In this document: positions 1 through 37,754 of the stretch, one piece after another
How positions within the stretch are numbered: the first letter of the stretch is position 1
How the letters are laid out: the number at the start of each line of letters is the position of its first letter
Source of the DNA: an uncultured bacterium
Lineage (GTDB): Bacteria > RBG-13-61-14 > DATKZS01
Length of the DNA stretch: 37,754 bases
Direction: 5' to 3'
Assembly (NCBI GenBank): GCA_964650485.1
Contig: CAZYTX010000032.1
Coordinates: 1 to 37,754 of the forward strand
Made by a program: the position numbers and the translations under genes
The notes under the pieces: generated by a model
Told to the model about the DNA's origin: nothing
Databases searched by the model: none
The model's input: only the letters and a program-made list of their open reading frames with translations

Positions 1-269
1 TTGTGGTCTTAAAAAAACTCCCCTCTCACCCATAGTAAAAGTGTTGCAGTTCCGCTAATTACAGGTTGACAAAAATTCACTCGCCACGGAAAATCGTGTC
101 ACTGCCCCGCCCCTAACTATTTGAAATAACATAAACCGCGTTTCCAGTCGCCTCTAAAAAAACTAAAATCGTGGCACGATTTTTCAGAAAAACCGTCCAA
201 ATGAAATTAACAGAAGAGGAGCGAGGAGCGGGTAGCGGGACCTGCGCCCGCCCGTATTATTTTAGTGCC

Positions 270-641
270 TCACTGCCCCCGGCTTTCGAACAGGCCAAGC
301 TGCCCGGGCGCCTCGGCCGGCCCTGTCCAGTCCCCTGCGATGCTGCATGATTCAGGGGCCAGGTCCGGGTTCTTACAGGCGCACACCTTCACCGCCACCC
401 CGTGCTCGCGGCCGGCCTCCACTACGCGCTCCAGTATCTTTGCCCGCTCGCGCCCCGGCAGCGCCATGACCCCGCCCTCGCCCGGATAAGAGCTGTAGCC
501 CCGGCTGTAGCAGTACACGCACCCGTGTGCGCACCCCGCGGTCAGGTTCACAGTGGGAATCTTCGACAGGCAGGCGATGCTGGAGGGCGCCAGCACGCTC
601 GACTTGCGACGGGCCTTGATCGTCTCGACCATTTTTGTCAC
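270..641 (-). pseudogene. Radical SAM protein, SplB-like (COG1533 DNA-repair-photolyase family), N-terminal fragment only (123 aa)
   Basis: The ORF has a CAHGCVYCY motif (CxxxCxxC radical-SAM cluster) in a context typical of spore-photoproduct-lyase-like proteins, which are normally ~300 aa. It stops after 123 aa and runs into an AT-rich non-coding flank (1-260). I take it as truncated. Confidence 0.5.
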
Positions 642-672
642 CGCTCTTTATTACCTGTCATTATATCATAGT

Positions 673-735
673 ATGACTTGCGAGCAGCAGCTTTTGCAAC
701 TGATCGAGCCCGGCGCCCGGGTGTGGCCGGCGTCT
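673..735 (+). pseudogene. Decayed duplicate of the tilS 5' end (MTCEQQLLQLIEPGARV...)
   Basis: About 60 nt here (gagcagcagcttttgcaactgatcgagcccggcgcccgggtg-tggccggc) are near-identical to tilS nt ~1643-1705 apart from a 1-nt deletion. The translated piece matches the TilS N-terminus VEQELLQLLEPGARVV. Confidence 0.55.
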
Positions 736-923
736 TTGGCGGGCAGGGCCCTCAAAACTCACAGCTAAAAAACCATGCCCTGACTTTGATGAGCTCACTC
801 GAATCAAGCATGCTTGCAGTGAGCAGAGCCGAATTGTCGAAGGGTCACACCTGAGAAGTTCTTGACACAATGCCCTTAGCGGTCTAATCTACTGGTATAT
901 TGATATACAAGAGGAGGTGTGTC

Positions 924-1163
924 ATGCCCACTGCCACGGTCCGCATACCCGAGGAAAAAAGAGATATCCTTAAGATTATCGCCACCATAGAGAAGACTGA
1001 CATCAAGGAGATACTGTCCGAGCTCATTGACGAGTACATCTTAAGGCACAAGGAGACCCTCGATCTCCTCTCAAGGCCCGAGTGGGTTGAGGCCATCGCC
1101 CAGGGCAAGGAGCAAGTGGAAAAGGGCGTTAAAGGTAAGTTGCCGGATGAGCTGGAGGATTGA
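924..1163 (+). CDS. Ribbon-helix-helix family antitoxin (type II TA)
   Basis: Translation MPTATVRIPEEKRDILKIIA... shows an N-terminal RHH-like beta-strand/helix pattern. RBS GAGGAGG lies 6 nt upstream of ATG 924. The gene overlaps the downstream toxin gene by 17 nt. Confidence 0.6.
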   Translation: MPTATVRIPEEKRDILKIIATIEKTDIKEILSELIDEYILRHKETLDLLSRPEWVEAIAQGKEQVEKGVKGKLPDELED

Positions 1164-1413
1164 GGTCAAGCCCGCAGCGGAGAAGCAGTATTCAAAGCTC
1201 GACAAGAACACGAGGCAGAGGGTCAAACAGGCCCTCCGCGAGCTCGAAGCAGAACAGACATTGCTTGCCGCGCCCAATGTGAGGCCCCTCACAGGAAGAC
1301 TGAAGGGCGACTTCAGGATGAGGGTGGGACGCTTGCGCCTGCTTTTCACTCCGGACACCGAATCCAGGACAATACACGTATACGCCATACTTCCCAGGGG
1401 GGATGCACATTGA
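1147..1413 (+). CDS. RelE/ParE family toxin (type II TA)
   Basis: Translation MSWRIEVKPAAEKQYSKLDK...RVKQALRELE...LKGDFRMRVGRLRLLFTPDTESRTIHVYAILPRGDA follows the conserved RelE/ParE pattern, including the ...RVGDYRIIY...I.I.RI.HR-like C-terminus. It is translationally coupled to the upstream antitoxin. Confidence 0.7.
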   Translation: MSWRIEVKPAAEKQYSKLDKNTRQRVKQALRELEAEQTLLAAPNVRPLTGRLKGDFRMRVGRLRLLFTPDTESRTIHVYAILPRGDAH

Positions 1414-1498
1414 TGTAATCATATCCCGGAAAAGACTCCCTCCCTGTGAAAATAGACGTTTTATTCTGTGAAAAAGGCGGGGTTGCATGTCCCCCGCT

Positions 1499-1527
1499 TG
1501 AACCGCGGCCCTGCTTGTATTATCTTA
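1499..1527 (+). promoter_or_regulatory. Possible sigma-70 promoter for the tRNA (TTGAAC-N17-TATCTT)
   Basis: TTGAAC at 1499 is followed by a 17-nt spacer and TATCTT, about 15 nt upstream of tRNA nt 1. Confidence 0.3.
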
Positions 1528-1542
1528 CTTAAGGTTGTTGAG

Positions 1543-1619
1543 GGCGGCGTAGCTCAGGAGGTCAGAGCATGCGGCTCATATCCGCAGAGTCCGGGGTTCG
1601 AATCCCTGCGCCGCCACCA
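1543..1619 (+). tRNA. tRNA with CAT anticodon: elongator tRNA-Met or tRNA-Ile2 (lysidine, LAU), including encoded CCA
   Basis: I hand-folded a cloverleaf. The acceptor stem GGCGGCG pairs with CGCCGCC, the D-arm is GCTC/GAGC, the anticodon stem TGCGG pairs with CCGCA with loop CTCATAT (anticodon CAT), and the T-arm is CGGGG-TTCGAAT-CCCTG, followed by discriminator A and CCA. It is not an initiator: the 1:72 pair is G-C and the anticodon stem lacks the 3xGC run. Confidence 0.85.
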
Positions 1620-1624
1620 TCTTA

Positions 1625-3082
1625 ATGGACCCCCTTGTCAAAAGAGTCGAGCAGGAGCTTTTGCAACTGCTCGAGCCCGGCGCCCGGGTGGTGGCCGGCA
1701 TCTCCGGCGGCCCCGACTCGGTGGCGCTTGTGTCAATTCTGCTTGCGCTCGCCCCGTCGCTTCGTATCCAGGTCTTTGGCGCCCATTTGAACCACGGCAT
1801 GCGGGGCGAGGAGTCCGACCGGGACCAGGCCTGGGTAAAAGAGCTTTGCGAGCGCATGGGTGTGGAGCTTTTGACCGAGAGGCTGGAGCAGCCGCCGGAG
1901 GCGAACATAGAGAGCAGGATGAGGGACGCGCGCTACCGGTTCCTGCTCCAGGCCGCGGGTAAGAAAGAGGCCAAGTACGTGGCAGTGGGCCACCACGCGG
2001 ACGACCTTGCCGAGACCGTGCTCATAAACCTCATGCGGGGGGCCGGGCCGGCTGGTCTCTCCGGCATGGCCCCCTTGCGTGCCGCGGGCGGTCCGGGCAG
2101 TGAAATCTACATTGTCCGGCCGCTCCTCCCGGTCCGCCGGGCCGAGATCATGGGCTTTCTCGAGCGCGAGGGCCTGTCGTGGCGCGAGGACTCCAGTAAC
2201 CTTGACCCGCGCTTTATGCGCAACCGTGTGAGGCGCGAGCTTCTCCCGCTGATGGAGGAGGTCAGCCCCGGCGCTTCCGAGGCCCTGGTGCGCGCGGCCG
2301 AGGTCACAAGGGCCGAGTCCGAGGCCCTGCAAGGGCTTGCAAAGGAGTGGCTGCGCGAGAAGGGCAGGGCAGGGGAGTCCTCGGTGGAGATCGAGCTGGC
2401 CCCCCTGCGCGAGCTGGCCCCGGGCTTTCGAATGGCCGTTTACAGGGAGGCGGTGTGCATGGCAGCGGGGGGCCTCGCCCGGATCGAGAGGACGCACCTC
2501 GCTGCCGTGGACGAGCTGGCCCTGGAGGGCCCGGCCCACGGGTCCCTGGACCTGCCGGGGATAGCTGTCCGCCGCGAGTACGAGGTCATGTCCATTGTCC
2601 CCGCCGCTGAGCCTGCAAAGCCTGCGGAAGGCGCGGAGCAGCCCTTTTCCGCGCCTGCATGCGAGATCGAGCTCCCCATACCAGGAAGCATAAGCTGGCC
2701 CGGCCCCAGGGGACACGAGCTTACCGTGTCCGCTGAGCTCATCGCGCCTTCCGATGAAAAGCCCGACTTTCGCAGCGAGGCCCTGCTGGACCCGGAGAAG
2801 ACCGGGGACAGTATCCTGGTGCGCACCAGGCGGCTGGGCGAGAGGTACAGGCCCGGCGGAATGACCGGGGCACGCAAGCTCAAAGACGTGTTCAACGACC
2901 TCAAGGTCCCGCCCCGGGACCGGGGCTGCTGGCCCTTGATCTCGTGCCAAGACCGGGTGGTGTGGGTGCCGGGAATGAGGCCGGCACAGGGGTTCGGGGC
3001 TCCGCGCGACGCGGCCGGCGCGGTCAGGGTGCGGGTGTCGCCCCCCATACTTACCCGCATGGGCGGAAAAAAGAGGCGTTGA
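1625..3082 (+). CDS. tilS: tRNA(Ile)-lysidine synthetase TilS
   Basis: The N-terminus carries the PP-loop SGGxDS motif (ISGGPDSVALV). Length and domain order are TilS-like, with a C-terminal substrate-binding region. The gene starts 5 nt after the tRNA(CAT). Confidence 0.9.
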   Translation: MDPLVKRVEQELLQLLEPGARVVAGISGGPDSVALVSILLALAPSLRIQVFGAHLNHGMRGEESDRDQAWVKELCERMGVELLTERLEQPPEANIESRMRDARYRFLLQAAGKKEAKYVAVGHHADDLAETVLINLMRGAGPAGLSGMAPLRAAGGPGSEIYIVRPLLPVRRAEIMGFLEREGLSWREDSSNLDPRFMRNRVRRELLPLMEEVSPGASEALVRAAEVTRAESEALQGLAKEWLREKGRAGESSVEIELAPLRELAPGFRMAVYREAVCMAAGGLARIERTHLAAVDELALEGPAHGSLDLPGIAVRREYEVMSIVPAAEPAKPAEGAEQPFSAPACEIELPIPGSISWPGPRGHELTVSAELIAPSDEKPDFRSEALLDPEKTGDSILVRTRRLGERYRPGGMTGARKLKDVFNDLKVPPRDRGCWPLISCQDRVVWVPGMRPAQGFGAPRDAAGAVRVRVSPPILTRMGGKKRR

Positions 3083-3094
3083 GTCAGTCCTTCC

Positions 3095-3565
3095 TTATGG
3101 GGCCCCAAAGCACCGGCGGCGGCGAGGGCCCTGATGCAGGAGGGATGAGCATGCTCGCGATCCAGCCGCCGACCCACACCACCACGCTGGTGAGAACGCC
3201 CGCCATGATGGGGCCCCAGGGGACTTGAGCCAGGGAACGCTCGATGCCAGGAACCCGCCGTAGTTCTCCGAGCCCCACACCGTGACCAGAACGCCGAGCA
3301 CCACGCCGACCAGCACCGGGAGCATCAGGCCCTGCACCGGGTACTGCCAGTCGTCCACGAAAGACTTGCCCGGGTAGGCCACGTAGGTGACGCTGGATAT
3401 GCAGGTGCCCAGGATGGAAAGGCCCACCGCCCAGCCCGGCAGCCTCCGGCCGGCCACGAAACAGTACTCCGTATCACGGGTCCGCCGGCTGAGCCAGACG
3501 CCCAGGCCCACCACTATGGCGAAGTAAACCCCCAGGATGCATAAGTCGAAAACGCCGAGGTGCAT
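3095..3565 (-). pseudogene. Sodium:solute symporter (SSF) family, N-terminal remnant
   Basis: Translation MHLGVFDLCILGVYFAIVVGLGVWLSRRTRDTEYCFVAGRRLPGWAVGLSILGTCISSVTYVAYPGKSF contains the SSF signature (DYFLAGR-like). After ~100 aa the frame becomes non-membrane-like. A further TM segment appears in another frame (3084..3278), and the gene runs into the convergent tilS. Confidence 0.55.
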
Positions 3566-3576
3566 GGTCCCGCCCC

Positions 3577-5301
3577 TCAGTCGAGCAGGCTGATCTTCCG
3601 GAACCAGCGCGTCCGCACGAAGAGCGCCGCGATCACGAAGGGGAGCACCGCGAAGCGGAGTATGCTCATAAGCGCCAGCATGGCCGTCTCCTGGGTCAGC
3701 ATACCCTCGGCCACCCTGCGGTACAAGAAGTACCCCAGCACCAGGAGGAGCACGCCCAGGAGCGCCAGCCTCACCGGCGTGGCCCCGGTCCCGGTCTTGT
3801 CTTTCGGCCCGGCCTCTTTCCAGGAAGGCCCCAGCGGCTTCAGCCAGCCGCGAAGCGCTATCGTAAGCTCGCTCGCCACCCTGTCCGCGCCCCTTATGAT
3901 GCTCCCGGGTGCGAGGACCACCGCGGCCAAAAGGATGTAGTATAAGATGCCGGGCTCGACCGCAGCCGTCATCTCCTGGAAGAACCACGGCTTCACCCGG
4001 CCCCACACCTCCAGGGGGAAGAGCACGATCATGTGCAATACGAACCTGGGATAAGAGAGCGCCGCCTCCGGCATGCGCAGGTATTCGGGCGCGCTCACTA
4101 TACCGAAGCTTATAAGGGCCCCCGCGCCCAGGGCCAGGAGCGCCAGGGCCGCGGTGCGGAGGTTCCTCATGGGCGAACGCTCCCCCAGCCGGAGCACCCC
4201 CCTGGCCCGGTGAGAGGCGAGCTCGTGGCAGAGCGCCAAAGCCAGCAAGAGGTCCACCCCCGCCGGCCTGAAACCCGGCCAGAAAAGCGAGCCCCCCCAC
4301 AACAGCCCAACCACCAATACCACCGGGAGAGCCTGCAACCTCATTATCAGCCAGTCCGGCATGCCGGCCCGCATGCGCCGGGCAAAGCCCGCTGACCACC
4401 TGCCCATGATGAGCGCGTACAGGAACGCCGCGCTTACCATGAAAATGAACCCGGCCACCCTGCGGTTCCACGCCCGCAGGGGCCCCTTTGCGAGGCCCGG
4501 CTCGGACAAGGCATTTGAAAACCACCACAGAAGCTCGCGTATGAGCAGAGGGTCAAAGGTCTCGATAAAGTGGTCGGTGGTGTGGATGATGGACACCATC
4601 CTGGCCGTGCCCTCCTCCATGCTCCCGTAGGTGACCCCGTTCTCCGGGTGGTCAGTCACTTCGTGCTCGGAGAGGTTGTCGAGCAGGGCCCGGGGCGAGT
4701 GTATCTCGTCGTAGAGCCCGGAGAGGAAAAGCAGGTTCTTCGGCTTTTTCAAAAGGAACGAAGACTCCATGCCAATGGGTATAACGGCCCGGATCCAGGG
4801 GGCCCTGATGCCGGCGAGCACCACCACCGTGCCGCCGATGGAGTGGCCGCATGCCCCGATCCTGTGCGGGTCAACAAAGGGCAAAGTGCGCAGGGCGTGA
4901 GCGATGGAGAGCGCGTCAAGGGTGAGCACCTCCAGGCTGTCCCCGCCCATGCGCTGGCGCGACTCGGCCCTGCTCTTGCCGAAGAAGTCAGGCACGGCGC
5001 AGGTCGCGCCCCTGGCGGCAAGCTCCATGCAGATGACCTCCATGCCCTCGGGGGGCACGCTGTATGGAGGGACCGCGACCACGCCGGGCATGGGCTCTTC
5101 ATGGCCCTTGTCAAGGCGCGGCAGGAAAAGCACCGTGCGTATGGGATTGCCCGACCGGGAGGCGATCACCTGCTCGGACACCCTCACGTCGGAAGAAGGG
5201 TAGCCGGTCATGGCAACGCCGGAGATCACTGCGGCGGCGGCGAAAACCGCGGGCCACAGTGCCCGTCTCGACTTGCTCCTCCCCTGGTCACTCTCTGTCA
5301 T
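3577..5301 (-). CDS. Alpha/beta-hydrolase domain fused to a C-terminal polytopic membrane domain; N-terminal signal (RR-containing)
   Basis: A GHSIGG nucleophile elbow (G-x-S-x-G) lies in the N-terminal half, and the C-terminal ~300 aa contain several hydrophobic helices. The start is uncertain: ATG 5301 (MTESDQ...) is preferred, but the ORF is open to 5415. Confidence 0.65.
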   Translation of the reverse strand: MTESDQGRSKSRRALWPAVFAAAAVISGVAMTGYPSSDVRVSEQVIASRSGNPIRTVLFLPRLDKGHEEPMPGVVAVPPYSVPPEGMEVICMELAARGATCAVPDFFGKSRAESRQRMGGDSLEVLTLDALSIAHALRTLPFVDPHRIGACGHSIGGTVVVLAGIRAPWIRAVIPIGMESSFLLKKPKNLLFLSGLYDEIHSPRALLDNLSEHEVTDHPENGVTYGSMEEGTARMVSIIHTTDHFIETFDPLLIRELLWWFSNALSEPGLAKGPLRAWNRRVAGFIFMVSAAFLYALIMGRWSAGFARRMRAGMPDWLIMRLQALPVVLVVGLLWGGSLFWPGFRPAGVDLLLALALCHELASHRARGVLRLGERSPMRNLRTAALALLALGAGALISFGIVSAPEYLRMPEAALSYPRFVLHMIVLFPLEVWGRVKPWFFQEMTAAVEPGILYYILLAAVVLAPGSIIRGADRVASELTIALRGWLKPLGPSWKEAGPKDKTGTGATPVRLALLGVLLLVLGYFLYRRVAEGMLTQETAMLALMSILRFAVLPFVIAALFVRTRWFRKISLLD

Positions 5302-5462
5302 CTTACCGGAAATCCACGATCCTCCCGGCCATACTGGCGGATGCATAGCAGGTCCGGCCGCGGCGTACGGCACGGAGCGCGGGGACATTTTAAGGGGTAT
5401 CGGCTCGGCGGTCAATCAGGGGTCTGGCAGGGGTCTGGGGGGTCTTGATTCTGCGCTCGTTT

Positions 5463-5768
5463 TCACATCAAATTTTCCATGTGCCATTTGTGTCGGTCCT
5501 GTTGCGGGATTAGGCCATTAATGATCATGTCGCCGATGAACATGATGGCGTCTTCGATCGTGTACTTATTGTCAAGAGATGTCCTGAAGCTCATTATCTC
5601 CGGCATGCCGGTCAGGGCGAAGGATAAAAGCTCCGGGGCCACGAGTCTGGTCTGCCCTTTTTCCATGGCTTCATGGGCTTCTTTTATGACCGGTCCGGTG
5701 AGGGCCTTGTACATGCGGTTCAACTTCTCCTGCGAGGCAAGTTCCTGTAAAGACAGTCGCTTTCTCAA
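5463..5768 (-). pseudogene. 5'-truncated ORF of lower GC (~50%) abutting the tmRNA 3' end (hypothetical; possible regulator C-terminal fragment)
   Basis: The frame is open right up to the tmRNA 3' end, and the only start is a TTG 10 nt from the tmRNA CCA with no room for a promoter or RBS. The first ATG is at codon 19, and GC content is well below the window average. Confidence 0.4.
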
Positions 5769-5777
5769 TGCCAGAGA

Positions 5778-6137
5778 TGGTGGAGGCGGCGGGAATCGAA
5801 CCCGCGTCCGGAGACCTTCACCCCGGGGCTGCTACGTGCGTATCCCGCGCTTGATTTTAACCCAAAACCGCCGCGCGGGCGCGGAAGCTTTTGGCGATCC
5901 CCCTCTTTGATTCAACTCCTTGCAAGGCTGAGGGCTTTCCCGCAAGGGGTCGTCCTGTCTTCATTGCGCCCGGGTCCGTCCCGACAGGAGAGGACGGTCG
6001 GACGTCGCGGTCTTTACGCCGCGAGGGCGTAATCAACAGATTCGCCGTTTAAAAAGGCGCCGCTGTTTAACGTGCTTGCGGCAGCACGGCACGCTCCCGC
6101 AGGGCTCAACTGTCCCCGTCGAACCCATTTCGCCCCC
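5778..6137 (-). ncRNA. ssrA: tmRNA (ssrA), ~360 nt
   Basis: The reverse complement has a tRNA-Ala-like 5' end GGGGGCGAAATGGGTTCGACGGGG with a G3:U70 pair. The 3' end is GGACGCGGGTTCGATTCCCGCCGCCTCCACCA (T-arm plus CCA). An internal tag reading frame ...AAC GGC GAA TCT GTT GAT TAC GCC CTC GCG GCG TAA gives (A)NGESVDYALAA, ending in the canonical YALAA. Confidence 0.9.
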
Positions 6138-6224
6138 ACAAATATTATTATAACCATTTTGCGTGATCCCGCAATAGCGCCCGCGGGGATGCAAAAACTC
6201 ATGCATTCCGTTAGAATAATAGAG

Positions 6225-8813
6225 ATGACGCTACCGAGAGATATGCTCGACCACGTGAGCACGCCCGGGCGCTACCTGCCCCTGGAGCTGAACGTTCGCG
6301 GGAAGGACCTTGAAAGGGCCGAGGTCAAGGCGGCGCTCGCTTTCCCCGACCTTTACGAGGTGGGCATGAGTCACCTGGGGGTGGGCATCCTCTACCACCT
6401 TATGAACGACCTCGAATGGACGGCCTGCGAGAGGGCCTTTGCGCCCTGGACGGACATGGAGTCCCTGATGAGAGCGAAGCAGGTCCCATTAGTGTCCATG
6501 GAGAGCCAGGTTCCCTTGAGCAAGTTCGACCTCTTGGGCTTCTCGCTCACCTACGAGCTCTGCTACACCAACGTGCTGAACATGCTGGACCTTGCCGGCA
6601 TACCCCTGTTTGCAAAGGACCGCGAGCAAGATGGGTGGCCCCTGGTCATAGGGGGCGGGCCTTGCGCGTCCAACCCTGAGCCGGTGGCGCCCTTTTTCGA
6701 CGCCTTCCTGTTCGGGGACGGCGAGGACGCGGTGCCCGAGATGTGCGGGGCGATAAGGGAGTGGAAGCAGGGCCGGGGCGATAAAAGGGACCTGCTTTCG
6801 AGGCTGGCCCTGATCGAGGGTGTATACGTGCCGTCATTTTTCGAGCCGGTGTATAATGAAGACGGCGCTATAAAGGAGATAAGGCTCCTGCAACGGGGGT
6901 GCGAGCGGGTAAAGAGGAGGGTCGTCTCTGACCTTGACAGCGCGTACTTCCCCGGCTCTCCCCTGGCGCCGGTGATCGAGCCTGTGCACGACCGGCTGAT
7001 GGTGGAGATCGCCAGGGGGTGCACCCGTGGTTGCAGGTTCTGCCATGCGGGGTCGGTGTGCCGCCCTGCCAGGGAGAGGTCCCCGGAGAAGGTGCGCGAG
7101 CTGGTGAGCAGAGGTCTTGCAGCCACCGGTTACGAGGAGGCCTCACTGCTTTCCCTTTCCGCTGGGGACTACACCTGTCTTCCCGAACTGGTCATGTCCC
7201 TTGTGAAGGAGCATTATAAAAACCGGGTGTCAATAAGCCTTCCCAGCCTCAGGGTGCAGGGTATTCCGGACGAGGTGCTAAAAGCCATGCAGTCGGTGAG
7301 AAAGACCGGCTTCACCCTGGCGCCCGAGGCCGGCACCGAGCGGCTGAGAAGGGTGATAAACAAGGACTACTCTGAAGATGACCTGCTGGGTACCGCACAG
7401 AGGGTGTTTTCGCAAGGATGGCGTAACCTTAAGCTCTACTTCATGGCGGGTCTTCCTGACGAGCGAGACGAGGACATCGAGGGGATTCTGGAGACGGCCT
7501 GGAAGGTCTCGAAGATAAAAGGGTCAAATGGCAGGCCGCAGGTTACGGTGAGCATAGGCGGTTTTGTGCCAAAACCCCACACCCCTTTCCAGTGGGAGGC
7601 CCAGGCCGGGGTGGAGCGGCTGAAGCAGGTGCAGCAGCGGGTGCGTCGCGGCTTTTCCGGCAAGGGTAAAAGGGTGAGGTGGCACGATCCCTGGATGTCC
7701 AGGCTGGAGGGGGTGTTCAGCAGGGGCGACCGCAGGCTGGCCCCGGTGCTGGTGCGGGCATGGCGCAGGGGTGCCAGGTTCGACGGGTGGAGCGAGATGT
7801 TCAACCACGCGAGGTGGGATGAGGCCTTTGCAGAGGAGGGGATCGAACCGGAATACTACACGAGGGAAAGGGACCGTGAAGAGGTGTTCCCCTGGGAGCA
7901 CCTGGACAGCAGGGTAGGGCGAGAGTGGCTGTGGAACGAGCGCGAGCGGGCTTATAACAGGGAGATGACGCCCGACTGCAGGGACGCGGGCTGCCAGAGC
8001 TTCTGCGGGGCGTGCGACTTTGGAAAGATCAAGAACAGCGAGGCGGACGAGGAGCCTTTCGAGAAGATAAAGGAGCCGCTCCCTTATGCGGCGCCGCAGC
8101 CCAGAACTCACTTTCTCTACAGGGTGCAGTACGCCAAGAGGGGCGACATGAGGTTCATGGGCCAGCTCGAGGTCACGCGGCTGTTCGGCCGGGCAACAAG
8201 GCGCGCCGGCCTGCCCATGCGCTACAGCGAGGGTTTTCACCAGAAGCCGCGCATCATGTTCGGGCCGGCTCCTCCCCTGGGCGTGGCCAGCGAGGCCGAG
8301 TACATTGACCTGGAGCTTTTGCGCAGGCTCCCCGAGGAAGGGGTAAAGACCGCGCTTGGCGGGGAAATGCCGGAGGGAGTGGAGATAAAAAGGGTGCAGG
8401 AACTCCCGGCAAAGGCCCCTGCGGTAACCTCGGCAATAAGCGACCTCGAATACCTGGTGAGCCCTGCAAACGGACTGGGCTTCCCGGAGGACAAAATAAA
8501 AAGGTTCATGGACAGGGATAGCCTGTTGATCACCCAGAAGAGGGAGAAGGGCGACCGCGAGGTGGACGTCCGCTCTCTGGTCAAGTACCTGGCTGCGGAG
8601 GACGACGGGTCATTGCGCATGGGCATAAAGAGGGTTGAAGGCCCGGGGGTGAAGCCGCAGGAGGTGATAAAATGCGTGTTCGGGATGGACGAGGAAGAGG
8701 TGCGGAACCTCGAGATAATAAAGACCCGGGCCAGGTTCAAGAAGCCGAGTCCGGTGCGTTATCCTGGCCGGTCGGAGAGGGCCAGGAAGCCCGGGGGTCG
8801 GAGGCGCAGCTAG
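6225..8813 (+). CDS. B12-binding-domain radical SAM protein fused to a DUF2344 / radical-SAM-linked domain (TIGR03960 + TIGR03936 type)
   Basis: The N-terminal B12-binding-like region is followed by CTRGCRFC (CxxxCxxC) and a C-terminal ~250-aa DUF2344-like domain (HFLYRVQYAKRGDMRFMGQLEV...). The start is uncertain among ATG 6201, 6225 and 6243. The ORF's 5' extension overlaps ssrA and is rejected. Confidence 0.85.
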   Translation: MTLPRDMLDHVSTPGRYLPLELNVRGKDLERAEVKAALAFPDLYEVGMSHLGVGILYHLMNDLEWTACERAFAPWTDMESLMRAKQVPLVSMESQVPLSKFDLLGFSLTYELCYTNVLNMLDLAGIPLFAKDREQDGWPLVIGGGPCASNPEPVAPFFDAFLFGDGEDAVPEMCGAIREWKQGRGDKRDLLSRLALIEGVYVPSFFEPVYNEDGAIKEIRLLQRGCERVKRRVVSDLDSAYFPGSPLAPVIEPVHDRLMVEIARGCTRGCRFCHAGSVCRPARERSPEKVRELVSRGLAATGYEEASLLSLSAGDYTCLPELVMSLVKEHYKNRVSISLPSLRVQGIPDEVLKAMQSVRKTGFTLAPEAGTERLRRVINKDYSEDDLLGTAQRVFSQGWRNLKLYFMAGLPDERDEDIEGILETAWKVSKIKGSNGRPQVTVSIGGFVPKPHTPFQWEAQAGVERLKQVQQRVRRGFSGKGKRVRWHDPWMSRLEGVFSRGDRRLAPVLVRAWRRGARFDGWSEMFNHARWDEAFAEEGIEPEYYTRERDREEVFPWEHLDSRVGREWLWNERERAYNREMTPDCRDAGCQSFCGACDFGKIKNSEADEEPFEKIKEPLPYAAPQPRTHFLYRVQYAKRGDMRFMGQLEVTRLFGRATRRAGLPMRYSEGFHQKPRIMFGPAPPLGVASEAEYIDLELLRRLPEEGVKTALGGEMPEGVEIKRVQELPAKAPAVTSAISDLEYLVSPANGLGFPEDKIKRFMDRDSLLITQKREKGDREVDVRSLVKYLAAEDDGSLRMGIKRVEGPGVKPQEVIKCVFGMDEEEVRNLEIIKTRARFKKPSPVRYPGRSERARKPGGRRRS

Positions 8814-8838
8814 CCCACGGCACAACGAGGATGCGGTG

Positions 8839-10353
8839 ATGGAAAGCGATATTCTGATAAACGTGACCCTGCAGGAGACCAGGGTGGCGGTGGTTGAGAA
8901 CGGGGCGCTGGCCGAGGTGCACATCGAGCGGCTGCGGGACAGGGGCATAGCCGGCAACATTTACAAGGGCCGGGTGGTGCGCGTTCTTCCCGGGATGCAG
9001 GCGGCCTTTGTTGACATCGGTCTCGACCGGGCCGCGTTTCTTTACGTGTCCGAGGTTATTCCTTATTTGAAGAGCATCAGCCTGCCCGATACAGATGAGC
9101 TTATCTCGGAGAAGGAGGAACTAAGCCACAAGCTCTCGGATGAAGCCGAGCAGGCTGACATCCAGGACCTTTTAAAGGAGGGCCAGGACGTGGTGGTCCA
9201 GGTGACAAAAGAGCCGCTTGGCACCAAGGGGGCACAGGTGACCACCCACGTGACCATGCCCGGCAGGTACCTGGTGTACATGCCCACTGTTCGCCACGTG
9301 GGGGTGAGCAGGAGGATAGAGAGCGACAAGAAGAGGGCCCAGCTAAGGAAATGGGTGGAAGAGATGAGGCCCGACGGGGCCGGCGGCTTTATCGTGCGCA
9401 CTGCCAGCGAGGACCACTCCAAGGAGGACCTCAGGGCTGACAAGGACTACCTGTTGAAGGTATGGAAAGACATGCAGAACCGGGCCATGCGCTCGAGCTC
9501 GCCCAGCATCGTGCACCGCGAGCTTTCCCTCGACCTCAAGGTCATCCGCGACCTTTTCACCGAGAAGGTCAGAAGGGTGGTGGTGGACTCCGAGGACCAG
9601 TTCCATGAGATCAAGTCATTCATGGAGATGTACATGGGTGAGAAGGACGGCAAGGTGGAGCTGTACACGGGCGAGCTCCCCCTGTTCGAGACCGCGGGCG
9701 TGGAGCTGGAGATCAACCGGGCCCTGGACAGGAAGGTGTGGCTCAAAAGCGGGGGATACATAGTCATAGACCAGACCGAGGCGCTAACCGCCATAGACGT
9801 AAACACCGGTCGCTACGTGGGCAGGCGCAACTTCGAGGAGACCATATTAAAGACCAACCTGGAGGCATTGAAGGAGATAGTGTACCAGATAAGGCTGCGC
9901 AATATCGGGGGCCTTATAATAATAGACTTCATTGACATGGCCGACCAGGGCAACCGCGAGAGGGTGTTCCAGGCGCTTGACAAGGAGCTCAAAAAGGACA
10001 AGACCAAGTCAACCATACTCAAGATGTCGGAGCTCGGCCTGGTGGAGATGACAAGGAAGAGGGTGCGCGAGAACCTGTTCCAGACCCTGTGCGAGTCTTG
10101 CCCTTACTGCGAGGGCAAGGGGCACTTGAAGTCCAGGACAAGCGTGTGCTACGAGATCTTCAGAGAGATAAACAAGAGAGCGGACCTTGCGGGAAAACAC
10201 CTGAACCTGTTCGTGAACCCCGAGGTCGCGGACCTCCTCTTCGACGAGGAGAGGGAAGGGATCGAGGAGCTGGAGCGGAACCTGGACGTGAAGGTGGAGA
10301 TAATAGTGAACAACTCCTTTCACCAGGAGCAGTTCGAGGTGGAAGCTGGCTAA
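8839..10353 (+). CDS. rng: Ribonuclease G (Rne/Rng family ribonuclease)
   Basis: The N-terminal S1 domain (NIYKGRVVRVLPGMQAAFVDIGLDRAAFL) is followed by a DNase-I-like catalytic region with (E)ALTAIDVNTG, then a Zn-link and small domain. Length is 505 aa. A GAGGAT RBS precedes ATG 8839. Confidence 0.9.
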   Translation: MESDILINVTLQETRVAVVENGALAEVHIERLRDRGIAGNIYKGRVVRVLPGMQAAFVDIGLDRAAFLYVSEVIPYLKSISLPDTDELISEKEELSHKLSDEAEQADIQDLLKEGQDVVVQVTKEPLGTKGAQVTTHVTMPGRYLVYMPTVRHVGVSRRIESDKKRAQLRKWVEEMRPDGAGGFIVRTASEDHSKEDLRADKDYLLKVWKDMQNRAMRSSSPSIVHRELSLDLKVIRDLFTEKVRRVVVDSEDQFHEIKSFMEMYMGEKDGKVELYTGELPLFETAGVELEINRALDRKVWLKSGGYIVIDQTEALTAIDVNTGRYVGRRNFEETILKTNLEALKEIVYQIRLRNIGGLIIIDFIDMADQGNRERVFQALDKELKKDKTKSTILKMSELGLVEMTRKRVRENLFQTLCESCPYCEGKGHLKSRTSVCYEIFREINKRADLAGKHLNLFVNPEVADLLFDEEREGIEELERNLDVKVEIIVNNSFHQEQFEVEAG

Positions 10354-10366
10354 AGGAGCTTGAGTA

Positions 10367-12997
10367 ATGGAAAAGGACCAAAAGCTCGGAGACCTTCTGG
10401 TCGAGGCCGGTTTTGTTGACGAGATGCAACTTAGATCGGCGCTGGGCCACCAGAAGAGGTGGGGCGGAAAGCTGGGAAAGGCGCTTGTGGACCTGGGCTT
10501 TATTGAAGAAGACGTGATGATAAAGTTCCTTGCCGAGCAGTTCAAGATGAACGCCGTGAACCTGGCACGGTCGAGAATAGCCCCCCAGACCTTCCAGATG
10601 GTGCCCGAAGATGTCGCCAGGAGACATAGGGTGGTGCCGGTGGTGGCAAGGGGAACCGGGAGCAAGAAAACCGTGGTCCTGGCAATGAGCGACCCTACAA
10701 ACCTGGGAGTGATAGACGAGATACAGTTCCTCATAGGCGCAAAGGTGGAGCCGGTGCTGGCTACAGACTCGGCAATCTCCAGGGTGCTGGCAAGCTACGG
10801 AGACTATAACCCCGAGGCATCCAGGGAAATACATTACCATGAAGCCGTGATACCGGCGCAGCTTAGAGATATGGAAGAGGAAAAGGCCGCCAAAGAGGCC
10901 GCTAAGAAACAGCGGGAACAGCCGAAGCCGGAACAACCACAGAAAACACAGACACCCGAAGAGGATAAGCTGGAGATAGGAGACGAGGACGAGCTCGAAG
11001 TCGTAAAGGGCGATGTGACCATGCTAAAGGCCCAGAAGCCCTCCCGAAAAACTCCGCCTCCGGAGCAACCCGGGCCCACAACCAGGCAGCCTGAAGCTCC
11101 CTCCAGGGGCAGGGAGGTCATACTGGGAGAGGAAGAAAAACAGGAAAAGCCACAGGAGAAAAAATCCGAATCACCCTTCCTGCTAAAGCCTGAAAAAGAG
11201 GAAAGGCAAGATATGGCCCCTCCGCCTCCTCCCAAGCAGGTGTCTGAGCAGGAGAGGTCCGTACCTCCAGATGTCGAGGGGCCACCATCAATGGAGCAGG
11301 CTCCTGAAGAAACCCCCGGGCCACCGGGTATTGAGGAGCCTCCCTTGATCGAGGACCTGGAGCCTGTCACCGAGAGCCAGGAACATGTCGGCCCTCCACA
11401 AGCTCCCGAGGAGGGGCCCCAAGAGCCGCAACCCGGGCAAGCCGAAGAAAAATCCTGGTTCGTGCCCCCGTCTCCAAATCAGGAAGCACTCTCGGACCAG
11501 TCCGCGGAGGATGAAATCTCTCCCCTCGAGCTCCCGGACGAGGAGCCGGGAAAAATTGAGCTGGCTGACACCCACGAGTTCATACCCCCGGCCCATGCGG
11601 AGCAGTTTATTGGCGGGACAGAGGAACAGGAGGAGCCGGAACAAGCAGTGCCGGGCCCTGACTCGAGCGCGCCGCCTCCACAAGAGGAGGCGCCCGAGAT
11701 CGGCCGGGAGCAGACAGGGATGCCCCCTTTGCCGGACGATCTGGCGAATTCGCCCGGAGCGCAGCCGGATGTAGAGCCCGTGCAGGAGCAAGAGGCAGCC
11801 GCTCCGCCCGCGGCCGAGGATTATGAGAAGCCCGAAGCCCGGCCTGAGACCCCTGCTCCGCCGGGAGAACCGGATGCCGGTACGCAAAAGGGGCCCGACC
11901 TGGAAGTGCCTTCCCTGGATTTCATGGGCGCCGGGGAGAGCGTAGACCACGGGCCGCAGCAGCCTGAAGGGCCCCAAGAGACCGGGCCAGGGCCTGTCGA
12001 GGAGCAACCCGGACCCGCGGAAAAGCCCCCCGACCTGGGGATCGGGGACCAGGGACAACAAGCGCCCGGACAGCAGCCACAGGCCCCCGCCCAGGACGAG
12101 ATCTGGAGCAGTCCGGGGGCGAGCGAGGAATCCATCTGGGCGGCAGGCGAGTCCGCTGAAAAGCCGGCCGCGCCTGACCTGCCTGACCTGCCCCCATTGC
12201 CGGACCTGGGTGCAGGCTCCCCCTTGGATGAAGGGCCGTCACCCGGACCGGAGCAGGAAGAAAAGCCCGCACCTCCGACAGACACGGGAGAAGACTACTT
12301 CTCGGCCCTGGGGACGGATGAGGGTGAAGGTCCCTCTCCGCTGCCCTTCGAGGCCCCGCCCCCGGACCTGGGAGACGAAGCGCCGGAGCAGCCGCAAATC
12401 CCGGCCTCTGACCCTAAGGAGGAACCGCCATTGGATGAGGCGGGTCAAGCACAGGAGTTCGAGCCGCTAACACCGGAGCAGCCTTCACCGGGCTACGAGG
12501 TGGTGGAGAGCGAAAGCCTCGATTATGAGCCCGGGGAGGGATTCCAGTCTTTTCAGCAAGCTCCGGGCGAGCCATCAGTGGAGGAGCCTGCAGGGCCTCC
12601 TTTGCAAACCGACCAGGAAGAGAGGCTTCCCTGGGAAGATATGGAACAGCAGCGAGAGGAACAAAAGCAAGAGGAGGAAAAGCCTCCTGATGAAGACCCG
12701 CTATATCTGATGGCAAGGGTGGCCGCGGCCCCTGACGAATCGCCCGGGCTCGAGGCTGCAAAAGAGCAGATCGAGAAGCTGGAGGGTTTGGGCGAGGAGT
12801 ACCTGGATACAAAAGAAGTGAAAAAAAGATTGGAGCAGGTGGCCGAGATGGAGCACGACATTAAGGAGCGCGAGTACCAGTTCGACGAGCTTTTGAACCT
12901 GATGATGAAAAAGGAGATGGGCGAGGTCACCCAGGAGCTGTTCATGAAAGAGCTCCAGTCCCTGAAACAAAAGGTTGACCGCTCCCGAGAGAATTAA
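10367..12997 (+). CDS. MshEN (T2SS-E N-terminal, c-di-GMP-binding) domain protein with a ~650-aa Pro/Glu/Gln-rich disordered region and a C-terminal coiled coil
   Basis: The N-terminal ~145 aa match the GspE_N/MshEN fold. KLGDLLVEAGFVDEMQLRSALGHQ fits the RLGxxLVxxGFVxxxxLxxALxxQ c-di-GMP-binding motif. The following low-complexity P/E/Q/A/G sequence is acidic, and the last ~90 aa form heptad-like coiled coil. Confidence 0.75.
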   Translation: MEKDQKLGDLLVEAGFVDEMQLRSALGHQKRWGGKLGKALVDLGFIEEDVMIKFLAEQFKMNAVNLARSRIAPQTFQMVPEDVARRHRVVPVVARGTGSKKTVVLAMSDPTNLGVIDEIQFLIGAKVEPVLATDSAISRVLASYGDYNPEASREIHYHEAVIPAQLRDMEEEKAAKEAAKKQREQPKPEQPQKTQTPEEDKLEIGDEDELEVVKGDVTMLKAQKPSRKTPPPEQPGPTTRQPEAPSRGREVILGEEEKQEKPQEKKSESPFLLKPEKEERQDMAPPPPPKQVSEQERSVPPDVEGPPSMEQAPEETPGPPGIEEPPLIEDLEPVTESQEHVGPPQAPEEGPQEPQPGQAEEKSWFVPPSPNQEALSDQSAEDEISPLELPDEEPGKIELADTHEFIPPAHAEQFIGGTEEQEEPEQAVPGPDSSAPPPQEEAPEIGREQTGMPPLPDDLANSPGAQPDVEPVQEQEAAAPPAAEDYEKPEARPETPAPPGEPDAGTQKGPDLEVPSLDFMGAGESVDHGPQQPEGPQETGPGPVEEQPGPAEKPPDLGIGDQGQQAPGQQPQAPAQDEIWSSPGASEESIWAAGESAEKPAAPDLPDLPPLPDLGAGSPLDEGPSPGPEQEEKPAPPTDTGEDYFSALGTDEGEGPSPLPFEAPPPDLGDEAPEQPQIPASDPKEEPPLDEAGQAQEFEPLTPEQPSPGYEVVESESLDYEPGEGFQSFQQAPGEPSVEEPAGPPLQTDQEERLPWEDMEQQREEQKQEEEKPPDEDPLYLMARVAAAPDESPGLEAAKEQIEKLEGLGEEYLDTKEVKKRLEQVAEMEHDIKEREYQFDELLNLMMKKEMGEVTQELFMKELQSLKQKVDRSREN

Positions 12998-13274
12998 GCC
13001 GTTCTCGCCCCATTTATGATTTATCCATATTATATGCAAATATTATTATCGCACAGAGGCACGGAGAACACAGAGATTTCGAAAAATCTATTCTCTGTGA
13101 CCTGGCTGGCTCTCTTGAGAAAGCGTAAAGGATTTTCCCGAGGGTAGAGCATGCAGGTTTGCCTCGAACGCAGGGGCCCAAATGAGGGCGGCCGTTCTTC
13201 GGCTCCTGTAAGCTGTCCGCTATGCCCTCTGTGCCTCTGTGTGAAATACAAATTTTGTTTTTGACAAGAGTGGA

Positions 13275-14309
13275 ATGAAGACACTGGTGACAGGCGCGAG
13301 CGGGCTTATCGGGTCCCGGGTGGTGCGCGCACTACTGGCCCAGGGCCGCGAGGTGCGGGCCATGAAGCGGGCATCCTCGGACCTGCGCAACCTTGAGGGG
13401 CTGGACCTCGAGCTGGCGGACGGGGACCTGCTCGACCCCGGCTCGCTTGACCGCGCACTAAAAGGGTGCGACAGCCTCTTCCAGGTGGCGGCCATATACC
13501 GGCACTGGCACCCCAGGGGCGGCGAATTCATCAGGAAGACCAACATCGAGGGCACCCGCAACATCCTCGAGGCTGCGCTGAAACGCGACCTTGAAAAGCT
13601 GGTCTACACCAGCTCCATATCCTCGGTGGGTTTTAAGCCCGGTCGTTTGAGCACGGAAGATGATTTCCCGGACCTGAAGGACTGCCGCCGGCAGCCCTAC
13701 CGGGAGAGCAAGTTCATAAGCGAGAAGATGGCCTTCGAGTACGCGGAGAGGCTGCCCATCGTGATCGTTAACCCGGCCTCCCCCATAGGCGTGGGCGACT
13801 GGGCCCCAACACCCACCGGCCGGGTGATCCTGGACTTCCTGAACGGCAAGATGATAGCCTTTGTTGACGTGGGACTAAACCTCATTGACGTGGACGACCT
13901 GGCACAGGGATACCTGCTGGCCGAAGAGAGGGGGCGCGTTGGCGAGCGCTACATCCTGGGCAACCATAACACCCGGCTCCGGGAATTCCTGCAAATGATC
14001 GCGGACATGACCGGGCTTCCGGCCCCCCGTGTAAAGGTGCCCAAAGCCCTCCTCAGGGTGGTGGCAGAGGTGAACGAGTTCGTATCAGACATTACAAAGA
14101 GGGAACCGGTGGCCGCGGTGGAGCAGGCCCTGCACACCCGGTACAACGAGTTCGTGGACTGCACAAAGGCCAGGACGGAGCTGGGACTTGCGCAGAACGA
14201 CATCCGGATAGCCATCCACAAGGCTGTGAGATACTACCTTGACACAGGCGATGTAAAGCCCGGCCGCAAAAGCATGATCGAGCTGAAGGGTCCTGACACC
14301 ACTACTTAA
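13275..14309 (+). CDS. NAD-dependent epimerase/dehydratase (extended SDR family; dihydroflavonol-reductase/HpnA-like)
   Basis: Rossmann motif TGASGLIGSRVV is at the N-terminus, a catalytic YxxxK (YRESK) follows, and the 344-aa length fits. Confidence 0.85.
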   Translation: MKTLVTGASGLIGSRVVRALLAQGREVRAMKRASSDLRNLEGLDLELADGDLLDPGSLDRALKGCDSLFQVAAIYRHWHPRGGEFIRKTNIEGTRNILEAALKRDLEKLVYTSSISSVGFKPGRLSTEDDFPDLKDCRRQPYRESKFISEKMAFEYAERLPIVIVNPASPIGVGDWAPTPTGRVILDFLNGKMIAFVDVGLNLIDVDDLAQGYLLAEERGRVGERYILGNHNTRLREFLQMIADMTGLPAPRVKVPKALLRVVAEVNEFVSDITKREPVAAVEQALHTRYNEFVDCTKARTELGLAQNDIRIAIHKAVRYYLDTGDVKPGRKSMIELKGPDTTT

Positions 14310-14681
14310 TAGCGTATGGCCACCTTAGGGAAGACAAAGCCGGGCCACCTCGCCCGGGTGCAGGCCCCTTACGGCAGGTTCAGCTATCTCTTGCACGACC
14401 CGCTCTCGATTATATTCATTGCCGGGGGCATTGGACACCTGACTTTTCCACATCTCCCATCTAATTTGCGAAGCCGGCAAAAAAGCTCACGCCATCCCGG
14501 TTGCCATCGCCGTTATTGACTCCTGGCTGAACCCGGGGCGGCACGTCGCCGGCCCTGTGCGACTCTTAGCTCTGTTTGCCTTGTTTGCCAAACATTTTTT
14601 GGGCTCTTTTTTTCAGATGAATTTGTAACCGTGCTCGCGCTCGGTTATTATCTCGCTTTGAATAACAGAGGAGGGTTGCAC

Positions 14682-15197
14682 ATGGCATACCAGAGCCTGC
14701 CAAAGAGGCTCGAGAAGTGGGCCCAGGAGAGGGTGCCCGGGCTGCGCACGTACCTCGCACGCGAGAACCTGCGCGACTCGGACAAGCTGATCCGGGACGA
14801 GCTGGCCGCCCGCCTGGACAAGGTGAAGGCAGTGCTTGACAAGGCCAAGCAGGACCGGGTGGACGCCGGGAGCCTGAAGAACCTGGACCGGCTGGACAGG
14901 GCCACCAGGAAGGTCGAGAAGGTAAGGGACACCATAAAGTTCGACTCGAGAGGATACCAGGGAATATTCGACCCCCGTGAGGTCACGGAAAAGGACCTGC
15001 ACGCCCTGCTCGACTTCGACGGCAAGCTATTCGACGTGGTCGAGCTTTTGGAGGCCGAGGCTGTAAAAGTAGCGGCGCTCTCGGACCCCGAACTCGCAAG
15101 CGCGCTCTCCGGGTTCGAGGACCAGGTGGAGGCCATGCACCAGACCCTGGGGCAGCGCGAGGACTACTCGAAGGAAAAGCTCCCGGCCGCAAGGTAA
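14682..15197 (+). CDS. Hypothetical coiled-coil protein (171 aa), first gene of the SPFH-associated cluster
   Basis: There is a strong RBS AGAGGAGGG 6 nt upstream of ATG 14682. The protein is charged and helical/coiled-coil rich, and it sits immediately upstream of and co-directional with the SPFH gene. Confidence 0.6.
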   Translation: MAYQSLPKRLEKWAQERVPGLRTYLARENLRDSDKLIRDELAARLDKVKAVLDKAKQDRVDAGSLKNLDRLDRATRKVEKVRDTIKFDSRGYQGIFDPREVTEKDLHALLDFDGKLFDVVELLEAEAVKVAALSDPELASALSGFEDQVEAMHQTLGQREDYSKEKLPAAR

Positions 15198-15223
15198 TAT
15201 AAAAAAAGAATGGAGGAAAGGGC

Positions 15224-16369
15224 ATGGCATTCCTGGACATAATCGAGTGGTTTGACGAGACCGGCGAGGAGATGGTGCACCGGGTGCCGGAGTCGGGCTC
15301 CGCGGAGACCAAGTACGGCTCGCAGCTTGTGGTGCGCGAGAACCAGGCCGCGGTGTTCTTCAGGGACGGCAAGGGCCTGGACGTGCTCGGGCCGGGCAGG
15401 CACACCCTGTCCACCCAGAACATACCGCTCCTCACCAAGATGCTGACCGGCCTGGGCTTCGGCCTGGACTCTCCCTTTCGGACCGAGGTGCTCTTCATCA
15501 ACATGAAGGTGTTCACAAACATGAAGTGGGGCACCCGGGAGCCGGTGGCCTTCCGCGACTCCGAGCTGGGCCTGGTCAGGCTGCGCGCCTTCGGCAACTT
15601 CACCGCCCGGGTGACGCAGCCGCTGCTCTTCGTCAACAACCTGGTGGGCACCATGGGAAGGTACACCACCGCGGACATAGAAGGGTACTTGAAGGACGTG
15701 ATCGTGGCCAGGCTCAACGACCTCTTGGGAGAGCAGCTCGACACCGTGTTCAACCTGCCAGCGGTGTACGACGAGCTCGGGGTGGCGGTGAAGATGCGGC
15801 TCTCGGACGACTTCGACAAGTACGGGCTCGAGCTCATTGACTTCTTTGTACAGTCAATCACCCCGCCCGAGGAGGTGCAGAAGATGATTGACGAGCGCGC
15901 CGGCATGGGCGCGGTGGGCGACCTGGGAAAGTTCACCCAGTTCCAGGCGGCCAAGTCCATGCGGGACGCGGCCCGGGGAGGGGCCGGGGGCGAGGGCGGC
16001 GGACCGGCCTCCGCCGGCATGGGAATGGGCGTGGGCGCCGGCCTTGGCCTCATGATGCCGGGGATGATGTTCCAGACCATGAAGGGCATGACACCAGAGC
16101 AGACCCAGCAGAAGATACAGGAGTCCGGGGTGATGGCATGCCCGGCATGCCAGGCGCAGATACCACCGGACTCGAGGTTCTGTCCAAAGTGCGGAGAGCA
16201 GCTCGTGGTGGTGAGGAAGTGTCCGAGCTGCGGCAGGAACGTGGACGCGGAGGCAAAGTTCTGCTCCCAGTGCGGCCAGGACCTTTCGAGCAAGCCGGCC
16301 TGCCCGAGCTGCAAAAAAGAGGTGGTCCCGGGGACGAAATTCTGTCCCCACTGCGGGGAGAAGCTTTGA
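15224..16369 (+). CDS. SPFH/band-7 family protein (COG4260-type) with three C-terminal zinc-ribbon repeats
   Basis: The N-terminus MAFLDIIEWFDETGEEMVHRVPE...QLVVRENQAAVFFRDGK is typical of this SPFH subfamily. A Gly/Met-rich linker follows, then three CPxC-x9-11-FCxxCG motifs. RBS GGAGGAAAGGG precedes the start. Confidence 0.85.
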   Translation: MAFLDIIEWFDETGEEMVHRVPESGSAETKYGSQLVVRENQAAVFFRDGKGLDVLGPGRHTLSTQNIPLLTKMLTGLGFGLDSPFRTEVLFINMKVFTNMKWGTREPVAFRDSELGLVRLRAFGNFTARVTQPLLFVNNLVGTMGRYTTADIEGYLKDVIVARLNDLLGEQLDTVFNLPAVYDELGVAVKMRLSDDFDKYGLELIDFFVQSITPPEEVQKMIDERAGMGAVGDLGKFTQFQAAKSMRDAARGGAGGEGGGPASAGMGMGVGAGLGLMMPGMMFQTMKGMTPEQTQQKIQESGVMACPACQAQIPPDSRFCPKCGEQLVVVRKCPSCGRNVDAEAKFCSQCGQDLSSKPACPSCKKEVVPGTKFCPHCGEKL

Positions 16370-16393
16370 AATTCGAGTCCGCATTCTAATCCC

Positions 16394-16858
16394 ATGTACG
16401 ATCTTGTTGCCGAGGTTATGAAGATAACCGGTATCCTTGAAGACGGCGGCATTAAGTACGCGCTGTGTGGGGGGCTCGCGGTCGGCATTTACACGGAGCC
16501 AAGGGCTACCATAGATATTGACCTCGTGGTCGAGCCCGATGACCTGGAAAGAATAATCGAGCGCCTCAAGGAAGCCGGGTATGAAAAGTTCTCAGGGCCC
16601 ATGCCGCTCGAAAAGGGGAGGATGAATATCCAGCGTCTTGTAAAGCTTGAGCAGGGCAAGCCCGAGGTCCTGATGCTGGACCTTTGCATGCCCGATAAAA
16701 ACAAGTACAAAAAGGTATGGAAAGACTGGCGCAAGGTCCCTTTCCAGGACGCCCACATCTGGGTGCTCTCCAGGGAGGGGCTTATAGAGATGAAAAGCGA
16801 GAGGAGATCGGACAAAGACCTCCTGGACTTGAAGGCCCTGGAGAAAAAAGGAAAGTGA
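16394..16858 (+). CDS. Minimal nucleotidyltransferase-fold protein (MNT-like; putative antitoxin/partner of the downstream HEPN protein)
   Basis: ALCGGLAVGIYTEPRATIDIDLVV resembles the NTase-fold h[G/C]Gx9-13DhDhhh signature. Assignment is by motif only. Confidence 0.5.
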   Translation: MYDLVAEVMKITGILEDGGIKYALCGGLAVGIYTEPRATIDIDLVVEPDDLERIIERLKEAGYEKFSGPMPLEKGRMNIQRLVKLEQGKPEVLMLDLCMPDKNKYKKVWKDWRKVPFQDAHIWVLSREGLIEMKSERRSDKDLLDLKALEKKGK

Positions 16859-16899
16859 AGCCAAGCAATATAAATCTCGACCCTGAAAGTTCCATCAGG

Positions 16900-17178
16900 A
16901 TGGCCGCGGAGATAACCAGGACCTGCAAGCTCATGCGCAATGCGTATCTGGAGAGCAGGCGCGATGAGCTCCTGGCCATTTTTAACCACTACCTTAAAGA
17001 ATCCAAAAGCATCGAGTCCCCCGACCCTGACGCTATAATCACCGGCTTCATGAAATCATGGGAGAGAGGAGATTACGAGAGCATAACAACGGCGGGCGCC
17101 CTCCTTGAAGATTCTTTTTTCCGGGACAACCGCGAGGCCCACGCCTTTTATCTGGCGGCCAAAAAAAACCTAAAATAG
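16900..17178 (+). CDS. Putative HEPN-domain protein (R-x5-H motif)
   Basis: The C-terminal FFRDNREAHAFYLAAK contains an Rx4-6H HEPN-like motif. It is a small protein directly downstream of the MNT-like gene. The start is uncertain: ATG 16900 or in-frame GTG 16855. Confidence 0.4.
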   Translation: MAAEITRTCKLMRNAYLESRRDELLAIFNHYLKESKSIESPDPDAIITGFMKSWERGDYESITTAGALLEDSFFRDNREAHAFYLAAKKNLK

Positions 17179-17183
17179 AAAAG

Positions 17184-17936
17184 ATGCAGATAAAGTGCAC
17201 ACAGTGCGGGGCCGGGGTGCCGATCGAACATGACACCGGCTTCATCAACTGCCCCTTCTGCGATACCGCGTTGTATCTGGACACTGACCGTACGGTCAAG
17301 CACTTCTACCTGGACTTCCAGGTCTCATCGAAAGACCTTGCCCCCGTGATCCAGAGGAAGCTCTCCTACATGGAGGTCAAGGCGCCGGTGAAGGTTTTGA
17401 GCCACTCCATGGTGTTCCTGCCGGTATGGAAGCTGGAAGCCGCCACCGGTGAGACCGTGCTGGTGCCGGGGGCCGCCTTGTCCATGGAGGCCATGGAGGA
17501 GCTGCGACTGCCCGCGGGCGACCTGAAGCTGATGGGCCCGGACGCTGCCGCTGACAAGGAGCTGACCGAACCAGAGCTGCTTCTGGAGGACGCGGCCCGC
17601 AAGGCCCGGGAGACGCTGGGGGGTGAGGACGTGAAGATCAGGGCCGCCTCGCTGGTGCACCTGCCCTTTTACCGGGTGGAGTACTCCTGCAGGGACGAGT
17701 CGTTCGAGGCCGCGGTGGACGGCGTATCCGGCGAGGTGTACGCAGACTCCTGGCCCTCGGCCCCCCACAGGCAGAAGGACAGGGTCCTGGGCATGATCGC
17801 GGCCCTGGCCTTCGGGCTCTTCTTCATCGAGGCCGCGGCCATACCCGGCTTCTGGCTGGTGGTCCCGGCTTACGCAATCACCGGGGTCGGCATCTACTTC
17901 CTTGCAAGGGGCGTTCTCAAGAAGATGGGATGGTGA
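17184..17936 (+). CDS. Zinc-ribbon membrane protein, paralog A (N-terminal CxxCG...CPFC; two C-terminal TM helices)
   Basis: N-terminal CTQCG-x14-CPFC is followed by conserved blocks shared with paralog B (HFYLDFQ..VIQRKL; LPFYRVEY...AAVDGVSGEVY). The C-terminal hydrophobic hairpin is VLGMIAALAFGLFFIEAAAIPGFWLVVPAYAITGVGIYFLA. Confidence 0.7.
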   Translation: MQIKCTQCGAGVPIEHDTGFINCPFCDTALYLDTDRTVKHFYLDFQVSSKDLAPVIQRKLSYMEVKAPVKVLSHSMVFLPVWKLEAATGETVLVPGAALSMEAMEELRLPAGDLKLMGPDAAADKELTEPELLLEDAARKARETLGGEDVKIRAASLVHLPFYRVEYSCRDESFEAAVDGVSGEVYADSWPSAPHRQKDRVLGMIAALAFGLFFIEAAAIPGFWLVVPAYAITGVGIYFLARGVLKKMGW

Positions 17937-19116
17937 GCCCTTGGCAAAGATCGTCCACGTAAACTGCCCCAGGTGCGGGGGCACCCTGGGCATGGCCGGC
18001 GTGGACCGTGTGGTCAAGTGCCGCTACTGCGGCTCCTGGTCGTTGGTGGACGCGCCCGGGGTGGTGCCCGAGTACTTTGTAATGCCGAGCCTCAAAGAGT
18101 CGGACGCCCGCCGGGTGATACAGCGGCTGCTCATGGACGACGACATGCCGGACGGTATGCTGAAGACGGCCGCGTTCCACTCTGCCAGGCTCTACTTCAT
18201 TCCCTACCACGAACTTTCCGGCAAGAGGCTCGGCACCATGACCACCACACAGTACAAGGAGACCTCGCGCAGGCCCTCACTCGATCTTCGGACCGGGGCC
18301 TATGGAATGGAGGGGGTGAGTCTCCGGGAGCAGCGGGCCATGACCCCCAAGGAGAAGCAGAAGGACACCAGGGTGGTGATGGCCGACGTGACCAGGCTCG
18401 AGCCCGCGGTCAGGCTCAGCCAATGGGCCCTGGACCAGGCGGAAATAAGCTCGCTGCGTTCGGGCCCGGCCGGGGTGCTGCAGCCCATGAACCGCCGGAC
18501 CATGGAGAGGCTGGGGAAGGTATACGACGCAACAGTGTCTCCCGAGCAGATGATCTCGTCCATGGACTCGGGGCGGCTGGCCGCGTCCCTGGACGACCGC
18601 ACCGAGATCGCCGAGGTCAGGATCAAGAGGATATTTTATCCTGTATGGAGGGTGAGGTACCGCTACCAGGGCAGGCTCTACGGCGCAAGTGTGGACGGGG
18701 TCACCGGAAAGGTCATGACCGCGAGGGCCCCCCGGGACGACCGCAACCGGGTGCTCTGGCTGCTGGGCACGAGCGCGCTCCTCTCTTTCGTGGGAGGGAA
18801 GATCGTGAGAGCGGTGGGCATAGCCGCCCTGTTCGATCGGGAGAGCGTTAACGCCCTGCTCACTTTTTTTGTCCAGGGCGCGTATCTTGTGGCGCCCCTG
18901 GTGCTGGTGGCTCTCATGGTGGTGGTGTTCGTTATGGGGATGGGGTGGGAGCAGTTCAGGTACGAGGGCGAGCTCATAATAGAGGGCGACAAGCGGAGGG
19001 TGGAGAAGATCAACCGCCCGGCTCGCACGGCCTTCGACAAGATACAGAAGTTTTTGCAGGACGTCATCAACCGGGTCTTTCAAACTTATCGGCAAAGGCG
19101 GGTTAATAGATGGTGA
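17902..19116 (+). CDS. Zinc-ribbon membrane protein, paralog B (CPRCGG...CRYCG; C-terminal TM helices)
   Basis: It shares with paralog A EYFVMP...VIQRLL and YPVWRVRYRY...ASVDGVTGKVM. The start is uncertain: a TTG at 17902 or 17941 is required to include the zinc ribbon, and it overlaps the upstream gene. Its stop overlaps the start of paralog C (ATGGTGA). Confidence 0.65.
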   Translation: MQGAFSRRWDGEPLAKIVHVNCPRCGGTLGMAGVDRVVKCRYCGSWSLVDAPGVVPEYFVMPSLKESDARRVIQRLLMDDDMPDGMLKTAAFHSARLYFIPYHELSGKRLGTMTTTQYKETSRRPSLDLRTGAYGMEGVSLREQRAMTPKEKQKDTRVVMADVTRLEPAVRLSQWALDQAEISSLRSGPAGVLQPMNRRTMERLGKVYDATVSPEQMISSMDSGRLAASLDDRTEIAEVRIKRIFYPVWRVRYRYQGRLYGASVDGVTGKVMTARAPRDDRNRVLWLLGTSALLSFVGGKIVRAVGIAALFDRESVNALLTFFVQGAYLVAPLVLVALMVVVFVMGMGWEQFRYEGELIIEGDKRRVEKINRPARTAFDKIQKFLQDVINRVFQTYRQRRVNRW

Positions 19117-19763
19117 CGGAGGAGCTGAAGGTCGTGCCCCTGGTGTGCCCCGACTGCGGGCGGGGCCTTTTGGGCCTTCGATACGACAAGGTGTTCTTCT
19201 GCATGAGCTGCATGCAGGGGCTCTACCCTCCGGCCCGGGGACAATGGGAGCGCTTCCCGGCGAGCTTCCCAAAGCTCGACGAGAACTCCATGCAGCCCTC
19301 TTTTTACCTCCCCTTCTGGGAGATCAAGATCAAGGTTGATGCCGTGGCCGCCAGCAGGCAGCAGCAGGTGGCGCTAAAGAAGCTGGAAGACCTGGACACG
19401 GCCTGGGTCACCGGCTTCTCCGTGATCCGGGCCAGCTACTACGGCGACCTGGGCCTGCTCTACACGGAGAAGAGGATAAGGCTCGAGCCCGGTCCCAGGC
19501 CGGCGCGAGCCTTCATCACCGGGTGCAGCCGCACGGTCCTTGACGTTACAAAGTACGTGGAGCTGCTGGTCACCTTGATCCTGGACAAGAGGGCCGACGT
19601 GACCGGCATGGAGCTTGACATTAAAACAACCGGTGCAAAGCTCTGGGGGGTCCCCTTCCTGGACAGGGGCGACAAGGTGGCGGACCTGGTGACCGGCGCC
19701 GAGCTGCCGGTGTTCGCCATTGACGACCTCGAGGACGTGAAGAGGGTATACTCCAGAAGATAA
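19110..19763 (+). CDS. Zinc-ribbon protein, paralog C (CPDCG...CMSC), soluble
   Basis: N-terminal Cys4 ribbon is followed by SFYLPFWEIKIKVD, which echoes the LPVWKLE/YPVWRVRY blocks of A and B. There is no TM segment. Confidence 0.65.
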   Translation: MVTEELKVVPLVCPDCGRGLLGLRYDKVFFCMSCMQGLYPPARGQWERFPASFPKLDENSMQPSFYLPFWEIKIKVDAVAASRQQQVALKKLEDLDTAWVTGFSVIRASYYGDLGLLYTEKRIRLEPGPRPARAFITGCSRTVLDVTKYVELLVTLILDKRADVTGMELDIKTTGAKLWGVPFLDRGDKVADLVTGAELPVFAIDDLEDVKRVYSRR

Positions 19764-19774
19764 GGGAACCGCCC

Positions 19775-20974
19775 CTACTTCTTCTTGAGCTCTGCCACGG
19801 CTTCCTCCAGGCCCTCGATGGTGAGGTCGAACATGGGCAGCACCCGCCTGATCTCTTGTATGGTCTCGGCGCCCTCGGTCCACCCCCACCTGCTCCTGTG
19901 CTTGGGGTTCAGCCATACCGCATGGGGGAAGGTCTCGGCCAGGAACTCGATCCACTTTATCCCCGGCCGGGTCTGGGTCTCGTAGTAATAGATGCTGCCC
20001 TGGCCCCCCATGAGCTCGTAGGGGGCCATGGAGGCGTCGCCCACGATGATGAGCCTGGTCTCCGGCTCCCATTTCGAGAAGTCAATGGTGTGGCAGGGCT
20101 TCCTCACCCGCACGGGGTCCTCCCACACGCGATCGTATATGCAGTTGTGGAAGTAGAAGGTGTGAAGCTCCTTGAAGTTGGCCCGGGCGTAGGCGAAGAG
20201 CGTGGTGCACACCTCGATGAAGGGGTCCATTGACCAGCCGCCGTTGTCCATCAAGAGCACCACCCGGAGCCTGTCCCGGAGCGCCCGGTCGAACACTATC
20301 TCTATCTCTCCCCCCTGCCGGCAGGTCTGTTTTATGCTCTCCTCGATGTTGACCCGGTCGCGCGGCCCCGCGGGGCGCAGGTTCTTCAGGTGCCGGAGGG
20401 CCTCGCCCATCTCCGAGGCCCCGATGGTGCGGCCCACCGAGTAGTCCTTGTAGCGCCGCTCCATGGCCACCTTGACCGCGGTCTTGCCGCCCGAGCTCCC
20501 GCCCACCCTCATGCCGCCCGGGTTGTATCCCGAGTGCCCAACCGGCGAGGTCCCCCCGGTGCCGATCCAGCGGTCGCCCCCGTGGTGGGCCTCGGTCTGC
20601 TCCCCGAGCCTTTCCAGGAAGTACTTTACAAGCTCATCGGGCGAGAGCTTTTTTATGTCCTCGGGGTCAAGGCCCAGAAGCTCGGCCAGGTCCTCGGGCT
20701 TTGTGAGCCACTCCTCCAAAAGGCGCCGCATGGAGTTCTCCATCTCCTGGCTGATCTCGTCGGTGAACTCGATGCCGTGGAAGCAGGACGCGAACACCCG
20801 GTCGTACAGGTCGAAGAACCGCTCGCTCTTTACCAGGATGGAACGGGCCACCACGTAGAAGTCCTCCAAGGATGCCACCAGCCCCAGGTCCAGGGCCTTC
20901 TGAAGGCGAAGGAAAGCAGTGGGGGTCACGGGGACGCCTTTGCCGCGCAGTTCGTAAAAGAAGTCTATGAACAT
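19775..20974 (-). CDS. VWA-domain CoxE-like protein (vWA-MoxR-associated family)
   Basis: The N-terminus MFIDFFYELRGKGVPVTPTAFLRLQKAL is the typical CoxE-family opening, and a C-terminal VWA-like region follows. A GGGAAGAG RBS precedes ATG 20974. The upstream 81-aa extension of the ORF is rejected. Confidence 0.8.
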   Translation of the reverse strand: MFIDFFYELRGKGVPVTPTAFLRLQKALDLGLVASLEDFYVVARSILVKSERFFDLYDRVFASCFHGIEFTDEISQEMENSMRRLLEEWLTKPEDLAELLGLDPEDIKKLSPDELVKYFLERLGEQTEAHHGGDRWIGTGGTSPVGHSGYNPGGMRVGGSSGGKTAVKVAMERRYKDYSVGRTIGASEMGEALRHLKNLRPAGPRDRVNIEESIKQTCRQGGEIEIVFDRALRDRLRVVLLMDNGGWSMDPFIEVCTTLFAYARANFKELHTFYFHNCIYDRVWEDPVRVRKPCHTIDFSKWEPETRLIIVGDASMAPYELMGGQGSIYYYETQTRPGIKWIEFLAETFPHAVWLNPKHRSRWGWTEGAETIQEIRRVLPMFDLTIEGLEEAVAELKKK

Positions 20975-20979
20975 CCGTA

Positions 20980-21687
20980 CTACTCTTCCCCTAAGACCGC
21001 CCGCGGCAGTGGGGCAGGGGCCTCCAGGCCGTGAACGCCGCGGCCGCTTTTTATATGTTCGGCCGCCTCTTCCAGGAACTCGAACTGCGCCGGGTGCACG
21101 AAGGGAATATGGAAGTGGCTCATCATCTCGAGCTTGGCGTCCGATAATTCCCAGCCCTGGAAAACCATGCGATAGAGCGCGACCATGACACCGGTGCGGT
21201 CCGCTCCACCCTCGCAATGCACCAGCACCGGGAAGGGCAGGCGCGCGCTCGAGGCCGCGCCCATGCCGGCATGACCGGTGACCGTCCTCTCATACTCATC
21301 AATATTGACGGCCTCGCCCCTTATTACCCTGAAGAACAGCTCCACCTGTTCCCCGGTGGGCGGGTCATCGGCCCACATCCTCATGACCAGCACGGGCACG
21401 CCCTCCCGCAAGGCCCATTCCAGGACCTCGTCCTCCTCGCTGTGGGCGAGACAGAGGATGGAGCCAAGGCCGTGCCGGTCCCGGACGAGCTCCAGGTCAC
21501 CGGGCAGGGGCTGGGCCGAGCGGATGAGCCGTCCCGGCTCCACCACCTCGAGGTTTAAAAAAGGCGACCGGTCCTGCACCAGCATGGCCCCGGAATACGC
21601 GCCAATGACGGCCACAACAAAGGCCGTGACAATCGCGGTCCTGGTTGACAGCCTCAGACCCTGCCACCTTGAAAAAGCAGACATCAA
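20980..21687 (-). CDS. Protein tyrosine/dual-specificity phosphatase with N-terminal membrane anchor
   Basis: HCEGGADRTG is the CX5R(S/T) P-loop, and the N-terminal hydrophobic segment is AIVTAFVVAVIGAY. Its stop abuts the CoxE-like start, so the two are probably co-transcribed. Confidence 0.75.
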   Translation of the reverse strand: MMSAFSRWQGLRLSTRTAIVTAFVVAVIGAYSGAMLVQDRSPFLNLEVVEPGRLIRSAQPLPGDLELVRDRHGLGSILCLAHSEEDEVLEWALREGVPVLVMRMWADDPPTGEQVELFFRVIRGEAVNIDEYERTVTGHAGMGAASSARLPFPVLVHCEGGADRTGVMVALYRMVFQGWELSDAKLEMMSHFHIPFVHPAQFEFLEEAAEHIKSGRGVHGLEAPAPLPRAVLGEE

Positions 21688-21800
21688 CAGGAATAGTAAC
21701 CGCTTTTTTAGAATCTATCAAAGGAGCGACCTGCGGACGCGCATATATACGAGTCTTGGCTTTTTGACAGCCTCCCCCGTGACGCCTAAATTAATAATGT

Positions 21801-22481
21801 ATGCAAACAGGGAAAGCACAGAGAGGCGAGAGCGGCTCGCGCATATGGTTGGCCATGGCCGTATCAATTGCCCTGCACCTTATGGCCGCGGCCTTGGCCG
21901 GCGCTGTGCTGCCTGATGTCAAAAAGTCCCGGCCGCTGAACCTGGAGGTGGACCTCAGGCTGCTGGCGCCCGTGCGGCAGGAAAAGAAGGCGCCTCCCGA
22001 GCCGAAGAAGCCACTAAAGCGGCCCGAGCCAAAGCACGAAAAGCCGGAGCCCCGGCCGGAGCCGCAGCCGAGACCGGCGCCCGAGCCCGAAGAGATTGAA
22101 AAACCCGAATCCGAGCAGCCTGAAAAAGAGGTTGAAGCAGAGCGGGCAAGGGGGGACGCACCTGAAGAGGGGCAGGAGAGCGAAGCCGCGGCCTTCCTCG
22201 AAAGCTACAAGCGCGTTATATACCAGAAGATTTACGAGGCCAGGCGCTACCCGGTGCGCTCGCGGCTGAACCGAGAGGAGGGACCCGTCACCGTGCGGTT
22301 CGTGATACTGGATGATGGCTCGGTCGAGGGGCTTTCGGTAATGGAGAGCTCGGGCCACTCCCTCCTGGACCGGGCCGCGCTGGAAGCGGTGGAGAGGGCC
22401 GCGCCTTTCCCCCCGCTTGCCGGGGACGCGGGTCTCTCGCGCCTCCCGGTTGTCGTGCCTGTAAGGTTCACCCTGCGCTAG
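21801..22481 (+). CDS. TonB family energy-transducer C-terminal domain protein
   Basis: An N-terminal TM helix is followed by a Pro/Glu/Lys-rich spacer (PEPKKPLKRPEPKHEKPEPRPEP), then the TonB C-terminal domain (YPVRSRLNREEGPVTVRFVILDDGSVEGLSVMESSGHSLLDRAALEAVERAAPFPP). The start is uncertain: 21801 or 21855. Confidence 0.75.
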   Translation: MQTGKAQRGESGSRIWLAMAVSIALHLMAAALAGAVLPDVKKSRPLNLEVDLRLLAPVRQEKKAPPEPKKPLKRPEPKHEKPEPRPEPQPRPAPEPEEIEKPESEQPEKEVEAERARGDAPEEGQESEAAAFLESYKRVIYQKIYEARRYPVRSRLNREEGPVTVRFVILDDGSVEGLSVMESSGHSLLDRAALEAVERAAPFPPLAGDAGLSRLPVVVPVRFTLR

Positions 22482-22570
22482 CCCATACAAAGCGACAAAT
22501 GAAAAAGCGGGGCCTTGGGAGAGCGGCCCCGCTCCTCATATCAATATTTGGGTCCTTTTTCCAAGAGGGC

Positions 22571-23491
22571 TTACTTCCCGCCCTCCTGCCAGGACGGCGC
22601 TCCGGGCATGTAGGGCGCGTTCGCCTTTGCCGCCAGGTCCCTCATCTCGTCGGCGTGCTTTGCGAGGTCAGTGGGGCCCCACTTGCCGTCGCCGGCCTCC
22701 CATACCTTGATGGGCCTTGGCAGCCTCCAGAGCTGCACGAACTTGCCGAAGACCCCGAACACCTGGCCGTTGATCCCCGCGGCCTTGTCCGAGCACAGGA
22801 AGATGACCGCGGGTGATATTTTATCCGGGGTGAGCTCCTTCATCATGTCGGCCATTGGCAGGTCGTCGGTCATGCGGGTGAGCGCCATGGGAGCGATGGC
22901 GTTTATGCGGATGTTGTACTTTGCGTACTCCAGAGCCATGGTGAGGGTCATTCCCACTATGCCCATCTTTGCCGCGCCGTAGTTGGCCTGTCCCGGGTTG
23001 CCGAGCAGCCCGGAGGTGGAGCTGGTGTTAACGATGGCGCCTCCGTTTGGCAGCTTGCCTTCCTTGCCGGCCTTGCGGAAGTGCTGGCCCGCGGCCCGGG
23101 CGCAGGCGAAGTGGCCGCGCATGTGCACCTTGATCACCGAGTCCCACTCCCCGTCTTCCATGTTGAAGCTCATCTTGTCGCGCAGGATACCGGCGTTGTT
23201 TATGAGGGCGTCGAACTGGCCCCACTTGTCCACGCCCGCCTGGATCAGGGCGTTTGCTCCCTCGGTCTCGGAGATGTCCTGGTAATGGGCCACCGCGTCG
23301 CCGCCCATGCCCTTGATCTCCTCCACCACCGTATCAGCCACCTTGGCATCCTTGCCAGAGCCGTCCCTTGATCCGCCGATGTCGTTCACTATGACCCTGG
23401 CGCCCTCTTTGGCCGCGAGCATCGCGTGCTCTTTTCCAATGCCGGCCCCGGCCCCGGTCACCGCTACAACCTTACCGTCAAGCAATCCCAT
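22571..23491 (-). CDS. SDR family oxidoreductase (short-chain dehydrogenase)
   Basis: TGAGAGIG Rossmann motif and a catalytic YxxxK (YGAAK). AGGAGG RBS lies 7 nt upstream of ATG 23491. Confidence 0.85.
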   Translation of the reverse strand: MGLLDGKVVAVTGAGAGIGKEHAMLAAKEGARVIVNDIGGSRDGSGKDAKVADTVVEEIKGMGGDAVAHYQDISETEGANALIQAGVDKWGQFDALINNAGILRDKMSFNMEDGEWDSVIKVHMRGHFACARAAGQHFRKAGKEGKLPNGGAIVNTSSTSGLLGNPGQANYGAAKMGIVGMTLTMALEYAKYNIRINAIAPMALTRMTDDLPMADMMKELTPDKISPAVIFLCSDKAAGINGQVFGVFGKFVQLWRLPRPIKVWEAGDGKWGPTDLAKHADEMRDLAAKANAPYMPGAPSWQEGGK

Positions 23492-23681
23492 CTTACTTCC
23501 TCCTTCCTTGGAACTTTTATTAAGGGTGAGCAAAAAGCCTTGAACCGGCTCTCCCTTGCCGACAGGAATTCTTTCACATCAATCTCCGGCTGTCAAATTT
23601 TCAAGAGGAAACGCAAAAGCCGCCAAGAAAGACGCCAAGAAGGACGAGAGATGCTCTTGAAGCAACGAGAAGAACGGGGCA

Positions 23682-23918
23682 TTATTCTTGATCCATTACG
23701 GTTTTTCCAGTCTCTGCGGGAACAGATTCGATTTGCCATCGCCGCAGATCAGCGCCGGGCGAGCGTCTTGAAAGATATAGCATCTCGATGCCCGCCACGC
23801 GGCCCTCGGCGTCATAATCCATTATTATTCCAGGTGAAACCTCTTCAGAATTGCTGGTTTTTGCTTCGCTAAGCGTGAGATATAATGCATCGGCCTGCTC
23901 GTCTGTTTTCAACTTCAT
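23682..23918 (-). CDS. DUF2283-domain small protein
   Basis: The pattern EADALYLTLSE...GIIMDYDAEGRVAGIEML matches the DUF2283 consensus (ADALYI.L...GV.LDYD..G.IVGIEIL). Confidence 0.7.
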   Translation of the reverse strand: MKLKTDEQADALYLTLSEAKTSNSEEVSPGIIMDYDAEGRVAGIEMLYLSRRSPGADLRRWQIESVPAETGKTVMDQE

Positions 23919-24127
23919 TGACTTCCTCTCCTTCGATCAAAGTAGACGGTAATGACCCGGACGGGTTTTACGGTCACATTCACAATAACTCTAAGAACCC
24001 GTCCCTGGAACTCGGCAATCGGCGCAAGGCGATGTTCCAGTTCCTCGTCAATCGAATCAGATTCCTTCCATTCCGGGCTGAATAGTGCCCGTTCCATCCA
24101 TTCGCGTGGTATGTCTCGTTTATCCAA
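23915..24127 (-). CDS. DUF4258-domain small protein (partner of DUF2283; TA-like pair)
   Basis: The C-terminal RVLRVIVNVTVKPVRVITVYFDRR is typical of DUF4258. It overlaps the downstream DUF2283 gene by 4 nt. Confidence 0.6.
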   Translation of the reverse strand: MDKRDIPREWMERALFSPEWKESDSIDEELEHRLAPIAEFQGRVLRVIVNVTVKPVRVITVYFDRRRGSQ

Positions 24128-24296
24128 AGCATTTTTAGCGTGCCGAGTAACTGGTAATCCATTAACAGCCCTATCGCCCTTTTTATACAGAATAACCCCT
24201 TAAAGCTTTGTCAAGAGCGAGGAGACCAATTGCCAGAGAGAGTCAGGCCCCAGCTTTCCTTTGACTGCCGGAAGTGGCGGGGCTAATATCTTACTC

Positions 24297-25913
24297 ATGC
24301 AAAAGAGCACGGACTACCTGGTGATCGGGTCTGGGGTGGGGGGCCTGAGCTTCGCTCAGAAGGCGTCCCGCTTCGGCAGGGTGTGCGTTGTCACCAAGGG
24401 GGAGACCATCGAGTCCAGCACCCTCTACGCCCAGGGGGGCATAGCATCCGTGCTGGGCCACAAGGACAGCTTTGACTCGCACGTGCAGGACACCCTGGAG
24501 GCCGGCGCCGGGCTGTGCCGGCAGGACGTGGTCGAGCGGGTGGTGCGCGCGGGCCCGGAGCGCATCCGGGAGCTGATACGCACGGGTGTCGAGTTCACCC
24601 GGCGGGATGAGAACGAAGATGAGTACCACCTGGCCCGGGAGGGCGGGCACTCGCACCGGAGGATCATCCACACCGAGGACCTGACCGGGGCCGAGGTGGA
24701 GCGGGCCCTTTTCGCGGCCTGTCGCAAGAATAAAAACATCGAGTTCTGCGAGCACCACGCAGCGGTGAACCTGGTCACCACGGAGAAGCTCCCGACCAGG
24801 AAGAAGCTCCGACCCAGGTGCCTGGGCGCGTACGTGATGAACAACAAGACCCGTGAGGTGCACACCTTCCGGGCCAAGGTGGTGGTGCTGGCCACCGGAG
24901 GCGCGGGCAAGGTCTACCTTTACACCTCCAACCCGGACATAGCCACGGGCGACGGTGTGGCAATGGCTTTCCGCGCCGGCTGCCCTGTGGCAAACATGGA
25001 GTTCATACAGTTCCATCCCACCTGCCTGTTCCACCCCAAGGCCAAGTCCTTCCTCATATCCGAGGCCATGCGGGGCGAGGGCGCGGTGCTGCGCAGACTG
25101 GACGGCAAGAGGTTCATGAAGGACTATCACCCCAAAGCCGAGCTGGCGCCCAGGGACGTGGTGGCCAGGGCCATTGACCACGAGATGAAGGTCAGGGGCG
25201 ACGACTGCGTGCTCCTGGACATAACCCACAGGCCGGGGTCCATGATAAAGAGGCGCTTCCCCCACATCTACAACAGGTGCAGGGAGTTCGGCATTGACAT
25301 AACCGCGCAGCCGGCGCCCGTGGTGCCCGCGGCCCATTACCTGTGCGGTGGTGTGGTCACGGGCGTTGAGGGGGCCACTTCTCTGCCCGGGCTCTTCGCC
25401 ATCGGAGAGACGGCCTGCACCGGCCTGCACGGGGCCAACCGGCTTGCGTCCAACTCTTTGCTCGAGGCACTGGTCATGGCATACCTGGCAGCACAGCGCA
25501 CCCGCGAGCTGGTGGAAAAGCCCATGCTCAAGGTGTCCGTGCCCGAGTGGGAGATCGGTCATGCAACCGACTCGGACGAGGCGGTGGTGGTCTCCCACAA
25601 CTGGGACGAGATCAGGCTGGCCATGTGGAACTACGTAGGGATAGTGCGCACCAACAAGAGGCTCTCCAGGGCGATGTCAAGGATCAACCTCATAAGAGAC
25701 GAGATCGAGCAGTACTACTGGGACTTTATACTCACCTCCGACCTGGTCGAGCTCAGAAACCTCGCACTGGTGGCAAGGCTGATCGTGGAGTCGGCAGTAA
25801 AGCGCAAGGAGAGCCGGGGGCTGCACTACAACCTCGACTTCCCGGACCCGGACCCCGCATTCAGAAAAGACACCATCATAACCCGAGAGCACATGGACGC
25901 TGCCTTTTTATAA
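24297..25913 (+). CDS. nadB: L-aspartate oxidase
   Basis: FAD-binding N-terminus DYLVIGSGVGGL, conserved blocks (HYxMGG-equivalent AHYLCGGV), and the succinate-dehydrogenase/fumarate-reductase flavoprotein fold. First ATG is at 24297; the ORF's TTG at 24261 is less likely. Confidence 0.9.
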   Translation: MQKSTDYLVIGSGVGGLSFAQKASRFGRVCVVTKGETIESSTLYAQGGIASVLGHKDSFDSHVQDTLEAGAGLCRQDVVERVVRAGPERIRELIRTGVEFTRRDENEDEYHLAREGGHSHRRIIHTEDLTGAEVERALFAACRKNKNIEFCEHHAAVNLVTTEKLPTRKKLRPRCLGAYVMNNKTREVHTFRAKVVVLATGGAGKVYLYTSNPDIATGDGVAMAFRAGCPVANMEFIQFHPTCLFHPKAKSFLISEAMRGEGAVLRRLDGKRFMKDYHPKAELAPRDVVARAIDHEMKVRGDDCVLLDITHRPGSMIKRRFPHIYNRCREFGIDITAQPAPVVPAAHYLCGGVVTGVEGATSLPGLFAIGETACTGLHGANRLASNSLLEALVMAYLAAQRTRELVEKPMLKVSVPEWEIGHATDSDEAVVVSHNWDEIRLAMWNYVGIVRTNKRLSRAMSRINLIRDEIEQYYWDFILTSDLVELRNLALVARLIVESAVKRKESRGLHYNLDFPDPDPAFRKDTIITREHMDAAFL

Positions 25914-25999
25914 AATCAGCTTTTATTTCACGCAGAGAAGCAAAGATTACCATGGCGGCTGGAAAAAGCCCAAGCAGGCTTGTGCACTCCTGAATGTAT

Positions 26000-29233
<3,234 letters not shown>

Positions 29234-29262
29234 TATAAACTTCGCTCTATTCTGTTCTGCTG

Positions 29263-29306
29263 GTGGCCCACACGGATTCTGATCCGTGTGGGTAGCCGAA
29301 GGCTAC
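29263..29306. repeat. REP-like palindromic repeat, copy 1 (GGTGGCCCACACGGATTCTGATCCGTGTGGGT...GCTAC)
   Basis: A perfect hairpin CCCACACGGAT-TCTG-ATCCGTGTGGG with conserved flanks. A near-identical copy lies at 34780-34825. Confidence 0.7.
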
Positions 29307-29358
29307 AGGTGCCATGAACCAGGTGCATTGAAATTGTACCTGCAGTCCCTTCGGGCCT

Positions 29359-29388
29359 GCGCACACGGTTCCTTGGAACCGTGTGCGC
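29359..29388. repeat. Related palindrome GCGCACACGGTTCC-TT-GGAACCGTGTGCGC
   Basis: It shares the CACACGG...CCGTGTG core with the other copies and sits in the carB upstream region. Confidence 0.55.
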
Positions 29389-29415
29389 CACCCATTAAAA
29401 TTCCAGGCGCTTGAC

Positions 29416-29706
29416 TCAGACCACCGCGTACTCTATGGCGCTGGGGTTTTCAATCTTCTTGGAGGCATCGAGGATTTCCATGCCCACTATGTTGCCGTCC
29501 TCGTCGTAAAAAGCGGCATAATAAGCCCTGTTCGCAGCGGCGTCCGGGTCTTCCGACTTCAATTGTTTTGCGGTCTTAACGGCCTGCAAGGCCCTTTCCC
29601 AGTAGTCCCGCGCCTGGGAGCCGTAAAGGACCACGCCTTCTAGACGATCTCCGAACTCCTCCTCAAGCCGTGCCTTGATCTTTTGAAGAACCTGATCCCT
29701 GGTCAT
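29416..29706 (-). pseudogene. Chimeric ORF stitched from fragments of an MNT nucleotidyltransferase, a HEPN domain and a DUF2283 domain
   Basis: Residues 1-35 end in LYGSQARDY (NTase GSxxxD motif, truncated). The next stretch, WERALQAVKTAKQLK...ANRAYYAAFY, is a HEPN N-terminal helix signature. The C-terminus DEDGNIVGMEILDASKK is a DUF2283 C-terminal signature. Confidence 0.45.
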
Positions 29707-29852
29707 AAGACCTTCCCCGAAAGTAATTTAACACGAATGGATTAATATAGCAGTATTTGCCAACCGCCCCCATTTGTCAAAGCGCGTTCGGTTCTTAAAA
29801 AAGCCCCCGCCCGCGGGTCCCGGGGCAGGGGCTTTATGCTTTGCCAAAAGGT

Positions 29853-31052
29853 TCAGTTGTTGGACACGTCCTCCAGCACCTGCGAGCGGGAGGGATGTCT
29901 GAGCTTTCTCAGGCTCTTCTCCACGATCTGCCTCACCCTCTCCCTGGAGATGTTAAAGGAGTTGCCGATCTCCTCCAGGGTGTACTCGTTCTCCATGCCG
30001 ATCCCGAAGCGCATCCTGAGTATCATCTCCTCCTTGGGAGAGAGGGTGCGGAGCGCGTCCTCGATCTCCTCGAACATGAGCGTGCGCAAGGTGGCGTCGT
30101 CAGTGCGGTCAATCCTGTTGTCCTCGAGCACGTCCGCGAGCACGATGTCTTCCATGTCCGAGAGCTGGGTCTCCAGGCTCACCGGTTCACGGGACATCTG
30201 GATCAGGTTGAGGATATCCTTCTCCTCCATGCCCATGCTGTGGGCCAAGTCCTCCACCGCAGGCTCCTTCTCCATCTCCATGGCCAGACGCCTGCTCTCC
30301 TTGTCCAGCCTGCGGATGCGGTCGGAGAGGTAGACCGGCACCTTGATGAGCTTGCTCTTCTCGGCGATGGCCCTGATGATGGACTGGTGGATCCACCAGG
30401 TGGCGTAGCTGGAGAACTTGAACCCCTTTCGATAGTCGAACTTCTCCACCGCCCGGATAAGCCCCAGGTTCCCTTCCTGGATCAGGTCCGCGGTGGGCAG
30501 GATGCGGTTGCGGTAGCGGTTGGCAATCTTCACCACCAGCCTCAAGTTGGCCTCCACGAACTCGTTGCGCCTGTGCACCAGCCTGCGGTGGGCCTTTTTG
30601 AGGTCGCTTGCCGCCTTTGGTATCTCCTTGGAGGGAATCCCGGTCTGCCGGGCGATCTTCCTCCTGTCCCTGGGCTTCCTGCGCAGGTTCTTCCGGGCCT
30701 TGTCCAGGGCGGACACGGCTTCCCGGATCTTCACTTCGTTGAGCTCATGGGGCTCCTCCACGAAGTTCAGGCGCGCAAGAATGCTTGTCACATCCGTCTT
30801 TGCTGCGAACACCTCCTGGGCCTTTTTAAGCTCGTCCTCGGGAGTGAAAAGGTCCACCGCGTCCATCTCCTGAAGATACACCGAGAGCATGTCCCTGGGA
30901 GCGGAATCGGGTCGCGTGTCCTCGGCCTGCTCACGGGATTCAAGGTCATCTTCCGAAGGATTCTGCTTAGTGCTCAAGGTCTCCTCCTCGATCCCCTCAT
31001 TATACTCATCATCCCTTCCGGCCTTGTTATTTATGGCTGCGCTCCTGCGCAT
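29853..31052 (-). CDS. rpoD: RNA polymerase sigma-70 factor, primary-like (regions 1.2-4 conserved; compact 399-aa form)
   Basis: Region 2 [41 protein letters not shown], region 4 [33 protein letters not shown], and the C-terminal RHPSRSQVL resemble RpoD/SigA. It lacks a long region 1.1 or NCR, so a group-2 sigma is not excluded. Confidence 0.8.
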
Positions 31053-31460
31053 TTACGATTTCCCCCCTAACGCCTTATTGTTAGATGCGTTCATTATGGC
31101 ACAGGATTAATTCCTTATCAAAATCCATGCCCTTTAGAACCTGTAATTGGAAAAATTCCACGTTCAAATGTTCCTGCTTTTACAAAGAAATTCTCCTCGC
31201 GCAAGCCGCTGATTTTATTGACAATTATTATAAGCCACCTCCTCTTTGCAACTGCACTCAAGACTTTATCTCTTATCTTGCTCTGTCAGTAGCAGGCAAT
31301 CTCACTAAATACTGCAAAGTTGAGCGGCTTGCTTTGCAATAATTGCCGCTCCATTTAAAATATGTGTATTCAAAATGATACAGTCAACAGCGGTCTGTGA
31401 TACAACCAGGAAATATAATGATATAATGCACCTTGTTTTGCGCGGTAATGGAGGTGTAGA
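31053..31460. promoter_or_regulatory. AT-rich divergent intergenic region (sigma gene on -, hydrolase on +) with several TTGACA/TATAAT-like hexamers
   Basis: GC drops sharply here. TTGACA lies at ~31218, and TATAAT repeats (aatataatgatataatg) at ~31404-31420 sit upstream of the hydrolase RBS GGAGGT. Confidence 0.4.
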
Positions 31461-32237
31461 ATGGAAAAAGGCAAGATCTCGGGCATAAGCTGGATTGCGG
31501 GCTCATGGCCTCCGGGTCCCGGCAGGTCCACCCTGCTGTTCATCCACGGGGCCGGGGGGTCGAGCAGACTGTGGGAAAGCCAGGTGCAGGTGCTCGGCCA
31601 CGAGTCTAACACCGTGGCCCTCGACCTGCCGGGCCACGGGACCAGTGACCCTCCCGGCCGGCGATCTGTGGACGACTACGCCCGTGCGGTGGTGGATTTC
31701 ATTGATGCCGCCGGCCTGGAAAGGGTCATCCCGGTGGGGCTCTCAATGGGAGGGGCCATCACCCAGACGCTCCTTCTCGACTACAAGGACAGGTTCAGGG
31801 CCGGGGTCCTGGTCAGCACAGGGGCAAGGCTCAAGGTAATGCCCCAGATATTCAAGGCCATCCGGGATGACTTCGAGGGGTTCATCGGGCTCACGGAAAG
31901 GTTCTCCATCTCGCCAAAGACCGACCCCGAGCTTGTGCGGCCAGTGATCGAGGACACCAGGTTGTGCGAGCCCGAGACTGTGAGCGACGACTTCAAGGCC
32001 TGCGACAGGTTCGACGTGATGGACAGGCTCAAGGAGGTCAATATGCCGGTGCTTGTGATCTCCGCGGAGGACGACAGACTCACCCCGCCAAAGTACGGCA
32101 AGTACCTTTCCGACAACATCGAGGGTGCAGACAGGGTCCACATAAAGGACTCGGGTCACTTGACGCCCGCGGAAAAGCCGGAGGAAGTCAACCTGGCCAT
32201 CCTGGAGTTCCTGGAGGGTTTAAGCCATGAATTATGA
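31461..32237 (+). CDS. Alpha/beta-fold hydrolase
   Basis: An HGAGGS oxyanion region, a GLSMGG nucleophile elbow, and C-terminal D and H residues (DSGH) are present. Confidence 0.85.
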   Translation: MEKGKISGISWIAGSWPPGPGRSTLLFIHGAGGSSRLWESQVQVLGHESNTVALDLPGHGTSDPPGRRSVDDYARAVVDFIDAAGLERVIPVGLSMGGAITQTLLLDYKDRFRAGVLVSTGARLKVMPQIFKAIRDDFEGFIGLTERFSISPKTDPELVRPVIEDTRLCEPETVSDDFKACDRFDVMDRLKEVNMPVLVISAEDDRLTPPKYGKYLSDNIEGADRVHIKDSGHLTPAEKPEEVNLAILEFLEGLSHEL

Positions 32238-32547
32238 CCTGACAGCGAAAGTGAGACGCCCCGTTTTACTGCCCCACCTGTGCCGTGGTTATCGGTCTGC
32301 TCGAGGGATGGGACATTCTCTACTCGGTGGTTCCCACGGACGAGGTCCCCGGCGACGGGGAAATAGACATGCACGTGGAAAGCGATGACTCCACGGCTCC
32401 CCGGAGGACTACGCCACCGCGCCAGTGTGCAAGCCCACGCCCGGCACAGCGATTTTCATGAAAAAGAACAACGACATGATCGGCCGCGTCGCCGGCGTCA
32501 ATGGAGTTCATAGAATAAAGAAAATGACGGGGCTATAAAAGCTTGGC

Positions 32548-33060
32548 CTATGACAGAAGAGACTTTATGGAGACCGTGGGGGCCGGGCTTGCCGGTGCCG
32601 CGCTGGTGCTGCCGGCCAGGGGCGGCCGCACGGCTTTGATATCAGTGAAGGGGGTGGGGCCTTCATCTTCGCCAATCAGTTCGTACGGCAGAACCTGGAC
32701 CATAACGTCCCTGGCCTTCTCCGCGCTCACCTTGGACAACACCTCCACCGTCTCGCAGTAATCCGGATCATCTGTCGGACATGGGTCCATCCAGTCAGGA
32801 CAGTCGCAGTCGGCATTTTCCGGCACTATCTCCTCGTACTCGTTATCACCCGACTCCTTCCACGGTATCGGGTTACCCTCCCTGTCCTGGTATGAAATAT
32901 TGCCCGTAAAGAACACGGCCCTGGTAGTGAATGGGGTCAGAGCTAAACAATAAACATTATCCATTTTATAGCTTCCGTATTTCCAGACGGAGTGCGCATC
33001 CCACGGCTCTGTATCCGGCCCGAGCATATCATACCTGTATACCAAGTCAAGGGGAAACGC
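32548..33060 (-). CDS. Hypothetical Cys/Asp-rich protein (MLGPDTEPWDAHSVWKYGSYKMDNVYC...CDCPDWMDPCPTDDPDYC...), uncertain
   Basis: It is a long open frame in a ~52% GC patch. A 72-aa ORF with a twin-arginine signal runs antisense to it on the + strand (32543..32761), and I cannot tell which is real. The track ORF extends to 33294, but the N-terminal part looks non-protein-like. Confidence 0.3.
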   Translation of the reverse strand, partial: AFPLDLVYRYDMLGPDTEPWDAHSVWKYGSYKMDNVYCLALTPFTTRAVFFTGNISYQDREGNPIPWKESGDNEYEEIVPENADCDCPDWMDPCPTDDPDYCETVEVLSKVSAEKARDVMVQVLPYELIGEDEGPTPFTDIKAVRPPLAGSTSAAPASPAPTVSIKSLLS

Positions 33061-33175
33061 CAAGGCGCGGAGGGAAGACGCCAAGACCGCCAAGGGAACA
33101 AGAGTTATCCGTTTTCCGTTATCAGTTGTCAGGGAACAGGGAACTGAACACTGATAAGTCCCGAGGCCCTGGTAA

Positions 33176-33199
33176 CCCACGTAGCTTTTGCTACGTGGG
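33176..33199. repeat. Palindrome CCCACGTAGC-TTTT-GCTACGTGGG (terminator/REP-like)
   Basis: A perfect 10-bp stem with a TTTT loop, related in form (CCCAC...GTGGG) to the REP-like family. Confidence 0.5.
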
Positions 33200-33720
33200 C
33201 GAGCGCAGCGAGCATGTAGTGTGTGTACACTGATATGATTTATGCGGCCCTTCTTGATCCTCCGTGCTTTAACCTGCTCCCTTTGGTCGCACACATAGAC
33301 GAGCTATGTGTGTTGCCTTCCGGCGCTCCCTTCTGAGGCGGGAGCGAGCTTCTGCCGGCGATTATCGAGGCCGGCCTGCCTGTCCTGCGGACGCAGGCAG
33401 GAAGGCCTCTCCCACCTGTCAACCTCATCTGGACGGAATTTTTGGATAATGGTGGCACGATCCGGGCTTTTTCCGGCCTCCGCCAAAATGCGACCTCATA
33501 TATTTCAAGCACTTGCCGTCCGGCCGGTGTCACGACTCCGGGAAATTTGAAGATTTCGTCAAGCGGGCGTGGACAAAAATGCAACACTTTTACAATATTA
33601 TAGAGGGGGAAGAATTTTGGCAGGGGGTCCCTGCTTACAAACCGCCCCGCCATTGTGCACAAAGAAGCGCCGTGCAGGTAGCCGGGGCGATATGGTTCCA
33701 AGTACTACTTGGCGGTCCGT

Positions 33721-34362
33721 TCACCTGGATCCAAGCGGATTAAAGTACTGTACGCCGCCCTTGAAGCTCTTTATCTCTTTTAACAGCTCCTCGAAGTCCT
33801 CCCGGTTCTTGATGAAGTCAACGTTGTCCGTGTTTATCACCAGGAGCGACGTCAGGTTGAAGTGGAAGAAATAGTCGTCGTACGCCTCCGAGAGCCTGCC
33901 GAGGTAATCGAGGTCGATCTCCTTCTCGTAGTCCTTGCCCCTCTTTTTTATCCTGGCAAGCAAGGTCCTCGGGCTCGCCTGCAGAAAGATCACCAGGTCG
34001 GGCCGGACGATGCGGTGGTCGAGCAGCGCGTAAATCTGCTCGTATAGCGCCAGCTCGTCGTCGGACAGGTTTATCTGCGCGAAGATCCTGTCCTTGTCGA
34101 ACAGGTAATCGGATATGGTGTAGTCCTGAAAGAGCTCCTGCTGGCCCAGCATGGCCTGGCGCCTGTAACGGCTGAGCAAAAAGAATATCTGCGCCTGGAA
34201 CGCGTACTCCTCCCTGGATTCATAAAACCGCTTCAGGAAGGGGTTCTCCTCCACGTCCTCCAAAAGCAGCCTGGCACTGAGCTCCTCGGCAAGAAGGCTG
34301 GCCAGGCTGGACTTGCCTACTCCTATCGGCCCCTCGATGGTTATGTAGCGCGGCTTCATCAC
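33721..34362 (-). CDS. Deoxynucleoside kinase (dAK/dGK/dCK family)
   Basis: P-loop IEGPIGVGKSS, an ERF/DRY-like segment, and conserved lid residues. Length 213 aa. Confidence 0.85.
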   Translation of the reverse strand: MMKPRYITIEGPIGVGKSSLASLLAEELSARLLLEDVEENPFLKRFYESREEYAFQAQIFFLLSRYRRQAMLGQQELFQDYTISDYLFDKDRIFAQINLSDDELALYEQIYALLDHRIVRPDLVIFLQASPRTLLARIKKRGKDYEKEIDLDYLGRLSEAYDDYFFHFNLTSLLVINTDNVDFIKNREDFEELLKEIKSFKGGVQYFNPLGSR

Positions 34363-34410
34363 AAAAAACGATGGAAGAAGGATAACACGACCCGGCGCCC
34401 GGGATCAACG

Positions 34411-34629
34411 TCAGTGACCGCAGCCCGAGCAGGAACCGCTCGTGCAGCTCGAGCAGCCCGGGCCCCCGCTCGCAGGCACGTAGGAATCGCCCGACCTGTG
34501 CGCGCACGTGCTCATCAGCCTCCTCACCGGGCTGCTCCGGCAGTAGGGACAGCAGACATCTTCCCCGCCGGACACCAGCTCCTCGAAGTCCGACTCGCAT
34601 TTATCACAGTGGTACTCGTAAATGGGCAT
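34411..34629 (-). CDS. FmdB-family zinc-ribbon protein
   Basis: MPIYEYHCDKCESDFEEL...CPYC is the FmdB family signature (MPIYEYxCxxCG..FE), followed by a Cys/Ser/Gly-rich tail. Confidence 0.8.
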   Translation of the reverse strand: MPIYEYHCDKCESDFEELVSGGEDVCCPYCRSSPVRRLMSTCAHRSGDSYVPASGGPGCSSCTSGSCSGCGH

Positions 34630-34779
34630 GTCTGTCTCACCCCTTTACTGCAAAGCCGCTATCTATTTAAGCACAGGCCCCGGATTAGTCAAACCGATGC
34701 CTTGAAGAGGGAGCGGGGATCGGCCAGCGAGGATCGAGGTTTGCAAAAAGTCCTCTTCCACCTCGCTTCCCGCTCACCG

Positions 34780-34825
34780 GGTGGCCCACACGGATTCTTA
34801 TCCGTGTGGGTGACGAAGTCGCTAC
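34780..34825. repeat. REP-like palindromic repeat, copy 2 (GGTGGCCCACACGGATTCTTATCCGTGTGGGT...GCTAC)
   Basis: It differs from the copy at 29263 by one loop base plus minor flank changes. Confidence 0.7.
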
Positions 34826-34891
34826 GGCCCACAGCACTCCAAGATGGACTTTAAGATCAGTGATGATAAAATATTTTGTTGAGAGGGAAAA

Positions 34892-37378
34892 ATGAAAAAC
34901 TCGGCGCTTTTCAAGAACTGGGGCACTTTCGCCAAGGGCATGGACAAGAAGAGCATGCACACCTCTTTTGCCAGCCACCTGGAGTACTCGCTTTCCAAGG
35001 ACCAGTACACCGCCACGTACTACGACCTCTACCACGCACTGGCCCTGGCGGTCCGGGACAGGCTGGTGGAGCGCTGGATACACACACAGCAGAGCTACTA
35101 CGCCCGCGACGTGAAAAGGGTCTACTACCTCTCCGCGGAGTACCTCATGGGCAGGGCCCTCATAAACAACCTCATAAACCTCGGCATCTACGAGGAGACG
35201 AAGAAGGCCATGGAGGAGCTACACCTCGACCTCTCCGAGCTCTCCGAGTACGAGCCCGACATGGGCCTGGGGAACGGCGGCCTGGGCAGGCTGGCGGCCT
35301 GCTTCATGGACTCCATGGCCACACTGGAGCTTCCCGCCTACGGCTACGGCATCCGCTACGAGTTCGGGATATTCGACCAGGTCATACGGGGGCTCAGGCA
35401 GGTGGAGCAGCCCGAGGAGTGGCTAAAGTACGGAAACCCCTGGGAGATACCCAGGCCGCAGCGCACATACACCGTCCGCTTCTACGGGCGCGTCAGGCAG
35501 GACGACCGCTCCGACGGCACCGTCGAGAACGAGTGGATTGACACCAGCGACGTGCTGGGCATGGCCTACGACATACCCATTGACGGGTACGGGAACAACA
35601 CCGTCAACACCCTGCGGCTGTGGGCGGCCCGGGCCTCCAAGGAGTTCGACCTGGAGTACTTCCAGCACGGCGACTACTTGAAGGCGGTCGAGGAGAAGAA
35701 CATATCCGAGAACATCTCCCGGGTGCTCTACCCCAACGACAACATCTTCGAGGGCAGGGAGCTTCGGCTCAAGCAGCAGTACTTCTTCGTCTCGTGCTCC
35801 ATCCAGGACATCGTGCGCAGGTACCTGGTCACCCACAAGAGGTTCGACAAGTTCCCGGAAAAGGCGGCCATACAGATGAACGACACCCACCCCGCGCTGG
35901 CCGTGGCCGAGCTCATGCGCATACTGGTGGACGAGCACGGCCTGGAATGGGAGCACGCATGGGACATAACGGTCAACGCCTGCGCCTACACCAACCACAC
36001 CCTGCTCTCCGAGGCCATGGAGAAGTGGCCGGTCTCGATGTTCGGAAGGCTGCTGCCCCGCATCCTCCAGATCATCTACGAGATCAACAGGCGCTTTCTG
36101 CGAAACGTCTCGGTGCGCTGGCTGAACGACGACCAGCGGCTCTCGCGAATGTCGCTTATCGAGGAGGGCAAGGAAAAACGCATCCGCATGGCGCACCTGG
36201 CCATAGTGGGCTCGCACTCGGTCAACGGGGTGGCGAAGCTGCACACGAAGCTCCTCAAAGAGCGCGAGTTCGCCGAATTCGACCGGATGTTCCCGGACAG
36301 GTTCAACAACAAGACAAACGGCATCACCCCCAGGAGGTGGCTGCTGACCGCAAACCCGGCGCTCTCCGCGCTCATAACAGAGCACATAGGCGGGGCCTGG
36401 ACAAAGGACCTCGCAGAGCTTGAAAAGATCGAGCCCCTGGCCGATGACCCATCATTCCAGGACGAGTTCAACCGGGTAAAGCAGGAAAACAAGGACCACC
36501 TGGCAAACACCGCAACAAAGCTAACCGGCTTCCAGGTGGACCCCCGGACCATGTTCGACGTGCAGGTGAAGCGCATCCACGAGTACAAAAGGCAGCTCAT
36601 GAACATCCTCCACGTTGCATGCTGCTGGCTGAGACTTAAAAAAGAGCCCGGCCTCGACATGCAGCCGCGCACCTTCTTCTTCGGGGGAAAGGCCGCGCCC
36701 AGCTACACCCGGGCCAAGATGATAATCCGGCTCATATGCCACGTGGCCGACATGATAAACCGCGACGACACCACCTCGGAGTTGATCAAGGTAATATTCC
36801 TCCCCAACTACTGCGTATCTTTGGCAGAGAAGATATTCCCCGCGGCCGAGCTCTCCGAGCAGATATCCACCGCGGGGTACGAGGCCTCCGGCACCGGCAA
36901 CATGAAGTTCGCATTGAACGGGGCACTGACCATCGGCACCCTGGACGGCGCCAACATCGAGATACGCGAGCAGGTGGGCGAGGACAACTTCTTCCTTTTC
37001 GGGCTCACAGCGGAGGAGGTGGCCTCCATGCGGGGCTCCTACTATCCGCGACAGTATTACGAGGGCAGCGCCGAGCTCCGCAGGGTCATGGACCTTGTAG
37101 GGGAGGGCTTCTTCTCGCCGGACGAGCCCGGGCTCTTCCGCGACCTCATGGGCTCCCTCATCGCGGACGACCAGTTCATGGTCCTGGCGGACTTCGAGGA
37201 CTACTGCCGATGCCACAGAGACGTTGACGAGGCTTACCGCGACCGCAAGGCATGGACAAAGAAGGCCATAATGAACGTTGCCAGGATCGGCAAGTTCTCC
37301 TCCGACCGCACCGTCTCCGAGTACAACAAGGACATCTGGAAAGCCGAGCCCATAAAGGTCACCAGGAACAACCTGTGA
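34892..37378 (+). CDS. glgP: Glycogen/alpha-glucan phosphorylase
   Basis: The PLP-site block EASGTGNMKFALNGALTIGTLDGANIEI and the 828-aa length match the GT35 family throughout. Confidence 0.9.
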   Translation: MKNSALFKNWGTFAKGMDKKSMHTSFASHLEYSLSKDQYTATYYDLYHALALAVRDRLVERWIHTQQSYYARDVKRVYYLSAEYLMGRALINNLINLGIYEETKKAMEELHLDLSELSEYEPDMGLGNGGLGRLAACFMDSMATLELPAYGYGIRYEFGIFDQVIRGLRQVEQPEEWLKYGNPWEIPRPQRTYTVRFYGRVRQDDRSDGTVENEWIDTSDVLGMAYDIPIDGYGNNTVNTLRLWAARASKEFDLEYFQHGDYLKAVEEKNISENISRVLYPNDNIFEGRELRLKQQYFFVSCSIQDIVRRYLVTHKRFDKFPEKAAIQMNDTHPALAVAELMRILVDEHGLEWEHAWDITVNACAYTNHTLLSEAMEKWPVSMFGRLLPRILQIIYEINRRFLRNVSVRWLNDDQRLSRMSLIEEGKEKRIRMAHLAIVGSHSVNGVAKLHTKLLKEREFAEFDRMFPDRFNNKTNGITPRRWLLTANPALSALITEHIGGAWTKDLAELEKIEPLADDPSFQDEFNRVKQENKDHLANTATKLTGFQVDPRTMFDVQVKRIHEYKRQLMNILHVACCWLRLKKEPGLDMQPRTFFFGGKAAPSYTRAKMIIRLICHVADMINRDDTTSELIKVIFLPNYCVSLAEKIFPAAELSEQISTAGYEASGTGNMKFALNGALTIGTLDGANIEIREQVGEDNFFLFGLTAEEVASMRGSYYPRQYYEGSAELRRVMDLVGEGFFSPDEPGLFRDLMGSLIADDQFMVLADFEDYCRCHRDVDEAYRDRKAWTKKAIMNVARIGKFSSDRTVSEYNKDIWKAEPIKVTRNNL

Positions 37379-37608
37379 AGACCCCATTCCATTCCATGAT
37401 CTGGTTTCCTGAAACATTATCATATTACACCCAGAAACCCGAAGGGTTTATATTCGAATAGACGTAGGCGCCAGCCTACGGGTGATGTGCACGGCAACGG
37501 GTCCCGTCCCCAAAGGGGGCGAACTAAAGCCCCTGGCTGGTCTTTCTTGTTATGCCCTTTGTCCGGCCCCTTCAGGGCCGAAGAAAATCTTGGGGGCCCT
37601 TTTCCCGT

Positions 37609-37681
37609 AGGCTGCACCTGCGGCTATTCAAATTGTTTCCCTTCGGGAAAAAACCGACCCAGGCTGCACCTGCGGCTATTC
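37609..37681. repeat. Two 21-nt direct repeats (AGGCTGCACCTGCGGCTATTC) separated by 31 nt
   Basis: Exact copies lie at 37609-37629 and 37661-37681, downstream of glgP among several short hairpins. Confidence 0.6.
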
Positions 37682-37754
37682 TCTCCTCTTTTGTTAACTT
37701 CATTTGGACGGAGATTCGGGGGTTTTGGGGAAATTCTAAAATGCCTTGTCAAGT

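Follow-up and report, generated by a model that had tools for sequence, protein, structure and literature searches.

The intact tilS gene near the left end of the window (the whole stretch of DNA that was analysed, a contig of 37,754 nt from an uncultured bacterium) is accompanied, about 1 kb upstream, by the remnant of a second tilS 5' region, and the approximately 0.9 kb between the two copies contains a toxin-antitoxin (TA) operon and a tRNA(CAT) gene (Table 1). The explanation that we prefer, at somewhat less than an even chance, is that tilS recombined with DNA from a related genome, which comprised the TA operon, the tRNA and a tilS start, and that the 5' end resident until then was displaced. 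With similar caution, the locus may be regarded as the scar of a one-off and fairly ordinary recombination at the tilS 5' end, within a chromosome stretch that would be losing DNA.

Table 1. Features of the left part of the window, with positions, strand and characteristics.
Feature	Position	Strand	Characteristics
AT-rich left contig end	1..269	.	downstream of the radical-SAM pseudogene; palindrome 165-183, GC hairpin 235-251
Radical-SAM (SplB/PA0069-like) pseudogene	270..632	-	in-frame internal deletion of ~200 codons
Promoter-like site	635..664	+	TTGTCA-18-CATTAT, TG-extended; leaderless-type layout
Stub ORF	673..768	+	31 codons (MTCEQQLLQLIEPGARV...); frameshift relative to tilS after codon 17
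Copy A	681..742	+	remnant of tilS nt 24-86 (codons 9-29); sharp homology edges on both sides
TA operon leader	743..923	+	TTGACA (862-867)-17-TAATCT (885-890), read from the sequence
Putative antitoxin	924..1163	+	79 aa; RHH-like by pattern only; 17-nt overlap with the toxin gene
RelE/ParE-superfamily toxin	1147..1413	+	88 aa, intact; PF05016
tRNA promoter	1498..1526	+	TTGAAC-17-TATCTT, read from the alignment; below scan-tool threshold
tRNA(CAT)	1543..1619	+	elongator type, CCA encoded; ARAGORN; Rfam RF00005 65.7 bits
tRNA-tilS spacer	1620..1624	+	TCTTA, 5 nt; without terminator, promoter or Shine-Dalgarno
tilS	1625..3082	+	intact, 485 aa; N-terminus MDPLVKRVE typical of the clade; contains copy B (1648-1710)
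Sodium:solute symporter (SSF) pseudogene	3144..3565	-	downstream of tilS; residues 1-79 and 459-491 left, mutually out of frame

The alignment of copy A with copy B, its counterpart in the working gene, displays 57 identical columns out of 63 (90.5%), distributed as 41 matches in 43 positions, a single 1-nt indel and 16 matches in 19. This repeat was detected by blastn within the window with an E value of 2.7e-18, and its local alignment score of 50 compares with 13.3 +/- 1.8 (maximum 19) for 300 block shuffles. A preliminary description had placed the repeat at 673-735 and 1643-1705, with about 90% identity, and had proposed the alignment of 600-800 against 1600-1800. This alignment upholds the duplication and its significance, and moves the coordinates by 5 to 8 nt. 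The copy, described as the 5' end of tilS, is only a part of it: the codons 1-8 (MDPLVKRV) are missing from the stub. The stub ORF gave no protein-family match. The promoter suspected ahead of the copy was recovered as a promoter-like site located 8 nt upstream of the in-frame stub ATG; the promoter scan of positions 1-1800 found four promoter-like sites against 0.8 expected. Read from the sequence, the site and the ATG fit a once-functional gene start that was displaced, since such a layout is expected of a former gene start and unlikely at a random deletion endpoint. The stub or duplicated segment was found at none of the 105 other tilS loci compared (all distant, with at most 52% TilS identity), and this favours a single event over an element dedicated to tilS.

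As previously described, only the antitoxin ORF, the toxin gene and the tRNA lie between the two copies. The toxin scores 30.3 bits with PF05016 (cut-off 23) and matches the structure PDB 2khe (E = 5e-5). More than 500 homologous proteins share 63-73% identity with it; several are named RelE/ParE, and among them are proteins from Acidobacteriota, Thermoanaerobaculales and Deltaproteobacteria MAGs. The antitoxin had no match in Pfam, NCBIfam or PADLOC, and its similarity to the RHH repressor Omega is weak and non-significant (E = 0.39). The module displays the characteristics of a type II TA system, with a toxin above the family threshold, an overlapping small gene upstream, a promoter and an operator-like palindrome (GTATATTGATATAC at 895-908), followed by the Shine-Dalgarno sequence GAGGAGG at 911-917; the ORFs of the leader (743-923) belong to no protein family found. 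The TA operon is intact and it is foreign in composition, the GC content being 47-58% in the region 743-1500 (about 47-54% in the leader) against 66-70% in the surroundings. No terminal inverted repeats were found around the TA module, and the region 1405-1545 has no notable predicted fold (z = 0.24).

The tRNA ends 5 nt ahead of the tilS ATG, as had been stated. It has the pairs G1-C72, C3-G70, G4-C69 and G5-C68, and no GGG/CCC anticodon stem. According to Silva et al. (2006, PMC1635315), tRNA-Ile2 is indicated by G3/A3 or C70/T70 and, frequently, by C4-G69 and C5-G68, and C3-G70 is the usual pair in tRNA-Met. The gene displays no Ile2 indicator and is probably an elongator tRNA-Met, a typing by acceptor-stem rules only that leaves room for tRNA-Ile2. 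Initiator tRNA-fMet was rejected from the paired G1-C72, from C11-G24 (versus A11-T24) and from the anticodon stem TGCGG/CCGCA. The tRNA linked to tilS looks like a tRNA-Met, which TilS must avoid, rather than like a TilS substrate. A similarity search with the tRNA gave no match in E. coli genomes, and the phage matches carry mixed labels ('tRNA-Met' or 'tRNA-Ile'). Its 3' half is 96% identical to the counterpart in L025, the closest relative, and L026 has TTGACC-17-TATCTT at the place equivalent to the tRNA promoter, with promoter hexamers common to both. The protein encoded downstream has the composition of the TilS (tRNA(Ile)-lysidine synthetase) family, with a PP-loop ATPase domain bearing the SGGxDS motif (SGGPDS at residues 27-32), a substrate-binding domain and a C-terminal domain (PF01171, 166.6 bits; PF09179, 24.2 bits; PF11734, 65.5 bits). 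An exact look-up of the 485-aa sequence gave no match; the database entry is a 473-aa call from the same contig.

The tRNA(CAT) precedes tilS in four of the seven informative clade members and also in deeper lineages (L025, L026 and L115-117; also L030, L037 and L077). The conserved N-terminus MDPLVK is present in the working copy and not in the stub, and the stub-type N-terminus was found in none of 10 relatives. Judged from these comparisons, the clade ancestrally had the tRNA(CAT)-tilS unit. This synteny across the clade and the promoter hexamers common with L026 indicate that the tRNA is not the cargo of an unrelated element. The locus had been considered as the scar of an element carrying a replacement gene start; this view is weakened by a tRNA-tilS unit native to the clade and by the MDPLVK of the working copy. 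In the relatives the spacer between tRNA and tilS always measures 69-196 nt, with a terminator hairpin where scanned. In L025, a leaderless promoter TTGTAA-17-TATGTT-6-ATG can be read by eye, below the threshold of the scan tool, and is a hint only. The repeated occurrence of tRNA(CAT) beside tilS in very divergent bacteria may merit a systematic survey.

The genes on both sides of this unit have lost large internal segments. The radical-SAM gene had been described as cut at the AT-rich boundary. This is incorrect, as both ends are kept: residues 1-55 correspond to homologue residues 1-54 and residues 55-102 to homologue residues 254-301 (BLASTP against P0245 and P0244), and this in-frame deletion has its junction at about nt 466-470. 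The gene retains the CxxxCxxC motif, its natural C-terminal region and its stop, and most of the core is gone (homologue residues 55-253). The match to PF04055 is confined to residues 31-80 (the first 40 of the 166 positions in the Pfam model), and that to the NCBIfam PA0069 family covers positions 56-84 of 348. The gene is considered a pseudogene because the complete radical-SAM core is absent. It is not adjacent to tilS in any relative examined (L024-L028, L111-L112), a comparison that the preliminary description had proposed; the radical-SAM gene of L024 was tried as its counterpart and is unrelated. Downstream of tilS, a tblastn search whose queries were the SSF proteins from L024 and L025, where an intact SSF gene occupies the equivalent position, revealed an internal loss of about 1.1 kb (about 380 codons). 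With about 200 codons lost from the radical-SAM gene, about 380 from the SSF gene and a spacer of 5 nt instead of 69-196, the locus is, on the sequence comparisons, deletion-prone. At the left contig end, the ORF 171-350 has no Pfam or NCBIfam match, and a 29-nt motif (193-221) recurs inverted at 37683-37711.

These observations allow another reading, which takes the tRNA(CAT)-tilS unit as resident and unaltered and the stub as the remnant of a local tandem duplication of the TA leader, the TA genes, the tRNA and tilS nt 1-86. Most of the first copy would then have been lost through deletions, by which the radical-SAM upstream region became joined to tilS nt 24. This reading agrees with the ancestral synteny of the clade and of lineages outside it, with the 96% identity of the tRNA 3' half to L025 and with the demonstrable loss of large segments in the region, and it predicts exactly the observed junction between tilS nt 86 and the TA leader. 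However, it requires at least three events, it makes the in-frame ATG and the promoter-like site of the stub coincidental and, given about 8% divergence and an indel, it supposes that a useless stub survived for long in a deletion-prone locus. We consider it unlikely.

A site-specific island is also conceivable, inserted at the 5' end of tilS with the copies as attL and attR; it would have supplied the tRNA promoter and the new start, and later lost its integrase and most of its cargo. The 62-nt direct repeats have sharp edges and flank DNA of foreign composition, as attL and attR would, the target tilS is intact with a substitute 5' end, and the large deletions at the locus could have taken an integrase. 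TA modules are typical stabilisers of islands (for instance PMC8978831), and elements that insert in the 5' ends of conserved genes while preserving these genes are known (PMC8409611 and PMC7192596). On the other hand, only 0.9 kb separates the repeats, and no integrase or recombinase is encoded between them or in the scanned ORFs of the contig; the 20 large ORFs of the 37.7 kb contain no recombinase domain, in agreement with the preliminary description. A recurrent use of the target is not observed (0/105 other tilS loci with a tilS-derived repeat), our literature search found no mention of tilS as an attachment site, and the 'element end' would need to carry exactly the tRNA(CAT)-tilS unit native to the clade. 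We consider an island of this type improbable. The insertion or excision scar formerly proposed stands as far as a duplication bracketing foreign TA genes is concerned; the part that is weakened is the tilS-targeting element. A reading of the two copies as attP next to attB was rejected, as the tRNA would fall on the wrong side of the element. It is very unlikely that the repeats are att sites of an undescribed class of integrative elements targeting the 5' end of tilS, which would carry a tRNA(CAT) 5 nt before a replacement start and re-express the essential gene as a tRNA-punctuated leaderless transcript. If this were true, the deep and patchy tRNA(CAT)-tilS linkage in many lineages would partly reflect such elements.

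The window is the entire contig, and no sequence to the left of position 1 is present in the database. No relative with a TilS identity above 52% was found in the databases searched; the scans with TilS recovered only relatives, at 24-46% identity in genome contigs and 29-42% in metagenome contigs (best aligned segments). As no close genome was found, an empty site could not be shown by comparison. The region 1-1650 has no plasmid or phage matches except the tRNA. Two Logan contigs from two sequencing runs are 100% identical to the window, L109 to 413-1591 and L110 to 433-1589. Both contain the deletion junction of the radical-SAM gene and the TA gene pair, and reproduce the order from the stub through the TA genes to the 5' two-thirds of the tRNA. 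Both end inside the tRNA (nt 1589-1591), and the tRNA-tilS junction is seen only in the contig analysed here. Such a stop in both runs corresponds to a branch in the assembly graph, and could point to a chimera in which two loci or strains were joined via a common 77-nt tRNA, the segments stub-TA-tRNA and tRNA-tilS not being adjacent. However, the branch may equally reflect relatives sharing tRNA k-mers, as the Logan contigs of relatives break in the same tRNA; the arrangement stub-TA-tRNA is itself real, and the tRNA 3' end 5 nt from the tilS ATG must occur in reads for the contig to contain it. We regard a chimera as most improbable.

In the preferred explanation, a displaced resident start, the resident tilS would have adjoined the radical-SAM gene; it would have had a leaderless-type promoter to itself and would have begun with a short ATG ACT TGC, continuing from codon 9. 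The incoming DNA would have brought the TA operon, the beginning of a tilS gene and, together with its promoter, a clade-type tRNA(CAT); the donor would be a relative, since both the tRNA and the MDPLVK start conform to the type of this clade. The right crossover would have occurred within tilS, guided by homology, and the left join, at tilS nt 86, may have been illegitimate or site-specific. The resident 5' end would have been displaced and not replaced, and would for this reason persist as a stub of 62 nt that still follows its promoter; a location of the stub about 1 kb from tilS is what one would expect of an event guided by homology in tilS. The present tilS, devoid of its own promoter, terminator and ribosome-binding site, would depend on the tRNA promoter for its transcription, and a nearly leaderless mRNA would result from the 3' processing of the tRNA. 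The TA module may help to protect the insert from deletion. Which of the copies was resident, and with it the direction taken by the event, is inferred; with the ancestral-type features (upstream tRNA and MDPLVK) on the working copy, the resident allele must be a derived one that lost both.

Observations favouring this displacement are the reproduction of stub-TA-tRNA in two assemblies, the insert of about 0.9 kb without an integrase and the intact low-GC TA module. Others count against it. The codons 1-8 are wholly different and the next 43 nt are 95% identical, an uneven pattern if the two copies are simple alleles. The 5-nt spacer requires an extra event in any model, no empty site is shown, and the tRNA-tilS junction is known from this contig alone. 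If the displacement is true, the locus is a clean natural case of an essential gene whose 5' end was swapped by related DNA with the old start fossilised, and in which tilS relies on the tRNA promoter across a 5-nt junction free of Shine-Dalgarno sequence. It would be relevant to illegitimate recombination, leaderless translation and tRNA-mRNA processing, and opens no new question.

Homology-facilitated illegitimate recombination is described for natural transformation and the uptake of related DNA. One homologous crossover and one illegitimate join would insert a short foreign segment and duplicate recipient sequence beside the insert, which here measures about 1 kb, without the need for a recombinase gene; as the mechanism at tilS it is a candidate. 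SXT/R391 is an island that enters a conserved gene, prfC, at its 5' end and restores it. The dusA-associated islands (PMC8409611) likewise have a partial 5' target copy forming a direct repeat around foreign DNA, an intact target with a substitute start and promoter, and a tRNA-modification gene as target (dusA, trmE). In contrast to these islands, the tilS locus has no integrase, only about 0.9 kb of insert and a long (62 nt) and imperfect repeat; the substitute start is of the ancestral clade type and comes with a tRNA gene, and there is no recurrence at other tilS loci. The RelE/ParE module resembles the TA modules that act as stabilising cargo of acquired DNA (for example HipAB in a Shewanella island, PMC8978831) in its two small overlapping genes, its palindromic operator-like site, its GC content below that of the host and its position inside an acquired segment, whereas its antitoxin matches no curated family. 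The junction between tRNA and tilS can also be compared with a known arrangement. The E. coli thrU-tyrU-glyT-thrT-tufB operon is a tRNA-mRNA co-transcription unit. There too, a protein gene directly follows a tRNA with no intervening terminator or promoter, and the mRNA is presumably freed by tRNA processing. At tilS, unlike at tufB, the spacer is only 5 nt long and has no Shine-Dalgarno sequence, which would make the mRNA nearly leaderless; as the relatives keep a terminator and a spacer of 69-196 nt, this layout appears to be a local accident and not a conserved design.

Part of the 5' region of tilS occurs twice in the window. The first block of this direct repeat (681-723 versus 1648-1690) is identical at 41 of 43 positions and the second (724-742 versus 1692-1710) at 16 of 19, the upstream copy having 1 nt deleted between the two; over 63 columns the identity is 90.5% (E = 2.7e-18, blastn within the window). 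Local alignment of tilS nucleotides 1-100 with positions 1-1600 gave a score of 50, against 13.3 +/- 1.8 (maximum 19) for 300 composition-preserving shuffles, so the decayed duplicate reported in the preliminary description is real. The homology is sharp at both edges. Its left edge is at tilS codon 9 and its right edge within the PP-loop motif, which reads FGGQG in the upstream copy (hereafter the stub) and SGGPDS in the gene. The tilS 5' end is therefore duplicated only in part: a partial copy is present, but codons 1-8 (MDPLVKRV) are missing from the stub, which has an in-frame ATG ACT TGC of its own where they would be. At 635-664, 8 nt before this ATG, is a TG-extended promoter-like site (TTGTCA-18-CATTAT) that precedes the ATGACTTG stub; transcripts from such a layout would be leaderless or nearly so. 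The 31-codon stub ORF probably has no function. Among 106 tilS loci, the window alone has such a duplicated piece.

Features of the window, and tRNA(CAT) with tilS start regions in the compared loci
Feature	Position	Strand	Evidence or remark
Radical-SAM pseudogene	270-632	-	BLASTP: residues 1-55 match 1-54, and 55-102 match 254-301, of database proteins P0245 and P0244
Toxin-antitoxin promoter	862-890		TTGACA-17-TAATCT
Palindromic operator-like site	895-908		Shine-Dalgarno also present
Putative antitoxin, 79-aa ORF	924-1163		between the copies
RelE/ParE toxin, 88 aa	1147-1413		overlaps the 79-aa ORF; PF05016, 30.3 bits (cut-off 23); PDB 2khe
tRNA(CAT)	1543-1619		between the copies; separated from the tilS ATG by 5 nt
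tilS, intact, 485 aa	1625-3082		PF01171 (166.6 bits), PF11734, PF09179; contains the downstream copy
Sodium:solute symporter pseudogene	3144-3565	-	internal deletion of about 1.1 kb
tmRNA	5778-6137	-	Rfam, 157.9 bits; tag GESVDYALAA; ~2.7 kb downstream of tilS
tRNA(CAT) + tilS start, window	1543-1625
tRNA(CAT) + tilS start, L025	1-175
tRNA(CAT) + tilS start, L026	7729-8003
tRNA(CAT) + tilS start, L115	1-122
tRNA(CAT) + tilS start, L030	5817-5992
tRNA(CAT) + tilS start, L037	507-807
tRNA(CAT) + tilS start, L067	5795-5992
tRNA(CAT) + tilS start, L077	2608-2788

The toxin with its overlapping ORF and the tRNA(CAT) lie between the copies, as had been described. GC content is 47-58% over roughly 743-1500 and 66-70% in the flanking genes. 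With its own promoter, operator-like palindrome and Shine-Dalgarno sequence, the toxin-antitoxin operon looks functional on sequence grounds. The antitoxin matched no curated family; for the RHH type named earlier, the only match was one to the Omega repressor, and it was not significant.

The tRNA had also been attributed to an inserted element. Instead, it is the clade's own, since the same tRNA precedes tilS, in the same orientation, in L025 (spacer of 122 nt; tRNA cut by the contig end), L026 (196 nt) and L115-L117 (69 nt). In L024, L027 and L113, tilS lacks this upstream tRNA. Identity to the closest TilS relatives is only 43-52%; the tRNA linkage is lost in three of the seven informative clade members and the conserved N-terminus in none. 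This N-terminus, MD(P)L(V)K..VE, is of the type found on the working tilS copy of the window. The database tilS of the contig (P0001, 473 aa) starts at a TTG (1661), 12 codons later than the ATG at 1625; comparison shows this ATG, and not the TTG, to be the homologous start, because the N-terminus MDPLVK is common to the relatives. The tRNA promoter hexamers of the window (TTGAAC-17-TATCTT, 1498-1526) are like those of L026 (TTGACC-17-TATCTT, read from the alignment). Across the linked relatives, the tRNA and tilS are 69-196 nt apart on the same strand, with a terminator hairpin in the spacer (tool scan in L025 and L115, by eye in other loci). The 5-nt spacer of the window contains no terminator, promoter or Shine-Dalgarno sequence. 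Having no expression signals of its own, tilS would be transcribed from the tRNA promoter, and once the tRNA 3' end is processed, the mRNA leader would be at most 5 nt long.

At 80 metagenomic tilS loci, 15 tRNA genes were found, 11 of them with a CAT anticodon. An elongator-type tRNA(CAT) lies 98-105 nt upstream of tilS in L030, L037 and L077, and an initiator-type one precedes tilS in L067 and, as a second tRNA, in L037. As the TilS proteins of these deeper loci are only 31-52% mutually identical, the linkage is ancient or recurrent. Of the side observations, this recurrent linkage and the 5-nt junction stand out as the most interesting. Similarity searches were uninformative on the tRNA isotype. 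An initiator tRNA was ruled out (1:72 paired, 11:24 C-G, no GGG/CCC run in the anticodon stem). The linked elongator-type tRNAs have the acceptor stem GGCGGYG, and all of them, like that of the window, carry C3-G70, G4-C69 and G5-C68. C3-G70 is usual in tRNA-Met, and tRNA-Ile(CAT) is indicated by G3/A3/C70/T70, with C4-G69 and C5-G68 frequent (Silva et al., PMC1635315). By these acceptor-stem rules the tRNA of the window is, with moderate confidence, probably an elongator tRNA-Met and not the TilS substrate tRNA-Ile2. The tRNA-Met is the one that TilS must reject.

Two Logan assemblies (L109 and L110; runs SRR7048220 and SRR7048218) match 413-1591 and 433-1589 at 100%. The order of radical-SAM junction, stub, toxin-antitoxin operon and tRNA (its 5' two-thirds) is thus no single-assembler artefact. 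Their coverage ends within the tRNA (1589-1591), and the tRNA-tilS junction is seen only in the window contig. In several unrelated samples, Logan contigs break off within this tRNA(CAT) (ends of L109 and L110, starts of L025 and L115). The tRNA is thus a branch point of the assembly graph, and the junction of the window lacks independent support; we nevertheless hold a chimeric join through the tRNA to be highly improbable.

The window is an entire NCBI contig, with no sequence to the left of position 1. Near each contig end there is one copy of a 29-nt motif, CCGTCCAAATGAARTTAACARAAGAGGAG, the two being inverted relative to each other (193-221, plus strand; 37683-37711, minus strand; none expected from shuffles); the motif is absent from all 117 fetched loci. 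Each copy opens a small ORF starting MKLT(E/K)EER; the one scanned (171-350) matched no family. Just inside the right end, directly after this motif, lies a 20-nt direct repeat, AATAGCCGCAGGTGCAGCCT (37609-37628 and 37661-37680, minus strand, 52 nt apart).

The radical-SAM gene, described as cut at an AT-rich boundary, has instead lost ~200 codons internally and in frame, keeping its start and C-terminal region. Full-length homologues (310-345 aa) match it in two stretches (full HMMER scan), and the deletion junction, near 466-470, is covered by the Logan contigs. The AT-rich segment 1-269 simply lies downstream of this gene. In relatives with an intact radical-SAM homologue, tilS does not adjoin it. 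The only close homologue of the radical-SAM fragment, in L028 (3265-3657; 73% identical in the N-terminal part), is itself interrupted near codon 61 by lower-GC sequence, not by deletion. That gene lies downstream of tmRNA, ~2.3 kb away; the corresponding distance in the window is ~5 kb, with the same relative orientation. The symporter gene follows tilS in L024 and L025, and the window retains residues 1-79 and 459-491, mutually out of frame. Together with the 5-nt spacer, the remnants of these two window genes point to DNA loss in this stretch.

If the insert is flanked by the repeats, the tRNA and tilS codons 1-8 must lie inside it; if the tRNA-tilS unit is resident, the stub must be an ectopic leftover. 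That the stub once headed a functional tilS is supported by its in-frame ATG and by the favourable position of the promoter-like site. The stub is only 1 kb away from tilS, which speaks for an event guided by tilS homology, since a foreign stub would be very unlikely to land so close by chance. We lean, tentatively, towards a single recombination with DNA of a related genome carrying the toxin-antitoxin operon, the tRNA and a tilS start, which would have involved one homologous crossover within tilS and one illegitimate join at tilS nucleotide 86. It is the working copy that carries the ancestral-type features, so a displaced allele would have to be derived (tRNA linkage lost, N-terminus shortened), which counts against a displaced resident start. 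That the tRNA-tilS unit is resident and the stub the leftover of a local tandem duplication trimmed by deletions is nonetheless unlikely. The decayed integrase-type island proposed in the preliminary description is equally doubtful. As stated there, no integrase is seen, and none was found in the scanned ORFs of the contig. The rest of the contig carries ordinary chromosomal genes, among them RNase G, carB, glycogen phosphorylase and tmRNA.

Acquired DNA flanked by partial target duplications is known, as are toxin-antitoxin cargo and gene-start replacement, the last of these from dusA- and prfC-type islands. The window differs from such islands in lacking the recombinase needed for membership of that family; it adds a new instance at an unusual gene, tilS.

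Follow-up and report, generated by a model that had tools for sequence, protein, structure and literature searches.

Introduction

c-di-GMP receptors act on pili, secretion, polysaccharide synthases, transcription factors and riboswitches. The C-terminal half of RNase E, in E. coli and Caulobacter, is the platform of the degradosome, and PopZ-type hubs have an interaction module at one terminus, a helical module for oligomerisation at the C terminus and, between the two, an acidic linker rich in Pro/Glu that varies in length. The protein analysed here shares the domain family of its N-terminal 146 residues with the MshE, PilB, PilF and GspE ATPases (Wang et al. 2016, PMC5013675; structure 5HTL), in which a tandem 24-residue motif for c-di-GMP has been defined, and the Arg at the first motif position of MshE stacks on guanine (PMC5013675, PMC12943098). 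An MshEN switch can also act on a non-ATPase output, as in NfrB, a c-di-GMP-activated glycosyltransferase of E. coli with a C-terminal MshEN domain (PMC10118264), and M. xanthus encodes 17–22 MshEN proteins (PMC5013675, bioRxiv 10.1101/2021.10.14.464357). In the literature that we searched we found no dedicated protein receptor for c-di-GMP that is coupled to a nuclease of the RNase E/G family, nothing that connects MshEN with RNase G/E or with disordered scaffolds, and nothing treating DUF2344 together with RNase G.

Here we analyse a gene for an 876-aa protein with an MshEN head, found in a 37,754-nt stretch of DNA (the window) from an uncultured bacterium. Its product may be an oligomeric scaffold or adaptor, disordered and responsive to c-di-GMP, that partners an RNase G module, the link to RNase G being one of gene order alone; we put the probability of this reading at about 45%.

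Results and discussion

The 876-aa gene (Table 1) starts with ATG and has its own Shine-Dalgarno sequence, AGGAG, 8 nt before the start codon; 13 nt separate the ATG from the stop codon of the RNase G gene. The first-pass annotation, made from the sequence without database searches, had described folded ends around a low-complexity middle, an architecture that looked novel and was likened to disordered scaffold or condensate-forming proteins and to c-di-GMP-regulated polar landmark proteins. A disordered scaffold with folded ends is supported by our analysis, which gave no support for condensates or a polar location, and neither the searched literature nor the source names of the homologues contained a description of the family.

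Table 1. Features of the 876-aa gene and its upstream partners, in window coordinates (residues refer to the 876-aa protein).
Feature	Position	Strand	Basis
Upstream partner 1, fused Radical_SAM_N2 + Radical_SAM + DUF2344	6072..8813	+	Pfam, synteny, tblastn
Upstream partner 2, RNase G-type Rne/Rng ribonuclease, 505 aa	8836..10353	+	Pfam, NCBIfam
876-aa gene: MshEN + acidic disordered linker + C-terminal helix	10367..12997	+	ORF call, Pfam, NCBIfam, homologues, AlphaFold
Folded N-terminal module, residues 1-185	10367..10921	+	AlphaFold pLDDT 60-96, Foldseek, alignment
53-residue c-di-GMP-binding motif, residues 6-58	10382..10540	+	NF053729, motif scan, published motif definition
Acidic Pro/Glu/Gln-rich predicted disordered linker, residues ~186-792	10922..12742	+	composition, charge-hydropathy, AlphaFold, orthologue lengths
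SLiM-1, residues 199-222, EG[IV]D[IL]..D..[LIV]E[VI][VI].G[ED]V.M[LVI][KR]A	10961..11032	+	alignment, AlphaFold
SLiM-2, residues 386-407, P[IL][DE][IL]PE...[ILM]E[LIV]A.AHEF[IV]P	11522..11587	+	alignment
SLiM-3, residues 659-666, LPFE.PPP	12341..12364	+	alignment
Conserved C-terminal module, residues 779-875	12701..12991	+	alignments, profile search, AlphaFold

We analysed the N-terminal head by profile, motif and predicted structure. The MshEN domain proposed in the first-pass annotation was recovered above cutoff both by Pfam (MshEN, PF05157; residues 61–146, E 4.9e-18, 65.3 bits against a cutoff of 23.1) and by the NCBIfam c-di-GMP motif domain NF053729 (residues 6–58, 65.2 bits against 38), and occupies residues 1–146. 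The tandem 24-residue motifs, KLGDLLVEAGFVDEMQLRSALGHQ and KLGKALVDLGFIEEDVMIKFLAEQ (residues 6–29 and 35–58), flank the 5-residue spacer KRWGG, and both motifs and the spacer fit the published pattern (PMC5013675, PMC12943098). The only deviations are a Lys at position 1 of both motifs, where MshE has Arg, and a single Met for Leu; the relaxed motif given by the same authors, [RKPN]hGxxhh..., covers all of them, Lys included (PMC5013675, PMC12943098). Lys in place of the guanine-stacking Arg may nevertheless alter the affinity, which counts against the main reading given below.

The modelled head has the expected four-helix N-terminal and alpha/beta C-terminal fold (MshEN_N and MshEN_C), followed by a conserved helical extension at residues 149–183. 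Foldseek matched it to MshE with c-di-GMP (5HTL; E 3e-8, 34% identity), and also to PilF GSPII domains and a PilB-N/PilZ complex (5HTL, 8PDK, 6EJF and 7LKM at E 2e-8 to 1e-4). The first ~145 residues had been thought to be the whole of the folded N terminus; the folded end itself stands, but its confidently modelled part reaches ~185 and includes the conserved helices of the extension. Sequence and model show the N-terminal ~185 residues to be a bona fide MshEN domain whose tandem c-di-GMP motif is intact, and by motif and fold the head is a predicted c-di-GMP receptor. The tandem motifs, the spacer and the predicted fold are common to this protein and the MshE/PilB/PilF/GspE ATPases. Unlike them, however, it has no ATPase domain; its output is a disordered linker with a novel helical tail, and its genomic context is RNA processing rather than pili or secretion. 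NfrB, which gives a partial NCBIfam match to the 876-aa protein, resembles it in placing an MshEN switch on a non-ATPase output, as we propose here, but is a membrane protein with a glycosyltransferase domain that the 876-aa protein lacks.

The C-terminal module consists of an APDESP motif, a short helix (~795–809) and a ~60-residue helix (~817–875) with the near-invariant core FDELLNLMMKKE.GE.T.ELFM.EL..LK. Two AlphaFold models agreed with the earlier description of a helical C terminus: the full-length model has helices at 793–806 and 815–875, and when the last 125 residues are modelled separately, 815–875 is one helix with pLDDT 95–98. Heptad a/d positions are 50–75% hydrophobic in the best register, against 10–35% elsewhere, with shifts of register and only partial spacing. 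The long helix may form a dimer or higher oligomer as a coiled coil.

When we looked for relatives of the tail, Pfam at E ≤ 10 returned nothing beyond GvpG, SHOCT and coiled-coil noise below threshold, a sequence-profile search of the PDB returned only non-significant matches to peptide-deformylase C termini (E 0.09–0.5), and Foldseek found nothing in the PDB. The tail core LMMKKELGEITQELF is similar to the 'G-E-I-T-x-E-E-F' helix motifs of GvpG and SHOCT. GvpG (PF05120) matched 12 of 23 family tails weakly (best single-sequence E 0.0022) and SHOCT (PF09851) matched one of the 23 (E 0.21). We rejected membership in either family, as all scores were far under the Pfam thresholds (12–18 bits against cutoffs of 25–31 for the family tails; 12.3 bits against 30.6 for GvpG with the tail of the 876-aa protein). 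In addition, AlphaFold models the tail as a continuous helix and not as a helix-turn-helix.

We used the tail to delimit the family. An exhaustive search of 1.84 billion representatives with a tail HMM gave 26 matches, all at E <1e-10, always C-terminal and in proteins with this same architecture or in fragments of them that lack the N terminus; an earlier word-indexed profile search had returned 4 fragments. The family is closed, with 26 cluster representatives among 1.84 billion, and head and tail are conserved across it. None of the 26 representatives has the tail fused to RNase E/G or to any other protein in a Rosetta-stone search. The members come from MAGs labelled 'bacterium' or 'Deltaproteobacteria bacterium', all from a single group of uncultivated bacteria that has been poorly sampled.

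By sequence, the head is closest (38–51% identity) to other proteins of Myxococcota and their relatives (for example P0036–P0046), which share with it the signature ALGHQ.(R/Q)WGGKLG. They, too, carry acidic A/E/P-rich tails, of 460–1200 aa, and are likewise uncharacterised, but they have other C-terminal modules and lack the three short linear motifs (SLiMs) described below. These 'MshEN plus acidic tail' proteins make up a wider unstudied class.

The neighbourhood of the gene pointed to RNA processing. The RNase G-type enzyme was identified by Pfam (RNase_E_G and RNase_E_G_Thio) and by NCBIfam (RNase G, 572 bits; TIGR00757, 527 bits); it has no long C-terminal tail, and all 120 RNase G homologues among the matches listed are also tail-less, at 389–516 aa. 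The radical-SAM protein probably starts ~40–55 codons downstream of the GTG, as tblastn alignments to it begin at query residues 40–58. The order radical-SAM/DUF2344, rng and family gene, all on the same strand, was seen in 15/15 tail-bearing loci with upstream DNA, with a gap of −1 to 23 nt between rng and the family gene in 11 of the 12 loci measured, although the genes outside this triad differ between most loci. In contrast, rng was nearby in 0/70 loci that have the MshEN head alone in common, and the Myxococcota relatives are never beside it. One divergent protein that the C-terminal profile missed (P0035) is not beside rng either. The RNase G linkage tracks the family-specific C-terminal module exactly, and this strict genomic association with rng and the gene for the radical-SAM/DUF2344 protein is the most informative feature of the locus.

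In the closest non-family RNase G loci (Desulfuromonadales, 55–59% identity) the order is radSAM-rng-rplU-rpmA-obg without the family gene. The family gene lies between rng and the rplU cluster in two loci, directly upstream of rplU in one (L089) and with a DUF6922/AbiEii pair before rplU in the other (the P0020 contig). In a comparison of family with non-family RNase G, neither a surface nor an extension was specific to the family, and only T137 and L283, two conservative positions, set the two groups apart; the outcome is uninformative or mildly negative. The genomic coupling to RNase G had gone unnoticed in the first-pass annotation.

We propose that the 876-aa protein is a cytoplasmic receptor for c-di-GMP that has the build of a scaffold or adaptor and is a partner of the upstream RNase G module. 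The conserved SLiMs and/or the tail would dock RNase G, the radical-SAM protein or other RNA-processing factors, so that a disordered, motif-bearing platform of the kind that RNase E carries in cis would be supplied in trans. Binding of c-di-GMP may change its assembly or how it binds partners, and the second messenger would thereby be coupled to rRNA/mRNA processing or ribosome maturation; we suggest these processes because the gene ancestrally sits between rng and rplU-rpmA-obg. If the partnership is real, it would provide a direct route from the second messenger of the sessile/motile switch to RNA processing or ribosome maturation, and would mean that RNase E's solution of a disordered scaffold can come from a separate gene. 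The family would then also be a compact natural test case, with sensor, linker and oligomeriser, for the constraints on the length and charge of disordered linkers.

It is also possible, if unlikely, that the protein is a self-assembling c-di-GMP hub, PopZ-, HubP- or condensate-like, which organises a cell pole or cytoplasmic microdomain and lies beside rng only because it is expressed along with housekeeping genes or because the gene order was inherited. With ends that are folded or helical and, between them, a Pro-rich acidic linker whose length varies, the protein resembles PopZ-type hubs, though it is much longer than PopZ and has a nucleotide-sensor head. Such a hub would agree with the lack of family-specific adaptation in RNase G and with the Myxococcota relatives, where the same design of MshEN and acidic tail occurs in quite different neighbourhoods; because these neighbourhoods differ, nothing inherent in the design ties it to RNase G. 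That the family comes from one group also counts against the main reading, since part of the RNase G synteny could reflect inheritance rather than selection. Against a hub, rng adjacency is invariant where the genes outside the triad vary, and the linkage follows the family-specific C-terminal module exactly. The protein has no sequence similarity to any known hub protein: when membership of the PopZ, HubP and FimV families was examined (PopZ domain; LysM, TM segment and FimV C-terminal motif), MshEN was the only Pfam family at E ≤0.01.

We judged the disorder of the linker from AlphaFold pLDDT and a charge-hydropathy plot. Composition, charge-hydropathy and pLDDT agreed with the earlier description of a long, acidic, P/E/Q-rich low-complexity middle. 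Residues 166–785 contain 19% P, 18% E, 9% Q, 8% A and 8% G, with 5% K and 2% R in the linker (K+R ~7%), and have a net charge of −112; past ~residue 300 the net charge of all 25-residue windows is negative, from residue 161 on each 40-residue window lies on the disordered side of the charge-hydropathy line, and pLDDT is <50 across almost all of 190–790. One suggested check had been whether a linker of variable length is conserved between the terminal domains. The outcome was as expected: in 12/12 loci these are kept in one ORF, and the linker of the 12 orthologues, always acidic, is 279–803 aa long with a net charge of −34 to −147 and 13–26% P.

Outside three SLiMs, collinear across family members, the length and sequence of the linker are otherwise unconserved. 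SLiM-1 is kept in all 31 aligned family members and is modelled as a weak beta-hairpin (strands 210–214 and 218–222, pLDDT ~50). In SLiM-2, which also occurs in four fragments (P0087, P0089, P0091 and P0092), F405 is invariant, as are L659, F661 and E662 in SLiM-3. These motifs had been overlooked in a linker previously supposed to be featureless.

The linker invites comparison with the scaffold half of RNase E. Each is a long segment with poor conservation, predicted disorder and variable length, each is equipped with short conserved motifs, and each is tied to a catalytic domain of the RNase E/G family, here by gene neighbourhood. However, the 876-aa protein is encoded by a separate gene just after that of an RNase G-type partner and is not fused to the nuclease; it has a c-di-GMP sensor, no recognisable membrane-targeting helix and no sequence homology to the RNase E scaffold, and its linker is strongly acidic, without Arg-rich RNA-binding segments. 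The likeness is a functional analogy only, and not homology. The missing Arg-rich segments, like the absence of family-specific adaptation in RNase G, count against the scaffold reading. In its most specific form, RNase G of this uncultivated lineage would have acquired a degradosome-style platform in trans, oligomeric, acidic and disordered, whose SLiMs recruit RNase G together with RNA-processing or ribosome-maturation factors, and whose assembly, possibly a BR-body-like condensate, is gated by c-di-GMP through the MshEN head. We consider this full version quite unlikely; if true, a nuclease of the RNase E/G family would have a direct c-di-GMP receptor of its own, and the protein would be a bacterial ribonucleoprotein scaffold under second-messenger control.

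The charge of the linker raises another explanation, in which the protein regulates RNase G negatively. As an RNA mimic or pseudo-substrate, the polyanionic linker would block the surfaces with which RNase G, or basic ribosomal proteins, bind RNA, with the SLiMs and tail as anchors, and c-di-GMP would switch the inhibition on or off. Extreme negative charge is typical of nucleic-acid mimics, and here it is conserved, with almost no Arg/Lys, the opposite of what an RNA-binding scaffold would carry; the rng synteny fits an inhibitor as it fits the main explanation. But inert spacers just as typically have acidic linkers rich in Pro, and the ~3-fold variation in linker length is hard to square with a defined mimic. 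We consider such a regulator decidedly improbable.

Some homologues have the source name 'type IV pilus assembly protein PilB', and the best full-length family match of the N terminus of the 876-aa protein is indeed PilB (TIGR02538). This match, however, covers only profile positions 1–171 of 564 (75.7 against a cutoff of 675), and the T2SSE ATPase domain PF00437, with its Walker motifs, gave no match in the protein. The PilB names are therefore wrong, being automatic transfers from the common N-terminal domain, and are corrected here. It is highly improbable that the protein is an accessory of type IV pili or type II secretion, an ATPase-less copy of the PilB/MshE N terminus competing for c-di-GMP or for the partners of PilB. 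MshEN-type domains do bind PilZ in X. citri (7LKM), and Myxococcota relatives are found near Tad/T2SSF genes, one of them beside Tad-like genes. Yet a Pfam scan of window ORFs revealed no gene for pili or secretion, and there was none among the called neighbours at family loci with gene tables, apart from a lone N_methyl-domain gene ~0.6 kb upstream at one locus.

The 876-aa ORF called by the first-pass annotation proved real, with its Shine-Dalgarno sequence, a coding-like codon pattern and collinear orthologues. The PEEx and PPxP 'repeats' reported in the linker were not enriched over shuffles (PEE, 3 observed against 4.0 expected; PPxP, 5 against 4.5), self-BLAST found no internal repeats in the 876-aa protein, and TRF and a direct-repeat scan of the DNA gave trivial matches only. 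The region is compositionally biased, not repetitive. Since it lacks repeats and the orthologues are collinear, the worry about misassembly is weak; TRF, direct-repeat scans, self-BLAST and shuffled motif counts ruled out collapsed repeats. That the ORF is spurious or the low-complexity region misassembled is effectively refuted: T-poor, purine-rich sequence does leave several frames open, but the annotated sense frame alone has no internal stops (28 and 36 in the other two), its GC at codon positions 1/2/3 is 0.74/0.42/0.67, as in coding DNA, >30 orthologues from independent assemblies have the same head, three collinear motifs and tail, and there are no DNA repeats able to collapse. Six antisense ORFs of 116–257 aa do overlie the linker region, as had been noted, but GC skew, to which they had been attributed, is only +0.02 over 10830–12700. 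We dropped it in favour of T-poverty: T makes up 11.6% of this interval and the AT skew is +0.37, which removes stop codons on both strands.

Results

We analysed the reading frame directly downstream of the RNase G gene (rng) together with its homologues, hereafter the family. It begins 13 nt after the stop codon of the preceding gene, with an AGGAG Shine-Dalgarno sequence 8 nt upstream. As its frame has no internal stops, compared with 28 and 36 in the other two sense frames, and GC content by codon position (0.74/0.42/0.67) follows a coding-type pattern, the gene is a true coding sequence and not a frame left open by chance, and it encodes the 876-aa protein described in the first-pass annotation. 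The long low-complexity stretch seen there was also found: residues 166–785 are rich in P (19%), E (18%), Q (9%), A (8%) and G (8%), with a net charge of −112. Six antisense ORFs of 116–257 aa overlap this region. They had been ascribed to GC skew, which, however, is only +0.02 between 10830 and 12700; the real bias is a poverty in T (11.6%; AT skew +0.37), which depletes stop codons on both strands and thus leaves these ORFs open. The PEEx/PPxP repeats claimed earlier could not be substantiated, as PEE occurs 3 times (4.0 expected from shuffles) and PPxP 5 times (4.5 expected), and self-BLAST of the protein revealed no internal repeat. TRF and direct-repeat scans of the DNA gave only trivial matches. 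The linker-coding region is, thus, compositionally biased and not repetitive, which leaves little basis for a collapsed-repeat misassembly.

Positions of the family gene, its protein segments and neighbouring features in the window
Feature	Position (nt)	Residues	Details
Fused radical-SAM/DUF2344 gene (radSAM)	6072-8813		Upstream of rng
RNase G-type ribonuclease gene (rng)	8836-10353		Directly before the family gene
Family gene	10367-12997 (+)		ATG start; 876 aa
53-residue c-di-GMP motif domain (NCBIfam)		6-58	Above cutoff
First c-di-GMP motif		6-29	KLGDLLVEAGFVDEMQLRSALGHQ
Second c-di-GMP motif		35-58	KLGKALVDLGFIEEDVMIKFLAEQ
MshEN (Pfam)		61-146	E 4.9e-18
SLiM-1		199-222	EG[IV]D[IL]..D..LEVV.GEV.ML[KR]A; weak beta-hairpin in AlphaFold
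SLiM-2		386-407	P[IL]D[IL]PE...hELA.AHEF[IV]P; F405 invariant
SLiM-3		659-666	LPFE.PPP; L659, F661 and E662 invariant
C-terminal profile	12701-12991	779-875	
Modelled C-terminal helix		815-875	pLDDT 95-98
AT-rich intergenic region	12998-13274		277 nt
HpnA-like hopanoid-associated sugar epimerase	13275-14309		TIGR03466, 344 bits, just under the cutoff of 368
SPFH/Band-7 protein	15224-16369		C-terminal double zinc ribbons in the same protein
ORFs without Pfam match	14631-15197, 17184-17936, 17902-19116, 19110-19763		

The MshEN domain noticed earlier at the N-terminus was recovered by Pfam, and its c-di-GMP motif domain by NCBIfam. The two c-di-GMP motifs of this head, with the spacer KRWGG between them, fit the published tandem motif RLGxxL(L/V/I)xxG(L/V/I/F)(L/V/I)xxxxLxxxLxxQ and its 5-residue spacer (PMC5013675, PMC12943098), apart from Lys in place of Arg at position 1 of both motifs and one Met in place of Leu. 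Both deviations are covered by the relaxed search motif of the same authors ([RKPN]hGxxhh...), in contrast to the degenerate XpsE domain, where several motif Gly and Leu positions are lost. The modelled fold of the head matches MshE with c-di-GMP (5HTL; 34% identity, E 3e-8), and also the GSPII domains of PilF and the PilB-N/PilZ complex. By sequence, motif and fold the head belongs to the MshEN family, and it is a credible c-di-GMP sensor, with ligand binding predicted from the motifs and the model. We considered a PilB/MshE ATPase identity and rejected it, because neither Pfam nor NCBIfam found a T2SSE ATPase domain in the protein.

A charge-hydropathy plot classes every 40-residue window from residue 161 onward as disordered. 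In a full-length AlphaFold model based on a 31-sequence family alignment, pLDDT is 60–96 over residues 1–185, below 50 for almost all of residues 190–790, and 57–89 in the helical C-terminus. The full-length family alignment (A1) revealed three collinear conserved islands within the disordered linker (SLiM-1 to SLiM-3), which were also seen in additional family fragments from a later search; another conserved motif, of the APDESP type, lies just before the tail helices. Partner-docking sites characteristically show up as short motifs that stay conserved while the disordered segment around them drifts, and we regard these islands as putative sites of this kind.

A second model, of the last 125 residues, gave a single helix of ~60 residues. 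Heptad-like spacing is present in it, but in a register that is not constant, and the C-terminal coiled coil of the first-pass annotation is thus a plausible candidate. The conserved C-terminal ~70–85 residues have the core FDELLNLMMKKE.GE.T.ELFM.EL..LK. An HMM of this C-terminal profile, run exhaustively against 1.84 billion cluster representatives, retrieved 26 proteins, all with E <1e-10 and none weaker. In each, the module forms the very C-terminal end, either of the same architecture or of a fragment of it truncated at the N-terminus. The tail is, thus, a family-specific module without detectable relatives: Pfam gave only sub-threshold GvpG and SHOCT-like matches, which do not place the protein in either family, PDB sequences gave only non-significant matches, and Foldseek gave none. 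The PDB matches (E 0.09–0.5) were to bacterial peptide deformylases, in their C-terminal region, which includes a ribosome-binding helix; the resemblance is probably due to chance and is recorded because the gene context is ribosome-related.

A search of 5.8 billion proteins identified ~34 homologues of 534–1104 aa, all metagenomic and with MshEN as the only Pfam domain. In databases they are unnamed, 'hypothetical', or wrongly labelled 'type IV pilus assembly protein PilB'. Alignment of the ends showed two strongly conserved regions, the N-terminal ~165–185 and the C-terminal ~70–85 residues. At 12 orthologous loci the linker varies from 279 to 803 aa, while staying acidic (net −34 to −147) and Pro-rich (13–26%). 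The earlier suggestion that conserved ends might be joined by a linker of variable length thus held, and terminal domains encoded by separate genes were never seen, head and tail being within one ORF at all 12 loci.

The strongest functional clue to the family gene is its genomic context. The order radSAM, rng, family gene, on the same strand, was found at all 15 family loci with upstream DNA (the window, L001, L002 on the same contig as L008, L003 on the same contig as L004, L006, L007, L009–L013, L015, the contig of homologue P0020, L089 and L090), and in 11 of 12 loci the gap between rng and the family gene is −1 to 23 nt. The coupling is, in short, tight and operonic. Genes flanking the triad differ between most loci, and some family RNase G proteins are only 49–53% identical to that of the window, more distant than the nearest non-family RNase G (Desulfuromonadales, 55–59% identity), which has no family gene beside it. 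The association has, therefore, persisted through considerable divergence, with its surroundings repeatedly rearranged. At 70 GTDB loci that have the MshEN head in common with the family and nothing else (Myxococcota, Nitrospirota and others), rng is never within 6 kb, and neither does the gene for P0035, a homologue missed by the C-terminal profile, lie beside rng; it follows a PBP1-type transglycosylase/transpeptidase gene. The linkage to rng, thus, tracks the family-specific tail. P0035 (L088, 2979-5072) is a divergent relative whose head is 54% identical; its tail is E/A/V-rich and retains no more than a trace of the C-terminal motif, LKEEGRLSMEEFLDDLKKL.

The neighbourhoods of these nearest non-family RNase G genes read radSAM-rng-rplU-rpmA-obg-proB-proA-nadD-rsfS-rlmH, or radSAM-rng followed by other genes. 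The first, a ribosome-biogenesis supercluster, appears to be ancestral (L089 1821-14513, P0020 contig, L087 3415-13337). In two loci the family gene stands between rng and the rplU-rpmA-obg cluster; in L089 it immediately precedes rplU, and on the P0020 contig a DUF6922/AbiEii toxin-antitoxin-like pair intervenes. The radSAM gene of the window encodes Radical_SAM_N2, Radical_SAM and DUF2344 fused in one polypeptide, and is conserved beside rng well beyond this lineage (loci L086 and L087); its GTG start as listed is probably ~40–55 codons too far upstream, as homologue alignments start at residues 40–58. A small PilZ-domain gene two genes upstream of the triad in L089 (754-1131) was not seen at the other family loci and is thus probably incidental.

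Discussion

We propose, with a probability of roughly 0.45, that the family protein is a c-di-GMP-responsive oligomeric scaffold that docks an RNase G module. c-di-GMP would bind the MshEN head, the tail would oligomerise, and the motifs and/or the tail would serve as docking sites for RNase G, the radical-SAM protein or further factors of RNA processing, in an assembly altered by c-di-GMP. The protein would supply in trans a disordered, motif-bearing platform of the type that RNase E has in cis, and so link c-di-GMP to rRNA/mRNA processing or ribosome maturation. However, the evidence for the RNase G partnership is solely gene order, the RNase G itself differs at just two conservative positions and has no surface specific to the family, and the members all belong to a single uncultivated group that is poorly sampled. 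The linker, moreover, is polyanionic and lacks Arg-rich RNA-binding segments, and so is not a functional copy of the RNase E scaffold.

It is also possible, though unlikely, that the protein is a hub or condensate that responds to c-di-GMP and has nothing to do with RNase G. Its layout is PopZ-like, and the combination of MshEN and acidic tail recurs in Myxococcota paralogues in other contexts; by membership, it falls outside PopZ/HubP/FimV, as it does outside the PilB/MshE ATPases and the RNase E scaffold. That the protein is an RNA-mimic inhibitor of RNase G we consider less likely still. A pilus or secretion accessory is very improbable, as the window ORFs scanned against Pfam include no such genes. 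An artefact can practically be dismissed.

A known sensor domain is here joined to an output architecture that is new, as is the conserved genomic partnership. In the literature searched, MshEN is linked neither to RNase E/G nor to disordered scaffolds, and the MshEN-only proteins of M. xanthus that it lists are uncharacterised. The scaffold reading offers a concrete, testable hypothesis of c-di-GMP control of an RNase E/G-family nuclease, on a computational basis and in an uncultivated lineage.

A sister group in Myxococcota and related MAGs (proteins P0036–P0046 and P0049; L005 7001-9052) has a very similar MshEN head with the signature ALGHQKQWGGKLG and acidic Ala/Glu/Pro-rich tails of 460–1200 aa (net −60 to −164), but differs from the family in its C-termini and in having no rng neighbour. 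The combination of MshEN and an acidic disordered tail thus seems to mark a broader class of uncharacterised proteins. Neighbours of the sister gene in L005 are a second MshEN gene, a PP2C-cNMP protein, an HD_5 protein, an ECF sigma factor and RcpC/T2SSF (Tad-like).

Downstream of the family gene in the window, the intergenic region contains an inverted repeat, cacagagatttcgaaaaatctattctctgtg, which was not called by a simple terminator scan and may act as a terminator or regulatory hairpin. The epimerase gene that follows is not adjacent to the family gene at other loci.

Follow-up and report, generated by a model that had tools for sequence, protein, structure and literature searches.

A conserved five-gene SPFH and zinc-ribbon operon in uncultured bacteria is a probable PspA-independent relative of the Bacillus pspA-ydjGHI system

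Gene layout of the locus

The window, i.e. the whole analysed stretch of 37,754 nt from an uncultured bacterium, is a housekeeping chromosomal region with tmRNA, TilS, RNase G, CarB, a sigma-70 factor and glycogen phosphorylase as neighbours of the genes described here. Seven co-directional ORFs occupy positions 14682-19763 on the forward strand. The features are:

14623..14651, + strand: sigma-70-like promoter candidate (TTGTAA-17-TATTAT), 30 nt 5’ of the CC start codon
14682..15197, + strand: CC, soluble protein of 171 aa, predicted four-helix bundle; invariant partner 5’ of the SPFH gene
15224..16369, + strand: SPFH, YdjI/SamI-type protein of 381 aa, predicted cytoplasmic; Band_7_1, linker and three zinc ribbons
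16394..16858, + strand: inserted gene 1, nucleotidyltransferase (NTase)-fold protein of 154 aa; outside the conserved module
16855..17178, + strand: inserted gene 2, small helical protein of ~107 aa; probable GTG start at 16855
17184..17936, + strand: A, YdjG/SamG-like protein of 250 aa; N-terminal Cys4 ribbon, alpha/beta domain, C-terminal transmembrane helical hairpin
17941..19116, + strand: B, YdjG/SamG-like paralog of A; ribbon, larger alpha/beta domain, transmembrane hairpin, basic C-terminal tail
19110..19763, + strand: C, soluble protein of 217 aa; N-terminal Cys4 ribbon and uncharacterised alpha/beta region; ATGGTGA overlap with B

The genes of the module are closely packed or overlapping and have strong Shine-Dalgarno sites, e.g. 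GGAGG 5’ of both the CC and the SPFH gene. The promoter candidate is the sole forward-strand match between 14200 and 20000, which is not above chance (1 found versus 1.3 expected from shuffled sequence), and it is suggestive by its position alone. The ATGGTGA overlap at the B/C junction (19110-19116) reads as given in an earlier note on this DNA. In contrast, the 35-nt overlap of A and B claimed there is probably an artefact of ORF calling. B would comprise 404 aa when started at TTG 17902 and 391 aa when started at TTG 17941, which lies 4 nt past the A stop codon; the latter yields the start MAKIVHVNCPRCGG, matching orthologs that start with MARIKHVNCPTCGG.

The string of seven genes is present as noted earlier, but the conserved unit comprises five, since most relatives lack the NTase gene and the small ORF. 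Five genes, CC-SPFH-A-B-C, form a genuine operon that is conserved among uncultured bacteria and is interrupted at this locus by two inserted genes between SPFH and A.

CC and SPFH

CC shows no TM-like segment and no match in Pfam. Comparison with Bacillus PspA gave an hhalign probability of 0.15% and the fold search returned generic four-helix bundles only, supporting the earlier view that the first gene does not encode an IM30/PspA protein. The CC family comprises ~1,170 clusters, every one of them unannotated. The only curated model detecting CC is NCBIfam NF047596 (LIMLP_15305 family, a Leptospira hypothetical protein; E 2.8e-11), whereby CC residues 23-161 align to model positions 30-171 of 175. 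The two agree in length, but with 43.6 bits CC stays far short of the 210-bit cut-off. A single mention of the locus tag LIMLP_15305 was found in the literature, merely as the neighbour of a small RNA.

The SPFH protein consists of a Band_7_1 domain (residues 19-229; Pfam E 3.6e-61, 206.9 bits), a low-complexity linker rich in Gly, Ala and Met, and a ribbon region (306-381; DZR, 82 bits). Six CxxC motifs at residues 306-377 make up the three C-terminal ribbons reported in the earlier note. No TM-like segment was found. In BLASTP the protein matches the real Bacillus YdjI/SamI along its whole length (326 aligned residues, 26% identity, E 8e-33), and the two are colinear through linker and ribbon, which confirms its assignment to the COG4260/Band_7_1 kind. 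What follows the linker is exchangeable among its relatives linked to CC and may be two or three zinc ribbons, a SHOCT domain or an excisionase-like HTH.

The zinc-ribbon proteins A, B and C

One Cys4 ribbon opens each of A, B and C, and a hydrophobic hairpin closes both A and B, as described before. The AF2 model of A (pLDDT 90.5) places the helices at residues 194-219 and 223-247; the TM-like segments of B lie at 284-311 and 316-352. A has 82 homologs of ~250 aa, none of which carries a Pfam domain, and no solved structural relative of A was found.

A and B are true paralogs as judged from sequence comparison: BLASTP aligns them over their full length (E 3e-6), their family profiles match in hhalign with 99.7% probability (E 1.4e-25), and 98.7% (E 4e-16) is retained when the ribbon is masked. 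By the same kind of comparison both are profile-level homologs of YdjG/SamG, with 96.3% (E 1.6e-9, 226 columns) for A and 96.8% (E 2e-10, 255 columns) for B against the YdjG family. Part of this signal is due to the ribbon, because masking it cuts A to 13% (E 2e-3) and only B remains moderate (82.5%, E 1e-5).

The case of C is different. It shows no TM-like segment, and its significant similarity to A, B and YdjG is confined to the ribbon (35-38 columns, ~89%). With the ribbon masked no significant similarity to the others is left (E 0.007-0.1), and a colinear full-length alignment to the merged A+B profile (184 columns, E 3e-8) owes its significance to the ribbon. The blocks VIQR.. and A(A/S)VDGV(S/T)G, claimed to be common to all three proteins, are not present in C. 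Of the three proposed zinc-ribbon paralogs, A and B are hence paralogous, whereas C is not demonstrably so beyond its ribbon. Even so, C belongs to the A-B-C set as its conserved third protein: its orthologs (160-217 aa) come after B in all complete loci. The check for DUF4178 proposed earlier for the three proteins was negative: Pfam gave neither a DUF4178 nor a TPM match for A, B or C.

Inserted genes between SPFH and A

All matches of inserted gene 1 are sub-threshold (NTP_transf_5 with 30.4 versus 31.2 bits, DUF6036, AbiEii and Lnu NTases). L001, L002 and most other loci lack the gene between SPFH and A, whereas L005 and L030/L031 carry it at this position. Judged from the sequence, inserted gene 2 probably starts at GTG 16855 rather than at 16717 and is probably translationally coupled to gene 1 via a GTGA overlap. 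A 108-aa ortholog in L005/L031 has the same GTG overlap. No Pfam match and no HEPN match was obtained for inserted gene 2, and its only Rx5H motif, RDNREAH, has Glu in place of His in the L005/L031 ortholog. Together with the sub-threshold NTase matches this leaves the HEPN/MNT pair proposed earlier unsupported. The interval between SPFH and A accepts insertions of up to 3.6 kb, and NTase and small ORF are a lineage-specific insertion.

Conservation of the gene order

CC-SPFH-A-B-C is colinear in 20 of 25 genome loci seeded with A (unclassified MAGs and Acidobacteriota) and also in L112. An independent metagenome scan seeded with CC found a Band_7_1 SPFH gene directly 3’ of CC in 65 of the 66 loci with room for it. 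Adjacency and co-orientation are kept between lineages in which A, CC and SPFH are just 27-31% identical. Colinearity at ~30% identity places the string far from chance, and the random juxtaposition considered in the earlier note thus fails as an explanation.

Within the CC-seeded loci A/B/C are restricted to ribbon-tailed SPFH: A is present in 18 of 21 ribbon-tailed loci versus 0 of 15 with HTH or SHOCT tail. These are raw counts ignoring phylogeny, and the 13 loci with HTH tail seem to form a single clade. The invariant core is the CC-SPFH pair, which stands without any A/B/C in more than 15 loci. A/B/C represent an accessory set that may be missing or stand alone, and its linkage to CC-SPFH is loose. 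B and C are lacking in L001 and L005, which retain CC-SPFH-A; L004 has A-B-C with no CC-SPFH nearby, and in L086 the order is A-B-C-CC-SPFH. In 17 Acidobacteriota-type loci a flotillin operon directly follows C at its 3’ side, which fits the theme of membrane organisation.

Proposed function and alternative explanations

The locus looks like a variant of a known membrane-stress system, not a defence island. With a probability of roughly 0.6 we assume that it is related to the envelope-stress system pspA-ydjGHI (pspA-samGHI) of Bacillus but works without PspA; most likely its products form an SPFH complex that is tethered to the membrane, acts in stress or as a scaffold and does not depend on PspA. 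The core pair would consist of SPFH, presumably cytoplasmic, and CC, the latter bound to SPFH as adaptor, regulator or cargo. A and B may act as membrane receptors which, held by the C-terminal hairpin, expose ribbon and alpha/beta domain on the inner membrane face, bring the otherwise soluble SPFH oligomer to the membrane and organise it there, probably via its zinc-ribbon tail. C could be a soluble accessory zinc-ribbon subunit. Like SamGHI, the assembly might sense membrane stress or buffer it and organise membrane domains, while NTase and small ORF would be a later insertion with no part in the machine. The contacts between the proteins, their cytoplasmic orientation, the part played by the ribbons and the role in stress are inferences.

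CC-SPFH and A-B-C might also be mere neighbours with no physical coupling, the former a widespread cytoplasmic unit and the latter a membrane zinc-ribbon complex of separate function, e.g. a SamGH-like sensor signalling by itself. The separate occurrence of either part, the changed order in L086, the loss of B and C in L001 and L005 and the large SPFH-A insertions in the window, L005/L031 and L006 are all in line with this. We consider it rather unlikely, given that adjacency and co-orientation persist at 27-31% identity, that A/B/C accompany ribbon-tailed SPFH only and that YdjG and YdjI of Bacillus are mutually dependent in function (PMC8581546).

The earlier note had also raised a defence-island-like module. 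In such a reading SPFH and the zinc-ribbon proteins would act as sensor or effector of an anti-phage or other conflict module, with NTase and small ORF as a toxin-antitoxin-like component. Conflict-type genes are indeed accepted at the SPFH/A junction, namely the NTase with its weak AbiEii-like matches plus the small ORF (window, L005/L031) and, in L006, a 1,093-aa N6-methyltransferase-like (type IIG/PglX-like) gene; moreover, PADLOC weakly matches the small ORF to the C-terminus of PglXI (E 2.5e-6). However, PADLOC gave no significant match for CC, SPFH, A, B or C, PHROGs matched the zinc ribbons only, and the surroundings are of housekeeping type in the window and comprise sdh, hem, fab/pls and flotillin genes in relatives. 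The five core genes are conserved by vertical descent and in synteny, which differs from the patchy pattern typical of defence genes, and the inserted genes are absent from most relatives. A defence role is therefore highly improbable. A membrane-tethered nucleic-acid-binding or transcription-regulatory system, whose TFIIB-like ribbons in A, B, C and SPFH bind DNA or RNA and which controls gene expression by membrane sequestration in the manner of an anti-sigma factor, appears very improbable as well. YdjG carries the Pfam domain TF_Zn_Ribbon, read as DNA-binding in one paper (PMC9239133), some CC-linked SPFH proteins have the excisionase-like HTH instead of ribbons, and loss of SamI leads to global transcriptional changes (bioRxiv 10.64898/2026.02.06.704340). 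Yet A, B and C reach no nucleic-acid-binding ribbon model (ribbon matches all E > 0.06), short Cys4 ribbons are commonly protein-protein or structural modules, no conserved regulator or sigma-factor gene belongs to the operon, and the possible replacement of the tail by SHOCT suggests that it serves as a generic tether.

Comparison with known SPFH systems

The parallel to the Bacillus operon drawn in the earlier note is stronger than claimed there, as A and B are homologs of YdjG/SamG; the proposed expansion of zinc-ribbon partners holds as well. YdjI/SamI is a soluble protein with low-complexity linker and C-terminal zinc finger which YdjG/YdjH bring to the membrane (PMC8581546; bioRxiv 10.64898/2026.02.06.704340). 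YdjG consists of a zinc ribbon followed by a YpeB-related domain and a TM segment (PMC11237479), an architecture that A and B match. YdjH, taken in the earlier note for a DUF4178 membrane protein, is a TPM_phosphatase protein (PMC11237479). Literature on Band_7_1 SPFH proteins (PF13421, COG4260), a family that includes members with variable tails, e.g. Band-7 plus SHOCT (PMC3581485; PMC11237479), was found to describe neither a strictly adjacent CC partner gene nor a restriction of YdjG-like genes to ribbon-tailed members.

The Bacillus operon and the window module share a soluble Band_7_1 SPFH protein with low-complexity linker and C-terminal zinc ribbon, a YdjG/SamG-type protein with N-terminal ribbon and C-terminal membrane anchor, and the organisation as one co-directional operon. 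The PspA_IM30 and TPM_phosphatase (YdjH/SamH) genes of Bacillus are missing from the window module, whose first gene encodes the unrelated four-helix-bundle protein CC. As PspA is the effector and YdjH the main SPFH/PspA-binding anchor in Bacillus, the mechanism is not simply transferable. Moreover the SPFH gene is second in the window module but last in Bacillus, the SamG-like gene is duplicated (A, B), and the soluble ribbon protein C is extra. A and B have one ribbon and a helical hairpin, Bacillus SamG two ribbons and a single TM segment; conversely the window SPFH protein has three ribbons and YdjI/SamI one. The window module occurs in Acidobacteriota and unclassified MAGs, the Bacillus operon in Firmicutes.

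No NfeD or YqiJ match was found for CC, A, B or C in Pfam. Other SPFH-partner operons are stomatin-NfeD (QmcA-YbbJ), HflK/C-FtsH and flotillin-YqiJ/YuaF. Their SPFH proteins, members of other SPFH subfamilies, are anchored in the membrane by themselves but, as in the window, an oligomeric SPFH scaffold is encoded beside a dedicated small partner or membrane protein.

Organisation of the locus

Seven tightly packed ORFs are located on the plus strand of the window between 14682 and 19763:

14682-15197, +, CC (four-helix-bundle protein), 171 aa
15224-16369, +, SPFH (Band_7_1 protein), 381 aa
16394-16858, +, NTase-like gene
16855-17178 (most likely), +, small ORF, GTG start overlapping the previous stop as GTGA
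17184-17936, +, A (zinc-ribbon protein), 250 aa
17941 (probable TTG start)-19116, +, B (zinc-ribbon protein)
19110-19763, +, C (zinc-ribbon protein), 217 aa

A Shine-Dalgarno sequence (GGAGG) lies 5' of both the CC and the SPFH gene. The promoter and terminator scan of the locus gave nothing above background; a weak sigma-70-like site is found upstream of the module. The stop/start overlap ATGGTGA of B and C, described in an earlier note made from the sequence alone, agrees with the sequence of that junction. The 35-nt overlap of A and B claimed there is doubtful and probably not real, since B translated from an alternative TTG at 17941, four bases past the A stop, begins with MAKIVHVNCPRCGG and thereby matches the ortholog starts MARIKHVNCPTCGG. 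The same note regarded the string as a unit of seven genes. Seven ORFs are indeed present, but the conserved module comprises five core genes instead, as most relatives have neither the NTase-like gene nor the small ORF between SPFH and A.

Two further genes are convergent with C on the minus strand (19775-21687). One product, of 480 aa, gives a weak VWA_CoxE-like match; the other, of 235 aa, resembles dual-specificity/tyrosine phosphatases and carries a hydrophobic segment at its N-terminus. Neither recurs beside the module in relatives.

Conservation of the module

When A was used as the seed of a genome scan, 25 loci were obtained, belonging to unclassified 'bacterium' MAGs or to Acidobacteriota (Holophagae, Thermoanaerobaculia and Ca. 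Sulfomarinibacteraceae). CC and SPFH are located directly upstream of A in 25/25 loci. B and C follow directly downstream in 20 of them, are missing in two, and three loci end too early to judge. The closest relative, locus L112, has the same five genes CC-SPFH-A-B-C. An independent metagenome scan seeded with CC gave 80 loci, 66 of which have room for a downstream gene, and in 65 of these 66 a Band_7_1 gene comes immediately after CC. Moreover, A/B/C genes are present in 18 of the 21 CC-seeded loci with a zinc-ribbon SPFH tail and in 0 of the 15 with an excisionase-like HTH or SHOCT tail, both counts ignoring kinship. CC-SPFH forms the invariant core, and A-B-C goes with ribbon-tailed SPFH as an accessory set.

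The CC-linked Band_7_1 proteins swap tails, which consist of two or three zinc ribbons, an excisionase-like HTH or SHOCT. The HTH tail reads MTPxEAA..V.E.DV...I..G.LKA.K.G..YRI; tail-swap loci are L040 (8484-9545), L044, L062 and others, as well as L038 (8507-9532).

A flotillin operon adjoins C in 17 Acidobacteriota-type loci. Its genes, which code for a flotillin of about 497 aa (Band_7 + Flot) and for a conserved ~372-aa partner, lie directly downstream of C and on the same strand, so that two different SPFH systems are adjacent in these loci. Both genes are absent from the window. They are located at:

L002 11622-14242, flotillin and ~372-aa partner
L019, L021, L023-L028, L078, L082, L084, L101, L109, equivalent sites

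Immediately upstream of CC, two relatives of the window's lineage, L001 (5425-6078) and L112 (6086-6739), have a gene that the window lacks; its 217-aa product has an N-terminus resembling a signal peptide and no match in Pfam. A Holophagae MAG harbours a second module copy (L029 8393-12591) with SPFH, A and B split into several ORFs by apparent frameshifts; this copy is either decaying or affected by long-read assembly errors.

The SPFH protein resembles SamI (YdjI)

SPFH matches Pfam Band_7_1 (PF13421/COG4260) with 206.9 bits (cut-off 24, E 3.6e-61), the match spanning residues 19-229 of the protein and positions 2-210 of the 211 in the model. A linker rich in Gly, Ala and Met follows (residues 250-300). 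The C-terminal end carries six CxxC motifs (residues 306-377), corresponding to the three ribbons already recognised in the earlier note, with matches to DZR and Zn_Ribbon_1. No TM-like or hydrophobic segment was found in SPFH by the sequence scan. The same architecture, namely a low-complexity linker, a C-terminal zinc ribbon and no anchor of its own, has been described for SamI (bioRxiv 10.64898/2026.02.06.704340). Compared with the real YdjI gene product of Bacillus locus L110, on which this comparison rests, SPFH shows 26% identity over 326 residues (E 8e-33), and the alignment runs through linker and ribbon.

A and B are SamG-like paralogs

A and B each have an N-terminal Cys4 ribbon (CTQC...CPFC and CPRC...CRYC, respectively), and C also opens with one Cys4 ribbon. 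Both A and B contain C-terminal hydrophobic segments and end in hydrophobic hairpins, as proposed previously. The sequence scan found no hydrophobic hairpin or TM-like segment in C and CC. BLASTP aligns A and B over the full length (E 3e-6), and the family profiles match with 99.7% (E 1.4e-25), or 98.7% (E 4e-16) with the ribbon removed. Judged from these profiles, A and B are genuine paralogs.

C was likewise taken for a paralog in the earlier note, and this part is not supported beyond the ribbon. C matches A, B or YdjG significantly in the ribbon only (35-38 columns, about 89%), and with the ribbon masked no significant similarity to A, B or YdjG is found. Full paralogy was rejected on this clean comparison; a first enlarged alignment of C had been discarded, as it was contaminated by ORFs running into B. 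Aligned to a merged A+B profile, C gives a colinear full-length alignment (184 columns, E 3e-8), and its hairpin motifs line up. C may possibly be a degenerate paralog of A/B.

The predicted structure of A (pLDDT 90.5) consists of the ribbon, an alpha/beta region and a helical hairpin with helices 194-219 and 223-247. No solved structural relative of A was found by structure comparison, and a sequence search of the PDB was likewise empty. Its family comprises 82 database relatives, each about 250 aa long and lacking any Pfam domain.

YdjG is composed of zinc ribbons, a YpeB-related NTF2-like domain and a TM segment (PMC11237479). A shows the same order of ribbon, alpha/beta region and membrane segment. 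Against an alignment of YdjG family proteins retrieved from databases, the A family scores 96.3% (E 1.6e-9, 226 columns) and the B family 96.8% (E 2e-10, 255 columns). After masking of the ribbon, B still reaches 82.5% (E 1e-5, 210 columns) and A falls to 13% (E 2e-3). In contrast to YdjG, which has two ribbons and a single TM segment as anchor, A and B have one ribbon each and are anchored by the C-terminal hairpin; the A ribbon corresponds in the alignment to the second one of YdjG. Zn_Ribbon_TF (PF08271), which is listed for Firmicutes YdjG proteins, is absent among the matches of A, B and C at E up to 1. With A and B being SamG-like, the parallel to Bacillus pspA-ydjGHI that the earlier note had drawn, and that the match of SPFH to YdjI confirms, is stronger than claimed.

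CC represents an unannotated protein family

The AF2 model of CC (pLDDT 84.8, pTM 0.81) predicts a compact four-helix bundle with short N-terminal helices. Pfam gives no match and hhalign against Bacillus PspA yields 0.15%. Hence PspA/IM30 or ESCRT-III was rejected as identity of CC, in line with the previous reading of the first gene as not IM30/PspA. The sole curated match is NCBIfam LIMLP_15305 (43.6 bits, E 2.8e-11), whose cut-off is 210 bits. On sequence grounds CC is related to this family and by NCBI's criterion not a member of it. No relatives were found in the PDB sequence search.

The CC family comprises 1,167 clusters at 50% identity (E up to 1e-3), with nearly all proteins being stand-alone and 160-185 aa long. 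Ten sampled representatives in the cluster look-up are all named 'hypothetical protein', and nothing functional was found in the literature on LIMLP_15305 and Band_7_1/COG4260. Invariant residues group in PG..YL.RE..R..DK..RD, in an SRGYxGxFD loop, which is poorly ordered in the predicted model, and in an FD..L motif.

The SPFH/A junction and alternative explanations

The following genes occupy the junction between SPFH and A:

window 16394-17178, NTase-like gene and small ORF
L005 2190-3097, same NTase-like gene and ~108-aa ORF
L031 9757-10664, same NTase-like gene and ~108-aa ORF
L006 5762-9043, 1,093-aa N6-adenine-methyltransferase-like gene (type IIG/PglX-like, NPPW motif)

The NTase-like gene and its ~108-aa neighbour are found at exactly this position in L005 and L030/L031. 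In the window's lineage the junction has repeatedly received foreign genes and appears to be a hot spot for insertions within the operon; the two genes are treated as an insertion here. In L112 a gap of 540 nt with a 52-aa ORF is located at this site.

The reading of these two genes as a HEPN/MNT pair is unsupported. Matches of the NTase-like protein are all sub-threshold (NTP_transf_5 with 30.4 vs 31.2 bits, DUF6036, AbiEii, Lnu NTases). The small ORF has no HEPN match in Pfam and NCBIfam, and its sole Rx5H motif, RDNREAH, is LDNREAE in the L005/L031 ortholog, so that the His is not kept. An anti-phage or defence role of the module, suggested by the view of the region as defence-island-like, is very improbable. 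PADLOC-DB 2.0 has no match for CC, SPFH or C, and A and B match PDC-S64 through the ribbon alone (E 0.09 and 0.01), hence none of the five core proteins has a significant match. PHROGs matches of the five core proteins are confined to zinc ribbons. Moreover, the surroundings in the window are housekeeping (tRNA-Met, TilS, tmRNA, RNase G, CarB, a sigma-70 factor and glycogen phosphorylase). Both the tRNA-Met gene (1543-1619, +) and the tmRNA gene (5778-6137, -, tag peptide GESVDYALAA) adjoin tilS, which indicates an ordinary chromosomal context. That the ribbons serve as nucleic-acid-binding regulators seems distinctly improbable to us as well. CC-SPFH and A-B-C might further be two independent modules that are merely neighbours: A-B-C occurs alone in L004 and upstream of CC-SPFH in L086, and the methyltransferase-like gene separates both parts in L006. 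Even so, we consider such independence unlikely.

The window also encodes an 876-aa protein (10367-12997, +) that starts with an MshEN domain (E 4.9e-18). About 650 residues of low complexity, extremely rich in Pro, Glu and Gln, come next, and the C-terminal end is coiled-coil-like. This architecture is unusual for an MshEN domain (c-di-GMP-binding type).

Proposed function and comparison with pspA-ydjGHI

Based on homology with SamI and SamG, we propose that the hairpin-anchored A and B would hold a soluble SPFH oligomer at the inner membrane face. We infer a cytoplasmic orientation of A and B, as they have no signal peptide, their ribbons are of the Cys4 type and basic residues border the hairpin at either side. 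The zinc-ribbon tail of SPFH would be the likely docking element due to the correlation of tail type with A-B-C, SamG-like genes going with zinc-ribbon-tailed SPFH only. CC may then act as SPFH-bound adaptor, regulator or cargo and C as a soluble accessory. The flotillin operon next to C in 17 loci is consistent with a role in membrane organisation. In Bacillus, YdjI reaches the membrane only with YdjG and YdjH (PMC8581546), and SamI restrains SamGH signalling (bioRxiv 10.64898/2026.02.06.704340). By analogy, either logic, recruitment or restraint, could apply to the module.

The main value of these data is twofold: an unannotated family of SPFH partners, CC, and a SamI/SamG pairing that is independent of PspA. 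The CC family, which counts about 1,170 clusters at 50% identity and whose genes nearly always lie immediately 5' of a Band_7_1 gene, provides a concrete new partner for SPFH research. More speculatively, and with rather low confidence, CC may represent an undescribed large family of four-helix-bundle proteins, obligate partners of cytoplasmic Band_7_1 proteins, that takes PspA's part as effector/adaptor in PspA-less lineages, being loaded onto or released from an SPFH cage tethered to the membrane on SamG-like receptors. If true, membrane maintenance would here be served by a new, ESCRT-III-independent class of SPFH-based machine.

The pspA-ydjGHI (pspA-samGHI) operon belongs to the sigma-W regulon and is induced by envelope or alkaline stress. 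To our knowledge, work on SamI/YdjI and SamG/YdjG has been confined to Bacillus until now and has treated them as accessories of PspA. The Bacillus locus L110 and the Clostridia-type locus L113 both show the order PspA_IM30 - YdjG (Zn_Ribbon_TF) - YdjH (TPM_phosphatase) - YdjI (Band_7_1 + ribbon). YdjH is known as a TPM protein (PMC11237479); its earlier description as a DUF4178 membrane protein is wrong, and A, B and C have no Pfam DUF4178 match at E up to 1 either. TPM_phosphatase gives no Pfam match in any module protein and C has no similarity to YdjH, for which reason C was rejected as a YdjH/TPM analogue by sequence. A PspA/IM30 gene is absent from the module as well. Lacking both PspA and a TPM protein, the module falls outside the pspA-ydjGHI operon class, and its gene order differs in that SPFH precedes the G-like genes. 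What both share is the SPFH-receptor pair, with YdjG-like and YdjI-like genes in one co-directional cluster. The SPFH/SamG-like partnership extends to Acidobacteriota and an unclassified lineage with neither PspA nor a TPM protein in the locus, which argues that the pair forms a unit in its own right, beyond serving to recruit PspA.
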